From NCBI GenBank assembly GCA_963817955.1, contig CAWFQK010000004.1, positions 1,216,001 through 1,280,000 on the forward strand: DNA of 64,000 bases, in the 5' to 3' direction. The notes beneath the pieces were generated by a model, which ran no database searches, was not told where the DNA came from, and was given only the letters and a program-made list of their open reading frames with translations. The DNA comes from an uncultured Gemmatimonadaceae bacterium (GTDB taxonomy: Bacteria > Gemmatimonadota > Gemmatimonadetes > Gemmatimonadales > Gemmatimonadaceae). Position numbers and translations under genes: made by a program. Shown here one piece after another: positions 1-64,000 of the stretch (positions are counted from its first letter, which is position 1; every line of letters starts with the position of its first letter).

Positions 1-85
1 CGCCCAGCCAACGCGGCGCCCAGCCGAAAATCACCCGTCAACCAACACGTCGTGAGAAATTCAGGCTAGCTAGGGACACCGGCGT

Positions 86-457
86 GGGACACGAGACACG
101 AGACACGAGACACGAGACACTCACAACGCATAACTCACCACTGGACACTCGAAACTCGCCGACCGGTGGGCCGACCGCTACGGAGCAGCCAGCGACATCC
201 AGCCGGCCAATACCCGGAGTCCAATCCGATCTCCCAGGTCCTTCGCTCAGGAGGACAGGCCGTCGCGGGTACAGTGATCAGGGGTGAGTTGTGAGTGGTG
301 AGTGGTGAGTGGTGAGTTGTGAGTTGTGAGTATACGGGTCATGCGCACCAGGGCGCCTGGCTCGCAGGCCACTATCGCCGGTCGGCGAGGTTCGAGTTTC
401 CAGTTGTGAGTTGTGCGTTGTGAGTGTCTCGTGTCCCGTGTCTCAGTTCCCGTGTCC
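86..457. repeat. Composite palindromic intergenic element: ~80-bp imperfect inverted arms (86-166 and 378-457) ending in heptamer runs, with an internal (GTGAGTK)x7 run at 284-332
   Basis: Left arm GGGACAC(GAGACAC)4-TCACAACGCATAACTCACCACTGGACACTCGAAACTCGCCGACCGG is a near-match reverse complement of the right arm CCGGTCGGCGAGGTTCGAGTTTCCAGTTGTGAGTTGTGCGTTGTGAGTGTCTCGTGTCCC. Segment 86-228 recurs inverted at 46964-47112. Confidence 0.9.
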
Positions 458-462
458 CCCGT

Positions 463-1503
463 TCAGTACGACACCGCACACCCGCCCGATCCCGCATCGA
501 CCCAATTCCGCTGCACGAGGAAGTTCTTCGCGCCGATCGCCATGTTGGCGGTGCCGCCGGCAGATGTCTTGTACGTCGAACCCCACGTCCACGCGCACTT
601 GTCGGCGTTTTCATATCCACGGCGATCGTACCACGCGTTGCCCATCATGTCCGTCGTGGTCTCCTCGGTTTCGTGAGCGATCGTGTTGACCTCGTAGTCC
701 GCGCCTGGATCGGGTGATCCGTTCGCCGGGGCATAGCCACTCGTGCATCCCGACGGATACGCGTAGTCGTAGGGCATCGCGGCGTAGAGCACCGTCTGCG
801 ACACACCGTTGATCGTCACGGTGCCGTGCGTGTGGTACGCGCAGTACTGCGTGCCGAACCCGCCACCGAGATTCACCTTGCCGGCGGTGAAGATGGCGTA
901 CAACGTGTTCGGATCGTACACGATCGCGCCCGAGGTGAAACCGCTCTGCAGCATCGAGATCATCTGGGCGTCGGTCACGGTCTGCGTCCCCGTGGGGACG
1001 TTCGTCGTGTTCGTCCAGTAGTGCGTGTAGTTGACGATATTGAGGACATGCGCACCCGAGGCGTTGTAATAGGTGGTGTTGATGTTGAAGTAGTTGGACC
1101 CACCAAGGTTGTTGAGGAAGTAGCCGACGAGCGATCCATCGCTCGAACCGGCACCGGTGCCGCTCGGCTGGCTCTTGTAAATGCCCGCGCCCCAATACAC
1201 GGCGACGACGTTCGTCGCGGCCTGAAGGACCGATCCTCCGTGGTAGTAGATGCCCGTGCCCGACGAGAACCCGAGCTTCAAGGCGTTGTCCGGAGCCTGA
1301 CTGGCAAACCACTGCTTCATGTGGAAGATGTGGCCCTTGCCACTCGGATCGTTGAACTCCGGTGAAAGGCTGAGACTCGGCGCGGTGGGGATGATGCTCC
1401 GGTTCGTGGGAGCGCTTGTCTGCTCCGAACAAGCGGCGAGGATGAGCGCCATGGCCGCACCCAACAAGGCCGTGCGGCGGTACACGAAGAATGAATGGGA
1501 CAT
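463..1503 (-). CDS. Lipoprotein of the phosphate-induced protein 1 (PHI-1)/EXORDIUM-like family
   Basis: GGAGG RBS before ATG 1503. Lipobox LILAAC. Motifs YHGGSVL, YCAYH, NTIAHETEETTTD, NAWYD..GYENADKCAW, FLVQRNW. Confidence 0.75.
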   Translation of the reverse strand: MSHSFFVYRRTALLGAAMALILAACSEQTSAPTNRSIIPTAPSLSLSPEFNDPSGKGHIFHMKQWFASQAPDNALKLGFSSGTGIYYHGGSVLQAATNVVAVYWGAGIYKSQPSGTGAGSSDGSLVGYFLNNLGGSNYFNINTTYYNASGAHVLNIVNYTHYWTNTTNVPTGTQTVTDAQMISMLQSGFTSGAIVYDPNTLYAIFTAGKVNLGGGFGTQYCAYHTHGTVTINGVSQTVLYAAMPYDYAYPSGCTSGYAPANGSPDPGADYEVNTIAHETEETTTDMMGNAWYDRRGYENADKCAWTWGSTYKTSAGGTANMAIGAKNFLVQRNWVDAGSGGCAVSY

Positions 1504-1792
1504 CTTCCGACCTCCAACAAAGTGGTCGCGCGCCGACACTAATGGCGGAGCGCACTCGTACACGCCGCATCGTCGCAACGGTCATCCCGCTCAATTGCAC
1601 ACCTGGAAGTATGAAATGAAACAAACGTTCTCAAGGGACATAAAGGATTTCTTTGTGGATCAAATGGCGGTGACGTGCCGCGATTATCGGACTCAGCCGG
1701 GTTGCCTCGCGCCGTAACCGAGCGCCTATTACTAGAGCGCGTGTCCCACCGTTCTTCCATCAGCAGCAACCGAATTACCAGGAGATTCGTCC

Positions 1793-4700
1793 ATGTCCCG
1801 TTCGTTGGTTCGGGTCGGCATATCGATGTGTGTGGCACTGGTCGGCGTCGGTTCGGCGTACAACCTCAGTCGCGGCGCCGAGCGCGAGAGCACCGGCGCG
1901 GTGCCGCCGGTGGATACGACGATCTGGAAGTCCTATCGCTGGCGCAGTGTCGGGCCGGACCGGGGTGGCCGGTCGATCGCCGTGAGCGGCGTGAAGGGCG
2001 AACCGAAGGTTGGGTACTTCGGCGCGACCGGCGGCGGATTATGGAAGACGACCGACGGCGGCACCACGTGGCACCCGGTGACCGACGACCAGATCACGAG
2101 CGCCTCGGTGGGCGCGGTGGCGGTGTCGGAATCCGACCCGAACGTCGTGTTCATTGGAACCGGCGAATCGTGCATCCGCGGCAACATCATGCCCGGCGAC
2201 GGAGTGTACAAGTCGGCCGATGCCGGCAAGACCTGGACGAAGGTTGGCTTCCAGAACTCTGATGCGATCTCGCGGATCCGCATTCATCCGACTGATCCGA
2301 ACATCGTGTTCGTGGCCGACTTCGGCAAATACGGGGTGCCGAGCGAAGAACGCGGAGTATTCAAGAGCACCGATGGCGGCAAGACGTGGCGCAAGGTGCT
2401 CTACCGTGGCCCGGAGACGGGTGCAGCGGACATTTCGATCGATCCGCACAACCCGAACGTGATGTACGCCGCGATGTGGGAGGCGTACCGCAAGGAATGG
2501 CAGATGTCGAGCGGCGGCGCGGGGAGCGGGCTGTTCAAGTCCACCGACGGCGGCGAGACCTGGACGGAGATCACGCGCGCCACAGGTCTGCCGAGTGGAA
2601 TCGACGGCAAGATCGGCGTTGCGGTTTCGCCGGCAGACCCCAATCGGGTCTACGCTCTCATCGAGAACGAGAGCGGCGGCCTGTTCCGCTCGGAAGACGC
2701 TGGTGCGACATGGGCGCAGGTGAACAACGAGCGCCGGTTCCGGCAGCGCGCGTTCTACTACACGCATGTCTTCGCCGACCCCAAGAACAAGGATCTCGTC
2801 TACATCGGCAACGTTGGCACTTTCCGCTCGCTGGATGGCGGCAAGACATTCGCGCAGCAACAATTCGCGGGCGGGGATTCGCACGATCTGTGGATTGACC
2901 CCGACAACACCGACCATGTCCTGCACGCCAGCGACGGCGGCGGCGCAGTCACGTATAACGCATCGAGCGACCAACGCACATGGAGTGCGCGCACGTATGC
3001 AACGGGCCAGTTCTACCATGTCGTGGCCACGTCACACGTGCCGTATTACGTCTGCGGCTCACAGCAGGACGCGAGCGAGGTGTGCGTTTCGAGCGCGCAG
3101 GCGGCGAGCTTCGGTCGCGGTGGTGGTGGTCGCGGCAACGCGGCGGCGGCGAGCTTCAGCCCCGGCGGCTCAGAAGACGGCTTCATTGCGCCCGATCCGC
3201 GCGATCCGGACGTGTTCTACTCGGGCACGAACGCGAACGGTGGCGGCTTCCTGACCAAGCTCAACCGCCGCACGGGTGAAGTGCGCGAGGTGAGCCCATA
3301 TCCGCGCATGTTCTCCGGCGAAGAATCGGCCGTGCTCAAGGAGCGCTGGCAGTGGACATATCCAATCGTCTTCTCACCGGTGGACACGCGGGTGCTGTAC
3401 GCCTCGTCGCAGCATTTGTGGAAGACGACGAACGGCGGGCAGAGCTGGGATCGCATCAGTCCTGATCTCACGCGTCACGATCCAAAGACGATGGGTCCGT
3501 CCGGTGGCCCGCTCACCCGCGACATGAACGGTCCCGAGGTGTACGCGGTGATCTTCGCCATCGCGCCATCCAAGCGCACGACAAACGTCATCTGGACGGG
3601 TTCGGACGACGGCATCATCAGCATGACGAAGGACGGCGGCAAGTCGTGGTCGAACGTCACGCCGAAGGGGATGCCCGATTTCGGCCGCGTGTCGATCATC
3701 GATGCCTCGCCATTCGATTCCGCATCGGCATACGTCGCCGTGAAGCGGCCGTTGCTCGACGACCGCGCGCCCTACATCTATCGCACCCATGACTTTGGCA
3801 AGACGTGGACGAAGATCGTCTCCGGCATTCGCGGTGACGACTACGTGCACGCGGTGCGCGCAGACCCCACGCGGAAGGGACTGCTCTACGCCAGTACGCA
3901 ACATGGCGTGTACATCTCGTATGACGATGGCGATCACTGGGAATCGCTGTCGCGCAACCTGCCGGACATTCCGGTGGCCGACCTGATCGTCACCGATCAC
4001 GATCTGGTGATCGCGACGCATGGCCGCGGATTCTATATCCTGGACAACATTGGACCGCTGCGTCAGTACACGCCGGCGATGGCGTCGGCGAGCGACGTCG
4101 TGCTGTTCAAGCCCTCGACGGCCATTCGCGCTGGTTCGCCGGCAACGATCCAATACTGGCTCAAGAAACCCGCGCAGACCGTTCGCATCGAGATCGTCGA
4201 CGCAAAGGGCCAGGTGGTCCGCACGTATCCCGACACAACGAACTCCGGTGGACGCGGTGGTCGCGGCGCGCCGGCCGACGAAGCTCCGGCGGGTGGCGGC
4301 CGTGGACGTGGCGGTCCGCCAGCGCCAACGAAGACTGTGGGCCTGAACGCGTTCACGTGGGACTTGCGCTACGCGCCGGCGGTGACCTTCCCGGGGATGA
4401 TTCTGTGGGGCGGCAATACCAATGGCCCACAGGCTGCGCCCGGCACCTACACCGTGCGCCTCACCGCCGATACCAAAACGGTGACACAGCCGATCGTCGT
4501 GAGCCGCAACCCGCTGCACGAAGCAACCGACGCCGATCTCCAGGCGCAGCTCACGCTGGCCTTGCAGCTTCGCGACAAGGTGAGCGAAGCGAACGGCGCC
4601 GTCGTACAGATGCGCAGTGTGAAGCAGCAGGTCATCGACCGGTTGGCGAAGTCGCAGGACGGACAGCTCAAGTCGGCCGGCGATCGTCTCACGACCAACC

Positions 4701-4993
4701 TTGGCGCGGTGGAGGAGGAGATCTACCAGGTGAAGAACCAGAGCGGCCAGGACCCGCTCAACTTCCCGATCAAGGTCAATAACCGCCTCGCCTCGCTTCT
4801 CGGCGTGGTTTCCAACCCGGATGCGCGCCCGATCGCGAGCGCGTATCCCATCTTCACCGACCTCAAAGCCGAGCTGAAGGTGCAGACCGACCGCATGCAG
4901 AAAGTGCTGGCGACGGACCTGCCGTTGTTCAATGCCGAAGCCAAGCGCGTAGGGCTCGAGCCAATCATCTTGGCAAAGCCCGTGGTGTTTTGA
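1793..4993 (+). CDS. VPS10/sortilin-like BNR-repeat beta-propeller glycosyl hydrolase family protein
   Basis: 1066 aa with signal peptide and AGGAG RBS. WRSVGPDRGGRS start, many S/TxDGGxTW Asp-box repeats, ATHGRGFYILD motif, C-terminal helical tail. Confidence 0.9.
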   Translation: MSRSLVRVGISMCVALVGVGSAYNLSRGAERESTGAVPPVDTTIWKSYRWRSVGPDRGGRSIAVSGVKGEPKVGYFGATGGGLWKTTDGGTTWHPVTDDQITSASVGAVAVSESDPNVVFIGTGESCIRGNIMPGDGVYKSADAGKTWTKVGFQNSDAISRIRIHPTDPNIVFVADFGKYGVPSEERGVFKSTDGGKTWRKVLYRGPETGAADISIDPHNPNVMYAAMWEAYRKEWQMSSGGAGSGLFKSTDGGETWTEITRATGLPSGIDGKIGVAVSPADPNRVYALIENESGGLFRSEDAGATWAQVNNERRFRQRAFYYTHVFADPKNKDLVYIGNVGTFRSLDGGKTFAQQQFAGGDSHDLWIDPDNTDHVLHASDGGGAVTYNASSDQRTWSARTYATGQFYHVVATSHVPYYVCGSQQDASEVCVSSAQAASFGRGGGGRGNAAAASFSPGGSEDGFIAPDPRDPDVFYSGTNANGGGFLTKLNRRTGEVREVSPYPRMFSGEESAVLKERWQWTYPIVFSPVDTRVLYASSQHLWKTTNGGQSWDRISPDLTRHDPKTMGPSGGPLTRDMNGPEVYAVIFAIAPSKRTTNVIWTGSDDGIISMTKDGGKSWSNVTPKGMPDFGRVSIIDASPFDSASAYVAVKRPLLDDRAPYIYRTHDFGKTWTKIVSGIRGDDYVHAVRADPTRKGLLYASTQHGVYISYDDGDHWESLSRNLPDIPVADLIVTDHDLVIATHGRGFYILDNIGPLRQYTPAMASASDVVLFKPSTAIRAGSPATIQYWLKKPAQTVRIEIVDAKGQVVRTYPDTTNSGGRGGRGAPADEAPAGGGRGRGGPPAPTKTVGLNAFTWDLRYAPAVTFPGMILWGGNTNGPQAAPGTYTVRLTADTKTVTQPIVVSRNPLHEATDADLQAQLTLALQLRDKVSEANGAVVQMRSVKQQVIDRLAKSQDGQLKSAGDRLTTNLGAVEEEIYQVKNQSGQDPLNFPIKVNNRLASLLGVVSNPDARPIASAYPIFTDLKAELKVQTDRMQKVLATDLPLFNAEAKRVGLEPIILAKPVVF

Positions 4994-5021
4994 GATAAGC
5001 GCCACGCGGCAGAGCGAGTCA

Positions 5022-5055
5022 CAAAAGGGCCCGGGGATAACCCCGGGCCCTTTTG
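5022..5055. terminator. Bidirectional rho-independent terminator
   Basis: CAAAAGGGCCCGGGG-ATAA-CCCCGGGCCCTTTTG perfect stem with A/T tails, between convergent genes. Confidence 0.9.
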
Positions 5056-5066
5056 ACGATCTTCCC

Positions 5067-5087
5067 GTGTCCCGTGTCCCGTGTCTA
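5067..5087. repeat. Heptamer run (GTGTCCC)2GTGTCTA overlapping the stop codon of the GSP-synthase-like gene
   Basis: Read directly from the sequence. Confidence 0.8.
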
Positions 5088-6224
5088 TCTGAACAGGTGC
5101 GGCACGAATCGCGAAGTGTTGCCGGTCACCCAGCCGTCCCCTTCGCGCACACCCATGCCCGCCGCTTCCTGGCCGATGACCCAACTACCGAGCACCGGGC
5201 GTTTGCCGTCGAATTCCGGAATCGGTGCCAACTGCTGAAAGACGTAGCCCTCCGCGCCGTACTCGCCGGTCGACGCCAGATGCTCCTTCATCGTGTGAAC
5301 GGTGACGTTTGCGCCTTCACGCGACAGGAGCGGTTTCTTGACGTACTCGAACATTCCGTTCGGTTCGTTGAGATACGCCGGCAACAGGTTGGGATGCCCA
5401 GGGAACAGGTCCCACAAGATCGCCAGAATCCCTTTGTTGGAGAGAATCATCTTCCACGCCGGCTCGATGAACTGCGCACCGGACGCTTCAATGAATTCGG
5501 CAAAGGGCTCGTTGATCACCCATTCCCACGGATAGAGTTTGAAGAGCGAGTCGATGCGGAGGCTCGACAAGTCGACCAGCTCGCGCGCGCCTGGATCCCA
5601 GCCGATGTCTGAAACGGCGAGGAGTTGCGCACGCAAGCCTGCTTGCACGGCCGTTTCCGCCAGGTACGCAGTCGTGATGCCATCTTCGATGTCGTCCATC
5701 GACGCAAAATGGACGAGCGGCCCAAGCGGCCCCGCGCGCCGAAGGTACGGTGCGACCGAGCGCCACTGCTCCACCAGCCGTTCGTGAATTGAATTGAACT
5801 GATCGGCGCCAGGCTGCGTCGCCTCGAGCCAGTCCCACTGGATGACTGATGCTTCGAGGAGCGACGTGGGCGTGTCGGCGTTGTATTCGAGCATCACGGG
5901 CGGAGACTTCCCGTCGAAGGCCAGATCGAAGCGGCCATACATGGACGGCGGCTCGGCCGACCAGGCGCGCTCGATGAGCGGAACGGCGCGCGACGGAATC
6001 TTCAGCTCGTCATAGCGCCGCTCATCGATAACGTGCTGCACGGCCTCCAGGCAGCGCTCGTGCAGCTCGTTCGTCGCGCGCTCGATGGCGTCGATCTCGT
6101 CACTCGTGAAGCGATAGTATGCGTCCTCGCTCCAATACGCGGTCTCACCGGTATGCCACTTCAGCCCTCGGGCCTCGACTGCCAATTGCCAGTCGGCGCG
6201 CGGTGTCGTGATGATGCGTTCCAT
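5085..6224 (-). CDS. Glutathionylspermidine synthase family ATP-grasp protein (YgiC-like)
   Basis: Motifs YGRFDL, EYNADTPTSLLE, FKLYPWE, EPAWKMILSNKG, YVKKPLLSREGANV, SRFVPH. Confidence 0.92.
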   Translation of the reverse strand: MERIITTPRADWQLAVEARGLKWHTGETAYWSEDAYYRFTSDEIDAIERATNELHERCLEAVQHVIDERRYDELKIPSRAVPLIERAWSAEPPSMYGRFDLAFDGKSPPVMLEYNADTPTSLLEASVIQWDWLEATQPGADQFNSIHERLVEQWRSVAPYLRRAGPLGPLVHFASMDDIEDGITTAYLAETAVQAGLRAQLLAVSDIGWDPGARELVDLSSLRIDSLFKLYPWEWVINEPFAEFIEASGAQFIEPAWKMILSNKGILAILWDLFPGHPNLLPAYLNEPNGMFEYVKKPLLSREGANVTVHTMKEHLASTGEYGAEGYVFQQLAPIPEFDGKRPVLGSWVIGQEAAGMGVREGDGWVTGNTSRFVPHLFR

Positions 6225-6242
6225 GTCTGTGCGGGTTCGAGG

Positions 6243-6641
6243 TCAGCTACCGGACGCGCCGTGACCTTCACCGATGCCGCCGAATCCGCCGCGGACCACG
6301 CCGGCACGCGCCGGCGCAGCGGCCGATGGCGCGTACACCGTGGGCGCCATCGAACGCACCGTTCCTCCCGAGGCGCGATAGCGATTGAACTGGCTCAGGT
6401 AGTAGATGCCGGCGAATGGATAGCTGTGCGGATACCATGCACCGCCGTACCAGTAGCCGCGATGCACGACCGCGGAGTCACAGGCGGCCTGTACATACCA
6501 TCCAGGATCGCATGGATCGTACGAATTGTGCCCGCCGCCGCACGCGACCAGCGCGGCGAAGGCAGGCAGGATGGTGAGTGGCACGCGGCGCGAACGGCGG
6601 CGCTGCTTGTCGGAAGAGGGATGCATGTGAGCAGGACGCAC
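6243..6641 (-). CDS. Small lipoprotein, YgiB/DUF1190-like partner of the GSP synthase-like gene
   Basis: Lipobox ALVAC, C-terminal VVRGGFGG motif, immediately upstream of the ygiC-like gene. Start could be 6626. Confidence 0.75.
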   Translation of the reverse strand: MRPAHMHPSSDKQRRRSRRVPLTILPAFAALVACGGGHNSYDPCDPGWYVQAACDSAVVHRGYWYGGAWYPHSYPFAGIYYLSQFNRYRASGGTVRSMAPTVYAPSAAAPARAGVVRGGFGGIGEGHGASGS

Positions 6642-6934
6642 GGCGTCCCCAATAGGTCATGGACGAGCCGGCGGCCAGGCACTCGGCGCCGACGTTGATC
6701 ACTACGTGCCTCGAGCTCTGGAAGTTTTGGCGGGGTAAGCTACCTGCCTGACGCGCCACAGGTCACGGTACTGTGCAGGCCGCCCACCATACTTCTATGA
6801 TGACGGCCGGCGCGACTCAGAGGGTTCACATAATCCGAACATCTCCTGATCTCCAACCTTGAATCTTTGGTTCTCGAAGTCGCGTATGGCCTGTCAGAGG
6901 CACACGCCACCCCACGATCTCAGGAGACACCACC

Positions 6935-7336
6935 ATGACACTCGCCACGACGATTCTCGCACTCACGCTCATCGGGCCCACCGCGCCAACGAGCATCAAC
7001 CATACGGCCGCCCGCGCGCCGGCACCACCATGCATTGCACCCGCGCACACCGGTGCCTTCCGTGTCACTACGAGTCGTACTGATGGTACCGATCCACGCC
7101 CGGCGATGCTCGTGCTCGAAAACATCAACGGCTGTCTCGAGGTAAACTTCGTCACCGACGAGACGAGCCCGGCAATCATGGATCAGCTGGCGCTCGACGG
7201 CGACATGTTGAAGGGAGCGATCAATCTGCAGCAGGGCGTGGCCACGGTCTCGCTGCAATTCAACGGCAATAACGTTGCTGGCTCGATCGTCACAGGGCAT
7301 CAGACGTGGCGTCTGGACGGACGCCGCACGACGTGA
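6935..7336 (+). CDS. Hypothetical secreted beta-rich protein
   Basis: CAGGAGA RBS, signal peptide, protein-like composition. Confidence 0.7.
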   Translation: MTLATTILALTLIGPTAPTSINHTAARAPAPPCIAPAHTGAFRVTTSRTDGTDPRPAMLVLENINGCLEVNFVTDETSPAIMDQLALDGDMLKGAINLQQGVATVSLQFNGNNVAGSIVTGHQTWRLDGRRTT

Positions 7337-7380
7337 CACATGTAGGATGTCAGGCGCCAGGCATGGAATTCCTGGCGCCA

Positions 7381-9246
7381 TCACGTAGCAGGGTGCATCA
7401 CCATCGTGTCGGGACGCGCCAGCGTATCGCGTTTTCTCGTTGTGTCGCGCTTCGCAGTCGTATCGCGCTTCACCGCGGTGTCCCGCTTCACTGCTGTGTC
7501 GCGACGCGTTGAGCTGTCGGCACGCGGCACTGAGGTCTCCGGTCTCACGACCGTATCGGGCCGTGGCCGCGCGGCCGCGACGGGTTTCACTCCTCGCTGA
7601 CGATCCGCGCGCCGCGTGGTGGACGGCGGCGGCGTTCGCGGTGTGTTTCCTCGAGTCGGCCCGGCGAACGGATTGGCAATCGCGGCGGCAGCCGTGCTGT
7701 CCGCGGTGCTCGAGCTCTGCCCCGCCGTGGGCATGGAGACGCCGGACGGCGCGAACGGCGGACCGGCACGCGGTGCGAGCGTGCCGCCAGCGGATTGGGT
7801 GAGGAATCCGCCGCGTGGAACAATACCCTGCTCCGCCCCCGGCGCGGTTGGCACAATCGTGGATTTCCCGATCGTGACGACCATCTGATCATTTCGCGCG
7901 GCGCGATGATGTATCACGATCGCCAGCACGATCACGGCAAGGACGAATGCGAGTATACTGATGGGAATGACCCACCCAGGGCGCGACGGGCGAGGCGTCT
8001 GCTGCCGCGCGATCAACTTGTCGAGCGTTGCGAATGCGGCAGGCGACTGCAGGCGTTCGTCCCAGACCACCGGTGCGAACACCCGTGGATCCGGTCGCTC
8101 CTCGAAGAGCGATTCGTCGACCGCCTCGCTCAGCCTCGGCGCCCTTGGCAGCGCCGCTTTCGCCAAACGTCGCTGCTCGGCGATCCGATACGCTTCGAAG
8201 TCCTTCCGGTACGCGTCGAACTTCGCGAGCCGCTGCTCGAGCAGCGCGACTTGGGCCTCGAGCCCGGCGCGGACCGCCGCCATATTCGCTTGCCGTTCGC
8301 CCATGACGCGATCGAAATCGGCGCGTTGTTCCGCGAATTCCATCTCCCGCTCCTGCCGCTGGCGTTCGAACGCGACGCGCTCGTCATCGAGCATCGCCAC
8401 GTGCTTGGCGGCGAGCCGCTCCGCTTTCAGACGCTCATTCTCGCACTGGGCCAGTTCGCGTCGATGCCGCTCGGAATACTCCTCTTGCATCGCCGCCATC
8501 TGAACCTCGGCCTGCTTCAGCACGTCGCCGGACGCGATCATGCTGAGAAACGCCTGAACGTCCGGTGCGTTGCCGTGCTCGTCATAGCGCACCATCTTCT
8601 CGATCGCGTCCACGACGCGCTGCGCGAGGTTTGGGCAGAGCGTGGCAAGCGATACGGAATCGCTCGCTCGATACGGGGCGCCGCTGAGCATGGTCCAGGC
8701 GAGCGCACCTATCGTTCGTGCATCTCCTCGTTCATCAGGGAGTCGATCGAGCGGGAGCGGCGTCACCTCAAAGGAGACGACGACGCGATTCGTCCCCTCC
8801 TCGAACGCGAGCGTGTCCGGCGTGATGCCTCGATGCACCACGCCCTGCGCCCGCGCCCAAGCCAGGATGTTGCTGACCTCGAGGAGCACGGATGCGATCC
8901 GCGGGTTGGCGAACCTCTCATGGCGAGCGAGGAGTTCGGTCAGCGTGGTGCTGCGGACGCGTTCGGTAATCGTGGCGAACGCATCCTTTCCGATCCAGCG
9001 GCCTTCGATTACCTGCCGCACGGCGGCGTGGTGCGCGTTCGCGAGCAGCTGGGCGTCGGCAGCGTAGAGGGGCAACGCGTTGTTGCCACCGGCGGTCGAC
9101 GCATCGACTACCGTCACAAGGACGTCGTCGCCAGTATCGAGGCGCCGAGCGAAGTACCGGCGGGGGCCGCCGCCGCGGAGCTCTCCTAGTAATTCGTACT
9201 TATCGTCGAGCGCCTCGAGGGAAGGCGCATCCTGGACCTGGGGCAT
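7381..9246 (-). CDS. Membrane-anchored Ser/Thr kinase-like protein (probable pseudokinase) with coiled coil and repetitive C-terminus
   Basis: Kinase-like N-terminus (YELLGELRGGG; VVHRGITPDT), E/R/Q-rich coiled coil, one TM helix, C-terminal (K/R)RDTxx hexapeptide repeats. Confidence 0.8.
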   Translation of the reverse strand: MPQVQDAPSLEALDDKYELLGELRGGGPRRYFARRLDTGDDVLVTVVDASTAGGNNALPLYAADAQLLANAHHAAVRQVIEGRWIGKDAFATITERVRSTTLTELLARHERFANPRIASVLLEVSNILAWARAQGVVHRGITPDTLAFEEGTNRVVVSFEVTPLPLDRLPDERGDARTIGALAWTMLSGAPYRASDSVSLATLCPNLAQRVVDAIEKMVRYDEHGNAPDVQAFLSMIASGDVLKQAEVQMAAMQEEYSERHRRELAQCENERLKAERLAAKHVAMLDDERVAFERQRQEREMEFAEQRADFDRVMGERQANMAAVRAGLEAQVALLEQRLAKFDAYRKDFEAYRIAEQRRLAKAALPRAPRLSEAVDESLFEERPDPRVFAPVVWDERLQSPAAFATLDKLIARQQTPRPSRPGWVIPISILAFVLAVIVLAIVIHHRAARNDQMVVTIGKSTIVPTAPGAEQGIVPRGGFLTQSAGGTLAPRAGPPFAPSGVSMPTAGQSSSTADSTAAAAIANPFAGPTRGNTPRTPPPSTTRRADRQRGVKPVAAARPRPDTVVRPETSVPRADSSTRRDTAVKRDTAVKRDTTAKRDTTRKRDTLARPDTMVMHPAT

Positions 9247-9345
9247 GGTTGCAGCTCAGTTCACGACACGGGCTCTGGGCTATTCGCCACCAAGAGTGCG
9301 TGATCTGTGCCGCGCCGGATCCGAGGTGAGATCGCACCACGTCCA

Positions 9346-9744
9346 TCAGTCCTCAGTGGAACGCCGAAGCCGCGGTGCTACGCGTACCGCCGTGCCGTAG
9401 CACAGCACTTCGGAGACCCCGGCCATGATCTCCGTCGCATCGTACCGGACGGCGATGAGCGCGTTGCCGCCCAGCGCCCTGGCGTGCTCGACGGCGTTCT
9501 CGAATGCCTCGGCGCGGGTACGCTCGCAGAGATCCGCGAGCAGCGAGATGTTGCCGCCAGCCAACATTTGAAGTTTCGCGCCAAAGGTGCCAAACACCGA
9601 TCGCGAGCGCACGATGATACCGCGCACGATGCCAAAATTTTGCGTGACGTCGTAACCGTCCAGCGCGTTGCTGGTCGTGGTCAGAAAATCCGCCGTCGGG
9701 AATCTGGTCATGGAAGTCGTCCGTGAGTGGTGAGCCAACGTCAT
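9346..9744 (-). CDS. YbjQ/UPF0145 family protein
   Basis: [36 protein letters not shown] overlap with the cysK stop; alternative start 9711. Confidence 0.9.
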
Positions 9745-10712
9745 GCCAGGCCGAGATCCGCGTCGCTCGGATCAGGCAGGTCGGCATACACAGGATTGGA
9801 GAGATACCGCTCGCCGAAGTCGCAGACAATGGAGACAATGAGCTTTCCCTCGTTCTCCGGGCGCCGTGCAACTTGCACGGCCGCCCAGGTGTTCGAGCCC
9901 GACGAGATGCCGGCGAAGATCCCCTCTTCGCGCGCCAGGCGACGTGCCATGGTTATGGCGTCGTCGTTCATCACACGAATCACTTCGTCGTAGATCGACG
10001 TGTCGAGAACGGACGGGACGAAGCCCGCGCCGAGTCCTTGCTGCTTGTGCGGCGCGGGCTCACCGCCCGAGAGCACTGGGCTCTCTGCCGGTTCCACTGT
10101 AACAATCTGAATGTCCGGATTCTTTTCGCGCAGAAATCGGCCGGCGCCCGTGACGGTACCGCCGGTGCCAACCCCAGCGACAAAGATGTCGACGGTGCCG
10201 TCCGTGTCCGCCCAGATTTCCGGCCCGGTGGTGCGGTAGTGAATGCCCGGATTCGCGGGATTGTCGAACTGGCGCGGAATCCACGCGCGATCGCCAAGCG
10301 ACCCGGCGATCTCCTCCGCTTTCGCGATGGCGCCCTTCATTCCCTTTGGCCCTTCAGTGAGCACAACTCGGCAACCCATGGACTTGAGCAGGTTGCGGCG
10401 CTCGACCGTCATCGTTTCAGGCATCGTGAAGATGCAGCGAAACCCGCGAGCGACTGCGGCAAAGGCGAGACCGATGCCTGTATTCCCGCTGGTTGGCTCG
10501 ACGATCACCCTACCGGGTCGCAGCACGCCGCGCGCGATGGCGTCGTCTATCATGGCAACCCCAATACGGTCTTTCACCGAGTTGAATGGATTGAACCCTT
10601 CGTGTTTCACCACGATCCGCGCCGGTAGGCCCGCCGCGATAGTGTTCAACTGAATGAGCGGCGTTGCGCCGATCGTTTCGGTGATGTCGCGAAAGATTCC
10701 CTGGCGCCGCAT
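9741..10712 (-). CDS. cysK: Cysteine synthase A
   Basis: [10 protein letters not shown] (PLP lysine), [36 protein letters not shown]. Confidence 0.95.
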
Positions 10713-10983
10713 GACGCGTCCCTCCGGTTGACATTGAGTTCAGGCTCCGGTACGTACCCGCGAATCGGCATGATGCCCTGCAAGGCCCTGGCCGCCGCCT
10801 CGCTCGACCGCGCCGACAGTAACGGAACGAGCTCCACCGTATTCCAACTCGTCCCATTCCAACCCATTCTCGGTTCACGGCGTCTAAGCGAGGAGCGTGT
10901 ACGGGCAATCGGCCCCGGAGTGTAACCTTTGCGTGGCGACGTCCGTAGATCCTCGGGCGCACTCACCCCCTGATGGACGAGCA

Positions 10984-13479
10984 ATGACAAATCTGAAGCT
11001 CGCGTTTCGCACCCTGGTTCGAACGCCGTTCGTGACCCTGGTGGCGGTGCTCTCGCTCGGTCTCGGCATTGGCGCGAACGCGGCGATCTACTCGGTCCTC
11101 GATGAAATGCTCCTCCGGCCGTTGCCGGTGTCGCACCCGGAGCAATTGGTCAACCTATCGGCACCAGGCCCGATGGCCGGATCCACATCGTGCAACCAGG
11201 CGGGCGACTGCACCTCGATCTTCAGCTACGCCATGTTCCGCGACCTCGCAAAGGCGCCGAGTGGATTCAGTGGCATAGCCGCCCACCGGCTGTTCAGTGC
11301 AAACGTCGCGTTCAAGAATCAGACGCTGAACGGCGAGGGCATGCTCGTATCCGGCTCGTATTTCCCCGTGCTCGGGATCACGCCTGCACTCGGACGGTTG
11401 TTCTCACCCAGCGATGATCAGACGATCGGCGGTCATTTCGTGGCGGTGCTGAGCTACGCCTACTGGGAAACGCGGCTCGGCGCGAACCCGAATGTCCTCA
11501 ATGACAGAATCATCATCAATGGCCAAACGCTGACGATCATTGGCGTCGCGCCCAAAGGCTTTGATGGCACGACGCTCGGCGCGCCACCCAATGTCTACGT
11601 GCCCATCACCATGCGAGGCGTGATGAGCCCGGGATGGAAGGGGTTCGACAATCGGCAGAGCTACTGGGTGTATCTGTTCGGCCGGCTCAAGCCGGGCGTG
11701 ACGCTGGCGCAGGCGCAGGCTTCGATCAACGCCACGTTCAAGCCGATCATCAACGATATCGAGGCCCCACAGCAGAAGGGCATGAGCGCGCAGACGATGA
11801 CGAAATTCCGCGCCCGCACCGTGCAACTCGACGATGGCCGTCACGGCCAGAGCTCGGTTCATGGTAGCGCCAAGGCGCCCCTCACCTTGCTGTTCGGCAT
11901 CACCGGCATCGTGCTGCTCATCGCCTGCGCAAACATCGCCAATCTGCTCATGGCGCGGGCCGCGAATCGCACCACGGAAATGGCGGTGCGGCTGTCGCTT
12001 GGCGCAACACGCATGCAGCTTCTCGCGCAGCTGCTCATGGAATCATGCATGCTCGCGCTGCTCGGCGGCATGGTCAGCCTGCTCTTTGCCCATTGGACGC
12101 TGGGCGCGCTGATGGCGATCTTGCCGCCCGACGAGGCGACGGCGTTGCACTTCGAGTTGCGCATGCCGGTGGTATGGTTCGCGACCGCGCTGTCGCTTGG
12201 CACCGGCCTGCTATTCGGACTGTTTCCGGCGCTGCAGAGCACGACGCCCGACTTGGTGACGACCCTCCGCGCCGGCTCCGGCAAACTCGCCGGTGTGCGC
12301 GCGGCGGCGCGTTTCCGCAACTCCCTCGTCACGGCACAGATCGCGTTATCAATGGCGCTCCTCATCTCCGCGGGATTGTTCGTCAAGAGTCTGCTCAACG
12401 TGACCAGGGTCGATCTCGGCGTGAAGATCGAGCATGTCGTGACGTTCGGCATCTCGCCATCGCTCAATGGATACGACAACGCACGCTCGGCTCAGTTCTT
12501 CCAACGCGTCGAGCAGGAACTCGGAGCGTTGCCGGGCGTGAACGGCGTCGCTGGCGCCCTCGTGCCGCTCCTCGCGGGCGACAACTGGGGCAGCGACGTC
12601 AACGTGCAAGGTTTCAAGAAGGGGCCCGATACCGACGCGAACGCGCGGTTCAACGAGGTCGGCCCAGGGTATTTCCGTACGATGGGCGTTCCAATGCTGT
12701 CCGGACGCGAGTTCACCGCGTCGGACGTCATGGGTGCGCCGAGGGTGGCGATCGTGAACGAAGCGTTCGCCAAGAAATTCAACCTCGGCCGCGACGCGGT
12801 GGGCAAGTTCATCGGGACCGGCCGCGGCGATTCGCTGAACATCCAGATCGTAGGACTGGTGAAGGACGCCAACTACAGCCAGGTCAAACAGGTACCGCCC
12901 CCGGTCTTCGTGCAGCCCTATCGCCAGGATAGTACCGTCGGCTCGATGAACTTCTACGTGAAGACCGCGGGCGATCCCATGCAGCTCCTGCGGGCCATTC
13001 CCGGCGTGATCTCCAAGCTCGATGCCAATCTCCCGGTCGAGAACCTCAAGACGATGCCGCAGCAGGTGAAGGAGAACGTCTTCATGGACCGCATGATCAG
13101 CATGCTGTCGGCGGCATTCGCCGCGCTGGCAACGCTACTCGCCGCCGTCGGTTTGTACGGCGTGCTCGCGTACTCGGTCACGCAACGGACGCGGGAGATC
13201 GGCGTCCGCATGGCGCTCGGGGCGAACGCCGGCGCGGTGCGCGGAATGGTCATGCGCCAAGTGGCCATCATGACGGTGATCGGCAGCGTCATTGGCGTGG
13301 CCGGAGCGCTGGCGATCGGCCGCGGGGCCAAGTCCTTGCTCTATCAACTTCAGGGGAACGATCCCATGGTGATCGCGGCGGCGGCCGTGGTGCTCGCGGT
13401 GGTCGCGCTGGGGGCCGGCTACATCCCGGCGCTCAGAGCGTCGCGGGTCGATCCCATGCAGGCGCTACGCTACGAGTAG
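10984..13479 (+). CDS. ABC transporter permease, ADOP (duplicated MacB-PCD/FtsX orphan permease) family
   Basis: LRTLVRTPFVT-like N-terminus with LGLGIGANAAIYS; LLIACANIANLL; RTREIGVRMALGA; ends RVDPMQALRYE. Confidence 0.93.
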   Translation: MTNLKLAFRTLVRTPFVTLVAVLSLGLGIGANAAIYSVLDEMLLRPLPVSHPEQLVNLSAPGPMAGSTSCNQAGDCTSIFSYAMFRDLAKAPSGFSGIAAHRLFSANVAFKNQTLNGEGMLVSGSYFPVLGITPALGRLFSPSDDQTIGGHFVAVLSYAYWETRLGANPNVLNDRIIINGQTLTIIGVAPKGFDGTTLGAPPNVYVPITMRGVMSPGWKGFDNRQSYWVYLFGRLKPGVTLAQAQASINATFKPIINDIEAPQQKGMSAQTMTKFRARTVQLDDGRHGQSSVHGSAKAPLTLLFGITGIVLLIACANIANLLMARAANRTTEMAVRLSLGATRMQLLAQLLMESCMLALLGGMVSLLFAHWTLGALMAILPPDEATALHFELRMPVVWFATALSLGTGLLFGLFPALQSTTPDLVTTLRAGSGKLAGVRAAARFRNSLVTAQIALSMALLISAGLFVKSLLNVTRVDLGVKIEHVVTFGISPSLNGYDNARSAQFFQRVEQELGALPGVNGVAGALVPLLAGDNWGSDVNVQGFKKGPDTDANARFNEVGPGYFRTMGVPMLSGREFTASDVMGAPRVAIVNEAFAKKFNLGRDAVGKFIGTGRGDSLNIQIVGLVKDANYSQVKQVPPPVFVQPYRQDSTVGSMNFYVKTAGDPMQLLRAIPGVISKLDANLPVENLKTMPQQVKENVFMDRMISMLSAAFAALATLLAAVGLYGVLAYSVTQRTREIGVRMALGANAGAVRGMVMRQVAIMTVIGSVIGVAGALAIGRGAKSLLYQLQGNDPMVIAAAAVVLAVVALGAGYIPALRASRVDPMQALRYE

Positions 13480-13502
13480 AAACGAGTGATCTGCAACGTA
13501 CT

Positions 13503-13997
13503 TCATTCTTGCGATGAGTGTTCGTCTTGCGGCGCGAGGTTGTTCACGCGGATCGGCACCAGCGCATTCAGCGCGCCCGCCACGATACTGCGGTGACAGC
13601 GCGACGGATCCGCCTCGAAGCACAGCAGACAGACACGGCGGCCCGATCGCACGATATCGGCGAGTGCATGAAGCTCGGCTTGGGCGGCCGGCGTTGCTAG
13701 ATGCGCCAGGAATATGCGTCGCATCTCGTCCTGATGGCCGGCACGGGCCGCGGCGCGACCGTCGGCCGGCGTCCCAAGGCCGCGCAGGTGCAGATACTCG
13801 ACCCCGATGCCACGAACATTCGCCGTGAGCGCCGTTTTGGCGAATCCGGGTCTCCGTGAGCTCGCGACTGCCCGCACATCGACCAGTAGCTCGACGTCCG
13901 CGTTTTCCACCGTCTCGAGGAAGGCAGACACGGTGGTTCCCTCGTAGCCTATGGTGGCGACAACATACGGCTTCACCTGCGCTCGCAGCTTCGTCAT
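13503..13997 (-). CDS. DUF488 family protein
   Basis: TIGYEG, LLVDVRAVASSRRPGFAK, LLCFEADPSRCHR. Confidence 0.88.
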   Translation of the reverse strand: MTKLRAQVKPYVVATIGYEGTTVSAFLETVENADVELLVDVRAVASSRRPGFAKTALTANVRGIGVEYLHLRGLGTPADGRAAARAGHQDEMRRIFLAHLATPAAQAELHALADIVRSGRRVCLLCFEADPSRCHRSIVAGALNALVPIRVNNLAPQDEHSSQE

Positions 13998-14113
13998 AGA
14001 GTGACTACTCCGTTGGCCTTCGATCAAACCTGATTGTAGCGGCCCGACGTAACAATACAGCCGGATCGTCCCGGCTGAATGATGATCTTCTCAGCGGGTC
14101 CGATACTAGAGAC

Positions 14114-14350
14114 GTGAGCATACACCCAGACGATCGGCTGCGTACGCACCTCCGAATGCGGGCGCCTCAATTTCTTCCGGCAGCGTGGCCAACGGCGATC
14201 GCCGAACCGCTCGATGTCGATGCGCCCGGTCTCGCGCTCAAGCTGGTCGAGAGTGGCATACCGATGGACCACATCATGATCCTGTTTCGACTGGCGAGCC
14301 GGCGGATTCGTCAGCGCTGGCGGCTCGGGACGATTGCCGACTCGAATTGA
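14114..14350 (+). CDS. Small hypothetical protein
   Basis: 78-aa ORF filling the gap between opposite-strand genes; protein-like composition only. Confidence 0.4.
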   Translation: MSIHPDDRLRTHLRMRAPQFLPAAWPTAIAEPLDVDAPGLALKLVESGIPMDHIMILFRLASRRIRQRWRLGTIADSN

Positions 14351-16378
14351 TCAGGCCATGGGACGCGAGTGTGTTGCACCGGACAACGCTGCGCGAACGG
14401 CATGCGCGAGCTGTTCGGGTGTGAACGGTTTCTCCAGGAATGGCGTGTCGGAGCGCATCAGGCCGCGCCGTAGGATCTCATCGTCGGCATAGCCAGACAT
14501 GAACAGGAATTTCAGTCCGGGAGAGCGAAGGGCGAGTTGCTCGGCGAGCGCGCGCCCGTTCAGTTCTGGCATGATGACGTCGGTGAGCACGAGCCCAATG
14601 CGATCGCCTTCAGCATCCACTATGCGCCGCGCTTCTGCGGCGCTCGACGCATCGCGCACCGTGTAGCCCTGCCGCTCGAGCATCTGCCGCACAACCATAC
14701 GCACGTGCGGCTCATCCTCCACGAGAAGGATCATCTCGCTGCCGCGCGGTGCTATCCGCTCCGGTGGGAGCACGGTCGGGGTGTCCTCTTTATCGCTGAC
14801 CGGCAACAGCACGGTGAACCGGCTTCCCTCACCCGGCGTACTCTCGACGAACACGTGGCCCCCGCTCTGGTGCACGATCCCGTGGACCGTCGCTAATCCA
14901 AGACCAGTGCCCGCACCCATTGCCTTCGTGGTGTAGAACGGCTCGAAGATATGCGGCAGAATCGCGGAATCGATGCCCGCACCCGTATCCTCGATGGTGA
15001 GCGATACATACTTCCCGATCGCGAGACCCGGCCGTGCACGCGCCGCGAGCCAGTCCACTTCGACGTTGGCCGTGCGCAACGTGATCGTGCCGCCGTCCGC
15101 CATTGCATCGCGCGCGTTGACCGCGAGGTTCATCAACACCTGCTCGAGCTGGCCCGGGTCGGCATGTACGGGCCAGAGGGACCCCGCGAGGGCCATCTCG
15201 AGCATGATGTCCTCGGCAATGACGCGCCGGAGCATGGCGGTCACTCCGGTGACGGTCTCGTTCAGGTCAGTGCGCTGCGGCCGTAGCATCTGCTTCCGCC
15301 CGAAGGCAAGGAGCTGCCGAGTCAGATCCGCCGCTCGCAACGACGCCGACAACACCTCGTCGATGTCGGACCGTAGCTCGCTGTCACTGGGTAATTTGGC
15401 CGCTACGAGGCGACTGTAGTTCTGAATGACGGTGAGCAGATTGTTGAAGTCGTGCGCCACGCCCGCGGCCAGGCGCCCCACCGCTTCCATCTTCTGCGAC
15501 TGGCGGAGCTGCGTAGCGAGCGCCTGCTCTTCGGTCACGTCGCGCGAATTCACCACGATCCCACGCATTGCGGGGTCGTGCAGGAGGTTCGTGCCCGTCG
15601 ACGAGATCGCGCGCCAGCTGCCATCTGCGTGACGGTGACGCAGGCGGACGATCGCGCGTCCGCCCGGCTGCTCCAGGAGACGAGCGAACTCGGCGAGCAC
15701 CTCGCCGATGTCATCGGCGTGCACGAACTCGAACGCGGTCCTGCCTAGCAGCTCGCCGGGGGCGTACCCGAGATAGCGCTCATGCGCCGGACTCACGTAC
15801 AGGTGCACGCCCTTTTCATCGAGCAGAGTCGTCATGTCCGACGAGTTCTCGATGAGGGCGCGATAGCGGTGCTCGCTTCGGGTCAGCTCTTCCTCGGCTC
15901 GGCGCTGCTCTGTTCGATCGCTCACCAGCGCTACGACGCCGGCGAAAGACCCGTCGGCGGCGAAGATGGGACTGGATGACACCCGCACCCAGCACTGGGT
16001 ACCGTCGGGACGGAGCACCGTGCCCTGGTAGGTCCCCGCCTCGCCGGTTTGCCGCCGCGCGAAGCGCGCCATCGCGATCGTCGCATCTGGCGCGCCGACC
16101 AGCTCGGGGATTGTGCGGCCAATCGCGTCTTCTGGTGTTCGGCCAAGAATCTCCGCCATGCGCGCGTTGATATACGTAGCGCGGGCATTGGCATCGAGCT
16201 CCCATACGCCTTCGTGCGCCGAGTCCACCAACCGGCGGAACCGTTCTTCATCCGACTGCAGACCGGGCGCGGCGGCGGACCCGGGCCCGGGCCCGGCGGC
16301 TACGTTGAGCGGCGAATTAGACGTGTGAGACATCGCCGAGGCTGACGAGCACCGTCCGCTCGGCGCAACTGGATCCAC
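14351..16378 (-). CDS. PAS-PAS hybrid sensor histidine kinase/response regulator
   Basis: Two PAS domains, H-box AGVAHDFNNLL, NLAVNARDAM, FEPFYTTK, GTGLGL, C-terminal receiver (LLVED, DVIMP, KPF). Start may be 16333. Confidence 0.95.
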   Translation of the reverse strand: MDPVAPSGRCSSASAMSHTSNSPLNVAAGPGPGSAAAPGLQSDEERFRRLVDSAHEGVWELDANARATYINARMAEILGRTPEDAIGRTIPELVGAPDATIAMARFARRQTGEAGTYQGTVLRPDGTQCWVRVSSSPIFAADGSFAGVVALVSDRTEQRRAEEELTRSEHRYRALIENSSDMTTLLDEKGVHLYVSPAHERYLGYAPGELLGRTAFEFVHADDIGEVLAEFARLLEQPGGRAIVRLRHRHADGSWRAISSTGTNLLHDPAMRGIVVNSRDVTEEQALATQLRQSQKMEAVGRLAAGVAHDFNNLLTVIQNYSRLVAAKLPSDSELRSDIDEVLSASLRAADLTRQLLAFGRKQMLRPQRTDLNETVTGVTAMLRRVIAEDIMLEMALAGSLWPVHADPGQLEQVLMNLAVNARDAMADGGTITLRTANVEVDWLAARARPGLAIGKYVSLTIEDTGAGIDSAILPHIFEPFYTTKAMGAGTGLGLATVHGIVHQSGGHVFVESTPGEGSRFTVLLPVSDKEDTPTVLPPERIAPRGSEMILLVEDEPHVRMVVRQMLERQGYTVRDASSAAEARRIVDAEGDRIGLVLTDVIMPELNGRALAEQLALRSPGLKFLFMSGYADDEILRRGLMRSDTPFLEKPFTPEQLAHAVRAALSGATHSRPMA

Positions 16379-16502
16379 GCATATGGATCGCGGCTCGCCC
16401 GATCACTGCACTACGACAATCTCCTTCGCCATGCCATACGCCGTGTGAGGTTAGCCGTCCGTCACGTCGGGAACGAAGCAGAGCAGCACGTAAGCGACGT
16501 GA

Positions 16503-16967
16503 TCAGGCTTTGGGTCCGCCCGCCAGTTGCCGTACGAGTTGATCCAGGAACGCCAGTCCGTCGTAGTACGACTTGACGCGCAGTTTCTCGTCGCGGCCGT
16601 GGGCGTTGCTCTCTCCCCCAGCGCTGAAGATGCCGCTGACACCGTACGTCGGAATACCGACAATGCGCAGGAAACGGCCATCCGTCGCGCCGGTAGACAT
16701 CGTCGGCACCACGGGAATTTCGCCCCACATGCGTTTGGTCAGCACTGTCGCTGCCGCGAGTAGCTCCGGCTCGACCGGACTCGGCGCGGCGCCGAACTTC
16801 TCGGTGTTCGGCACGGTGTACGTGACCTTGATGCCCGTGTCGTTCACGACGTGCGTCAGCTGATTGGCGATCAGCCACTCGACGCCATTCGCATCACCGC
16901 CCTCTTCGTCCGCCGTCAGCGCAAGGATGATATCGCGATCGGGAACAAAACCTTCCTTCTTATAAGA
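16503..16967 (-). pseudogene. M20/M25/M40 metallohydrolase remnant lacking the N-terminus and a large internal segment
   Basis: The frame directly after the upstream stop reads SYKKEGFVPDRDIILALTADEEGGDANGVEWLIAN, joined in frame to C-terminal ...PTMSTGATDGRFLR...NAHGRDE. No start codon for the first part. Confidence 0.8.
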
Positions 16968-19900
16968 TCATCGCGGCGCCCTCGCCCGGCCGGCCGCTGC
17001 AGTTGGTGTGGTGGCGGCCGCCGCGGCTGGTTCATCGTTCCAGTTCAGGATCGAGTTGAACACCATGTTGAACTCTCCGTGGTTCTGCCAACGATAGATC
17101 GGATTGTTCGCGAACATGATGACACGACCGTTCCCGTTGTGCGCCTGCGGAATGTCCATGGCAAATGCACGTCCCTTGATGTTGTCGGCGCCCGTCATCA
17201 AACCGCTCAACACCGATGCGTCGCCGCCGACATACTGCGCAAGCACGTTGCCCTGATCGGCGATGCCGACGCGGAACAGCTGAGAGCCCTGGCCGAACTT
17301 GACCGGAAAGATCTTGTTCTCATAGCCGTAGAACACCGGGCTGTTCGTCTTCACGATCTCGGCCTGAATGAGCGGCTTTTGTGCATTCACGCCCGTCGGA
17401 TTTTCCGTGTCCACCGTGTGCGATAAGCCGAATTCGATCGGGAATCGAACCGCCTGCAGTGCGGTGATCAGCGTGCCGCCCTGATCGAGGAACTTGTCGA
17501 TCGCGTCGACGCCCGGCTGACCAAAGCCGCCGCTCATGTCGGGGGACTCGCCGTACATGCCGAGGAACTTGTACTTGTCGCTCTTCACGTACGGCTGCGG
17601 ACGGGCCGCCTTTGGTGCGAACACGGCCGCGCGATTGATGTTCTGCGCCGCCATGATGATGACGTCGTAGTCCTTTTTCAGATCGCCCTTCGCCACGCGT
17701 TCCTTGTAGATCAGATCGAACGGAACACCGAACTGGTCCAGGGTGAATCGATACCAACCCAACTCCTGCGTGCTGCTCCACTGTGAGTAGATCGCAACAC
17801 GCGGCACGTCGCCGTCGTGGGTCGCCACCGTCGGAAGTGCCGACAGCGCCGCAGCCGTGAGCCCGAGCGATTCCGCCGCGCTCTTTGCCGCGGCAAGGTC
17901 GCTCGCCGAACCCGTCACGATGAACGAGCCCGCCGGGAACGTGACGCCGTTCGACGTGAACGATTGCTCGGCGATCTTCATTGGCACGTTCTTCAGGCGA
18001 TAACGGAACGTGATCATGTTGTTCGAGCCATAGTGCGCCACCGCGAGACCAGCCGAGCCCGTACCGCTCACCTTTCCCTTCACCTCTGCCGTCTTGACCA
18101 GGGTCGCTGGCGCGGCGAGGATCGTCTTATCGTTGATCTCTTTCACGTCGACGTCGAACGCATAGCCCATCGACCAGCCGCTGTCGTCGTACGTCGTGAG
18201 GGCGGGATCCGGGTAGTCCTGGCGCTCGAGCAGATTCTTCGCCAGCCGGCCATAGGGCTGATCGAGCTTGATGACGTACGAGCCCGCCGGATACTTGGCG
18301 GTGCCGATGGTCACGTCGGCGTTGAGCGTTCCAATCTCGATGCCTTGCGCCCGGAGCACATTCACCAGGGCTGCGACTTTCGTCATGTCTCGCTGCACCG
18401 GAAACACGTACCCGTACGGCGCCGCTGTGCTCCCGGCTTCGAGCGAGTGCTTCGTCTTCACGTAGAAGTTTTCCATGATGAGATTTGGAAACATCGACGT
18501 GAGCTGGAGCGCGGACAGGACGCCCGTCTCCATATAGTTGGCATTGTTGCGCCGCGTGAAGTTCTGCGCCGCGTTGGGCGGAATGGGAATGCCGCGATAC
18601 CATTCGCGCGGTTGTCCACCGCCGCGTCCCGTTGGGATCGGCGACGCGCGCCCGCCGCCGAATGGCGCCGCTCCACCCGGCGCTGCCGCAGCCGGCCCGG
18701 CCGCTCCTCCGCGCCCACCGCCGCCGCCGCCACGACCTCCTCGTCCACCACCACCACCCGGCGCCGCTGCCGCTCCGGCTGCCGTGCTATCTCCCCGAGC
18801 GCCTCGTCCACCACCTCCCGCGGCGGGCGTACCCGGCGTCTGCTCACGTCCGGATTGCGTCTCGTACATGCGCATCATGCCATTGTGGTTGTAGGCCACT
18901 GAACCGAGATAGCCCGGCGACCACCCGTCCATGAACGCATGCGTGTACACGCCCGGCATTCCCCACTTCGTCATCTGCGCCAGTTCCCAGTTCGAGAAGA
19001 ACGGCAGCTCGGCAAAGAGAATCGGATCGAGATTCGGGTTCTGTGGCGGACCGCCGCTGTACGTGTACATCAGCGGCTGCGCTTCGTGCAGATCGTGGAT
19101 GATCGGCGGATGCGCCGTGTAGTACCAGTCGGTGATCGCACGCATCGACATCTGCGAGAGGTTGATGTCGCGATTGTTGTCGTGGAAGACGTACTTGCCC
19201 CAGTACGGAAGCGATCCGCCTGCCTGCGCGCCGAACGGTGCACCATTCGCCGCCCCCGCGACGGGCGCACCCGGCGCTCGGCCCGCGGTATCCGTCGCCG
19301 GCGACGGCGCCGGCGTAGGCGAGGCAGCCTGAACCTCGAGGCCGTGGTAGAACCAATCCACGTTCCGATCGCGCCCATCCGGCTCGGCGGCCGGCGTGAT
19401 CGACACGATGACGTTGTTGCGGATCTGCGTCACGAGCGGCGACGTTTCCGTCGCCAGACGGTACGCGAGTTCCATCAGCATTTCGGACGGACCGGTTTCA
19501 CCGCTGTGCAGCCCGCCAATGAGATGGTAGTTCGGCTTCGTCGTCGCGATCAGATTGCGAATCTCCGCGTCGGACCGGCCGCGCGGATCGGCAATCTTCG
19601 CCGTGTTGTCACGGTTCCGCTGAAGGTTGCGGATGTTCTCCTCCGACGACACCCACACCACCACGAGCTCGCGTCCTTCGTCGGATGTGCCGATCGTCTC
19701 CACCTTCACGCGCGGCGTCGCCTTGGCGAGCGCACGGTAGTACTTCAGGATGTCGGCGTAGTACGTGAGCTTGGCCGGCGCCCCGATGTAGTAGCCGAGG
19801 ACGTCCTTGGGCGTCGGAATTCCTCGCACTTTCGGCAGGTGATCGACCAGCGGACTACCGTAGTTCGGCTCGCTCGTCCACTGCGCGTATGCCTTGGCGA

Positions 19901-20042
19901 AATCATCGTATTGCGCCTGCTTGGGATCGCGCGTTTCGTTGACGGCTTGCTGCGCCTGTGCGGTACGGGCAGCGGAAAGAACGAGTGCCGAGGCCAGTAG
20001 CGCCCGGAGCAGGCGGCGTGGGCTCATGCGTCTGGCGTTCAT
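16968..20042 (-). CDS. Secreted M14 family zinc carboxypeptidase-like protein
   Basis: AGGAG RBS before ATG 20042, signal peptide, GLHSGETG, HDNNRD, HDLHE, C-terminal GATase-like domain. Confidence 0.9.
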   Translation of the reverse strand: MNARRMSPRRLLRALLASALVLSAARTAQAQQAVNETRDPKQAQYDDFAKAYAQWTSEPNYGSPLVDHLPKVRGIPTPKDVLGYYIGAPAKLTYYADILKYYRALAKATPRVKVETIGTSDEGRELVVVWVSSEENIRNLQRNRDNTAKIADPRGRSDAEIRNLIATTKPNYHLIGGLHSGETGPSEMLMELAYRLATETSPLVTQIRNNVIVSITPAAEPDGRDRNVDWFYHGLEVQAASPTPAPSPATDTAGRAPGAPVAGAANGAPFGAQAGGSLPYWGKYVFHDNNRDINLSQMSMRAITDWYYTAHPPIIHDLHEAQPLMYTYSGGPPQNPNLDPILFAELPFFSNWELAQMTKWGMPGVYTHAFMDGWSPGYLGSVAYNHNGMMRMYETQSGREQTPGTPAAGGGGRGARGDSTAAGAAAAPGGGGGRGGRGGGGGGRGGAAGPAAAAPGGAAPFGGGRASPIPTGRGGGQPREWYRGIPIPPNAAQNFTRRNNANYMETGVLSALQLTSMFPNLIMENFYVKTKHSLEAGSTAAPYGYVFPVQRDMTKVAALVNVLRAQGIEIGTLNADVTIGTAKYPAGSYVIKLDQPYGRLAKNLLERQDYPDPALTTYDDSGWSMGYAFDVDVKEINDKTILAAPATLVKTAEVKGKVSGTGSAGLAVAHYGSNNMITFRYRLKNVPMKIAEQSFTSNGVTFPAGSFIVTGSASDLAAAKSAAESLGLTAAALSALPTVATHDGDVPRVAIYSQWSSTQELGWYRFTLDQFGVPFDLIYKERVAKGDLKKDYDVIIMAAQNINRAAVFAPKAARPQPYVKSDKYKFLGMYGESPDMSGGFGQPGVDAIDKFLDQGGTLITALQAVRFPIEFGLSHTVDTENPTGVNAQKPLIQAEIVKTNSPVFYGYENKIFPVKFGQGSQLFRVGIADQGNVLAQYVGGDASVLSGLMTGADNIKGRAFAMDIPQAHNGNGRVIMFANNPIYRWQNHGEFNMVFNSILNWNDEPAAAAATTPTAAAGRARAPR

Positions 20043-20162
20043 GTACGTGACTCCTGGACAGATGGCGCGGAGGACGGGGGAGAGACTGGGGAAGCTACGG
20101 AAGGCACGCCGAAGGGGCCAGAGGATGCGGCGGCGCGACACAGTGAAAGCACGCCATGCTCG

Positions 20163-20945
20163 CTACGCCGAGGTAAGCGGCGGCAGGCCCATTGACGATC
20201 GGAGACGCTCGTACTCGGTGGCCGGCATCTGCACGATGATCGGCCGCTTCGTTCGGTCGAGCCAGAGCATCAGATCCCGCAGCTGATCGGCGTCCATCGC
20301 GGTGCAACCGGCGGTGACCGAGGTCGGTCCCGCCCAGATGTGCAAGAAGATGCACGATCCGCCGCCCTTCCGCGGCGGCGCCGCGTTGTACCCCACGATG
20401 ACGCCAATCCGGTATTGATCGATCTTCCGCATGTGTTCAGCACTCGACCAATCGACGCGCGGCACCGTTGCGCGATCGACGACCGTGTTGTAGTGCACCG
20501 AGGTCGTGTCGTCGACACAATCGCTGGTTGGAGAAAGCTGCACGTAGGGAAGGTGGAGCTCGGGGAAACTCGAGGCGAATCCAAACGCGGTGTCGAGCGG
20601 AAACACTCCCGCCGGCGAGCGCCCATCGCCTTCATGCTTCACCGGCGCAGAAGGTGACGCACCTACTCGCGACGCGAACGCCGCGTCCCAGGCCAAGCCC
20701 GTGCGTCCAACCACGATAGGGATGGGGTCAGCCTCCAGCCGCCAAGTGCCGCCCGCGCGGGTGAACCGCCAGAGTCGACCCGACGTCGAATCCCAGGCGG
20801 GAGTGGTCACGACGACGAGTTGCTGTGCTTCCATCACGACACTCGTGGCCGGCACGGGTACGCTCGTCGCTGCCTGGCGACAGGATGCGCCGGAAGTGGC
20901 GGCCACGGCGAGCAGCACGCGGGCCAAGTTCGGTTTGACATGCAT
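20163..20945 (-). CDS. L,D-transpeptidase-like (YkuD family) protein
   Basis: KHEGDGRSPAGVF and GSCIFLHIW...TAGCTAM catalytic His/Cys motif; signal peptide. Confidence 0.85.
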   Translation of the reverse strand: MHVKPNLARVLLAVAATSGASCRQAATSVPVPATSVVMEAQQLVVVTTPAWDSTSGRLWRFTRAGGTWRLEADPIPIVVGRTGLAWDAAFASRVGASPSAPVKHEGDGRSPAGVFPLDTAFGFASSFPELHLPYVQLSPTSDCVDDTTSVHYNTVVDRATVPRVDWSSAEHMRKIDQYRIGVIVGYNAAPPRKGGGSCIFLHIWAGPTSVTAGCTAMDADQLRDLMLWLDRTKRPIIVQMPATEYERLRSSMGLPPLTSA

Positions 20946-21092
20946 GATGGCACGCTACGTCGTGGCAGCCCAGGCGGCAAGCGACGATGCGCCACCCTCC
21001 CACCGCGGGTTGCCCGCGAGGCGTCGGCGCAGACATACTCCAGTACGTTCTCGCCGCCCGTCATCCTAATCGTGCCAACCCAAGAGCTCCTC

Positions 21093-22826
21093 GTGACCCG
21101 TAGATACACTCCCCTGCTTCTCGCGCTCGTGGCGTCGGCCGCCTGCGGCATTGCGCCGAGTACTTCCGCCACGCCGGTCGCCACACGGACCGTTTGGCCC
21201 GACGAAGGTCCCGCCAAGTGGGCGCCGCGTGCCACTGAGACAGCCATCCTGCCCAACGATCTTCGGACCCGCCTCTATCAATTCGCTGACGATTCGATGG
21301 CCGGCCGGCGCATTGGCGAGCTTGGAAACTTCAAGGGAACGGCGTACATCGCAGGTGAGTTCAAGCGGCTCGGCCTGAAGCCGGCCGGAGAGAACGGCAC
21401 CTACTTTCAGGTGTTACCGTACGGCGCCGCAGCGGTGGACAGCCTGCGCGCGCGACTGATCGCCAACGGCACCACGATCTCGCTGAAGACGGGCTGGATT
21501 CCCGTGGCCGCGAACGCGGCAAATGGAATCGTCGAGAGCGCGAGCGTGCAGAGCGTGCCCGCTGTCTTCGCCGGTCGTTGGGGCGACACCGCGACGGCGC
21601 TCGACGCGAGCGCGCTGCGCGGGAAGGTCGCGGTGTTCACGGCGCCCGTGATGCCCACCACGACTCGCGGGCGCGGCGGCAACTTCACGGCAGTGCGCGA
21701 CCTGCGCGCATCGCGCGCTGGCGCGGCACTCATCCTCGTCGCGTCACTCGACTCCATGCCACGTACGGCGGTCAATGGCGCGTTCAACTCACGCCCCGGC
21801 ATGCGGCCCGAGCCGTCGACCGGACTTGGCGCCGCCGCGATCAGTTTCGATGCGGCACAACGCATTTTCGGCCGCCCGCTCGATCAGCTGACAGCTGGCA
21901 CGGTTGGACAGAGCGTGACGGCAAGCTGGAGCTCCGAATGGAAACCGGCTCCCTACGACGCACGGAACGTCATCGCGATCCTGCCGGGTTCCGACCCGCG
22001 CCGCGCGGGCGAGTTCGTGCTCGTCGGTGCGCACAACGACCATATGGGCCTCAACCCCTTCGGCGTCGATCATGATTCGGTGCGCGCCTTCAATCGCGTC
22101 ATTCGGCCGCAAGGAGCGAACGACCCGGTGCGCAAGCCCACCGCCGCCGAGCAGCTGCGGATCGATTCGCTCATCGCCCACGCGCGGTCGATCCGTCCGC
22201 CGCGCCGCGACTCGATCATGAACGGCGCCGACGATGATGGCTCCGGCACCGTGATCATGCTCGAGATCGCTGAGAAATTCGCAAGCGAACATCCTGCGCG
22301 CTCGATCGTGTTCATTTCGCACCAGGGAGAAGAAGCGGGATTGCTCGGCTCCAAGTGGTTCACCGATCACCCGACCATTTCGCTGGACTCGATCGTCGCG
22401 GCGCACAATATGGACATGGACGGCCGCGGGCGCGTGACCGACGTGAAGTTCGGTGGACCGAACTCTATCCAGACCCTCGGCTCACGTCGTCTATCGCGTG
22501 AATTCGGCGACATCATCGATTCGGTGAATGCGACGATTCAGCAACCGATGGCGATCGACCGCAGTTGGGACGTGCCGGCGAACCCGCTCAACCGTTTCTG
22601 CCGCAGCGATCAGGTCAACTACGTGCACCACGACGTACCGGTCACCTATTTCTCCACCGGCTACACGATCGATTATCACCAGCCGACCGACGAACCCGAG
22701 TACATCGACTACGATCACGCGGCGCGCGTTGGCAATTTCATTCACGACATCATGTACGCCATCGCGATGCGGGCCGACAAGCCGAAGATCGCGGGGGCAG
22801 ATCCGGCGTATCCGACATGCAGATGA
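21093..22826 (+). CDS. M28 family peptidase (lipoprotein)
   Basis: Lipobox SAAC; GAHNDH, NGADDDGSG, GEEAGLLGS, RSDQ, DYHQPTD. Start placed at GTG 21093. Confidence 0.9.
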   Translation: MTRRYTPLLLALVASAACGIAPSTSATPVATRTVWPDEGPAKWAPRATETAILPNDLRTRLYQFADDSMAGRRIGELGNFKGTAYIAGEFKRLGLKPAGENGTYFQVLPYGAAAVDSLRARLIANGTTISLKTGWIPVAANAANGIVESASVQSVPAVFAGRWGDTATALDASALRGKVAVFTAPVMPTTTRGRGGNFTAVRDLRASRAGAALILVASLDSMPRTAVNGAFNSRPGMRPEPSTGLGAAAISFDAAQRIFGRPLDQLTAGTVGQSVTASWSSEWKPAPYDARNVIAILPGSDPRRAGEFVLVGAHNDHMGLNPFGVDHDSVRAFNRVIRPQGANDPVRKPTAAEQLRIDSLIAHARSIRPPRRDSIMNGADDDGSGTVIMLEIAEKFASEHPARSIVFISHQGEEAGLLGSKWFTDHPTISLDSIVAAHNMDMDGRGRVTDVKFGGPNSIQTLGSRRLSREFGDIIDSVNATIQQPMAIDRSWDVPANPLNRFCRSDQVNYVHHDVPVTYFSTGYTIDYHQPTDEPEYIDYDHAARVGNFIHDIMYAIAMRADKPKIAGADPAYPTCR

Positions 22827-23635
22827 CGGGCACGGCCTCGGGCCTTCTCATCCTCGCCACTTCGTTCCTTTGCACCGCTCACGCCGTGGCTCAGAATCCT
22901 CCTTCCACCGGCAAGGCTGTTGCGCCAAAACCGGCGGACACCGAAGTGTGGGAGCCGGTTCCGCCGGTCGTGACGCCAGGGCGCACGAACGCCGACGCGC
23001 CCTCGGACGCCGTCGTGCTATTCGACGGTCGAACCCTCGACCAATGGGTGTCGGCGCGCGACGAGTCGCCGGCGCGCTGGACGGTGGCCGACGGCGTGCT
23101 CACCGTGAACAAGCAAGCGGGTGACATCCGCACGCGCCGCACCTTTGGCAATTACCAACTCCACGTCGAGTGGCGTATTCCCACGAACGTCACCGGGAGC
23201 GGCCAGGAGCGCGGCAACAGCGGCGTGTACCTCGCGTGGCTTGGCAACGGTGGCTACGAGCTGCAAGTGCTCGATTCCTACGAGAACAAGACCTACGTGA
23301 ACGGCCAGGCGGCGAGCATCTACAAACAGTATCCGCCGCTCGTCAACGCCGCCCGGAAACCCGGGGAATGGCAGAGCTACGATGTCGTGTGGACGGCACC
23401 AACGTTCAATGCGGACGGTTCACTCGCCACGCCGGCATACGTCACCGCCTTCCACAACGGCGTGCTGGTGCAGAACCATGTCGCGCTGCGCGGCCAGACC
23501 GAGTACATCGGAACGCCTGCGTACCACGCGCATGGCGCCGCGCCCATCCTGTTGCAAGCACACGGTGATCCGAGTCCTCCAATCAGTTTTCGCAACATCT
23601 GGGTGCGCGAGCTGCCGCCGCGCATCACGAAGTAA
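22823..23635 (+). CDS. DUF1080 (3-keto-disaccharide hydrolase family) protein
   Basis: APSDAVVLFDG, QLHVEW, GNSGVY, YELQVLDS, LQAHG..SFRNIW; ATGA overlap with the M28 gene stop. Confidence 0.9.
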   Translation: MTGTASGLLILATSFLCTAHAVAQNPPSTGKAVAPKPADTEVWEPVPPVVTPGRTNADAPSDAVVLFDGRTLDQWVSARDESPARWTVADGVLTVNKQAGDIRTRRTFGNYQLHVEWRIPTNVTGSGQERGNSGVYLAWLGNGGYELQVLDSYENKTYVNGQAASIYKQYPPLVNAARKPGEWQSYDVVWTAPTFNADGSLATPAYVTAFHNGVLVQNHVALRGQTEYIGTPAYHAHGAAPILLQAHGDPSPPISFRNIWVRELPPRITK

Positions 23636-23683
23636 CGGACTATCTTTCTACAGGAGCAACTTCGGCCTCACACTCGGCGAACG

Positions 23684-24100
23684 ATGAAACCACTTCTGAT
23701 CCTGGCGACAATTCTATGTGCCACCGCATGCGTGGAAGGCACGACCGCGCCTGGACAGGCGGCGATTGCCGGCTCGTTCGCACTGGACTCCGTCGGGAGC
23801 CAGCGGTTGCCCGCATTCCTGTCGGGCTCGAATGGCATGTCGACCTATCTCGTATCGGTCACGCTGAGCCTGGACAGCAGCACCGCCAGCTACATCGGCA
23901 CCGAAAGGGATAGCGTCGTGGGCGCATTCCCACGCGACTACGCTACGAGCAGCACGCTCAGCGGTGGCTATTTGACGCAGGCGGATGTCAGCGCCCAGAC
24001 CACGATCACGCTCAGCGGTATCGGAAGCGGACACGTCTTGACCAACGGTTTTACGATTGAGGGCGGCACGGGCGGCACGTTGTACTTCAGTCGGCGGTAG
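23684..24100 (+). CDS. Hypothetical lipoprotein
   Basis: Signal peptide ending ATAC; beta-rich body. Confidence 0.7.
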   Translation: MKPLLILATILCATACVEGTTAPGQAAIAGSFALDSVGSQRLPAFLSGSNGMSTYLVSVTLSLDSSTASYIGTERDSVVGAFPRDYATSSTLSGGYLTQADVSAQTTITLSGIGSGHVLTNGFTIEGGTGGTLYFSRR

Positions 24101-24119
24101 CGGCTGCCCGGCGAGCCCG

Positions 24120-25583
24120 TTACCGCTCTCGCACGTCTGCCATCTCCTGCTGCTTCGCAAAGTCGTATAGCGTGACACGTCGCACGTGGTAGTACGACGT
24201 CCAGTAGTTCCGCAGCGCCTGCACGTAGGAGATGAGCGCCGCGTCCTTCTCGTTCTGGGACGTGTACAGGTCGAGGTTGCCGATCTTGCCAATGAGGTAG
24301 CGGTTCTTTGCTACGTCAAAGCGCTTGGTGGCAACGGTGTCCGCCTTCGCTGAGATGATCACGTTCCGCTGCGCCTGCTCAAGCTGGAGCACGGAGAATC
24401 GCGCGTCCTCCACCAGCGCGTCACGCCGCGACTTGTTGCTCGCCACGGTGCGCTGGTCGTCGGCCTGCGCGGCTTCGAGGTCGGCGTGCCCTGCGCCCCA
24501 CTGCACCATCGGCATGTTGAGACCTACCTGCAGCGTCTGCTTGCCGAGCGGACTCTGATAGGATTGGCCGAACACCGAGGCCGTCTGATTGAATCCGACG
24601 CTCGCGCCGATCGTGGCGCTGAACCGGTTGTTCAACTTTGCCTCGGTGATCCGTCGCTGACTCTGCACCAGTTCCAACGCCGACTCCTCCATGACGCTGG
24701 AGTTCTTGAGCGCCATGCGCACCGCGACCTCCTCGTCCGCCTGTACAACCGGAATGGAGTCCGGCGTCACGATGGCAAAGGCCTGACCTTCCGGGTAATC
24801 GATCGTACGGCGCAGGACTGCTTCGGCACGGTCGCGCGCCAGCTTGGCGTCATCCACCGATGCCCGCGACTTGAGCAGTTGCAGCTCGCTCTGCAGCAAC
24901 TCGTTCTCGCCGATCTTACCGACCTCGTACCGTCCCTTGTTCAGGGTGAACAACGTATCGTTCACTGCCGCGTTGGCCGTGGCATTACGCAGACTCACCT
25001 GCGCCGCGTACAGATCGAAGAACGCGGCCGCCGTGCTGCCCGCCACATCCTCGCGCGCTTCCAGGTATTGACGCTCGGCGACGCTGGCACCGAGTGATTG
25101 CACCTTCTCGTCCCACACGAGCGCACGCGGCTTGAAGAGATCCTGCTGCAGGCTGATCAGCACCGGCGTGGTCTGGTAGTACTTGTTGTTCTGGTCGCCG
25201 AACAGGTCGATACGGCTCACCGCCGAACCGATCGACAGCGTGCCCCCGGTCAGCGGGATCTTCTGCGACACGGCCAGACCCAACGTGGACTGGTTCTGTG
25301 CCTGTGACACGAACTGCGTCGAGCCATCGGGCGCCGTGATCGGGTTGATGCCGCGATTCAGGTTGGCCGCGTTGCCGGACAGCGCCACCTGCGGCAGCAG
25401 CCGCGCGTTGAAGGCGTGATCGCGGTAGCGGGCCGCGTCGCGCGTGCTCCTCGCCATCTGGGCGGCAGGGCCACGCTGCTGAGCCATGCTGATGGCATCC
25501 TGCAGCGTGAGTGCCTGCGATCGCTGCGCCTGCAGCGCGGCCGGCAGTGCGAGCGCGACGAGACAATATCGTATGCGTATCAT
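24120..25583 (-). CDS. TolC family outer membrane efflux protein
   Basis: LTLQDAISMA, LLPQVALS, RYEVGKI/RYLIGKI repeats, ends VTLYDF. Confidence 0.92.
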   Translation of the reverse strand: MIRIRYCLVALALPAALQAQRSQALTLQDAISMAQQRGPAAQMARSTRDAARYRDHAFNARLLPQVALSGNAANLNRGINPITAPDGSTQFVSQAQNQSTLGLAVSQKIPLTGGTLSIGSAVSRIDLFGDQNNKYYQTTPVLISLQQDLFKPRALVWDEKVQSLGASVAERQYLEAREDVAGSTAAAFFDLYAAQVSLRNATANAAVNDTLFTLNKGRYEVGKIGENELLQSELQLLKSRASVDDAKLARDRAEAVLRRTIDYPEGQAFAIVTPDSIPVVQADEEVAVRMALKNSSVMEESALELVQSQRRITEAKLNNRFSATIGASVGFNQTASVFGQSYQSPLGKQTLQVGLNMPMVQWGAGHADLEAAQADDQRTVASNKSRRDALVEDARFSVLQLEQAQRNVIISAKADTVATKRFDVAKNRYLIGKIGNLDLYTSQNEKDAALISYVQALRNYWTSYYHVRRVTLYDFAKQQEMADVRER

Positions 25584-26932
25584 TACTCGTAACGGAGACA
25601 GACAATCGGATCCTGCTTCGCGGCGCGCGAGGCAGGCATGATACCGAACACGAGCCCCACGGCCACCGAGACGCCGAAGGCCACGATCACCGACATCGGC
25701 GACACGAGCGTGTGAATTTTTGCCGCACGTTCGATCACCACCGCCAGCACGACGCCTATGATGATCCCGGCGATGCCGCCGGCAAGACTGATCATCACCG
25801 CCTCACTGAGGAACTGCGCACGGATATCGGTCTGCGTCGCACCCACGGCGCGCCGGACACCGATCTCTTTGATGCGCTCCAGGATCGACGCGAGCATGAT
25901 GTTCATGATGCCGATGCCGCCGACCACCAGCGAAATGGAGGCGATGGCACCGAGCACGATATTGAAGATCGTCTTCGTGCGCTGCTCCTGCTTGAGCAGC
26001 AATTCCGGCACGGTGATCTCGAAATCCGTCACGTCGTTATGTCGCCGCTGCAGCATGCGCCGCACGACGGCGGCCACCGCCGGCACCGCCGCCGATTTGT
26101 CCACCTGTACGATCACCTTGTCGAGCTGGTGATAATTGCGCTTCTCGGCGCGCTGATCGTCAGTCTGCGACGAATCCGTGGAATTGCCATCGCGCGCCGC
26201 GAGCTCCATCTCCTGCTGCGTCACTTCGCCACGGTTGCGGTACCGCAGCAACATGGTCGGCAGTGGGACGTAGACGTCCATGTTCGCGTCACGAATGCCG
26301 AGCCGCTGCGCCGTTTCCGTGGATACTTTCCGATCCTCCAGCACGCCGACCACCGTGAGCCACTCGTTGCCCACCTTGACCATGTGCCCGATCGGGTCCT
26401 CCGTGGTGAAGAAACGCGACTTCACACCCAATCCAATCACGGCAACCGGACTGGCGTCGGCGAACTGTCGCGCCACGAACGCTGCACCCTGGGCCATGCG
26501 CAGGTTCATGAGATCGAAGTAGCCGGAGTCGATTCCCACCAGCTTCCCCGAGCGGTGGTGTCCCTCGCGCGTGATGACGCTGTTGATCACCACCTCGCTG
26601 CTCGTGCGCGTGACCTCTGGAATCGTCGCCCTGATACTCAGCGCGTCGAGGTAGTTGAGCCCCGGCGTGAACTTCTTCGATTGCTTCTTGCCGTCGTCCT
26701 TGTCCACCTTGCCCTCGGTCTGCTCCACGAGTGGCGTGATGACGATGTTGTTCGCGCCGAGGAGGCGCATCTGCGCCAGAATCTCCTGCTCGGCGCCATT
26801 CCCTATCGCCAGCATCGCGATGACCGATGCGACGCCGAACAAGATGCCCAACGAGGTGAGGCCGGCGCGCAATTTGTTGTGCGCCACCGCCTCCGCGGCC
26901 GTGCGGCCGCTGAACATGATCTGTGCGAGCAC
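25583..26932 (-). CDS. MacB-like ABC transporter permease (no fused ATPase)
   Basis: NKLRAGLTSLGILFGVASVIAM, ISLVVGGIGIMNIM, ERIKEIGVRRAVGA, DPIVCLRYE. Confidence 0.93.
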   Translation of the reverse strand: MLAQIMFSGRTAAEAVAHNKLRAGLTSLGILFGVASVIAMLAIGNGAEQEILAQMRLLGANNIVITPLVEQTEGKVDKDDGKKQSKKFTPGLNYLDALSIRATIPEVTRTSSEVVINSVITREGHHRSGKLVGIDSGYFDLMNLRMAQGAAFVARQFADASPVAVIGLGVKSRFFTTEDPIGHMVKVGNEWLTVVGVLEDRKVSTETAQRLGIRDANMDVYVPLPTMLLRYRNRGEVTQQEMELAARDGNSTDSSQTDDQRAEKRNYHQLDKVIVQVDKSAAVPAVAAVVRRMLQRRHNDVTDFEITVPELLLKQEQRTKTIFNIVLGAIASISLVVGGIGIMNIMLASILERIKEIGVRRAVGATQTDIRAQFLSEAVMISLAGGIAGIIIGVVLAVVIERAAKIHTLVSPMSVIVAFGVSVAVGLVFGIMPASRAAKQDPIVCLRYE

Positions 26933-26934
26933 GC

Positions 26935-28293
26935 TCAGCCTTTGCGCTTCGCGCTCACCGGCGGCTTGCCTGCCGGCAGCGTGACGCTCTTGGCCGTATC
27001 CGCGCCTGACGTTGGCGCGGTCACCGGCTTGGCGCCGGGAAGCGTTACCGTCTTGATGCCCGTCTTGTCGGTGGGGATCGTCAGCAGCACGTGGTCGTCA
27101 GCCTTGAGTCCGCGTTTCACGATGACCTCGTTGTCGTTCATCGCGCCCGTCTCGATCTGCTGCTTCACCACGTGGCTACCGTCCTTCTTGTACGCGTAGG
27201 AGTAGCCGCCCTCGCTGACCAGGGCCTCGAGTGGAATCGACAGCACGTTGTCCACCGATGCGATCTCGATCGCATTCGCCGTCGTCATGCCTGGGCGCAG
27301 GGTGGTGTCCGCCTTTGTGATGTCGATCTTCACCTCGAAGACTTTGGAGTCCTGGTTCGGCCGCTGCTCCCCAACGTTCGCGACCTGGGTCACGACGCCG
27401 TCGAGCTTCTTCGTGGCGTCAGCATCGAGCGTGATCTGCACCTTCTGGCCGACCGCCACCTTCCGCACGTCCACTTCGTTCACGTACGTGTCCGATTCCA
27501 TCTGCGACAGATCAGGGAGTGTTGCGACCGTTGGATCCCACGGGCCCCACTGCGAACCGACACCCTTCTTCTTGCCACTCCATTCGCGAACGTAAATGAC
27601 CATTCCCGGTGCCGGCGCCTTGACGGTGAAGGCGGCCATTACGTCCTGAATGCCTTTGAGCAGAATCTGTTGGCGGCCGAGGTCCGCGCCAACCGATGAC
27701 ATCTTAGCCACGGCCTGTTTGGTCTTGGTATCGAGATTGCGCTTCGCCTGGTCCAGACCCCGTTGCGCCTTCTCGTAGTCGATCTCCGCTTGACGCTGGA
27801 TGCTCGGCGCCTCGTACTGCGCCTGCTCCTTGGCGATCTTCTTTTCCTCGAGCGTGTACTCGGCGGTCCGCACGTCCTCGCGAGACTGCGCGAGATTGAG
27901 CGCCGAGTCGAGTTGCGCGGTTGTGTATTCGGCTTGCGCCTTTTGCAGATTGAGCGTGACGTCCGAGAGCCTCGTCGCGACCGGTCCGCGGTCGAGCTCG
28001 GCGATGACGTCGCCCTCTTTCACCACCGAGCCCTCGGGCACGATCGATGAAATTTTCGTCTGGTAGACATTCACCGACTGCGCTTGGGCAGGGCCCGTGA
28101 CCTGCACGAACTTGCGCGCGCGCAACTCGCCCGTGGTCGTGACGGTCACCTTGAACTTGCCCTGTTTGACCGGCGCCAGGAGCGCGGCTTCAGCGGCCGA
28201 TGCGGTCGCCGGCCACTTGTACCAGGCGATGGGACCGCCAATAGCTAGCACGACGAGAACCAGCGGAATCCAGCGTTTGCGAAGCCGTTGCAT
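26935..28293 (-). CDS. Efflux periplasmic adaptor (MacA/HlyD-like MFP)
   Basis: N-terminal TM, EGSVVKEGDVIAELD lipoyl half, coiled coil, VKAPAPG, LRPGMT. Confidence 0.92.
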   Translation of the reverse strand: MQRLRKRWIPLVLVVLAIGGPIAWYKWPATASAAEAALLAPVKQGKFKVTVTTTGELRARKFVQVTGPAQAQSVNVYQTKISSIVPEGSVVKEGDVIAELDRGPVATRLSDVTLNLQKAQAEYTTAQLDSALNLAQSREDVRTAEYTLEEKKIAKEQAQYEAPSIQRQAEIDYEKAQRGLDQAKRNLDTKTKQAVAKMSSVGADLGRQQILLKGIQDVMAAFTVKAPAPGMVIYVREWSGKKKGVGSQWGPWDPTVATLPDLSQMESDTYVNEVDVRKVAVGQKVQITLDADATKKLDGVVTQVANVGEQRPNQDSKVFEVKIDITKADTTLRPGMTTANAIEIASVDNVLSIPLEALVSEGGYSYAYKKDGSHVVKQQIETGAMNDNEVIVKRGLKADDHVLLTIPTDKTGIKTVTLPGAKPVTAPTSGADTAKSVTLPAGKPPVSAKRKG

Positions 28294-28574
28294 CTCCAAT
28301 CTCTCTTGTTGGAAGCGCGAAGAACCGTGATCCAGGCCGTTCGAGTTAGCTTATGGGACCTGTATACAAACAGCAATGAACGCTCAATTAGGAATTGATG
28401 AGGATATGGGACGCCGGAACGCTGGCGTCCGCGGCGTCCACCACGTTGGACACCGCTGGCCGTCAAAGCGTTGCCGAATCAGCCCTACGGCTTGCATCAG
28501 TCACAGCTTGTCGAATCCGTGGGTTCGATCGCCACCTTCAAGCGATTCAGCCTCGAGCGCTTCGCCGACGGCCG

Positions 28575-28776
28575 ACCGGTGAGTTGATGTCGTGCTACGC
28601 GCTCATGGGCTATCTTACCGGTCCAATCGCCGCGCTCATCGGCATGAATCGGACGGTGCAGGATGCACGGCGTTTCGTTGTCGGACGGACAGCGCCAACG
28701 CATTGCGATCGCGCGTGCGCTCTATCGTGAACCGCAGGTGCTCATCCTCGATGAGGCGACATCGGCGCTGGTGGAG
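28575..28776 (+). pseudogene. Remnant of an ABC exporter, probably a peptidase-domain-containing bacteriocin exporter
   Basis: [31 protein letters not shown] (end of TM domain) joined out of frame to [35 protein letters not shown] (ABC signature and Walker B). Walker A region absent. Confidence 0.75.
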
Positions 28777-28889
28777 GATACAATGCAGGACCTGACACTG
28801 CGACGCGCGGCACTGCGGCCGGAACGGCCGGTGCCAACGGCAGCGCTCCCAGGTGGGACCAGGCACCTGCGCTGGCGGGTACGGAGTAA

Positions 28890-30200
28890 GTGGGGCTCGT
28901 GACCGGAGAGCGGTGTGCCCCACTCGTGCGCCCTCCGCAGTGGGCGCATACCGCAGCCGCCGCGCACGCGCGTACGCCCTCCGCTCGCGCGCGGTCGTCG
29001 CTGAACGCACTCTTCGGCGCGCTCATTGCCATCGTCGGTGCCACCGGCGTTGCCGTCGTGCTCGGCCATCCAATCGGCGAACTTGCGGTCCACTTGTCCG
29101 CCGTACGATCTGCCTCCCTCGGAACCGTGATGTCGGCGTTCCTCTCGCTGGTTTGGACGGTGCCAATCGGCGTGCTCGTCGTGGTGGCGCACGAATGTGG
29201 TCACGTCGCCGGAGGTCTATTGGTCGGGTGGTCGTTTCGCTTGTTGTTCATCGGGCCGGTTCGAATCGTTCGTGTGCGTGGCCGATTGCGTGCGGAGTGG
29301 CACCGTTTGTCCTATCTGCACGGGGGAGCGGCACTCGTGACACCACGACGGTGGGAAACAGCCCGTCAGTTCCGTCGTCACCGTTGCTGGGTCGTGGTCG
29401 GAGGTCCGTTGGCCAGCTTGCTCCTGGCATGCTTGGCGGCGTTGTCGGTCCGCGCGCGGTCGTCGCCTGGCGTCGACATCCCGCATGCCTCGCTGTCCGT
29501 TCAATTCCAGGCATTCACCGCGTTTCTCTCACTCATGATCGGCGTCGGTACACTTCTACCGTTTCGTATGGGGCACGGAATGCGGAGTGACGGACTCCAG
29601 CTGGTGCGCCTCCTTCGCGTCCCAACGAGCGCTACGGGCCGAGCAGAGCTGGATGCAGAAGACCATCGACTACAGGCGTTGCTGACTGCCTTGTATCTTC
29701 GACCGCGTGAATGGCCCGACGAACTGGTTGCGCAACTGTCCACCCTGCGCGGCAGTGAAGGGCTGGTCATGCAGTACTATCGTGCCCTCGATCAAGCCCA
29801 GCTGGGAATTGCGCGTGACCTGCTGCAGCGGGCACTCGATGCGACCGCCCTGGAAGCAGGGGCGGACGCCGAGCGAGATCGGGTGTACCTCGCGCTGGAG
29901 GCCGCCACGTTCGAAGCACTCTGGCGCTCCGATGTTGCGGCTGCCGTGGCATGGCGTTCCTGGCTCGCGTCGACCGCGCTGGCGGATCCGTCGGCACGTG
30001 CGCTCGTCGATGCCGCCATCAGCTGTGCCGACGGTGATGCCGCGGCGCCTCGCCTCGTGCGTTCGGCGGAGCGCACGGTTCGTCACCGTAGCATGCTCGG
30101 TGTCGATCTCCTCCACAGTGTTTCACTTGAACGCCTCAGCGAAATGATGATCGGGGTGTCCGAACGCGTCGGCGTGCCGTTCACATCGCACAATGCCTGA
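28890..30200 (+). CDS. Site-2 protease (M50-like) membrane metalloprotease with helical C-terminus
   Basis: VAHECGH, GGPLASL, RSDG motifs, several TMs; start uncertain. Confidence 0.8.
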
Positions 30201-31368
30201 CCCGACTCCCCCCACCTCACTCGCCATACCAACGAGCTGGCAGGCTCCGTCGGATGGACTGCGCAAGGAGGGTGCGCCTCGTTTCTTGCTTCATGGCCTT
30301 GTGACCGTTTCGGTTGGCGGAGCCTTGATAGCGATGGCCGTCGCGCTGGGACTCGACGTGACCGGCGCGTCAAAGCTCACGTCAACTCTCAAAGATGTCG
30401 CGGACATCGGCAATGTTTTGCTACTCGTTTCGTTGGTCGTTCTGATCCATGAAACGGGGCACGCGGTAGCCGGCAAGCTGGCGGGATGGCGGTTCCAGAG
30501 TCTGCTAGTGGGCCCATTTCGACTGGTCGTGCGTGCTGGACGGCCGCGAATCGCGCTGCACCGGATATACGCACTCTATGCGGGCTTCGCGCAGCTATGT
30601 CCACCGACATGGCAGGAGGAGCGTGCGTACCGACGCAGTCTACAGGCACTGGTGTGCGGTGGTCCGCTCGCGAATGTGGTGGTGGGCGTTGCCGCGTGGT
30701 TGCTGTTGCTGACAGGACATGCCGCCTGGCGCGATCACCAGCTCCTTACGGTATTCAGTGGCATGTCGCTGGCGTGCGGGGCGGCAAATCTGATTCCATT
30801 TCGGCAGGGCGCCTTTCTGAGCGACGGCATGCAACTCATGGCATTGCGGTCAGAGGTCGGCGCTTGGCGCTCGGACCTATCGAGGATGCTGCACTCGCTG
30901 GCAGCGCTGCATCGCCCCAGGGAGTGGGACTGTAATCATGTCGCACAGTTGGTTGGACTGCCGGAAATAGACCACCTCTATTTCGAATACTTTCGCTCGC
31001 TCGACGTGGCCGATGTGGACGGCGCACATGCGTGTCTTCAGCGCGCCATCACTCGTGTTTCACCGGATAGTCGAGGAAGTCGCTGGAGAGATGGCGGCGT
31101 ACTGGCCCTCGACATCGCGGCCTTTGAGGGCGCCTGGCGCGGTGATACGGTTGCTGGGCGTGCGTGGTTGTCGCATGGAGCACGCACCAGGGATTCGCAC
31201 GCTTGGTCGCTCGCGACCGCCGCCATTGCCGCGGCCTCCGGCAACGGGCGTGGCGCGCGGAAGGCCCTCGCCGCCGCCGAGCGCTCCGCGCTCCATGACA
31301 CGGTGATGCGGCCGGATCTTCTGCGCATGCCGATCATCGAACGTATCGAATCGATGATCGGCCGATGA
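30193..31368 (+). CDS. Site-2 protease (M50-like) membrane metalloprotease, paralog of the upstream gene
   Basis: LIHETGH, GGPLAN, NLIP..SDG; shares RPREW, Y(Y/F)RxLD, AxFExxWRxD and DLL motifs with 28890-30200. Confidence 0.85.
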   Translation: MPDPTPPTSLAIPTSWQAPSDGLRKEGAPRFLLHGLVTVSVGGALIAMAVALGLDVTGASKLTSTLKDVADIGNVLLLVSLVVLIHETGHAVAGKLAGWRFQSLLVGPFRLVVRAGRPRIALHRIYALYAGFAQLCPPTWQEERAYRRSLQALVCGGPLANVVVGVAAWLLLLTGHAAWRDHQLLTVFSGMSLACGAANLIPFRQGAFLSDGMQLMALRSEVGAWRSDLSRMLHSLAALHRPREWDCNHVAQLVGLPEIDHLYFEYFRSLDVADVDGAHACLQRAITRVSPDSRGSRWRDGGVLALDIAAFEGAWRGDTVAGRAWLSHGARTRDSHAWSLATAAIAAASGNGRGARKALAAAERSALHDTVMRPDLLRMPIIERIESMIGR

Positions 31369-31514
31369 ACTGCGCCAAGTCGGATCCTTCTCACATGCGG
31401 ACCGCGACGTGAGCGCCGCCGCGCGGAACTCTCCCCTTCGTTTGTCGCCTCACCCTCTCGACGATCCGTCCATACCTTGAAGCGGACAGCCATCCAGAAG
31501 GGCGTCATTCCAAG

Positions 31515-31752
31515 AGAACTGCAATAGAACTGCAAAGAAAACTGCAAGCGTACGGAAGAGGGAAGCGGGTATAGGTGGACTGAACCGTGAATGCCGAGTC
31601 CACAAGCATTCCGCCATATCGTTATGATCCCGACCTGGGCGATACCATCGGAGCATCACGACGGCATCAGCCAAGCCATCCAGGCGAGACAATCCTTCAC
31701 GGTCCTCTGCAGTTCTCTGCGTTCTCTTGCAGTTCTCTGCGACCTCTGCGTT
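31515..31752. repeat. Short degenerate tandem repeats: (A)GAACTGCAA-like x3 at 31515-31547 and CTCTGC/TGCAGTTCT 9-10-mers at 31704-31752 (partly inverted relative to each other)
   Basis: Read directly from the sequence. Confidence 0.7.
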
Positions 31753-31775
31753 AAAAGCGGTTCTATCGGTCACAG

Positions 31776-31863
31776 AGATCCTTCGCTGCGCTCAGGATGA
31801 CAGGGATTCGCTCAGGATGACAGGCATGGCTCAAGATGACAGGCTTCGCTCAGGATGACAGGC
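31776..31863. repeat. Four tandem copies of a REP-like GCTCA(G/A)GATGACAGG motif
   Basis: AGATCCTTCGCTGCGCTCAGGATGACA followed by three shorter copies; related motif CCTTCGCTCAGGAGGACAGG at 240-259. Confidence 0.85.
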
Positions 31864-31900
31864 CACGATCTTCGCAGCCGGGTAACCGATTGCTAGCGAT

Positions 31901-33409
31901 TCACTCGTAAGTCAACGGTCTGTCAAGCCCCGCCATCAGCCGCAGCAGCCCGCGTTGCGTCGCGCTGCCGCCGGCCACCTCGCCAACGAGATCCCCGGAT
32001 CGCAAGACGAGAATCCGCGTCGACAACCGCAGCAATTCCGGGAGCTCGCTCGAGATCAGGAGCACGCCGGCGCCGGCGCGCACCAACTCGAGAATGAGAC
32101 GGTGGATCTCTGCCTTCGCGCCGACGTCCACCCCGCGCGTCGGCTCGTCGAGAATCAGCACGCGCGCGTGTGCGGCGAGCCACTTCGCCAACACGATCTT
32201 CTGTTGGTTTCCGCCCGACAGGCCAGCCACCGCCGTATCGACGCTCGGCGTGCGCACACGCAGTCGCGCGAAGTACTCATTCGCGATGGCGCGCTCCGCT
32301 GCGTCCCGCACGAACCCCGCACGCGACACGCGATCGAGGATTGGCAATGACGTGTTGTGCAGTCCGCTCTCCGACAACACGAGTCCCTGCCGTTTGCGAT
32401 CCTCCGGCACGAGACCGATGCCCAGTCGGATTGCGTCCTGAGGCGTGCGAATTTCCGCCGGGAGTCCGTTCACGAACACGTCCCCCTGCGTCGCCGGCTC
32501 GAGACCCATCAATGCACACGCAATCTCCGATCGCCCCGCACCAATGAGTCCCGCCAGCCCGACGATCTCGCCCGCCCGCACCGAGAAGCTGATGTCGCGG
32601 AACTTTCCCGGCGCACCCAAGCCTTCCACTCGCAGCAGCTCCGTTCCAGGTGCCACTGCTGTATCCTGCGGCAGATACTCGGTAATAGGACGCCCGATCA
32701 TCAGTTGCACGAGTTCCGCCTCCGGCATCTCGGCCGCGCCGCGCGTGGCGACGTGCCGTCCGTCGCGCAGCACGCTGATCGTGTCGCACAGCCGGTAGAT
32801 CTCCGGCATGCGATGCGACACGTAGATACACGTCACGCCACGTCCTTTCAGGCGCTCGATCAGATCGTACAAAGCGTCGGCTTCCGCTTGGCTCAGGCTG
32901 GCGGTCGGCTCATCGAACACGATGATGCGTGCGCCGCCGCTCACGGCCGTGGCGATCTGCACGAGCTGCTGCTGCGCGATCGTGAGCTCGTGCATCGAGC
33001 GGCGCACGTCGAGCGTTGCCCCGATTTCGGAGAGCATGGCGGTGGCGCGCCGCTCCATCTCGTCACGCCACACCAATCCACGCCGCGTCGGGATGTCGCC
33101 CAGCAGCAGATTCTCGGCGACGCTCAGGTTGAGGCAGAACGCGAGTTCCTGATGCACCATCCCGACACCGGCGGCAAGGGCGTCCCGGGGGTTGTCAAAC
33201 CGCACTTCGCGGCCGTGCACGAACAGGCGGCCGCCGTCTGGCGTATGAATGCCCGCGAGAATCTTGCCGAGTGTGCTCTTTCCCGCACCGTTCTCGCCAC
33301 AGAGCGCATGGCACGAGCCCTCGGCGACATCGAGCGACACGTCGCTCAGGGCCTGGACCCCGAGAAACCGTTTGCTGATGTGATCGAACCGGACCGCGGG
33401 CTCGCTCAT
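31901..33409 (-). CDS. Monosaccharide ABC transporter ATP-binding protein (RbsA/XylG-like, two NBDs)
   Basis: GENGAGKST, FDEPT, PEDRKRQGL, LSGGNQQK, LDEPTRGVDVGAK. Confidence 0.95.
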   Translation of the reverse strand: MSEPAVRFDHISKRFLGVQALSDVSLDVAEGSCHALCGENGAGKSTLGKILAGIHTPDGGRLFVHGREVRFDNPRDALAAGVGMVHQELAFCLNLSVAENLLLGDIPTRRGLVWRDEMERRATAMLSEIGATLDVRRSMHELTIAQQQLVQIATAVSGGARIIVFDEPTASLSQAEADALYDLIERLKGRGVTCIYVSHRMPEIYRLCDTISVLRDGRHVATRGAAEMPEAELVQLMIGRPITEYLPQDTAVAPGTELLRVEGLGAPGKFRDISFSVRAGEIVGLAGLIGAGRSEIACALMGLEPATQGDVFVNGLPAEIRTPQDAIRLGIGLVPEDRKRQGLVLSESGLHNTSLPILDRVSRAGFVRDAAERAIANEYFARLRVRTPSVDTAVAGLSGGNQQKIVLAKWLAAHARVLILDEPTRGVDVGAKAEIHRLILELVRAGAGVLLISSELPELLRLSTRILVLRSGDLVGEVAGGSATQRGLLRLMAGLDRPLTYE

Positions 33410-33416
33410 GCACCAC

Positions 33417-34445
33417 TCACATCTTGAGGTATTTCTCGTCCACGTCCGTGAATCCCCATGCCTTGAGCTGGCGGCCCCACTCGCCGAGGTTCGCGCGCGT
33501 CACGCGCACGAGCTCCATGGGTATCACCGGCGGCACGTCCTTCTTGAGGTAGACCTTGTCGACGATCGTCTGCACGCCAACGTAGCCCCACTGGTAGACC
33601 GACTGCGCGAGCAGTACGGGCACGATCCCCCTGTCCACGTACACGAGCTCGGCCGGGAGCGCATCCACCGACGCCACCTTGACGCGGGCCGGATTGAGAT
33701 CGGTGAGCAGCGCCTGCGTGAACAACGGCCAGCCGCCGATGAACGCCCAACCCTGAATGTCGGGGTACGCGTTGTTGGCCCTCACCACTTCGGCGGCGGC
33801 GTCCTGCGGCGTTTCTGGGTGATTGAAGACGCCGACGATCTGCATGCCCGGGTATTTGGCCGCTTCTGCCTTGGCCCCTTGCACACGATGCTGCAGGTTC
33901 GGCGCGTTCTGATTGCCGGCAAGAATCGCGACTTTGCCCTTGCCGTTCATCAGCGTCGCCAGCTCGGCCATCGTTTGCTGCCCTGTCTTGACGTCGTCCA
34001 CGCCGTAGTACGCGAATCGCTTCGACTGCGGCGCATCGCTGTCGAACGTCATCACCGGCACTCCGCGATCCACGGCATCGTTGATCGCACCCACCACCTT
34101 CCCGGCGTCAGAACAAGAGATGAGCACCGCATCAGCGCCATCGTTCACGGCCTGCTGAATACGCTGAGCCTGGACCTGTCCGTCTTCCTGCGGAGGCGTG
34201 AGCCAGCGAATCTCAATCTTGATGTGATATTTCTCGCCCAGATCTTTCGCCGCCGCTTCAGCGCCGGTGCGCGCGGCGAGGAACACGGGATTCGTCGAGC
34301 TCTTCGCGATGACAGCAATGCGCAGCGTGCTGTCCTTGCGCGCCATGGCTGTAGCGGCCGGCTTGCCGGCGTCGTTCTTTCCACAGGCCATCGCACCGGC
34401 GGCAAACGCCGCCGTCGCGAGGAGCGAGGTCATTCGAAAGCGCAT
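33417..34445 (-). CDS. Sugar ABC transporter substrate-binding lipoprotein
   Basis: GGAGG RBS, lipobox AMAC, AKSSTNPVF, VPVMTFDSDAP. Confidence 0.92.
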   Translation of the reverse strand: MRFRMTSLLATAAFAAGAMACGKNDAGKPAATAMARKDSTLRIAVIAKSSTNPVFLAARTGAEAAAKDLGEKYHIKIEIRWLTPPQEDGQVQAQRIQQAVNDGADAVLISCSDAGKVVGAINDAVDRGVPVMTFDSDAPQSKRFAYYGVDDVKTGQQTMAELATLMNGKGKVAILAGNQNAPNLQHRVQGAKAEAAKYPGMQIVGVFNHPETPQDAAAEVVRANNAYPDIQGWAFIGGWPLFTQALLTDLNPARVKVASVDALPAELVYVDRGIVPVLLAQSVYQWGYVGVQTIVDKVYLKKDVPPVIPMELVRVTRANLGEWGRQLKAWGFTDVDEKYLKM

Positions 34446-34488
34446 TGGTCCTCCCTTGAGTTTCCACAGTGGTCTTCGTCCCATACCC

Positions 34489-35550
34489 TCACGTGATCGT
34501 CGATGCAGTCGCCGCGCCCCGGCTCAGCCGGCGTGCGGTGACACCGGCACTCCAGCGATCGACGACCACCGCGACGATGATCGCACAACCAATGACGATC
34601 CATTCGTAGTTCTGGTCGAAGTGCAGCGTGCGAATCGACTGGCGAATGAGCACGATCAGCAGCGCCCCCAACGTCGCGCCCAGGGCGCTTCCCTTCCCGC
34701 CGATCAGGCTCGCGCCGCCGACCACCGCCGAGGCAATGACGTATAGCTCATATCCCTGCGCGTCGGCCGACGATGCAGAGCCATAGAAGCTCGCGCCGAG
34801 GAACGCAGCAATTCCTGCCGTCAGCCCCGATACCGCGAACACGCCGAGCTGAATGCGGCCCAACGCGAGTCCGGAGAACCGGCTTGCTTCGATGTTGCCA
34901 CCAAAGGCGAAGATATGGCGGCCCATCACGGTGCGCGTCAGGTAGATCCAACCGAGCACCGTCATCGCGACCATCGTGAGCATCGGCACCGGATAGAGGC
35001 CGCCGCTCAAGCCGAGCGACGTCTTGGTCACGGCGGTGACTGCCGATGGAACCAGGATGCTCTCGGCTTTGGTCGCGACGAATGCGACGCCGCGCAACAC
35101 CCACATCGTGCCGAGCGTGATGATGAACGGGTGCACCTTGAGTCCTATGACAAGCACGCCGTTCAGAATACCGCAGAGCAGGCCGACGCCAATGCATGTC
35201 ACCAGGCCAACGGCGACCGCACCAGCCGGACTCGTCGGCCCGAGCGCGCGGAGGGTGAGCGCCATGGTCACCCCCGCCAGCGCATAGATCGACCCCACGG
35301 ACAGGTCGATTCCGCCCGAGATGATGACGAGCGTCGCGCCAATGGCCATGATGGCGAAGAAACTGGCGTCGGTCGCGGTCTGGATGAGCGTATTGGAATT
35401 CCAGAAGTTGTTCGTCAGGGTGCCGGTCAGCCGATCGGCATGGCTGCCGGCCAGCACCGTGAGCACGAGGACCACGAGGGCCACAACGATGACCAATCCG
35501 GTCTCCTGCGACCCAACGACGCGCCGGACCAATCCACGCAGTGATCTCAT
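34489..35550 (-). CDS. Sugar ABC transporter permease (RbsC-like)
   Basis: VIISGGIDLSVGS, PFIITLG, GYELYVIASAVVGGASL; ATGA overlap with the xylB stop. Confidence 0.93.
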   Translation of the reverse strand: MRSLRGLVRRVVGSQETGLVIVVALVVLVLTVLAGSHADRLTGTLTNNFWNSNTLIQTATDASFFAIMAIGATLVIISGGIDLSVGSIYALAGVTMALTLRALGPTSPAGAVAVGLVTCIGVGLLCGILNGVLVIGLKVHPFIITLGTMWVLRGVAFVATKAESILVPSAVTAVTKTSLGLSGGLYPVPMLTMVAMTVLGWIYLTRTVMGRHIFAFGGNIEASRFSGLALGRIQLGVFAVSGLTAGIAAFLGASFYGSASSADAQGYELYVIASAVVGGASLIGGKGSALGATLGALLIVLIRQSIRTLHFDQNYEWIVIGCAIIVAVVVDRWSAGVTARRLSRGAATASTIT

Positions 35551-37025
35551 GCTCGATAGCTCGCCCGAAAGCGGGCATACGGGGCGTCGTAGGCACGATG
35601 CGCATCCGGACTCGGCGATCCCCCCGACCGGCGGCACAACGTGGCGCGTGCCGCCGCGCCGAGGTCCGGGAACGCGCCAGTGCCGACGGCGGCGAGCAAC
35701 GCTGCCCCGTACGCTGGACCTTCCTCTCGATCGACGGTGACCACCGGCAGCCCGAACACCTCGGCCTGCAACTGCCGTAAGAAGGGGCTCCGCGCGCCAC
35801 CGCCGGTGAGCAGCAGGTGGTCGGGTGAAACGCCCAGGGACTGCAAGATCGACAGCGCGTCGCGGAGCGCGAAACAGATTCCCTCGAGCACCGCGCGACT
35901 GAGATGGGCGCGCGTATGCGCGAGACTCAGTCCGAGAAAGGCCCCGCGGGCCGCGGCATTGCGGTGCGGCGTCCGCTCACCCTGGAGATACGGCAGAAAT
36001 GTCACGCCATCGGCGCCACGCGGAACCGTCGCCGCTTCGTCGTCGAGCAGCGCACCCGCGTGGGGTTGGGCGGCGACGTCGCGGGCGAGTTGATCCCGAT
36101 ACCAGGCAAACGCGCCGCCGGCACTGAGCACGACACCCATGAGATACCAGACGTTCGGCACCACGTGACAGAACGTGTGCGCGCGCAAATTCGGATCGAC
36201 CCGTGGCTCCGCGAGCGGTGCGAGCAGCGTACCCGATGTCCCCCAGCTCGCGACGGCTTCACCCGGCGCGACCACGCCAACGCCCGCAGCGCCGCATGCA
36301 TTGTCCGCGCCGCCACCGACCACCGGAGTGCCTTGGGCAAGTCCGGACGCCTGCGCGCCGGCCGCGTGAACGTGCCCGAGCACCTCTGATGAACCACCGA
36401 CTGACGGCAGCAGAGCCATGTTCAGCCGGACCGCGTCGAGAACTTCGGTGCTCCAGCGGAGACGCGCCGTGTCGTACATCAGCGTGGCCGAGGCGTCGGA
36501 TGGCTCGGTCGCCAGCTCGCCGGTCAGGCGGTAGCGAATGTAATCCTTGGCCAGGACAACGGTGGCCAGCCGCGCAAACGCGGCCGGCTCGTGTCTGCGC
36601 AGCCAGAGCACCTTTGGCAGCGTGAAGCCCTCGAGTGCTGCATTCGAGGTGAGATCGCGCAAACGCGCCTCACCGCCCACCGCCGTCTCGATTTCGCGGC
36701 ACTCCGCCGTCGTGCGTCCGTCGCACCAGAGCAGCGCCGGACGAATGACGGCGCCGCGCCGATCGAGAAACACCGAGGAGTGCATCTGTCCGGCTATGCC
36801 CACGCCGGCGATGTGTCCCGACGGCTGCTGCTCGCGTACCGCACGAATGGATGCGACGCTCGCCTCCCACCAGGCATCGGGATGCTGTTCTGCCCATCCC
36901 GGGCAGGGCGTCGAGAGCGAAAGGGCCGTCGTGGCAGCGGCCACGACGTCTCCCGACGCCCGGACGAGCACCGCCTTCACGCCGCTCGTTCCCACATCCA
37001 GTCCGAGAAACAGCGCGTCGGTCAC
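35547..37025 (-). CDS. xylB: Xylulokinase (FGGY kinase)
   Basis: LGLDVGTSGVK, GQMH, LLWCDGRT, GGADNA, SWGTSG, PYLQGERTP, TGGGARS. Confidence 0.9.
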   Translation of the reverse strand: MTDALFLGLDVGTSGVKAVLVRASGDVVAAATTALSLSTPCPGWAEQHPDAWWEASVASIRAVREQQPSGHIAGVGIAGQMHSSVFLDRRGAVIRPALLWCDGRTTAECREIETAVGGEARLRDLTSNAALEGFTLPKVLWLRRHEPAAFARLATVVLAKDYIRYRLTGELATEPSDASATLMYDTARLRWSTEVLDAVRLNMALLPSVGGSSEVLGHVHAAGAQASGLAQGTPVVGGGADNACGAAGVGVVAPGEAVASWGTSGTLLAPLAEPRVDPNLRAHTFCHVVPNVWYLMGVVLSAGGAFAWYRDQLARDVAAQPHAGALLDDEAATVPRGADGVTFLPYLQGERTPHRNAAARGAFLGLSLAHTRAHLSRAVLEGICFALRDALSILQSLGVSPDHLLLTGGGARSPFLRQLQAEVFGLPVVTVDREEGPAYGAALLAAVGTGAFPDLGAAARATLCRRSGGSPSPDAHRAYDAPYARFRASYRA

Positions 37026-37204
37026 CTGGTACTGCAGTCGAATGTGTTCATTGGCCAGTCGAACGTGGCGTCCCGCGCCTGGTGAGGATCCGCCGGCGTG
37101 GCCGGATTCGTCTCGTCATCCTACAGCCCGACGCGGCACGCCGCCAGCTTTGTCCCGTTTCGCGCCGGCGCTGCGCGCCGGACCAACTCAGTTAGACTTC
37201 GCGC

Positions 37205-38635
37205 ATGCCTCGTCAGGCCATTGCGCAGCGCCAGCTGCTGGAAGGTCCCATTCTCCGTTCGCTGCTCACGCTCGCGGTGCCAATCGCGCTGGCGAACGTG
37301 CTGCAGGCGGCGTATCAAGTCATCGATGCATTCTGGGTTGGGCGGCTCGGCGGCAGCGCCGTTGCCGCCGTATCGGTGTCGGCGCCGCTCCTGTTTCTGA
37401 CGATCGGGCTCGGCGCGGGCCTGGCCATTGCCGGCTCGACGCTCATCGCCCAGTACTTCGGCGCGAGAAACCAGCACATGGTGGACCATGTCGCCGCGCA
37501 GACGCTGCTCATGGTCGTCTTGATCTCGGTGCTCCTGGGCGCCATCGGGTACGCCGCAACGCCATCGATTCTGCACCTGATGGGCGTCGCGCCGGACGTG
37601 TATGCCGGGGCCGTCGGCTTCATGCGCGTGTCGTTCGTCGGCATCGTGTTCAACTTCTTCTTCTTCATGTTCCAATCGCTGATGCGCGGCGTCGGCGAAG
37701 CAAAGCTGCCGGTGTTCATCGTCCTCGGCACGGTCCTCCTCAATTTCATCCTCGACCCACTGTTCATTTTTGGGGCAGGACCCATCCCCGCACTCGGGGT
37801 GATGGGGGCCGCGCTGGCGACGATGGGAACGCAGAGTCTCGCGGCGATCATCGGACTCGTCGTCCTGCTCCGCGGCCGATACAGCATTCATCTCGTGTGG
37901 CGCGACTTCGTTCCCGACCCGACGTACATCAAGCGCGCGTTCCTGCTCGGATTTCCGGCGTCGATCGAACAATCCGCTCGCGCGCTCGGCATCACGGTGC
38001 TGACCTTTCTCATCACCAGCTTCGGCACGCTCACCGTGGCGGCGTACGGCGTCGGATCGACGCTGTTGCAGGTCGTCATGATCCCGGCCATGGGCGTGTC
38101 GATGGCCGTGTCGGCGCTCGTGGGGCAGAACATCGGGGCAGGCAATGTCGAGCGCGCCAGTCAGATCGGACGCCTCGGGTCCTGGATGGGATTCTGGCTG
38201 CTCAGCGCGCTCGGCGTGATCGCGTTCGCCTTCGCCCCGCAACTCGTGGCGTTCTTCGTTCCCACTGACGCCGGGGTCATTGCCGAGGGGTCCATCTACC
38301 TGCGCACGATGGCGCTCTCGTGGGGATTCCTGGGCGCCCAGTTCTCCATGACCGGCGTGCTCCGCGCATCGGGCAACATGGTCGAGACGATGATGCTCTC
38401 GCTCGTGTCCCAGTGGGTGCTGCAGTTTCCGCTCGCTTACGTGCTCTCCAGACATACCACGCTACACGCACACGGCATCTGGTGGGCGTTCCCGATCTCG
38501 AATATTCTCATGGCCGGCATCACCGTTGCCGTCTATGCCAGGGGCGATTGGAAACGCACACGGCTGACGGGTCCGGAGGAGATACTCGAGGAGCGCGTGT
38601 CGAGCGAAATATTGGCCGAAGAGGGAATCCGGTAG
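37205..38635 (+). CDS. MATE family efflux transporter
   Basis: LLEGPILRSL..LAVP, IDAFWVGRLG, NFILDPLFIFG, GQNIGAG; about 12 TMs. Confidence 0.93.
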   Translation: MPRQAIAQRQLLEGPILRSLLTLAVPIALANVLQAAYQVIDAFWVGRLGGSAVAAVSVSAPLLFLTIGLGAGLAIAGSTLIAQYFGARNQHMVDHVAAQTLLMVVLISVLLGAIGYAATPSILHLMGVAPDVYAGAVGFMRVSFVGIVFNFFFFMFQSLMRGVGEAKLPVFIVLGTVLLNFILDPLFIFGAGPIPALGVMGAALATMGTQSLAAIIGLVVLLRGRYSIHLVWRDFVPDPTYIKRAFLLGFPASIEQSARALGITVLTFLITSFGTLTVAAYGVGSTLLQVVMIPAMGVSMAVSALVGQNIGAGNVERASQIGRLGSWMGFWLLSALGVIAFAFAPQLVAFFVPTDAGVIAEGSIYLRTMALSWGFLGAQFSMTGVLRASGNMVETMMLSLVSQWVLQFPLAYVLSRHTTLHAHGIWWAFPISNILMAGITVAVYARGDWKRTRLTGPEEILEERVSSEILAEEGIR

Positions 38636-38651
38636 AGCGCGGCCCGAACGA

Positions 38652-38816
38652 CTACGACCCGCGCCGCCCCGATTTCGACGACGTCGAATGCGGCTTCACG
38701 ATCGGCGTGCGCGGCGTCGTAGGCGCAGACGTCGCGGGCTTCTGGCCGGCCGGTGTGGCCGCCGCCGGACGCTTGCGCGAGAAATCAGGAATGGAACGGT
38801 TGCCATTCTTCTTCAT
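38652..38816 (-). CDS. Small basic protein (54 aa), not in the ORF track
   Basis: GGGAGG RBS 4 nt before ATG; MKKNGNRSIPDFSRKRPAAATPAGQKPATSAPTTPRTPIVKPHSTSSKSGRRGS. Confidence 0.7.
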   Translation of the reverse strand: MKKNGNRSIPDFSRKRPAAATPAGQKPATSAPTTPRTPIVKPHSTSSKSGRRGS

Positions 38817-38898
38817 ATAGCCTCCCGGCTGATGACGCCGGCTTCCGCAGCCGACGCCTCATGAATAATAGCAGGCCTGGATGGTGCCCCGTACATTC

Positions 38899-39135
38899 TC
38901 AGTCCAACTCTTCCTCTGGCCGGGGCGTCTCGGGCTCGGTCTCGATCGTCGGACGCCGACCTGCATACCCGGGTACGGTTCCCCAGTCGCGCGGCGGCTC
39001 CGTCGGATGGATCGGGCCGCTCGCATCCCACGCGCCTTCGCGCTCGCGCCGGCGTGCGAACCGATTTGCCGCGATGACCATCGCCGCCCCGAGCAGCACG
39101 AGGGCGACCAACACCAGGCCGAAACGAAGAAGCAT
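38899..39135 (-). CDS. Small single-TM hypothetical protein
   Basis: MLLRFGLVLVALVLLGAAMVIAA TM followed by RRREREGAWD..GP.HPT. Confidence 0.6.
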   Translation of the reverse strand: MLLRFGLVLVALVLLGAAMVIAANRFARRREREGAWDASGPIHPTEPPRDWGTVPGYAGRRPTIETEPETPRPEEELD

Positions 39136-39157
39136 CTGGCGAATATACTGCGTAAAT

Positions 39158-39178
39158 GAGACACGGGACACGGGACAC
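39158..39178. repeat. Heptamer run GAGACAC(GGGACAC)2 between divergent genes
   Basis: Read directly from the sequence. Confidence 0.8.
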
Positions 39179-39198
39179 GTATCCCCTTAGCTTCCTGC

Positions 39199-40257
39199 AT
39201 GACGTTTCTCGTCTACGGTGCCAACGGGTACACGGGCCGCCTCATTGCCGAGCGCGCGGCTGTGACTGGCGAACGCCCGATACTTGCCGGCCGTAGTGCC
39301 ACAGCAATCGCCCAGCTCGCCGAGCAGTACGGCTTCGAGCATCGCGTGTTCTCACTGGATTCGCCGGCGCAGATTGCGCGCTCGCTTCAGGGTGTGAGCG
39401 CCGTGTTGCTCGCGGCAGGACCATTTTCTGCGACCAGCGGGCCGATGCTCGAGGCGTGCATCATGGCACACATCCATTACCTCGACATCACGGGAGAGAT
39501 TCCGGTGTTCGAGCGCTGCTTTGCCGAGAGCGCACGCGCCGCGGCCGCGGGCGTGGTTGTGATGCCGGGCGTGGGATTCGACGTCGTACCCTCCGATTGT
39601 CTCGCCGCGACCCTGGCCCAGGCCCTCCCGGGCGCCACGACGCTGGAGCTCGCCTTCGCGAGCGTCGGCCCACAGGGCCCTCAGGTGAGCCGCGGTACGG
39701 CGAAAACAATGCTGTCGGGGGCTGGCCAAGGCGGCGCCATCCGCAAATCCGGTCGCATTCGGCGTGTACCACTCGGCTGGCGCATGCGCCGCGTGCCATT
39801 CCGCGACCGCGAGCGAAACGCTGTTTCCATTCCCTGGGGCGACGTTGCCACGGCGTATCACTCGACGGGCATTCCGAACATCGTCGTGTACACGGCAATG
39901 TCGCGCCACCAGATCCGCGCCTTGAGAATTGTCCGTCTTCTCGCGCCGCTCGCTCGCCTTGGTGCCGTACGACGGCTCGTCATGCGACGCATCGAGCGCG
40001 GAGCTCCCGGTCCGAACGCCGAGGCCCGGCGCACCGGATCAGCCCAGCTCTGGGGACGTGCCTGTGATGCCGCCGGAGAATGCGTCGAGGCCACGCTGGT
40101 GACGCCCGAAAGTTATCGGCTGACCGCGGAGACAGCGGTCGAATCGGCACGACGCATCGTTGCCGGTGGCGTGGAACCTGGATTCCGCACGCCGTCACTG
40201 GCGTTTGGTGCGAGTTACATCACAGAGTTTGACGGGTGCGATTTGCGCGTGGGTTGA
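39199..40257 (+). CDS. Saccharopine dehydrogenase-like oxidoreductase
   Basis: YGANGYTG, LAGR, AGPF, HYLDITGE, GFDVVPSDCLA. Confidence 0.9.
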   Translation: MTFLVYGANGYTGRLIAERAAVTGERPILAGRSATAIAQLAEQYGFEHRVFSLDSPAQIARSLQGVSAVLLAAGPFSATSGPMLEACIMAHIHYLDITGEIPVFERCFAESARAAAAGVVVMPGVGFDVVPSDCLAATLAQALPGATTLELAFASVGPQGPQVSRGTAKTMLSGAGQGGAIRKSGRIRRVPLGWRMRRVPFRDRERNAVSIPWGDVATAYHSTGIPNIVVYTAMSRHQIRALRIVRLLAPLARLGAVRRLVMRRIERGAPGPNAEARRTGSAQLWGRACDAAGECVEATLVTPESYRLTAETAVESARRIVAGGVEPGFRTPSLAFGASYITEFDGCDLRVG

Positions 40258-40315
40258 CGTGGAGGGTGGGCGACCGCCGGCCGCGCAGACGCCGAATCGC
40301 AATCCAAGCGCGTCT

Positions 40316-41710
40316 TCAGGACTGCGATTCTGCACTACTCCATGATTCCTCGAACATTCGGCTGCAATTCCGACCCGCGCTTTTCGCCGCATAGAGCGCC
40401 AGATCCGCGCGGTGGATGAGACGCTCCAGCGAATCTTCCGCCGGCGCAATTTCGGCGACCCCCGCGCTGACGGTCAGCCGCACCTTCTGGCCGTCCGCTT
40501 CGTGCCGGCACCCCGCCACCTTCTGCCGAATGTCTTCAGCCGCGGCGAATGCGTCCTGGACGCCGGTGTTCGGAAGCAGCAGGATGAACTCCTCGCCACC
40601 GTACCTCGCGAGCACGTCAGCCTGGCGTGATCGTTCACGCGCGATCTGCGCCACGCGCGTCAGCAAGGTGTCTCCCGCCTGGTGGCCGAAGACATCATTG
40701 ATCAATTTGAAATTGTCGATGTCGAACATCACCACCGCGAGGGGCGTACTGTATCGCTGCGCCACGGTGAACAGGTGCGTCCCCAGGTCGAAGAACTGAC
40801 GGCGATTGCACAGGCCCGTGAGCTCATCCGTGCGGGCCATGCGCTGCTCGCGATCCAATATTTCCTCGAGCTCGCGGTTGACCGCGTCGACCTCGGCGTT
40901 CGCCTCGATCAGCTCCTGCTCCATGGCCGTGCGGGCCGTGATGTCCTGATTGACCAGGACCGCGCCCGTGATCTTTCCGTCGGGGTCGCGGAGCGGTATG
41001 GCCGAGTTGAGTATGATCTTGCTGGTTCCGTCGAAACACTCGATTCTGATTTCCTCATCGATCGAGGTCTGACCCTTCTGAATGGCGCGGGCCGCAGCCC
41101 ATTCTTCCGCCGCGATCCGGCGGCCGCTGTGCAACCACCAGCCTCTGTACTCGCCGAACTGCTTCGGCCCCACGTAGCGCGCCCCCGCCCAGATCTTCTG
41201 TCCGGCGAAATTGCCGTGAACGATCTGTCCCTCCTGATTCAAAATCCAGACGCCGACCGGCAAGGCCTCGAGAACGCCGCGTAGCGTCTTTTCAGTGTCC
41301 TGCAGCGCGGCCTGCGCCTGCTTCTGCGCGGTGATGTCTTCATGCACCACCACGACGTACGGCGCCCCTTTGTCGACGAAGCGCGTCGCGTCGAGCTTGA
41401 ACCAGCTTTGCGCGGTAGGAGAGTGGCAGGGGTATTCGACGGAGAATCCGGTTCGTTCGCCGGACAACAGATCGCGAATTCCGTGCAGCACCGTCTGGGC
41501 AACGACATCGTGTTCGTCGGTGGCCGCGCGTTCGCACACCGCCAGGTAGCTCGCGCCGAGATACGCAGTCTTGTCGTTTGCGCCGTTCTCGCTGGCGAAA
41601 CGCTTCCATGCGTCATTGACGGCAACAATGCACCCGCTCGCGTCCAGCACGGCGACGCTCGTCGTGAGGGAGTTCAGCACACCGTTGGCGAAACTCTGCG
41701 TCACGCGCAA
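40316..41710 (-). CDS. PAS-PAS diguanylate cyclase
   Basis: TDELTGLCNRR, DIDNFKLINDVFGHQAGD, RQAD I-site, GGEEF. Confidence 0.93.
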   Translation of the reverse strand: MRVTQSFANGVLNSLTTSVAVLDASGCIVAVNDAWKRFASENGANDKTAYLGASYLAVCERAATDEHDVVAQTVLHGIRDLLSGERTGFSVEYPCHSPTAQSWFKLDATRFVDKGAPYVVVVHEDITAQKQAQAALQDTEKTLRGVLEALPVGVWILNQEGQIVHGNFAGQKIWAGARYVGPKQFGEYRGWWLHSGRRIAAEEWAAARAIQKGQTSIDEEIRIECFDGTSKIILNSAIPLRDPDGKITGAVLVNQDITARTAMEQELIEANAEVDAVNRELEEILDREQRMARTDELTGLCNRRQFFDLGTHLFTVAQRYSTPLAVVMFDIDNFKLINDVFGHQAGDTLLTRVAQIARERSRQADVLARYGGEEFILLLPNTGVQDAFAAAEDIRQKVAGCRHEADGQKVRLTVSAGVAEIAPAEDSLERLIHRADLALYAAKSAGRNCSRMFEESWSSAESQS

Positions 41711-41853
41711 AACGCCCTCCGGCTAGGTCAGCGGTCATGAGCACTTCTAGATGCACCGGACACGGCCGTTGAGCAAGACGGGAATCGAGAACTCGCGCGG
41801 GCTTCCTTACCGGTGTGAAACTGGGAATACACCCGACAGGCAGAGCGGCCAGA

Positions 41854-42204
41854 TCACCGGCCAGAGCGAATGTACCGCGAGACAACTTCACGCGCGGCCG
41901 GCAGGTACGCCGACACGGGTGACGACGACCCATCCAGCGCTGGGGAGTGCTGGTACAGCAGGTCGGCGACATCGCGGAAGAGGACATCGATCTTCTGGTG
42001 GCGCGCGACACATGCCCTGAGGACCATCGGAAGCATCACGACCGCCTGCTCGAAACCCTCATCGCCAACGGCGCGGAACCCGATGTCGCCAAGCGCTTGC
42101 CGAGCCGCCCGGTCGGCGGCGTGACTATCCCCTTGCGTCGCAAGCGCTTTGTCCGCCTCAACTCGCGCGCGCAACAGTTCATATGTGAGTGCGGTCATCG
42201 TCAA
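41854..42204 (-). CDS. Hypothetical helical protein
   Basis: 116-aa ORF with protein-like composition; start 42204 or 42198. Confidence 0.55.
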   Translation of the reverse strand: MTMTALTYELLRARVEADKALATQGDSHAADRAARQALGDIGFRAVGDEGFEQAVVMLPMVLRACVARHQKIDVLFRDVADLLYQHSPALDGSSSPVSAYLPAAREVVSRYIRSGR

Positions 42205-42931
42205 ACTTTTCGTATCCCGTGTCCCGTGTCCCGTGTTTCATGTCCCGTGTCTCGTGTCTCGTGTCCCGTGTCTCGTGTCCCGCCCGGAACCCCGCTGGAC
42301 GTTCGCGAGGCGCTCTTGCCAGCGCACGCCTCACGCCGTCCACATCCAGATCGTTGCCGTACACTGGCGTGCCGGGCTGCTGGCGCCACGAGTCGTCAAG
42401 CGCGCCGGCATCGACCGCATCGAACCCCAGCTCGTCGATCAGCCGCATGACGACATCTTTTGCGGCGGAATGATCGCCAGCGACAGGCAGCGCGACGCGC
42501 CGCGTACCCTTGGGGCGTCCCCACTCCATCAGATGCTGCGCGTGAATGGTGTTGAACGCCTTCACCACCGAATGGCGCAAGTGCTGCGAGACCCACCGGC
42601 TCTCTGTGGTCCCCGACTCGATCGCGTCGATGCGACCGTCGCGCTCGGGATAGTAATTGCACGTATCCACGACCACCGTGCTCTCCGGAACGTTCGCGAA
42701 CAGATCCCGGGGCAATTTCGGAATGCTCTTCTCGGGGATCGTGACGATCACCACATCCCGGCCGTGCGCCGCGACCTCCACGGTCACCGCCTTGGCACCA
42801 GTCTCTCGCGCGAGGTCGGCGAGCGTCTCCGGTCCGCGCGAGTTCGCGACTGCCACGTCATGTCCCAATGCGGTCAGGCGACGCGTGAGCGTGCCCCCGA
42901 TGTGACCTGCGCCAATGATTCCGATCTTCAT
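42179..42931 (-). CDS. NADPH-dependent F420 reductase family oxidoreductase with repeat-derived C-terminal extension
   Basis: GGAGGG RBS; MKIGIIGAGHIG, ANSRGPETL, NYYPERDG, VVKAFN, SWRQQPGTPVY. Confidence 0.9.
   Translation of the reverse strand: MKIGIIGAGHIGGTLTRRLTALGHDVAVANSRGPETLADLARETGAKAVTVEVAAHGRDVVIVTIPEKSIPKLPRDLFANVPESTVVVDTCNYYPERDGRIDAIESGTTESRWVSQHLRHSVVKAFNTIHAQHLMEWGRPKGTRRVALPVAGDHSAAKDVVMRLIDELGFDAVDAGALDDSWRQQPGTPVYGNDLDVDGVRRALARAPRERPAGFRAGHETRDTRHETRDMKHGTRDTGYEKFDDDRTHI
42212..42281. repeat. Heptamer array of about 10 GTGTC(C/T)C units
   Basis: Read directly; translates as HETRDT repeats within the oxidoreductase ORF. Confidence 0.9.
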
Positions 42932-43057
42932 GTTCCCCTCCCGTTCCAGGCCCCCCGCGCAATATGCGGGCTCAGGGAAGCCTCGACGAGGGAACATCGC
43001 CGTCGCGAGCGTGCTCGACGGCCAGGGGCGGGCGGCGGTGGGGGGGGAAGGCTCAGA

Positions 43058-43225
43058 TCAGTTTGGTGATTCTTCGGTCTCGTCCGTGGGCGCCTGTTCG
43101 GTGGTCGCATCGCCCTCGGGCCCGTTACGGCGCGCCTTCCGGTCCTCGCGCTTCGCCTCTTTCTTCGCCTTCCGGTCCTGTTCTTTCTTACGCTTCTCGA
43201 AACCGTAGTTTGGCGTTCGGGCCAT
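43058..43225 (-). CDS. Small charged protein (55 aa), not in the ORF track
   Basis: MARTPNYGFEKRKKEQDRKAKKEAKREDRKARRNGPEGDATTEQAPTDETEESPN; basic N-half, acidic tail, GGAG upstream. Confidence 0.75.
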   Translation of the reverse strand: MARTPNYGFEKRKKEQDRKAKKEAKREDRKARRNGPEGDATTEQAPTDETEESPN

Positions 43226-43344
43226 AGGCGGAGACTCCGCTCCAATCGGATGTCCAAGGGTGAAGGCGCCGCCATAGCATCATGGTGTCGCGTACGATCG
43301 TAATCTAGCGATAGCCGCTCACCGCGGGCGAGGTCGCCGCTCCA

Positions 43345-45237
43345 TCACGCCTCACCAAGCAACTGCGCCACATCTCGCGACCCGGCAATCAGCCGGTCTG
43401 CGTCCTGCCCGAGCGCGCGCGCGGCGGCGATGTCGCGTGTCACACCCTCCGTCGTTCCCGCGCCCGCTCTCAGCCGCAGGAGATCGAGTCGCAGATTTTC
43501 CAGCGCCGTCACCACTTCCGCGAGCCGAGTCTCTGCCTGCACCCGCGCGGCACGGAGATCGGCCACGAGCGCGTCCTGCCGGTCGTTCGACGCTGTGTGT
43601 GCGCCACCCAGCGTGCGCTGCGCCTCGGCAAGCGACGCGTCGAGCTCCACGATCCGCGCCCGCACCACGCGCGCGTGCGACTCCAGCCCGTGCAATACCT
43701 CCGGCACGTTGCCGAGCATCTGACGGGTCTCCTTCGGAAACATGTCGTAGAGTGCCTCGGCGGACATGGCGATGGCCAACTCCGTCGCGCGGTCCTGCGC
43801 AATTGCCCGTTGTCCAAGCTTGATCGACGCAGCGCCCATCAGCAGCGCGCCCGGCTTGCCTTGCCAGAACCGCGCAAACAACGAGTCGGCGCCGGTTCGC
43901 ATGCGTCGCCACTTCGAGCTGATGATGGTGCCGAGCAATCCGAAATAGCCGCTGATGAATGAGATCGGAATGAGTGCGCGGTGATGAGAGATCACAGAGC
44001 CGGCCAGCAATGCGGCGCCCCCGAGCAACCCCAGCGCGCCACCCACGCGAAAGAGCCGCTCACGCTTGCTCTCCTTCGGTCCGAACTCGTAGAGGAATTC
44101 CTCACGGATACGCTCGAACTTGGTGCGCAATGCAGCGGCAATGTCGTCCGCCCCATATCCAAGGCGCAATACGCTCCGCATACGCATGGTCAACAGCACA
44201 ATCGGAAGGCCGATGCCGGCCGCGAGGAGCCCGACACCGGCGCCCATCCGCACCAGACTCCACCCGTGACGAGCCGTCGATTCGAACAACCCGACCGCCG
44301 GTCCAAAGCTCACGAAGAACGGGATGAGCAGTGTGACCACACGGCGCCGGTCGAGGAACACCCGCAGCGGCACTGGAAGATCGGCCCGTTTCTCGAGCGA
44401 CGGCGCCAGTGCCTCGGCGAGCGCTTCACCGGTGGGAAAGCGCGCGGTCCGGTCCTTCTCCAGGCACCTGTCGATCACCCGTGCCAGAGCAGGTGGAACG
44501 CCGCGCGCGAGCGAGCCGACAGCCGGCGCAGGCTTGGTGAGATGCTGTAACAGTACGCCCTGTGCGGTGGGCGCGCTGAACGGCAGCGTTCCGGTGAGCG
44601 CAGCAAAGCCAACGATGCCGAGCGCGTAGAGGTCGCTCCGACCATCGAGGTCCTCTCCTGCCGCCTGTTCGGGACTCATGTATTCTGGCGTGCCGAGCAC
44701 TTCGCCGACCACCGTTTCGCCACCGGCGGCATGGCGCGCGATGCCGAAGTCGAGCACCACCGTGCGATCGGTACCGCGCTCGATCATGATGTTCGCCGGT
44801 TTGATGTCGCGGTGCACCACACCCTGCGCGTGCGCGTAGGCCAGCGCCCAGGCCGCCTCTCGAAGAATTCGTGTCACCTCCTGCGCCGGCCGCGGTCCGT
44901 GTGCCGTCAACCGCTGCGCCAACGTCTCGCCATCGACAAATGCCATGACGTAGAAGACGAAGTCGCCCACTTCGTCCACCGAATGGATCGGCGCGATGTA
45001 CGGATGCGACAACCGCGCAGCGGTGCGCGCCTCCCGAAGGAACCGGTCACGCAGCGTCTGCTGCGCAGCGAGCTCCGGCGGAAGCAGCTTGATGGCAACC
45101 GACCGGTCGAGCCGCACCTCGCGCGCGAGATACACCACACCCATACCGCCCCGCCCAAGCTCGCGCTCGAGCGAGTAACGGCCGGCCACGGCCTCCTGAA
45201 AGGCGAGAAACAGCGAGTCGACGGCCGGTGCCGTCAT
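43345..45237 (-). CDS. Serine/threonine protein kinase with TM segments and C-terminal coiled coil
   Basis: LGRGGMGVVY, VAIK, HRDIKPAN, DFGIA, GTPEYMSPEQ, SDLYALG. Confidence 0.95.
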   Translation of the reverse strand: MTAPAVDSLFLAFQEAVAGRYSLERELGRGGMGVVYLAREVRLDRSVAIKLLPPELAAQQTLRDRFLREARTAARLSHPYIAPIHSVDEVGDFVFYVMAFVDGETLAQRLTAHGPRPAQEVTRILREAAWALAYAHAQGVVHRDIKPANIMIERGTDRTVVLDFGIARHAAGGETVVGEVLGTPEYMSPEQAAGEDLDGRSDLYALGIVGFAALTGTLPFSAPTAQGVLLQHLTKPAPAVGSLARGVPPALARVIDRCLEKDRTARFPTGEALAEALAPSLEKRADLPVPLRVFLDRRRVVTLLIPFFVSFGPAVGLFESTARHGWSLVRMGAGVGLLAAGIGLPIVLLTMRMRSVLRLGYGADDIAAALRTKFERIREEFLYEFGPKESKRERLFRVGGALGLLGGAALLAGSVISHHRALIPISFISGYFGLLGTIISSKWRRMRTGADSLFARFWQGKPGALLMGAASIKLGQRAIAQDRATELAIAMSAEALYDMFPKETRQMLGNVPEVLHGLESHARVVRARIVELDASLAEAQRTLGGAHTASNDRQDALVADLRAARVQAETRLAEVVTALENLRLDLLRLRAGAGTTEGVTRDIAAARALGQDADRLIAGSRDVAQLLGEA

Positions 45238-45695
45238 CCGGACACGCTCGTATCCGACGCCGGAGTTGGTGCGTGCACGAACCGCCAGGCGATGGATCCA
45301 CGAAGCGCGGCACCGAATCCGCCCGCCGTCGGTGCGATCAAGGTTCCATCGCCGCGCACGAGTGTGGCGTCCGCGGCACGGAGAAAGAGGATGAGCGCAG
45401 CCGCAAACTTGGCATCGGGGACACGCACATCGACGCGGACGCGCACGCTTGCCGGACGGCCGGCTTCGGACCTGACCTCAATGCGGTTTCCGTCTTCAGC
45501 GCCCCATGTCTGCAGGTCGGGTGACGTGGACGCGGCCGGCGGCGCCATCGCAGTGATGCGTGCCTGGTAATCAGGCGGCAGCGTCGCCTCGCGCCACCAG
45601 TTCGTGGACGCCAACGCCTGCGCGGTGATCGGCACCGGCGCCGCAGCGAGCGCGAGCCGCGGGATCACATAGAGGTCCACTTGCCATGCTGCCAT
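45234..45695 (-). CDS. Hypothetical protein
   Basis: AGGAG RBS before MAAWQVD; ATGA overlap with the kinase start. Confidence 0.7.
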   Translation of the reverse strand: MAAWQVDLYVIPRLALAAAPVPITAQALASTNWWREATLPPDYQARITAMAPPAASTSPDLQTWGAEDGNRIEVRSEAGRPASVRVRVDVRVPDAKFAAALILFLRAADATLVRGDGTLIAPTAGGFGAALRGSIAWRFVHAPTPASDTSVSG

Positions 45696-45803
45696 TTCGG
45701 GACTCCTGAACGCCACGAGCGAGATCCGGCACCCATGCACAAGCATATATCCTGGGCCGCGTCCTGTCGATTATGACGCATACGACCAGGGTCTTGAACA
45801 CCA

Positions 45804-46076
45804 TCAAGCCGGCGATCGTCGAACCGATGACCGTTCCCAGTACGCGAATTCCTGCACCGCACACGCACCGTCCAGATCGGCGACGCTGTCGCGTAGATAC
45901 GTCTGAGCATCTGCGATCGCGCCGTTGTACACGGACGGTGCGACCTCCTTCAGGATGAACTCCAACACGAGGGCCGCCTTCAGATCTCCGATGTCCTGGT
46001 CGAGCGACTCGGCAAAGTAGCGTTTGATCGATGCAATGGAGTGCTTCGTGGCGGCGTCAGAGAGAGAGATCTTCAT
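45804..46076 (-). CDS. DUF2164 family protein
   Basis: IASIKRYF...IGDLKAALVLEFILKEVAPSVYNGAIADAQ...FAYW. Confidence 0.85.
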   Translation of the reverse strand: MKISLSDAATKHSIASIKRYFAESLDQDIGDLKAALVLEFILKEVAPSVYNGAIADAQTYLRDSVADLDGACAVQEFAYWERSSVRRSPA

Positions 46077-46244
46077 GTCCTGAACGGCGGAGGTCGCGGC
46101 GGGATGGGGGAACGGAAGCACCGCGCCGGAGGAGCCTTGAAGATGGCGTGATCCGTCGATCCGCGCAAAATCGCGGGCCGTCGCGCGCAGAGCGAATGGC
46201 CGGCAACTGCAGCCGGCCATGCTCTACACGAAGGCGAGCGACAA

Positions 46245-46757
46245 TCAGGCTGACGGGGTCGCCAGCGGTGAGGTCGTCGACGACGGTGTGGTGCCGTCGT
46301 TGTTCGTCGTCGTATCAGCCGACGGCGTCTGGTGGTGATGATGATGGCCGTGGTGGCCCCGCACGCCCTGAGCGCCCTGCCCCCCTGAAGCCGGTGCCTG
46401 CTGCGCATCGGACTGCAGTTGCGTCAGCGCTTGCTGCGCTCCCGAGACGTCGCCCTTCTGCACGGCGGTGAACAACGCCTGAAGGTCCGGTGGCAGTTGC
46501 GTCGACGACGTAGAGCCTTGTGGCGAATACGTCGCTTGCGCGGACTGAATGTCGCTCTGAACGGCCGTCAGCGCCTGCTGCGCCGCCGACGCGTCGCCCG
46601 ATTGCACGGCGCTGAACAAGGTCGCGAAGTCGCTTCGAACCTTGCCGTGCGTCGACGCAGGCGCTGGAGGGGCGTTATTGGGTGTGTTCTGGCTGGCTGC
46701 CGCTTGCGTGAACCACTGTGCTGGGCTGGTGAGCGAGCCAATGCTGGAAATGGACAT
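46245..46757 (-). CDS. Ser/Gln/Ala-rich protein with two LFxAVQxGDxSxAQQALTxxQSD repeats and a His-rich tract
   Basis: GGGAGG RBS; MSISSIGS N-terminus; internal duplication; GHHGHHHHH. Confidence 0.8.
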   Translation of the reverse strand: MSISSIGSLTSPAQWFTQAAASQNTPNNAPPAPASTHGKVRSDFATLFSAVQSGDASAAQQALTAVQSDIQSAQATYSPQGSTSSTQLPPDLQALFTAVQKGDVSGAQQALTQLQSDAQQAPASGGQGAQGVRGHHGHHHHHQTPSADTTTNNDGTTPSSTTSPLATPSA

Positions 46758-46853
46758 GCTGCCTCCCGGGAACCGAGATGAATTGGAGATCGGTGGGATG
46801 GGACGAAGCCGGGCGGGAGGCGTCGACACCGATGGATGAATGATGCGTTCTAT

Positions 46854-46881
46854 TTATCGGCAGCAGGTCTGGGAAACTTGA
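46854..46881 (-). promoter_or_regulatory. Putative sigma-28 (FliA-type) promoter
   Basis: Minus strand TCAAGTTT-N12-GCCGATAA versus consensus TAAAGTTT-N11-GCCGATAA; about 100 bp upstream of 46757. Confidence 0.65.
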
Positions 46882-46963
46882 GCGCGCGAAAAAAATAGGC
46901 ACAAAGTGGCGATCGGCGGGGTTGGGGGCAGTATCGCCGGCGGTGCAGCCGATCGCGAGGCGG

Positions 46964-47112
46964 GGATTGGGCTCCGGACTCTATTCTGGCTGGGTGTCGC
47001 TGGCGGCTCCGTAGCGGTCGGCCCACCGGTCGGCGAGTTTCGAGTTTCCAGTTGTGAGTTGTGCGTCGTGAGTTTCTCGTGTCCCGTGTCTCGTGTCCCG
47101 TGTCCCGTCTCG
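46964..47112. repeat. Second, inverted copy of the dispersed element at 86-228, ending in a heptamer run
   Basis: GGATTGG.CTCCGG...GCTGG.TGTCGCTGGC.GCTCCGTAGCGGTCGGCCCACCGGTCGGCGAGTTTCGAGT.TCCAG matches the reverse complement of 86-228. Confidence 0.9.
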
Positions 47113-47805
47113 TTACTTCGAGATCACAACTGTTTGCGGCTTCGTGAGGTAGCGTAGTGACAGACTGCCTCCCGCACTGGTAACCTGACTCGGCGTGGTG
47201 GAGCTGGAGCGGATGAGCCAGAGGGTTCCGGCGCCGGGTTCGAGATCCGTCATCGAGGTTGCGGGCATGGTGATGCTGCTATCTCCCACGGTGGACGTGG
47301 AGACATAGGCACCTGGCCCCGCCGCTGGGGCGACGTGGAGCGTCACGGTCTCACTACCGTGCACCGGTCCCGCGAAGGAGATCTTGAAGTCCGAGGTCTT
47401 GCTCACCGTCGCGGGAATGGTTCCGGTGAACGAGATGGGCGCAATGGTGCCGGTGTTCACAAATTCGTGACTGTCGTTCGTGACAAAGCTGAACGTGTGG
47501 CCTGGCTGGAAGCCCGCCTGGCTGCCATAATATGAAGTTCCCAAGAACGCTGATTTCGTCAAATCAGACCGATTGTGACTGAGCTTGCAGTTCCCCGCCA
47601 ATTCGAGTGTCGTGCCGGTCGGCCCGGAAAATCGAAGGGTCACAACGGAATACGTGGTGTCCGTTGACGCATCGTAGCCGGCCGATAGACTTTGGTAGAT
47701 CTGATCCTGGTTGACAGCGGTGCACTGTCCCGTGTCAGTGGAGCAGGCGCTCAGCGCGCCAAACAGGATGATTGCGGATAGGGACGGGACGACGAGAGAC
47801 GTCAT
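47113..47805 (-). CDS. Hypothetical lipoprotein, Ser/Thr-rich beta-sandwich
   Basis: GGAG RBS, lipobox LSAC. Confidence 0.75.
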   Translation of the reverse strand: MTSLVVPSLSAIILFGALSACSTDTGQCTAVNQDQIYQSLSAGYDASTDTTYSVVTLRFSGPTGTTLELAGNCKLSHNRSDLTKSAFLGTSYYGSQAGFQPGHTFSFVTNDSHEFVNTGTIAPISFTGTIPATVSKTSDFKISFAGPVHGSETVTLHVAPAAGPGAYVSTSTVGDSSITMPATSMTDLEPGAGTLWLIRSSSTTPSQVTSAGGSLSLRYLTKPQTVVISK

Positions 47806-47913
47806 GCTCGCTCCATGGACCAGAGGAAGGATTGGCAGCCATAACCTGCGCTGGTCGAATGGCATCCGGCAACCACGAACCTGATGAACCAGACCTCGGA
47901 GTCATGACACGCG

Positions 47914-48909
47914 ATGTACTCCACCTGTATCCACTGCCACGCGCCGCTTGGCACGAATGAGCTGGTCGCGCCGTGCCCGGTCGGCAGGCGGCTCGCGTTC
48001 GATGCACGGCATGGCCGCCTGTGGATCGTCTGTGCGCGCTGCCGCGAGTGGAATCTCACGCCCCTCGAGGAGCGGTGGGAAGCGATAGAGGACTGCGAAC
48101 GTCTGTTCCGTTCCACTCGCTTGCGCGCATCGACTGAGAACATCGGGCTCGCCAAGTTGCCGGAGGGGCTGGAGCTCGTGCGCATCGGTACGCCGCTCCG
48201 CCCGGAGATCGCCGCGTGGCGCTACGGCGCCGAGTTCCGGCGTCGCCGGCTCGTGGCGAGGTTGCCGGCCGCTGCACCGCTAGTGCCGATGGTCGCGCTC
48301 AACGTGCTGGGTGTCGCGCAGATAATCCCGATCTCGTTTGCCGCCGTGGGGGCCACCCTGGGGTTCGGGTCTATAGTGTACATAGTGCGCAGTCGCTGGC
48401 GGCCGCGCGTTGTGTGCGAGGATGGCCGCGTCACGCGGCTTCGGGTGCGCGAGTACAAGGAGACACGCCTGGAGCGGCGCGGCGATTCATGGGGGCTGCG
48501 CTGGCAGCCAGACGGGACTTCACCTGGATTGGAGGGCAAGCCGGCAGAGCGCGCCCTTCGCTCGATTCTCGCCGGCGCGAATTCACACGGCGGGTACGAT
48601 GCGGATATTCGCGGTGCGCTCGGTCTCCTCGACCAGATTGGCGGCGGCGACCGTTTTCTCACGCGGTTGGCGCGCGTCTGGCCGGCCGACGTTCACTGTG
48701 GCATCTGGTCCTTGCCGCCCGACGTACGCCTCGCGCTCGAAATGGCCGTGCACGAGGAGACGGAGCGGCGCGCGCTCGAGGGTGAGCTCGCCACGCTCGA
48801 GGACGAGTGGCGTCTCGCCGAGGAAGTCGCGTCAATCGCGGACAACCTCTTCCTCCCCGATGACGTCGCGGCCTCGCTTCGCGCCGCGCCGGGCGAGGCG
48901 AGTACATGA
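47914..48909 (+). CDS. Hypothetical Zn-ribbon membrane protein
   Basis: MYSTCIHC...GRRLAFD...VCARCREWNL.P.EERWE; two TMs; acidic C-terminal helix. Confidence 0.8.
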   Translation: MYSTCIHCHAPLGTNELVAPCPVGRRLAFDARHGRLWIVCARCREWNLTPLEERWEAIEDCERLFRSTRLRASTENIGLAKLPEGLELVRIGTPLRPEIAAWRYGAEFRRRRLVARLPAAAPLVPMVALNVLGVAQIIPISFAAVGATLGFGSIVYIVRSRWRPRVVCEDGRVTRLRVREYKETRLERRGDSWGLRWQPDGTSPGLEGKPAERALRSILAGANSHGGYDADIRGALGLLDQIGGGDRFLTRLARVWPADVHCGIWSLPPDVRLALEMAVHEETERRALEGELATLEDEWRLAEEVASIADNLFLPDDVAASLRAAPGEAST

Positions 48910-49259
48910 AACCGATCGTCTGGTTCAAGCGACCGGCGACCACGGCGGTAGTCAAGGCGCCGCCAGCCACGCCGGCAGAACGGGAGTGGTGGCGAGAAGC
49001 GAGCAAACCTCATCGCCGGCGCATGTACAAGGTGATGATACCCGTATTCGCCGGGATGCCCATTTTCGAGAGCCTGTTGCGTTCTCCGGCGGCGTTCTTT
49101 GCCGGCAAGTGGATGACCGTCGTACCGTTGGGCGTTGGCTCTGCAGTGGTCTGTGGGCTTCTCAGTTGGTATATGATGTCGGGGCCACTATTGCGAGCCC
49201 AGCTCCCCGGCAAGCGGATACGCGACGCGCTGGTCGCCGAAGCGAGCGAGCGGGTGTAA
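48906..49259 (+). CDS. Small two-TM hypothetical protein
   Basis: ATGA overlap with the upstream gene; two hydrophobic segments. Confidence 0.6.
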   Translation: MKPIVWFKRPATTAVVKAPPATPAEREWWREASKPHRRRMYKVMIPVFAGMPIFESLLRSPAAFFAGKWMTVVPLGVGSAVVCGLLSWYMMSGPLLRAQLPGKRIRDALVAEASERV

Positions 49260-49325
49260 TCGCGCAGGGCCGCCCAACGTGAGCGGCCCTGCGCGCGTGT
49301 GGATGGATGTACTACCAGGAACGAA

Positions 49326-50036
49326 CTACCCCGCTGCGACCGGCGGCTGGGTTGCTGGTGTGGCTGGTGTGCCTGGTGTACCAGCCGCCACCCTGGTACG
49401 ACCCAACTTGGCGGTCGGCTTGATCTCCACCTTCCACTTCCCGAGCAGCTCGGGATCGTTCTGGAGCGCGATCTGCACCAGACAATCCAGCGCGCGAAGC
49501 GTCTTGCGTGCACTGATGACCTGCACGGCGATCTGCTCCGTCGCGCTCTGGCGCGCGCCACGACTCCGGGCACGATCGTCGATGGCGGCCACCATCGCGT
49601 TTGCCGTGTCGCGCAGCCGGCTGACGAAATCGACCGGCAGCCCCGCGGCAACGAACGTGGCGCTGTGCCGGTCCGCGTGACTTGCCATACCCATCGCGGC
49701 GCCGTGCAGCACCTGCGTACTCACCTTCGACGACGGCATGCTCAGGTCTGCCAGGTCGGGCCCCTTGGGCAGATCGGCCGCCGCGACGCGAGCGATCGGC
49801 GCCATGTGCTGCGTGACCAACACCGTGCGGAGCGTCGACTTCTTCCGGGTGAAGCCCTCTGAATCACGACTGCTGCCGAACTGCGTGGCAGCGAACCGAT
49901 TCAGGTCGGCGAGCTGCGACGACAGTTTCCGCCGTGTGCCCGATGTCGCGACGTCAGGCATTGTGGCTGCGTAGTCACCAACGAAGTTGTCAGCGGCCCG
50001 CAGCGTTTCCACGATACGTCCCTGCCGATTCTGCAT
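49326..50036 (-). CDS. Uncharacterised predicted all-alpha protein (236 aa) adjacent to the 21-bp array
   Basis: GGAGG RBS before MQNRQGRIVETL; amphipathic helices, HMAPIARVA, AGLPVDFV, LD..V...L.NDPELL..W, Pro/Ala/Thr tail. Confidence 0.85.
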   Translation of the reverse strand: MQNRQGRIVETLRAADNFVGDYAATMPDVATSGTRRKLSSQLADLNRFAATQFGSSRDSEGFTRKKSTLRTVLVTQHMAPIARVAAADLPKGPDLADLSMPSSKVSTQVLHGAAMGMASHADRHSATFVAAGLPVDFVSRLRDTANAMVAAIDDRARSRGARQSATEQIAVQVISARKTLRALDCLVQIALQNDPELLGKWKVEIKPTAKLGRTRVAAGTPGTPATPATQPPVAAG

Positions 50037-50058
50037 ACGACGACCTCCATATATAGGA

Positions 50059-50098
50059 TGAGGACGCGAATGATTCAGTCCCGGCATGCGCGTCCTCA
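50059..50098. promoter_or_regulatory. 10-bp perfect inverted repeat (hairpin or operator) between the gene start and the array
   Basis: TGAGGACGCG (50059-50068), 20-nt spacer, CGCGTCCTCA (50089-50098). Confidence 0.6.
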
Positions 50099-50130
50099 CG
50101 CCGGGGGCGCCTTCTCGGAAGTGAGAAGGG

Positions 50131-50736
50131 CGAAATTGCTCGATCTAGGGCCGAAGTCGACTGATCGAGTGCACAGTCGACTGAGCGTTTGTCGAAGTCG
50201 GCTCACGGATTGCCGACGTCGAATGGGCGATTTCCGACGTCGCGTGACCGATCGCCCAAATCGAGTGGCCAATCGCCGAAGTCGGTCGCACGAAAGGCGC
50301 TGTGCCATGGTCAAACGCCGAGGTCGAATGATTGCTTACCGAAATCCAGTGATCGATTTCCGCGGTCGGCTGAACGTTTTCTAAATCGAATGTCCGTTCG
50401 CCACAGTGAAGCAGGCCATTGCCGCAGTCGGCTACACAAAAGCCGAAGCCACATGATCGATGGCCGAAATGACGTGACCGATCAGCGAGATGAAGTGGAC
50501 GATCGTCGAAATGACGTGACGGATCAGCGAAATGAAGTGGACGATCGCCGAAAGGAGCTGACCGGCCGGCGAGATGGGTGACCGATCACCGAAATGACAT
50601 GACCGATCGGCGATATGGAGTGGCGGATCGCCGAAATGACGGGGACGGTCGGCGAAATGAGGTGGACAGTCGTCGAAGTGGGCTAACCGAACACCCCGGT
50701 CAAGTGGACGACCAGACCAATGAAGTGGACGCGCTC
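50131..50736. repeat. Degenerate tandem array of about 29 units of 21 bp (three units of 20 bp)
   Basis: Units start at 50131, 50152, 50172, 50193, 50214 ... 50695, 50716. Approximate consensus CGAARTSRNVTGACCGATCGC; e.g. CGAAATGACGTGACCGATCAG and CGAAATGAAGTGGACGATCGC. Confidence 0.9.
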
Positions 50737-50892
50737 ACGTGTCCCGTGTCTGACATCTCATGCTTCGTGAGCCGTGCCCCCTACTATCTAGTCTCCGCCG
50801 GCGCACGCCAGCGCAAGAGTAAACTACCGTTTTCTCCAAAACTTCTATCTTGCCACCAAAAAGTTGTGTTTTCACAACTGGCGTGTTTGTTA

Positions 50893-51090
50893 TGGCAGAC
50901 AGCTGCCATTTGCGCCGAGTGCAGCGCGGGCGCACTCGCGCGTTTGCGGGTCGATACGACCGGAGGCGCGTCCGACTGCTGTGCATTTTGTGGAATGCAT
51001 CGCCGTACGGCCCCGATTGGTGCCGGAGGTACGATCGGCATCTGCGAACCATGCAGCCAGCTGGCCCTGGAGATATTGGGGCCGAGTTGA
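50893..51090 (+). pseudogene. Fragment with ClpX C4-type zinc-finger-like motifs
   Basis: AICAECS...CAFCG...GICEPCSQLALEIL; no convincing start. Confidence 0.5.
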
Positions 51091-51269
51091 CGCGGTACGT
51101 TACGCCGACCGACTGTAATTCCGACGGATTCGGCCAGCCTCGACGCCACGCAACACGCCGGCGAAACCGGTGTTTCGTCGTGGCGCACGCGCCACAGCGG
51201 ACCGCTTCGCGTCCGAATGGTCGACTACTCGCCCGCTCACCCGTCCATCAAATCGGGGCAAGCTCACCC

Positions 51270-51925
51270 TCACTGAAGCGCCGTCCTCGGGTTGACCGAT
51301 TTCGCACGCCGCGCCGGAACGTACGCTGCAATCCCGGCCACGATCACCATGAACGGCGCCGCACCGCCGAGTACTGCGGGATCCGCTGGACGCACCCGAA
51401 AGAGCAGTGAGGTCATGAGCCTCAATGCCGCGACGACACCGCCGATGCCGATGACGATGCCCAGCAAAGTGACGCGCACGCCTTGGCCCAGCACCATACG
51501 CCTGATCTGGCCAGACTCCGCGTCCAACGCCATGCGCATCCCGAATTCGCGCGCGCGCAGCGTCACACCGTACGACAATACGCCAAACAATCCGAGGGCG
51601 GCGAGACCGAGCGCGACAGACGCGAAGCTCGTGAGCAACCGCAACACGAACACGCGCTGCGCGGAGCCGCGGCCGATCACGTCGGTGAGCGGCGCCGGTC
51701 GATAGATGACGAGCTCCGGATCGATGTGCCCGATCGGGGATCGCACGGCGGATTCAATCGACGCCGGTGGAACCGACGTCGCGACGACCTGCGTGAGTGC
51801 CCAGTTTCGGTCGCCGGCGAACTGCACGTGCCAGTGATAGCCATACAGATCCGGTGTGCCTTCGGGGTCGAGCGCCACGCCGCTCACCACCCCAATGATC
51901 TCCAGCGTGCGCCCCGCCGTGCGTC
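51270..51925 (-). pseudogene. 3' remnant of an ADOP-type ABC permease
   Basis: EIIGVV...LGLFGVLSYGVTLRAREFGMRMALDA...YVPARRAKSVNP..ALQ; most of the N-terminal part of a full ADOP permease is missing. Confidence 0.85.
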
Positions 51926-52175
51926 GCCTGGTGATTCGCCGGCTCGCCGCCGGGCGCGCTCCTCCATCTCGAGTTGGACCACGGTCGTAACCTGTAGGTC
52001 AACGGTTTCCTGGCTTCAATGCTCAGTTTCTTGTTCATGAGGACAGGGTTCGAACCGATTGTGTCGGCGATGTTGCCGCCGCTTCGCGCGACAAGAATCT
52101 CTACTGCGTCAGGCACGTCAGCGAGCGCCGCCGCAGGGCTGGCGCGGCGTATATGTCTGCAATATACTTCGACGC

Positions 52176-52493
52176 ATGGCCGGACTTGAGGATCTGCTGA
52201 CGAGCCTCACCGGTTTCGACTGGGATGATGGCAATTCCACGAAAAACTGGGAGCGCCACCAAGTCACCCAGGCCGAGACGGAAGAGGCCTTCTTCAACCG
52301 GCCGGTACTCGTCGCGTCGGCAAAGCCCAGAGATCGTGAAAGCCGGTACAACGTTCTGGGCCGAACCAACGGTGACCGCCTACTGTCAGTGGTCTTCACC
52401 GTACGCCGCGGGTTGGCTCGGCCCATCTCGGCCCGTCCGATGAGTCGCAAGGAGCGCAGTGCATATGCCGAAATCTCGCCCGAAGTCCCCTAA
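52176..52493 (+). CDS. brnT: BrnT family toxin
   Basis: GFDWDDGNSTKNWERHQV...E.EEAFFN, E.RY..LGRT, LSVVFTVR, RPISARPMSRKER. Confidence 0.9.
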   Translation: MAGLEDLLTSLTGFDWDDGNSTKNWERHQVTQAETEEAFFNRPVLVASAKPRDRESRYNVLGRTNGDRLLSVVFTVRRGLARPISARPMSRKERSAYAEISPEVP

Positions 52494-52782
52494 GGCCATC
52501 CCGTCGTTTCCGTCAGAGGATGCGGAGCGCGAGTTCTGGGCCACGGCCGACTCAACCGATTACTTCGATTGGTCGAAGGCCCGTCGCGCCGTGTTCCCGA
52601 ATCTCAAGCCATCCACGGCGACGATCTCGCTTCGACTGCCGCAGGGCATGCTTAATGAGTTGAAGGTCCTGGCGAATCAGCGCGACGTGCCGTATCAGTC
52701 GCTTCTGAAGGTGTTTCTCTCCGAGCGCATTGCGGCCGAACGTCGGCGCCCCCGGCCGAAGCGCCGGCGCGCGAGTGCCTGA
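52465..52782 (+). CDS. brnA: BrnA/CopG-like antitoxin
   Basis: IPSFPSEDAEREFW..DSTDY, PNLKPST.TISLRLP, RDVPYQSLLK; overlaps the toxin stop. Confidence 0.88.
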   Translation: MPKSRPKSPKAIPSFPSEDAEREFWATADSTDYFDWSKARRAVFPNLKPSTATISLRLPQGMLNELKVLANQRDVPYQSLLKVFLSERIAAERRRPRPKRRRASA

Positions 52783-52894
52783 CGCGACTACAGGAAGATG
52801 AAAGTCATCCCGGTTGAGCACAGCTTTGCCGCAACTGCTCAGGAGCGCGCACGGATCAAGAACCGAATCCACGGACATCTCACGGCGGAGCATC

Positions 52895-53200
52895 TCAGCG
52901 CCGCAGTATGATCAGCGGATCGATCCGAGTTGCGCGAAAGGCCGGTCTTGCGCAGGCAACCACGACGACGGCGACCAGTACGGCTTCGGCGCTCAGCAGC
53001 GACATCAATCCCGCGTCTTGCAAACCCAACGACGGGCGATCTCATCGCGCGAACCACCAACAGGGAGAGAAGGAAACCGAGCGTCGATCCCGCAATCAGC
53101 ATGACGATCCCCTCGCGAAGGATCGGTCGGGCGACCTCCGTCCCGCTGGCACCAAGTGCTCGACGGAGAGCAAGCTCGTGTCCTCGTTCGAGTAGCCAGA
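52895..53200 (-). pseudogene. Second, frameshifted 3' remnant of an FtsX/ADOP ABC permease
   Basis: ERGHELALRRALGASGTEVARPILREGIVML, then in another frame PAFRATRIDPLIILRR*. Confidence 0.75.
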
Positions 53201-53238
53201 GCGCCCGCAGAGAGCGCCACGAACAACGCTCCCAGAAC

Positions 53239-53790
53239 CTACAAGTTCACGACATATCCAACATTACGAATTGTCTGGAGCGCGCTCCCAAGGCCAATCG
53301 CTACGAATCGCTTACGAAGCGAACATATGTAGACCGTGAGCGCGTTCTCTCGCGCCTTGAGGTCGAGGTTGTCGCCAGCCCAGACGCGACCAATGAGCTC
53401 GGCACGCGAGACCGGACCTCCATCTGAATCGAGTAGCGCGGCTAATAGCCGCAGCTCAGTTCGCGAGAGCGACACTCGGCACTCGCGGTGAGCGATCGTC
53501 GATTTGGACCAATCAATGACAATCCGCCCGCCCGCAAGCTGATGCTCACTCGCCGACACGGCTGCGATTGACAATCGCACCGGAGCGGACACGTGTCCGT
53601 CGCTCGACGTCAATACAAACTCTCGCTCGCCCCCTTGGAGCGCGTCGACCAATCGACCGCTTGCAGCTGGAGACATCTCGAGCCGAACGTCCAATATGCA
53701 AGCGGTGTTTGCCCATGACCATCGACTGCGACGCAATGACCGGGGCTTGGATGTCGCCGAGGCACGCCGGCTGGTAGACAGTTCGAGCAT
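53239..53790 (-). CDS. OmpR/PhoB-type winged-helix DNA-binding protein without a receiver domain
   Basis: GGAGG RBS at 53790; VSLSRTELRLLAALL..GGPVSRAELIGRVW...LTVYICSLRKR...IRNVGY. Confidence 0.82.
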   Translation of the reverse strand: MLELSTSRRASATSKPRSLRRSRWSWANTACILDVRLEMSPAASGRLVDALQGGEREFVLTSSDGHVSAPVRLSIAAVSASEHQLAGGRIVIDWSKSTIAHRECRVSLSRTELRLLAALLDSDGGPVSRAELIGRVWAGDNLDLKARENALTVYICSLRKRFVAIGLGSALQTIRNVGYVVNL

Positions 53791-53879
53791 TCGACCCTCC
53801 GGTCCATAGCGGTTGCGAAGATATCAACCGGATGGGCCGAACGTCGTTACTCACAGTGCAATCGTTCCCGGCTCGAGCA

Positions 53880-54752
53880 TCACGCCGACAATCGCCTCTG
53901 GAATGCAGCCATTACGGGCGCGATACCGCCACCAGTTCGAACCTGGCTCGCGCGCATACCCGTATGTCGCTTCATGGTATTTCGAAGCGTACTGTCCGAA
54001 GGGTAGGACAGCTCGAGTGCTATCGTTTCGATCGTGCAGCCCGTGTTTTCCAAATGGTATGCAACGAGCGCCAGTCGACACCAGACGAGAAGCTCGCCTG
54101 GCGGCAGGAACTTCGCCTTTTCGCACCAATTGAAGACAGTCTTCCGGTCTACACCTAACGCATCTGCGATTGCTCGAATACTGGTAACTTCGCCCGGATG
54201 AGTCAGAATGACTTCGACCATGGGGTGAAGCGACGGCGGGACGAGAGACCTCAGGCTGCTCATCACTTGCTCGGCCGCGCAACCACGCCGGGCGGCAGCG
54301 ATCACGTCGCGCAGCATGCTTCCGCCTTCGTGCATGCCGCCAAATAGAAATTGATGAACGCCCGCCGCGGCGAACGCCCTCAGGTCCGCTACATGCTGGA
54401 CCTCCGGCGGACACCAGACAACGAGCGCCGTGCGCGGACGTTCGAGGGCAATCTGACGCACGAGACGTTCGCTGCTCTTATGGTCGCCATCGACTGCCGG
54501 CAAGATCACGACATCGACCGTATCGACGCTGGCGCGAAGCAGCAGGCTGAGATCGTCGAGCGACGGTGTGAACGTGACCGTTGCATGATTCCGAAGCGCG
54601 TCGATCAGTCGCGCCCGGTGTTGCGCGCTATTGATGCACGCGATCACGCTGCCAAGCGAACTCCTGGTCTTGGGTACGCTCAGTAACGTGTCTTCACCCT
54701 GCATAACCGACCGCTGATTCGGTCGATGCACGAGCGGATATGCCCGTGACAC
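53880..54752 (-). CDS. AraC-like helix-turn-helix regulator with a degenerate receiver-like N-terminus
   Basis: IADALGVDRKTV...PPGELL.W.RL...TIETIALELSYPSDSTLRNTMKRHTG. Confidence 0.85.
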   Translation of the reverse strand: MSRAYPLVHRPNQRSVMQGEDTLLSVPKTRSSLGSVIACINSAQHRARLIDALRNHATVTFTPSLDDLSLLLRASVDTVDVVILPAVDGDHKSSERLVRQIALERPRTALVVWCPPEVQHVADLRAFAAAGVHQFLFGGMHEGGSMLRDVIAAARRGCAAEQVMSSLRSLVPPSLHPMVEVILTHPGEVTSIRAIADALGVDRKTVFNWCEKAKFLPPGELLVWCRLALVAYHLENTGCTIETIALELSYPSDSTLRNTMKRHTGMRASQVRTGGGIAPVMAAFQRRLSA

Positions 54753-55994
54753 TTACGCCGGCACCAACACGTTTTCAAGCCTGACTCGCTCAGGCAAGCG
54801 TGTCGCCGGCATCGCGCGAACTGAGCGCACCACGCGCGTGGCCTGTGCGCCGAGTTTCGGCGGCGCACGCCACGTCCGTAGCGGCTGATGGACGTCGAGC
54901 GCCTCGGCCCTGAAGGTCAACTCGTGAAATCCGTGCTTCTCGGCGATTCGCGTCGCGGTCGCTCTGAAGCGCTCCGCAGAAACGAATCGGCCAGCGAGCG
55001 AGGCCGCTTCCGCGCATTCGAGCAGCGCAGACGCATGCGCGTGCCGCGGTACCGCCAGACGACGGAGTTGTCGGACTTGAGTGAACAGCCAATCGAGTGC
55101 CTGTCCGTCGTCCGTGCGAGCGGCGATCAGCGCCGCGCCTCCCAGCGCCGGCAAGACGATACGCGCCGGGAGGGTCTGAGCCAACACCGTGTTGAACAGC
55201 AACCGTGCGGCGTCGAGGTGACCAACCTCCAGGAGCAACTGACCGAGCGATTGGAGACTTCCCGCTTCGTCAACTTGATCTCCAGCCGCGCACTCGAAGA
55301 GTGCCCACGCCTGAATCAGGGCATCGTCGTACCGTCGATGCTGCGCAGCCTCGACCATCAGTCCGAGGCGAGCCTGCTGTTCCACACGACGCAAGTGAGC
55401 CGTTTGGGCGAGACGGGCGGTTCGGCGGACGAACATCAGCATGCGAGGATAATTTCCACGAGCTTGCGCGATAGTTCCCAGCCCGAGTGCCGCACGCGCC
55501 TTGAGCTCATCGCTGCGTAGGCGTTGGCCGAGTCGAGCAACTTGCCGATATTGGTCGTCGGCAACGTCGATGTTTCCGGCTTTCAAGGCAATGCGCGCGC
55601 GCAAGGCCAACAATCGGCCGCGTTCTATATCGGTCAACGTCGCGGCCATGGAAAGCGCATTCACTACAACTGCCTCTGCCACATTGAGCGCGCCTACGTC
55701 CTGCATGGTCATCGCAAGCAGGACCATTGCGCCCACTGGAGTGACGCCGCCGCCATCCCATTCGCGTGCGGCCATCCGGTGCATCGCAGCCTCTCCCACG
55801 ATGGACAGTGCCGTCCGTCGTGCCTCTGCCATGAGCGGTTCCGGGTCAGCGGTATTGGATATGGCCGCCTGCTCAACGAGCCCCGCGGCGACCAGCCATG
55901 CACTGTCGCTGCCTCCAAACGGTCCGCCATTGGCGGCCACGTCCTTCCGGTAGGCCGAGCTTACTGCGATCACGCTGGAGCGCCTCTGTTTCAT
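54753..55994 (-). CDS. TPR-like helical repeat protein
   Basis: Repeated A..GLG.IA..RG.Y / SLGQLLLEVG.LDAA motifs; C-terminal IAEKHGFHELTFRAE; its stop abuts the AraC gene start. Confidence 0.8.
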   Translation of the reverse strand: MKQRRSSVIAVSSAYRKDVAANGGPFGGSDSAWLVAAGLVEQAAISNTADPEPLMAEARRTALSIVGEAAMHRMAAREWDGGGVTPVGAMVLLAMTMQDVGALNVAEAVVVNALSMAATLTDIERGRLLALRARIALKAGNIDVADDQYRQVARLGQRLRSDELKARAALGLGTIAQARGNYPRMLMFVRRTARLAQTAHLRRVEQQARLGLMVEAAQHRRYDDALIQAWALFECAAGDQVDEAGSLQSLGQLLLEVGHLDAARLLFNTVLAQTLPARIVLPALGGAALIAARTDDGQALDWLFTQVRQLRRLAVPRHAHASALLECAEAASLAGRFVSAERFRATATRIAEKHGFHELTFRAEALDVHQPLRTWRAPPKLGAQATRVVRSVRAMPATRLPERVRLENVLVPA

Positions 55995-56549
55995 CGGTCA
56001 GGGTGTTGCTGCGGGACGATCGTGATGACTGCGGTATCCGATTTATGGCCGACGCGGGCCACCAGCACCAATGTCCCTTGGTGCTCGCCTTGAATGAGTG
56101 TTCCGCGTTGCTGATCCCACTCTACAATTCGAGCCGCGCGGCTCCCGTCCAGAGCGATTCCAACAGGTTTGAGAGACTGAAGCACGTCGAGGCCTTCACC
56201 AAGTGCTTGCGCGACAAGCCGTAGCGTGTCGCCTACGGAGAGGTTCGCGGACTTCGGTATCCATCTGACGGCGCTCACGGGGGGAATGACCGAAATGGCG
56301 CGCGTTGTGGCATCGGAGCCAGCAACCGTTGCACGAACGACTCCGATTCCTGGCTTCACGCCACGAACAAGACCCGTCGAGTTCACCTCGACGAATCCCG
56401 AGCAATAACGGCCGAACCGGCGTGCTCGCTCGGCTCGACGAACATGCCGCGGAAAGCACGCATGTCAGGATGGCCCCAGCAGTGAAGCCAACTCTGGGAT
56501 TCAGGCCGCGCAGTGCGACACGGAGATCGGCAAGCATGCGGAACGGCAC
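55991..56549 (-). pseudogene. Ig-like (Big_2) domain lipoprotein, split by a frameshift or deletion near 56400
   Basis: Lipobox LSAAC in ORF 56196-56549; Ig-like VEVNSTGLVRGVKPG..VRATV and LSVGDTLRLVAQAL in another frame (55991-56386); ATGA overlap with the TPR gene. Confidence 0.65.
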
Positions 56550-56754
56550 CGGGGAGTGTCAATATAGATGTCGCATGAGGCGTCAGGCGACGCATGCGGG
56601 TACGGCGACCTTGCCGTGCTTGTCCGTTGTCGTCGCGCTGAATATTGCGGCAGTCGTGCTCGTACGACTACGTGCTAACGCTGAAATGCTCAAAAGATGT
56701 GGGTTTTGGCGAATTGGACATATTGGCCCTTGCGCTGACCCCCCGTTTTCGGAA

Positions 56755-56949
56755 CTAAGCGCGCTTCGCGCGGTGCGCCATCGTTGCGGTAAATCCTTGT
56801 ACTCCACTGTCATCGGGCACCTGGCGCAAGAATACCAGATAGTCGGATTCACTGCTCAGGCCGCGCGGCATGGGCAAACGTTCGCCGGAGCGAATTCCGA
56901 TCCGGGCATACTCTCGTTCGATTTCGGCCTTCTGCTGTTCCGTCAACAT
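56755..56949 (-). CDS. Small hypothetical protein (64 aa)
   Basis: AGGAG RBS before MLTEQQKAEIEREY; protein-like composition. Confidence 0.6.
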   Translation of the reverse strand: MLTEQQKAEIEREYARIGIRSGERLPMPRGLSSESDYLVFLRQVPDDSGVQGFTATMAHRAKRA

Positions 56950-57154
56950 TGGGCTCCTCGCAGGTCTGCTGAAGTGTCCCTACCCTCTCCCTCGCCCGCC
57001 AACGAACGCTCGAGCTGACGAGCAGGCTATTGAGATGTTCACCAACGCCATGGACCGTGTGAAATGGCGCCGGGCGTTCCTAACTCCAGGTGATATCGAG
57101 GCGCGAAAGTCACTTCTAGGACTCGAACCATAGACATATTTGAAACGGGCTTTC

Positions 57155-57706
57155 TCACGCCTTTTCCGCGAGCAGTTCTTCGAATGCATAGGTGCGGACG
57201 CCGGTTGTCTCAGGGAGTCTGTCTGAGTACGGGTGAAGAACCCCACGACTTGCCGTCGGCACGAGTACCGGTTCGTGCTGCGTTATGTCGAACAAGATTC
57301 GAGGCCAGTTCGGGACTGCCAACGGCCCTTGATATCCCACCCGACCTTCAAAGGTCACGCGCCCGAACTTGTCTTTGCGTTCCTTGATGGTGAATTGATC
57401 TGCACTGAAGCGAATGCCGCTCAAGTTGCTTGTGGACTCCGCAAGCTCACGAAGCGTCGAGGCGATGCTCGCCGCGTCGTACGGCGCTGCCGGCAAGAGT
57501 GAATAGTCCAAGTCTTCAGAGAACCGGTATGTCTCAAAGAAGCACTTCTTGACGCAGGTCCCGCCCTTCAGAATCCAATAGTCCCGAACCACGGCGTGTT
57601 GCGACGCCGCGGCGAGCAGCCAACCCAGGACGTAGTCTTTCTCGACGACTTCTGGACGGAGGTTCCATTCGCCCGCCCGCTCGAGGAGCTCCTGTTTTCC
57701 GATCAC
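57155..57706 (-). pseudogene. AbiEii-family nucleotidyltransferase toxin, C-terminally truncated
   Basis: VEKDYVLGWLL, LKGGTCVKK...YRFSEDLDY; ends YAFEELLAEKA* with no RDxYD motif. Confidence 0.8.
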
Positions 57707-57719
57707 ATCCGCGTCCGGC

Positions 57720-58550
57720 TCATGCGTGCTCTCGTCGAACTACTTCGGCGTTTATCCAAAGGCCCCAGGCAGTATTCATATGCCCTCGCGAGCGCACACC
57801 AGGATCCAACTTCACAATACCTGTCGTCCGGTGTTCAAGGGCGATATCTCGAATGAACAGCAACGTCTCGCGTGCCTGCTCATCGTCCTCGCCGTTGATC
57901 AATTGTTCAGCGAGAAAACCAAGGCGTTTCGCCCCTGCCCCTCGTCCGTGGTTGTTCAACGATTGAGCAAGGGATTCGAGGTCGCGCGTGGGACGCTCAG
58001 CGTACCGAGCGACAACTTCCGCAAGGTGGCGAACGCCGCCAATCCATGCCGGTGAGTTCGCACCGTCGACCAAAGTGCGTTCAGGGCTCGAGCACGCCAC
58101 TTGACCTGTTCTCCGCCAAACCGCTGCATCTCCGACGGCACGGCTTGGTGAGACACGGGCAAGCCGGAAGGCAAGGCCACCAACTGTCGCGTGGGTTGAG
58201 CGAACACTCGCTGCGGTGGCGACGAACGTCTCGCGAAATAGCTGCTCAGTAAGTCCCCAATGCTCGGCCGCGCTCCAACCGCCGATGTAGCAGGGTGCGA
58301 AGACCGCCGCGGCGAGCATCCACGGATCTTCAAAGGGCGCAGTTGCACTAGAAGATGCCTCCAGTGCAGCGATCTGGTAGGTACCGCGACGCACACGACG
58401 GAGCCAGCCACTCCGAGCAAGCGCGGCGAGTCGCCTCGATGCCGTACGGCTGTCTTTGCGCCACGCCAGAGCCGCAACATCAGCAGTGACGATCCCTGAG
58501 GCTGAACCTCTGGCCAGCTCAGCAAGTTCGTCTTTGGCGCTTCGTGCCAT
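57720..58550 (-). CDS. AbiEi-family type IV toxin-antitoxin antitoxin
   Basis: wHTH LAALARSGWLRRVRRGTY, PCYIGGWSAAEHWGLTEQ, SSPERTLVD, KRLGFL. Confidence 0.88.
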   Translation of the reverse strand: MARSAKDELAELARGSASGIVTADVAALAWRKDSRTASRRLAALARSGWLRRVRRGTYQIAALEASSSATAPFEDPWMLAAAVFAPCYIGGWSAAEHWGLTEQLFRETFVATAASVRSTHATVGGLAFRLARVSPSRAVGDAAVWRRTGQVACSSPERTLVDGANSPAWIGGVRHLAEVVARYAERPTRDLESLAQSLNNHGRGAGAKRLGFLAEQLINGEDDEQARETLLFIRDIALEHRTTGIVKLDPGVRSRGHMNTAWGLWINAEVVRREHA

Positions 58551-58609
58551 ACTATACATTGTGTGTACTTAAGACAGCAGCACTGGCCTATCGACACATA
58601 TAATATAGT
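58551..58609. promoter_or_regulatory. AT-rich imperfect inverted repeat upstream of abiEi (candidate autoregulatory operator)
   Basis: ACTATACATTGTGTGT (58551-58566) versus ACACATATAATATAGT (58594-58609), 12/16 complementary; overlaps a minus-strand TTGACT. Confidence 0.55.
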
Positions 58610-58644
58610 CAACCTGGACTCGATATCCACTGCTGCACACCCTT

Positions 58645-58752
58645 GTGGACCGCGTGCTCGAACGCGGACGGCTGCTGACGCTCGACGGACCCTCCACGCG
58701 GACCCGCCATCTTGGCCTTGACGATCCGACCGCCTCCGGTGTCATCTCAGGT
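58645..58752 (+). mobile_element. 3' remnant of an IS21-family istB helper ATPase
   Basis: DRVLERGRLLTLDGPSTRTRHL matches the IstB C-terminal DR(L/I)...L.G.S.R motif; the rest of the element is absent. Confidence 0.6.
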
Positions 58753-58975
58753 GCTTCACACGGCCTCATCGCCCTGCGGGCAATGCTCGGGATCGGCACG
58801 CTCAAACAGACCTGGGCGACCTCCGCGGAGGCGGTCTGTGGCGTTCTGCGACCCTTGGGCCGATGCTGCCGCGGCCTGCTTCACTGCAGCGCCTTCCAGT
58901 GTCACTATGCGCCGTTCCGACTGCCATCCGCGATCTTCGCTGCCGCGTGACCGATTGCTGGCGATTCACTCGTAG

Positions 58976-59674
58976 TTCAACAGTCTGCTAGACGTCATCG
59001 GAATCGCGATCAAACCGATCGAACCCTACCTTCATGGGAAGCGCCTCGTCTACACGCATCCCATTGAGCCGTTCATGCTGCTGCTTCAGGCAGCGGGCGT
59101 ACTCGCAGCGGTCATCGCCGGACCGATCGTGGCGTACCAGATCTGGGCGTTTCTGGTGCCGGCACTCACGAGGAGAGAGAGGAAAGCGCTCATCCCAGTG
59201 CTCATTGGCGCAGCGATGCAGTTCCTGGCCGGCATCGCGTTGTCCGTGTTCATGTTCGTACCGGTAACGATGAACCTCATCGACAAGCTTCCGCACGGGT
59301 CGCTCGAGCCGATGCTCACGGTGTCCGAGTACTTCGGCTTCCTGTTCCAGGTGTCGCTCGCGTTCGGCGTGATGTTTGAATTGCCGATTGTTATCCTGGC
59401 GCTGACCGCGATCGGGCTGATCACGCCGCAGATCCTGACGAAATACCGGCGACATGCGGCCGTCGCGACCCTGGTCGTTTCCGAGATCGTGACGCCAGGC
59501 GACATCCTCATTTCAACGCTCATGCTCTGGATTCCGGTGTACGCGCTATATGAGCTGAGCATCATCGTGTCGGGTTTTGTCTATCGCGCGAAGTTGAAAG
59601 GTGAGCAGGAGATCGCGCGCGGGGCCGAAGCGGGGGTGACGCGCCGCTGGCGACCGGTCTCGCGGACTGATTAG
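58976..59674 (+). pseudogene. tatC: TatC twin-arginine translocase subunit, N-terminally truncated
   Basis: LVYTHPIEPF, YQIWAFLVPAL..RE, FGVMFELP, RRHA, TPGD, LYELSI. The frame opens just after an in-frame TAG, without the HLxELR N-terminus. Confidence 0.75.
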
Positions 59675-59968
59675 CTGAGATCGTGGACCGATGCAGGACC
59701 CCCAGGACTGGCATATGTCCGCTAATGATCTCGTTCGGCCGGGGCCCGATCCCCTCACGTCCGCGGCGCTCGATCACGAGGCTGACTGCGGCACGCTCGG
59801 GTAGCTCTGACAAGACGGTACTAGCCGATCTGGCCGGCACTCCGCATCATTGTCAGCCTGCGCCTGCATGACGCCGACATGACGCTCGAAGACGAGCTTC
59901 CGCCGCGCAGTCAGCCCAAGGATAGGGAGTGGATGGGGAGTGGCGCAGCCGAACGGGGGGGGCAGCCC

Positions 59969-62900
59969 ATGATTGTCATTCACACGCTCGGCGCGGCGCT
60001 CATTGATCTGGGCGACACGCGCCTCACGCCGACATCGTCGCGGAAATTTGCTCTACTTTTGCACTTGGCGGCGAGGAGCGGCCACCGCGTGTCACGCGCG
60101 GTGTTGCGAGATCTGATCTTTGGAGACCAAGACGACACGCACGCGCTGCATTCGCTCCGCGAGGCCGTCTATCAACTGCGCTACATGGGCGCGCCGATCG
60201 AGTCGATTGGTGACATGCTCGAGCTGCCGGCGACTGCCGTGCAGAACGACGTGGACGAATTCGTCAACGCCGAGCAGTTGAGCGCAACGCAGATCGCAGC
60301 CGCGCACGGTGGCTTCCTTCCGGCCTACGCGCCCAGCCTGTCCGAAGCATTCACCGAATGGCTCGAAGGCTATCGTGCCGAATCGACCTTCGCGGTGTGC
60401 AAGGCCCTGAATCGGGCCGCCGAGGGTGCGCGCAGCGTATGCGATTGGCTCATGACCGAGCACGCCGCACGGGCATGCCTGGCACTCAGCCCGTGGAACG
60501 CTGCGGCGACGCGATGCTTGGCACAGGCGCTGGCGGCCGGTGGGGCAAGGGTGGAGGCCATGCAATTGTTGGACAAATACATGGCGGAAATGGGGCCCGG
60601 ATCGGCGGACCTGAAGGTGTCGGCGGAGCTGTTGAGGTGGCGGATTGGGGAGCGGTTGTCGAATACGTATCAGCCGGATCACCTCCGTTTTGTCGGCCGC
60701 GAAGAGGAAATCCGCGTACTCAAGAATCGTCTGGTGCTCGCACGGTCTGGAATTCCCCAATGCATCGTTCTGACCGGAGAGTCGGGAATTGGTACGACAC
60801 GCATCGCGAGCGAGATATCAGCGATAGCAGTCTTCGGCGGCTGGGTAGTCCAGCGATTCATCTCGCAATCGCAAGATGTCCAGCGGCCGATGAGCGCGTT
60901 TACCGATCTTGCTCCAAAGCTCGTCGACCTTCCGGGCGCTGGCGGATCCGACCCCGAATCGATCGCTTCAATCGCTCGACTAAGCAATCGCATTGGCGCA
61001 ACGTTTGATATCGCAGCCGCAACCGAGATGTCCGACGTGCGAAACGCCGCGTTCGTTCACACGATTTGCGACGTCATCGGTGCTCTGACAATTGAGGCGC
61101 CACTCATGCTCGTTCTTGAGGACGCGCACTGGCTCGATGCGGCATCATGGGGCCTCGTCGCTCGCTTGGCTTCGTCGAGTAGTAGTGGGCGGTTAGCCAT
61201 CTTGCTGACGAGTCGACAGGATGCACCAGTCCCAGTAAGCATGATGAGTCACGCACACTTGCTTCAACTGGTAATCGGCCCGCTGAGCCCAGCGGCGACG
61301 GGCACGATTATTGACGCGCACCTACCAAAACGATTTTGCGCCGACCCTGCGGCCGTGGCGTGGGTCCACCGCATCGGCGCTGGCAACCCGTTACATCTTC
61401 AATATCTAATAGATCACATCAAGACAACGGGTGAGCATTCCAGCATTCCGCTTCCACTTGCGGCATTAATCGATCAACGACTGACGGGTCTTTCGCCCAT
61501 CGCAACTGAAGTGCTCCTGTTGATTTCATTGCTGGGAAAGCACGCGACTTACGATCGCCTCACCCAAGCCTTGCAGGTCCCGTGGGCTGAAGCGCTCTCC
61601 GCTGTGCGCGAGCTGGAGTCTGCACATATGATTGCGGAAGACGACGGACGTATTGAACCGATCCACACGCTAATTGCTGAGGGACTGGAGCGACGTAATC
61701 CACCTATTACTGCGAAGCTCGCGCGCCAGCGCGTTGCGATCATACTTCTTGCCGAGTCGGAGGGCAGCCAGAACGCAGCATTGCTGTGGGCTGCCGCGGA
61801 CCTTTGCGTTGCGTCCAGCATGACATCCGAAGCCATCAAAGCGTTACGGGCATGCGCTGGCCACTCCCTCACTCTTGGACGGGCGCGCGAAGCTGCGCAA
61901 TCTCTCTTGCGTGCGGCAGGACTACTACCGCAAGCAGAGCGCAAATCGCTCGTGTCTGAGGCTGTACGAATTGCTGCCGGATCAGAATTGGATCTGACGA
62001 TTCAAGCCATACAACTCCTGGGCCGCCGGCCGGAAGCTGAGCACCACGACGATTTCGAATTAGCGAGTCTACAGGCTGAGCTCTCTGAATCGAAACAGGG
62101 CGACGACTCTTACTTGCGTTTGCTAGACTGCATTGCTTCGACATCCGCGCGCATCGACCACCGTCTCGGCGCGGCATTGTCGCTGTTAATGTACTGCGAT
62201 CATTCCCACGACATGGCGCTCGCTCATAAGGTGTTTGCCGTTGTCCAAATGATCGCAGATTCTGGAACCGAACACGATCGATTGTTAGTACTAAAGTCGC
62301 AGCTGGTGTTCCACACATGCGTCGGAGACAGCTCCACCGCAGCTACGATCGCAAGGTCGCTCTTGGTTGCGGCGGCCGATGCTCGTCCGGACGTGGCGGC
62401 GGATCTGCAGCGCAAAGCCGCGATTGGATTCTGGCGCTCGGGGCACACTTCTGAAGCGCTCGCCGCTTTCAGGGATTCTTATGCGACTGCTCGCGAGTGC
62501 GGTCTGCTGCGCCTTCAATTCCATCTAGCACTGATGTTGGCAAGTGAGTACTCAGATATCGCGAATCCAGACGAGTCCCAGCTTTGGATCGACAGAGCCC
62601 AGGAAGTTGCCTCGGACCTTCCCAATCTTATGTCGTCGTTCTTCTATTTCAGCGTCCGCGGCGATCTTGCTCTCGCAAGCGGCGATACGGATGAGCTACG
62701 GCGACTGAATGCTGTATCCACGGCGTTCGGCACGCAGAACGAACGAGCGAGGCGAAGAACCGCCGCATTGTCGTTGCTCGTGAGACATTTGGATTCGCAT
62801 GCGCCTTCGACCGAGGACGTCGTTGAAGCGATGACTTCTCATCATCGCCCGGCTAGCGAACTAGGCGACAGTAGCGATTTTGAAGTGGCAGTACTCGCTG

Positions 62901-63052
62901 CAATTCTGACAGAACGCGATGAGCGCGCGACAGCGATTGGCCGGATCGGTCGCTATCTCGATCACTATAGACGGGACAAGTCCCCTATCCTGGCTGCCCT
63001 GAGAATCGCAATGGGCAGGCTCGGCGCATTGCGTCACGAGTCAGCTGATTAG
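59969..63052 (+). CDS. AfsR/SARP-like regulator: wHTH-BTAD-AAA ATPase-TPR
   Basis: IHTLG, SRAVLRDLIF, HSLREAVYQLR, F.EWL, FVGREEE, GESGIGTT, LVLEDAHWLD, GNPL; helical C-terminus. Confidence 0.88.
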   Translation: MIVIHTLGAALIDLGDTRLTPTSSRKFALLLHLAARSGHRVSRAVLRDLIFGDQDDTHALHSLREAVYQLRYMGAPIESIGDMLELPATAVQNDVDEFVNAEQLSATQIAAAHGGFLPAYAPSLSEAFTEWLEGYRAESTFAVCKALNRAAEGARSVCDWLMTEHAARACLALSPWNAAATRCLAQALAAGGARVEAMQLLDKYMAEMGPGSADLKVSAELLRWRIGERLSNTYQPDHLRFVGREEEIRVLKNRLVLARSGIPQCIVLTGESGIGTTRIASEISAIAVFGGWVVQRFISQSQDVQRPMSAFTDLAPKLVDLPGAGGSDPESIASIARLSNRIGATFDIAAATEMSDVRNAAFVHTICDVIGALTIEAPLMLVLEDAHWLDAASWGLVARLASSSSSGRLAILLTSRQDAPVPVSMMSHAHLLQLVIGPLSPAATGTIIDAHLPKRFCADPAAVAWVHRIGAGNPLHLQYLIDHIKTTGEHSSIPLPLAALIDQRLTGLSPIATEVLLLISLLGKHATYDRLTQALQVPWAEALSAVRELESAHMIAEDDGRIEPIHTLIAEGLERRNPPITAKLARQRVAIILLAESEGSQNAALLWAAADLCVASSMTSEAIKALRACAGHSLTLGRAREAAQSLLRAAGLLPQAERKSLVSEAVRIAAGSELDLTIQAIQLLGRRPEAEHHDDFELASLQAELSESKQGDDSYLRLLDCIASTSARIDHRLGAALSLLMYCDHSHDMALAHKVFAVVQMIADSGTEHDRLLVLKSQLVFHTCVGDSSTAATIARSLLVAAADARPDVAADLQRKAAIGFWRSGHTSEALAAFRDSYATARECGLLRLQFHLALMLASEYSDIANPDESQLWIDRAQEVASDLPNLMSSFFYFSVRGDLALASGDTDELRRLNAVSTAFGTQNERARRRTAALSLLVRHLDSHAPSTEDVVEAMTSHHRPASELGDSSDFEVAVLAAILTERDERATAIGRIGRYLDHYRRDKSPILAALRIAMGRLGALRHESAD

Positions 63053-63064
63053 CGCAACGGCCGA

Positions 63065-64000
63065 TCAGCTACTGCGAACCGATGCCCGTCCGTATTGGCG
63101 GCGAGGCGAGATCACCGCGAATGGCGCTCGCGCGACTGTCTCGCTGTATGTAGAGGCTGAAGCAAATAGGGAGAACCACAGCGGGCTCGAAAGAAGCCGA
63201 TCCGCGATCGAGGGATCAAACTGAGTTCCGCGGCACCGCACGACCTCCGAACGCACCTGAGGCTCAGTGAGTGGCGCCCGATAGGGACGTTGCGACGTCA
63301 TCGCGTCGATCGTGTCCGCGAACCGAATGATGCGTGCAGCCAAAGGTATCAAATCGCCGGCCAATCCATTGGGATATCCCGTACCATCCCAATTCTCGTG
63401 GTGGTGTCTGAATCGCTGGTACAATCTCGCGAAGACGAGTCATCGTCGCGATCAGATTCGCCCCATCAACCGAGTGTTCCTGAATCAGCGCCCACTCATC
63501 CGGAGTTAGTTTCTCGGTCTTCGACAACACTTTCGCATATTTCTCATGAATCTTGCCGACATCGTGCAGCAGCGCCGATTGACCGACCTGCTCCACGACA
63601 CGCTCGCTGAGTAACAGCGCCCGAGCAATGACAACAGAGTAATGCTGTACCCGCCGCGAATGGCCTGATGTGTAGGGATCGCGCGCTTCAATCGACTTCA
63701 CCATCAACTCGAGCAGTTCCTCGTTCGTCCGCTCCAATTCCAGATTGTTTTGTGGACCTGCCGCAACCCAAGGATCGGCACCCAGAGCGTTGCTGCGGCA
63801 AGCCAGCCGAACGCTACGTACACCCAAGCAAAGAACAGAACAAGCGGAGCGGTAAGGAGATCCAGAACGATCATCGAGCCGGTGTTCTGGAACCAAACAC
63901 GCCAAATCGACTTCCCGGCCTCGATGGCGATTACGCCAGCAACCACAAGGTTGTTTAGAAGCAGGCCGCAAGCGAACGCCAGCAATGCAGCGACCCCCGC
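63065..64000 (-). pseudogene. Membrane-anchored HD-GYP c-di-GMP phosphodiesterase with two frameshifts; continues beyond the window
   Basis: Three frame segments: TM region ...LGLRQVHKT; NLELERTNEELL..IEARDPYTSGHSRRV..LLHDVGK; RHHHENWDGTGYP..ARII..ADTIDAMTS.RPYR..GTQFDP. Confidence 0.85.

Follow-up and report, generated by a model that had tools for sequence, protein, structure and literature searches.

What can a long array of strictly phased 21-bp repeats be doing immediately upstream of a small gene that matches no described family? This question is raised by a locus of an uncultured Gemmatimonadaceae bacterium (GenBank assembly GCA_963817955.1), of which a stretch of 64,000 nucleotides was analysed (contig CAWFQK010000004.1, positions 1,216,001 to 1,280,000). 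This whole stretch is referred to below as the window, and its own numbering is used for the locus. The answer depends on whether the repeats are read as protein, as duplex DNA, as RNA or as a passive satellite, and these readings are weighed in turn.

The array, its gene and the flanking elements

The array (Table 1) is built of 26 units of 21 bp and three units of 20 bp, altogether about 610 bases. Identity at lag 21 is 0.545 (50131-50740), or 0.531 over 50101-50760, where lags 42, 63 and 84 echo it and values elsewhere lie at about 0.25. In 300 first-order Markov simulations, in each of which the best lag between 5 and 59 was scored, this best lag had a mean of 0.305 (sd 0.009) and a maximum of 0.332. 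TRF reports periods of 21 and 42; lag 7 reaches only 0.31 as against 0.53 at lag 21, and the units are therefore true 21-mers. At 50465-50590 lag 42 (0.71) exceeds lag 21 (0.62), and the 42-bp higher-order repeat spans about 50465-50670. The CGAAGTCG (GTCG) type of unit occurs close to the gene and the CGAAATGA (ATGA) type distal to it; the centre of the array is homogenised, containing the most uniform units, and its ends are degenerate. The initial annotation had described the phasing over some 600 bp, the 42-bp pattern, the polarised consensus and the location of the array about 95 bp upstream of a 236-aa gene with a strong ribosome-binding site, all of which our analysis reproduces. It had also counted three 20-bp units: the number stands, while the positions 50152 and 50382 are replaced by 50173 and 50361, the third remaining at 50570. 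The placement of such a slip within a unit is arbitrary.

Units inside one array are only about 65-80% alike, and most of them contain the palindrome CGATCG. In the array family of the window they possess a skeleton (C1, A3, T6, T11, G12, C15, G16) whose positions are conserved at a level of at least 0.84 across four diverged paralogous arrays; for positions 5, 7, 8, 9, 13 and 14 of the same four arrays the level is at most 0.56. Part of the signal at the variable positions comes from the presence of two unit subtypes. A 151-nt short-read unitig (run X2) matches 50508-50654 with zero differences or gaps, and spans the slip at 50570, which is therefore not a long-read error. It is one of seven short unitigs from four DNA runs of a single soil study, X2 being perhaps the source sample of the genome itself.

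The gene, designated G, starts at 50036 and is preceded by GGAGG at 50048-50044 of the minus strand, 7 nt before the ATG; the array begins 95 bp upstream of the start codon. The predicted protein has a pI of 10.5, and the family, with values of 9.4-11.3, is basic in 10/10 aligned members. In an AlphaFold2 model (pLDDT 86.2) the protein forms an elongated bundle made up of helices alone, two of which (residues 33-88 and 137-190) are about 55 residues long. The C-terminal Pro/Thr tails vary among the copies of G. A signal peptide is not visible by eye.

Homologs of G form 4543 clusters. No family was matched in Pfam, NCBIfam, PHROG or PADLOC (in the last case also with ten paralogs of G, 0/10), no PDB sequence gave a match below E 0.5, and a Foldseek search of the model against PDB gave none at E <= 0.001. 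The best Z scores in a wide structure search (VIA), 10.1 for the McpS ligand-binding domain and 9.7 for a trypanosome receptor, are, for such a model, within the range of generic helical bundles. The fold searches revealed no recognisable RNA- or DNA-binding fold in G, and no HTH- or RHH-like match, which searches of this type can miss. Tblastn against collections of plasmids (72,556 records) and phages gave no match either. The Atlas clusters nearest to G consist of hypothetical proteins, which occur most often in Gemmatimonadota and Acidobacteriota and are the sole pointer to a phylum.

Table 1. Features of the locus (window coordinates) and three further modules of the genome (contig:coordinates)
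Feature	Position	Strand	Remarks
GC-rich hairpin	49262..49294	none	12-bp arms, 9-nt loop; 3' end of module
Gene G	49326..50036	-	ORF, 236 aa; predicted basic all-helical bundle with disordered Pro/Thr-rich tail
Spacer	50037..50130	-	probably 5' UTR; RBS GGAGG and two hairpins
21-bp minisatellite	50131..50739	none	29 units, non-coding; TRF, lag identity, unit layout
Two GTGTCCC heptamers	50740..50752	none	distal edge of array; heptamer also flanks modules A, B and C
AT-rich head	50775..50890 (core 50777-50829)	none	conserved at G-distal end of module; promoter-like on G's strand
Weak terminator-like hairpin	50862..50879	-	inside head, ahead of array along G's strand
Module A	C4:1540902-1542975		aligns end to end with B and C
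Module B	C4:244188-246318		aligns end to end with A and C
Module C	C2:999377-997247		aligns end to end with A and B

The spacer between the array and G is structured. Its first hairpin (CCCGGC/GCCGGG, 50080-50105) exposes on G's strand the loop GGACGCGC, which is complementary to GCGCGTCC following on that strand (inverted repeat 50060-50068 / 50090-50098). This hairpin is common to three other G loci, with 11 pairs, two of which show a compensatory change among the four sequences; a second one is located at 50110-50129, and both are devoid of a T run. Several module families also carry GC hairpins between array and G, only 30-80 nt from the start codon, and in several families the gap is predicted to be too small for a separate promoter. 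In module A the hairpin resembles a terminator and possesses a T run. Our own scan detected terminator-like sites at 6/64 loci on G's strand, as against 2/64 on the other strand; with only 6/64 loci, and the window not among them, a terminator is a minority feature.

The hairpin directly following the stop codon of G is shared with the convergent upstream gene, and the 2.1-kb modules A, B and C likewise end in a hairpin at the matching position. At the opposite end, the head of the window shares 84-86% identity with the distal flanks of two modules whose array units are of unrelated sequence; it represents a diverged version of the head that occurs at about 20 arrays. A sigma-70 scan of the head called no consensus promoter in the window, nor did the module scan. 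Rfam searches of this locus and four other modules yielded no family, only sub-threshold hairpin matches. An ORF at the right encoding a ClpX-like zinc finger was considered as a part of the module and rejected, because the similarity between modules stops before it.

Coding tests of the array and of gene G

Since 21 bp correspond to seven codons, the array might be a gene for a coiled-coil-like heptad-repeat protein, or a recent pseudogene of this kind with three 1-bp lesions or sequencing errors. One plus-strand register indeed contains no in-frame stop between the slips, the strand of module A opposite G reads as Leu-rich a/d heptads, and in 14/18 arrays the best open frame is read from the strand opposite G. 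Such open frames mean little, because a periodic unit without a stop keeps a frame open throughout by construction; in one paralogous array the frame remains open straight across a register shift. Moreover, the 18 arrays represent only about six independent families, which split 4:2. In the window itself the plus-strand heptad peptides are divided among three tiling ORFs (50058-50384, 50189-50581 and 50578-51090), the minus-strand 'AIGHVIS' register is interrupted by the three slips and by 3-4 stops, and no single open frame with a start codon and RBS runs through the repeats.

The codon test was applied to other module families, because the array family of the window aligns too ambiguously, and the adjacent G served as a positive control. 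Differences between copies of G are strongly biased with respect to codon position (4:3:17 for modules A/B and 7:4:21 for A/C), with pN/pS of 0.16-0.17, whereas those between the adjoining arrays are not (30:26:27 and 56:69:76), pN/pS being 0.60-1.18 in all six frames. Wider comparisons of paralogs gave the same picture: intact G genes are phase-biased (e.g. 7:30:6 and 3:19:4), decayed fragments of G are unbiased, and nearly all further array pairs are without phase bias. The exceptions are two pairs, both including module M10, that are biased in inconsistent phases and contain many 1-bp gaps. Gaps between paralogous arrays mostly measure 21 or 42 bp, and 1-bp indels are numerous.

At the level of substitution patterns, these comparisons demonstrate that the array is a non-coding minisatellite and not a decayed coiled-coil gene, that arrays evolve by gain and loss of 21- or 42-bp units, 1-bp indels and point changes free of codon phase, and that G evolves under purifying selection. 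The heptad-repeat gene is thus the least likely of the rival explanations, and we regard it as extremely improbable. The initial annotation had noticed that the heptad peptides fall into three ORFs and had placed the role of the array at the nucleic-acid level because the period is kept while sequence and frame are not; the split into three ORFs and the non-coding nature of the array hold. The reading that it had named as refuting its proposal, namely that the 1-bp gaps are errors in one intact coiled-coil ORF, is contradicted by the unitig, which confirms one of the three slips (50570), and by the lack of codon-level purifying selection in paralogous arrays.

Copies of the module in this genome and in others

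The genome (4.53 Mb, 64% G+C, 9 contigs) contains 56 period-21 arrays of at least 300 bp. A profile of G paralogs detects 23 G loci, about 11 of them full-length, two frameshifted and ten fragmentary. As a measure of periodicity we used the best 300-bp window, scored by subtracting the mean of lags 18 and 24 from the identity at lag 21; the 95th percentile of this score was 0.107 for 2000 windows of 1200 bp drawn at random from the genome. An array is present within 1.2 kb upstream of G at 20/23 loci (scores 0.21-0.54) and downstream at 1/23. An upstream array is lacking at three loci: C2:11440, where G is a divergent copy, C2:888485, where a fragment of G is contained in another ORF, and C5:177189, where the array lies downstream of G instead.

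Modules A, B and C can be aligned over their whole length of 2.1 kb. With the head version of module A, 22 matches of 84-100% identity were obtained in the genome and none in 40 relatives, a distribution suggestive of recent amplification. There are 21 distinct head copies, of which 20 border an array at its end away from G and never differ in orientation; the one left over stands alone as a remnant within the window (56672-56758). Families A and M3 show 88% identity in the head and only about 68% in the G region, and arrays of different module families have no sequence in common. Comparison of the copies thus shows a polar duplicative module, composed of the AT-rich head, the array, the structured spacer with its RBS, G and the closing GC hairpin.

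Three solo arrays of the window's sequence family (L010, L011 and L012) are inserted between ordinary genes and display the same proximal-to-distal order of unit types as the array of the window. The polarity was therefore inherited whole and is ancestral to the family. Solo arrays, as well as those beside a decayed G, retain their periodicity, which indicates that an array needs no G in cis. No second recurrent family of neighbouring genes was found at 20 G-less arrays.

The arrangement extends beyond this genome. In a sample of relatives G was matched in 18/41 genomes, this one included (13/24 of the same genus, 4/8 of the sister family f2 and 0/8 of f3), and in a phylum-wide sample in 33/151 (f1 5/31, f2 27/71, ten other families 0/48). 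With a score of at least 0.15, and loci with too little flank excluded, upstream periodicity was found at 11/25 loci of the first set (the relatives) and downstream periodicity at 0/26; the corresponding figures in the second, more distant set were 20/35 (24/35 above 0.107) and 1/33, the top lag being 21 or 42 at 31/35 loci. Pooled over the two sets, 31/60 loci have an array upstream and 1/59 downstream. Unit sequences vary from genome to genome. These counts show that the association of the gene with an upstream array is kept in further species of the same genus as well as in the sister family, with different unit sequences. In a metagenomic check of the best 150 of the 4543 clusters, five homologs have a G match beginning beyond residue 60 of the called protein, and in four of the five the extension can be read as heptads; gene callers have run into the upstream array.

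The link between helical proteins of this kind and 21-bp periodic DNA, which the initial annotation had mentioned, is thus supported within the genome and outside it, and the flanks of the homologs, to which it had pointed as a check, are periodic in a side-specific manner at about half of the loci in other genomes. As regards its overall interpretation, the non-coding nature of the array and the tie to a protein family are upheld. The proposed directional growth of the array is not: the unit order is repeated in three paralogous arrays, and the most uniform units are central.

The insertion history of the module can be followed in two members of the genus only to a limited extent. In G184 an inverted G module, only 33% identical, occupies the corresponding site, and in G024 the module is absent after shared neighbour genes, beyond which synteny is lost. 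A target-site duplication could not be defined there.

It is conceivable that the array is a selfish or neutral satellite, whose periodicity is maintained by unequal crossing-over and slippage and which rides on a duplicating module without doing anything for G. Its rapid turnover by 21- or 42-bp indels, the homogenised centre and degenerate ends, the existence of solo arrays and pseudogenised modules, the lack of another recurrent neighbour at the G-less arrays and the head amplified here are all consistent with this explanation. What speaks against it is that the arrangement and its side have been kept across genera and in the sister family despite complete turnover of the sequence, that position-specific conservation is common to four diverged arrays, and that the strand skew described below is consistent; in addition, bacterial genomes tend to delete useless DNA. 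We therefore consider a passive satellite unlikely.

Another explanation sees the arrays as recombination substrates promoting gene conversion or shuffling among intact and silent copies of G, by analogy to the 70-bp repeats upstream of trypanosome VSG genes. The family is indeed multi-copy (about 11 full-length and 12 broken genes), its Pro/Thr tails are variable, and the inverted, diverged module of G184 occupies a matching site. Because arrays of different families share no sequence, pairing would be possible only within a family; furthermore, G is conserved rather than diversifying (pN/pS 0.16), no signal peptide is seen by eye and no expression site is evident. This role is very improbable.

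Possible mode of action and comparison with known systems

The composition of the array differs between the strands. On G's strand C exceeds G in 31/37 arrays, the skew being -0.1 or lower in 17 and +0.1 or higher in one, while the mean is +0.02 for G coding regions and -0.01 for the 800 bp downstream. Since the skew is tied to one strand and to the orientation of G, a transcribed element fits better than a symmetric duplex site. The fold z values of array RNA are -2.35 for G's strand and -1.39 for the other (20 shuffles each), so that its predicted folding is unremarkable.

From the skew, together with the non-coding nature of the array, its side-specific association with G, the fixed polarity of the head, the hairpins before G, the unit skeleton and the basic character of the protein, the array may be a transcribed repetitive leader or platform that acts together with a nucleic-acid-binding protein, most plausibly G, a reading to which we assign slightly less than an even chance. 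The head would drive transcription on G's strand, giving a long, C-rich, repetitive leader. The 21-nt units with their conserved skeleton would offer many phased sites to the binding protein, for which G itself is the most plausible candidate, and the leader and the hairpins before the RBS could gate the amount of G or hold G in a ribonucleoprotein. We count several observations against this model: the scan of the head did not yield a consensus promoter and a T-run terminator occurs at only 6/64 loci; the predicted folding of array RNA does not stand out; the units agree with one another only to ~65-80%, while type III antitoxins have near-identical repeats; arrays that stand alone or beside a decayed G stay periodic; and G is without a recognisable nucleic-acid-binding fold.

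Alternatively, the units could be phased sites in double-stranded DNA for G or another protein, forming a centromere-, iteron- or silencing-like nucleoprotein. The strict phasing at two helical turns, with a skeleton at intervals of roughly 5 bp, the palindromic CGATCG of most units, and a gene for a basic protein adjoining the putative sites would agree with such a lattice. The array families have no common 10.5-bp A/T phasing, however, and symmetric duplex sites would not be expected to show an excess of C over G that follows G's strand; besides, neither an HTH- or RHH-like fold of G nor a homolog in the plasmid and phage collections was found. A duplex lattice is, in our opinion, improbable. 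A common DNA-curvature signal was considered as well and rejected, as the harmonic spectra differ between the array families.

Returning to the transcribed leader, a broader proposal can be formulated by analogy, tentatively and with more doubt than confidence: the locus might represent a new class of repeat-RNA/protein system, in which a 0.3-1.5-kb RNA of 21-nt units ahead of G binds many copies of G and either neutralises it, in the manner of a type III antitoxin although with an unrelated protein and a much larger, rapidly evolving array, or scaffolds a ribonucleoprotein body. Such a class would be widespread in Gemmatimonadota, and possibly in Acidobacteriota, among soil bacteria, and would spread inside genomes as a compact module.

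Among known repeat systems, a CRISPR array can be rejected, as it was in the initial annotation: the locus consists of 29 head-to-tail variants of one 21-mer with no spacer class, and hence no alternation of constant repeats with unique spacers, and comparison of the nine neighbouring ORFs with Pfam gave no Cas family. In the parC/ParR and Rep/iteron systems, direct repeats phased at about two turns of the helix adjoin the gene of their binder, and in this respect the locus, with G as a putative binder, is similar. It differs in that no partner NTPase gene is seen beside G (the neighbouring ORFs gave no ParA or Rep family), that the arrays are ten times longer, degenerate and present in many chromosomal copies, and that G has no match among the 72,556 plasmid records.

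The mycobacterial MIRU/VNTR loci are intergenic, non-coding tandem repeats with a unit of roughly 50-80 bp. Like them, the arrays follow the orientation of a transcription unit, vary in the number of copies and occur scattered over tens of loci. The 21-bp unit, the array length of 0.3-1.5 kb, the conserved head and the tie to one protein family and to one side of its gene are distinguishing features of the module. Heptanucleotide repeat hairpins are likewise distinct, since the units of the array are direct and not inverted, are located at the gene start, and are 21-mers instead of 7-mers; TRF lists 279 period-7 rows in this genome.

In the portions of the literature that were covered, no description was found of a protein family in these bacteria being associated with 21-bp arrays, and the comparison points to a repeat and protein module of this arrangement being undescribed. 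An unannotated protein family with thousands of members is stably paired with a non-coding partner, a minisatellite that preserves its period through complete turnover of its sequence, and tandem DNA on the kilobase scale is rarely kept by bacteria without a use. Whether this partner is RNA antitoxin-like, an attenuating leader, a DNA lattice or part of a self-copying module, any of these would be a system outside current catalogues. The arrangement is easily testable, with its defined promoter-side head, array, hairpin and one small gene. Moreover, because gene callers extend G or call false heptad proteins through the arrays, the annotation of soil phyla can be corrected.

The closest parallel in the order of parts is offered by toxin-antitoxin systems of type III (e.g. 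ToxIN, CptIN and TenpIN), for which the sections of PMC3401426 covered here give the sequence promoter, tandem nucleotide repeats, palindromic hairpin (terminator) and protein gene. According to the same sections, ToxI comprises 5.5 repeats of 36 nt, and some type III loci have a truncated protein gene and keep the full set of repeats (PMC3401426). The present array, too, precedes the protein gene, 95 bp upstream of G in the window and upstream in 20/23 loci. G is nevertheless modelled as a basic helical bundle and not as a ToxN/CptN/TenpN endoribonuclease, and has no match in PADLOC; there are 25-70 degenerate 21-nt units instead of the 5.5 repeats of ToxI; a true terminator is present at only 6/64 loci; and the modules reside on the chromosome, a single genome having 23 G loci. 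Because the protein is not of the type III families, and the array has far more, and more degenerate, repeats, the module is not filed among these systems. By analogy, it may work like a type III toxin-antitoxin system, as a representative of a different family.

Module fragments and tandem genes

Parts of the module, in which a conserved AT-rich head and a period-21 array precede G (the gene of the basic all-helical protein), were also found separately or in altered arrangement (see table). The head remnant within the window adjoins neither an array nor G. Two other arrays in the source genome retain the conserved head, with G not being detectable at either; these two arrays and that of module A, the copy whose head was compared with the remnant, are all related (68-73%). 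At a further locus, L003, each of the two G-family genes that follow the array shares 24% identity with the family profile of the other.

Features of the window and of the source genome (G000; C1 and C4 are contigs)
Feature	Position	Strand	Details
Dispersed repeat	window 46940-47111		~170 bp; blastn
331-aa protein	window 47914-48909	+	N-terminal CxxC...CxxC motif
Small ORF	window 50887-51090	+	TTG start, paired CxxC motifs
BrnT toxin / CopG-type antitoxin pair	window 52152-52782	+	Pfam E 1.9e-21 and 1.8e-32
Solo head remnant	window 56672-56758	-	86% identical to module A head
G-less array with conserved head	G000:C4:765711-767253		1.5 kb
G-less array with conserved head	G000:C4:1120346-1121893		1.5 kb
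L003	G000:C1:440895-442472		one array, then two tandem G-family genes

Neighboring ORFs

The 331-aa protein, which matched no Pfam family, has 6 matches within the source genome and further ones in 31/31 genomes of the genus; two of its paralogs are located <1 kb from other period-21 arrays (C2:996493-996924 and C1:148420-149457). Similarity of the small ORF to the ClpX C4 zinc finger is weak and falls below the threshold (E 0.018), and the ORF showed no conservation next to other modules. The BrnT/CopG-type pair forms an ordinary type II toxin-antitoxin locus.

Other repeats of the genome

TRF analysis of the whole genome identified 7 as the most frequent tandem-repeat period (279 rows), and units of 20 bp, e.g. 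GCCTGTCATCCTGAGCGAAG, were also recurrent in the genome-wide tandem-repeat listing. Copies of the dispersed repeat are carried by all contigs (blastn against the source genome; well over 150 matches, 73-97% identical). Terminated by runs of the heptamer GGGACAC/GTGTCCC, this repeat resembles a miniature mobile element or a REP-like element.
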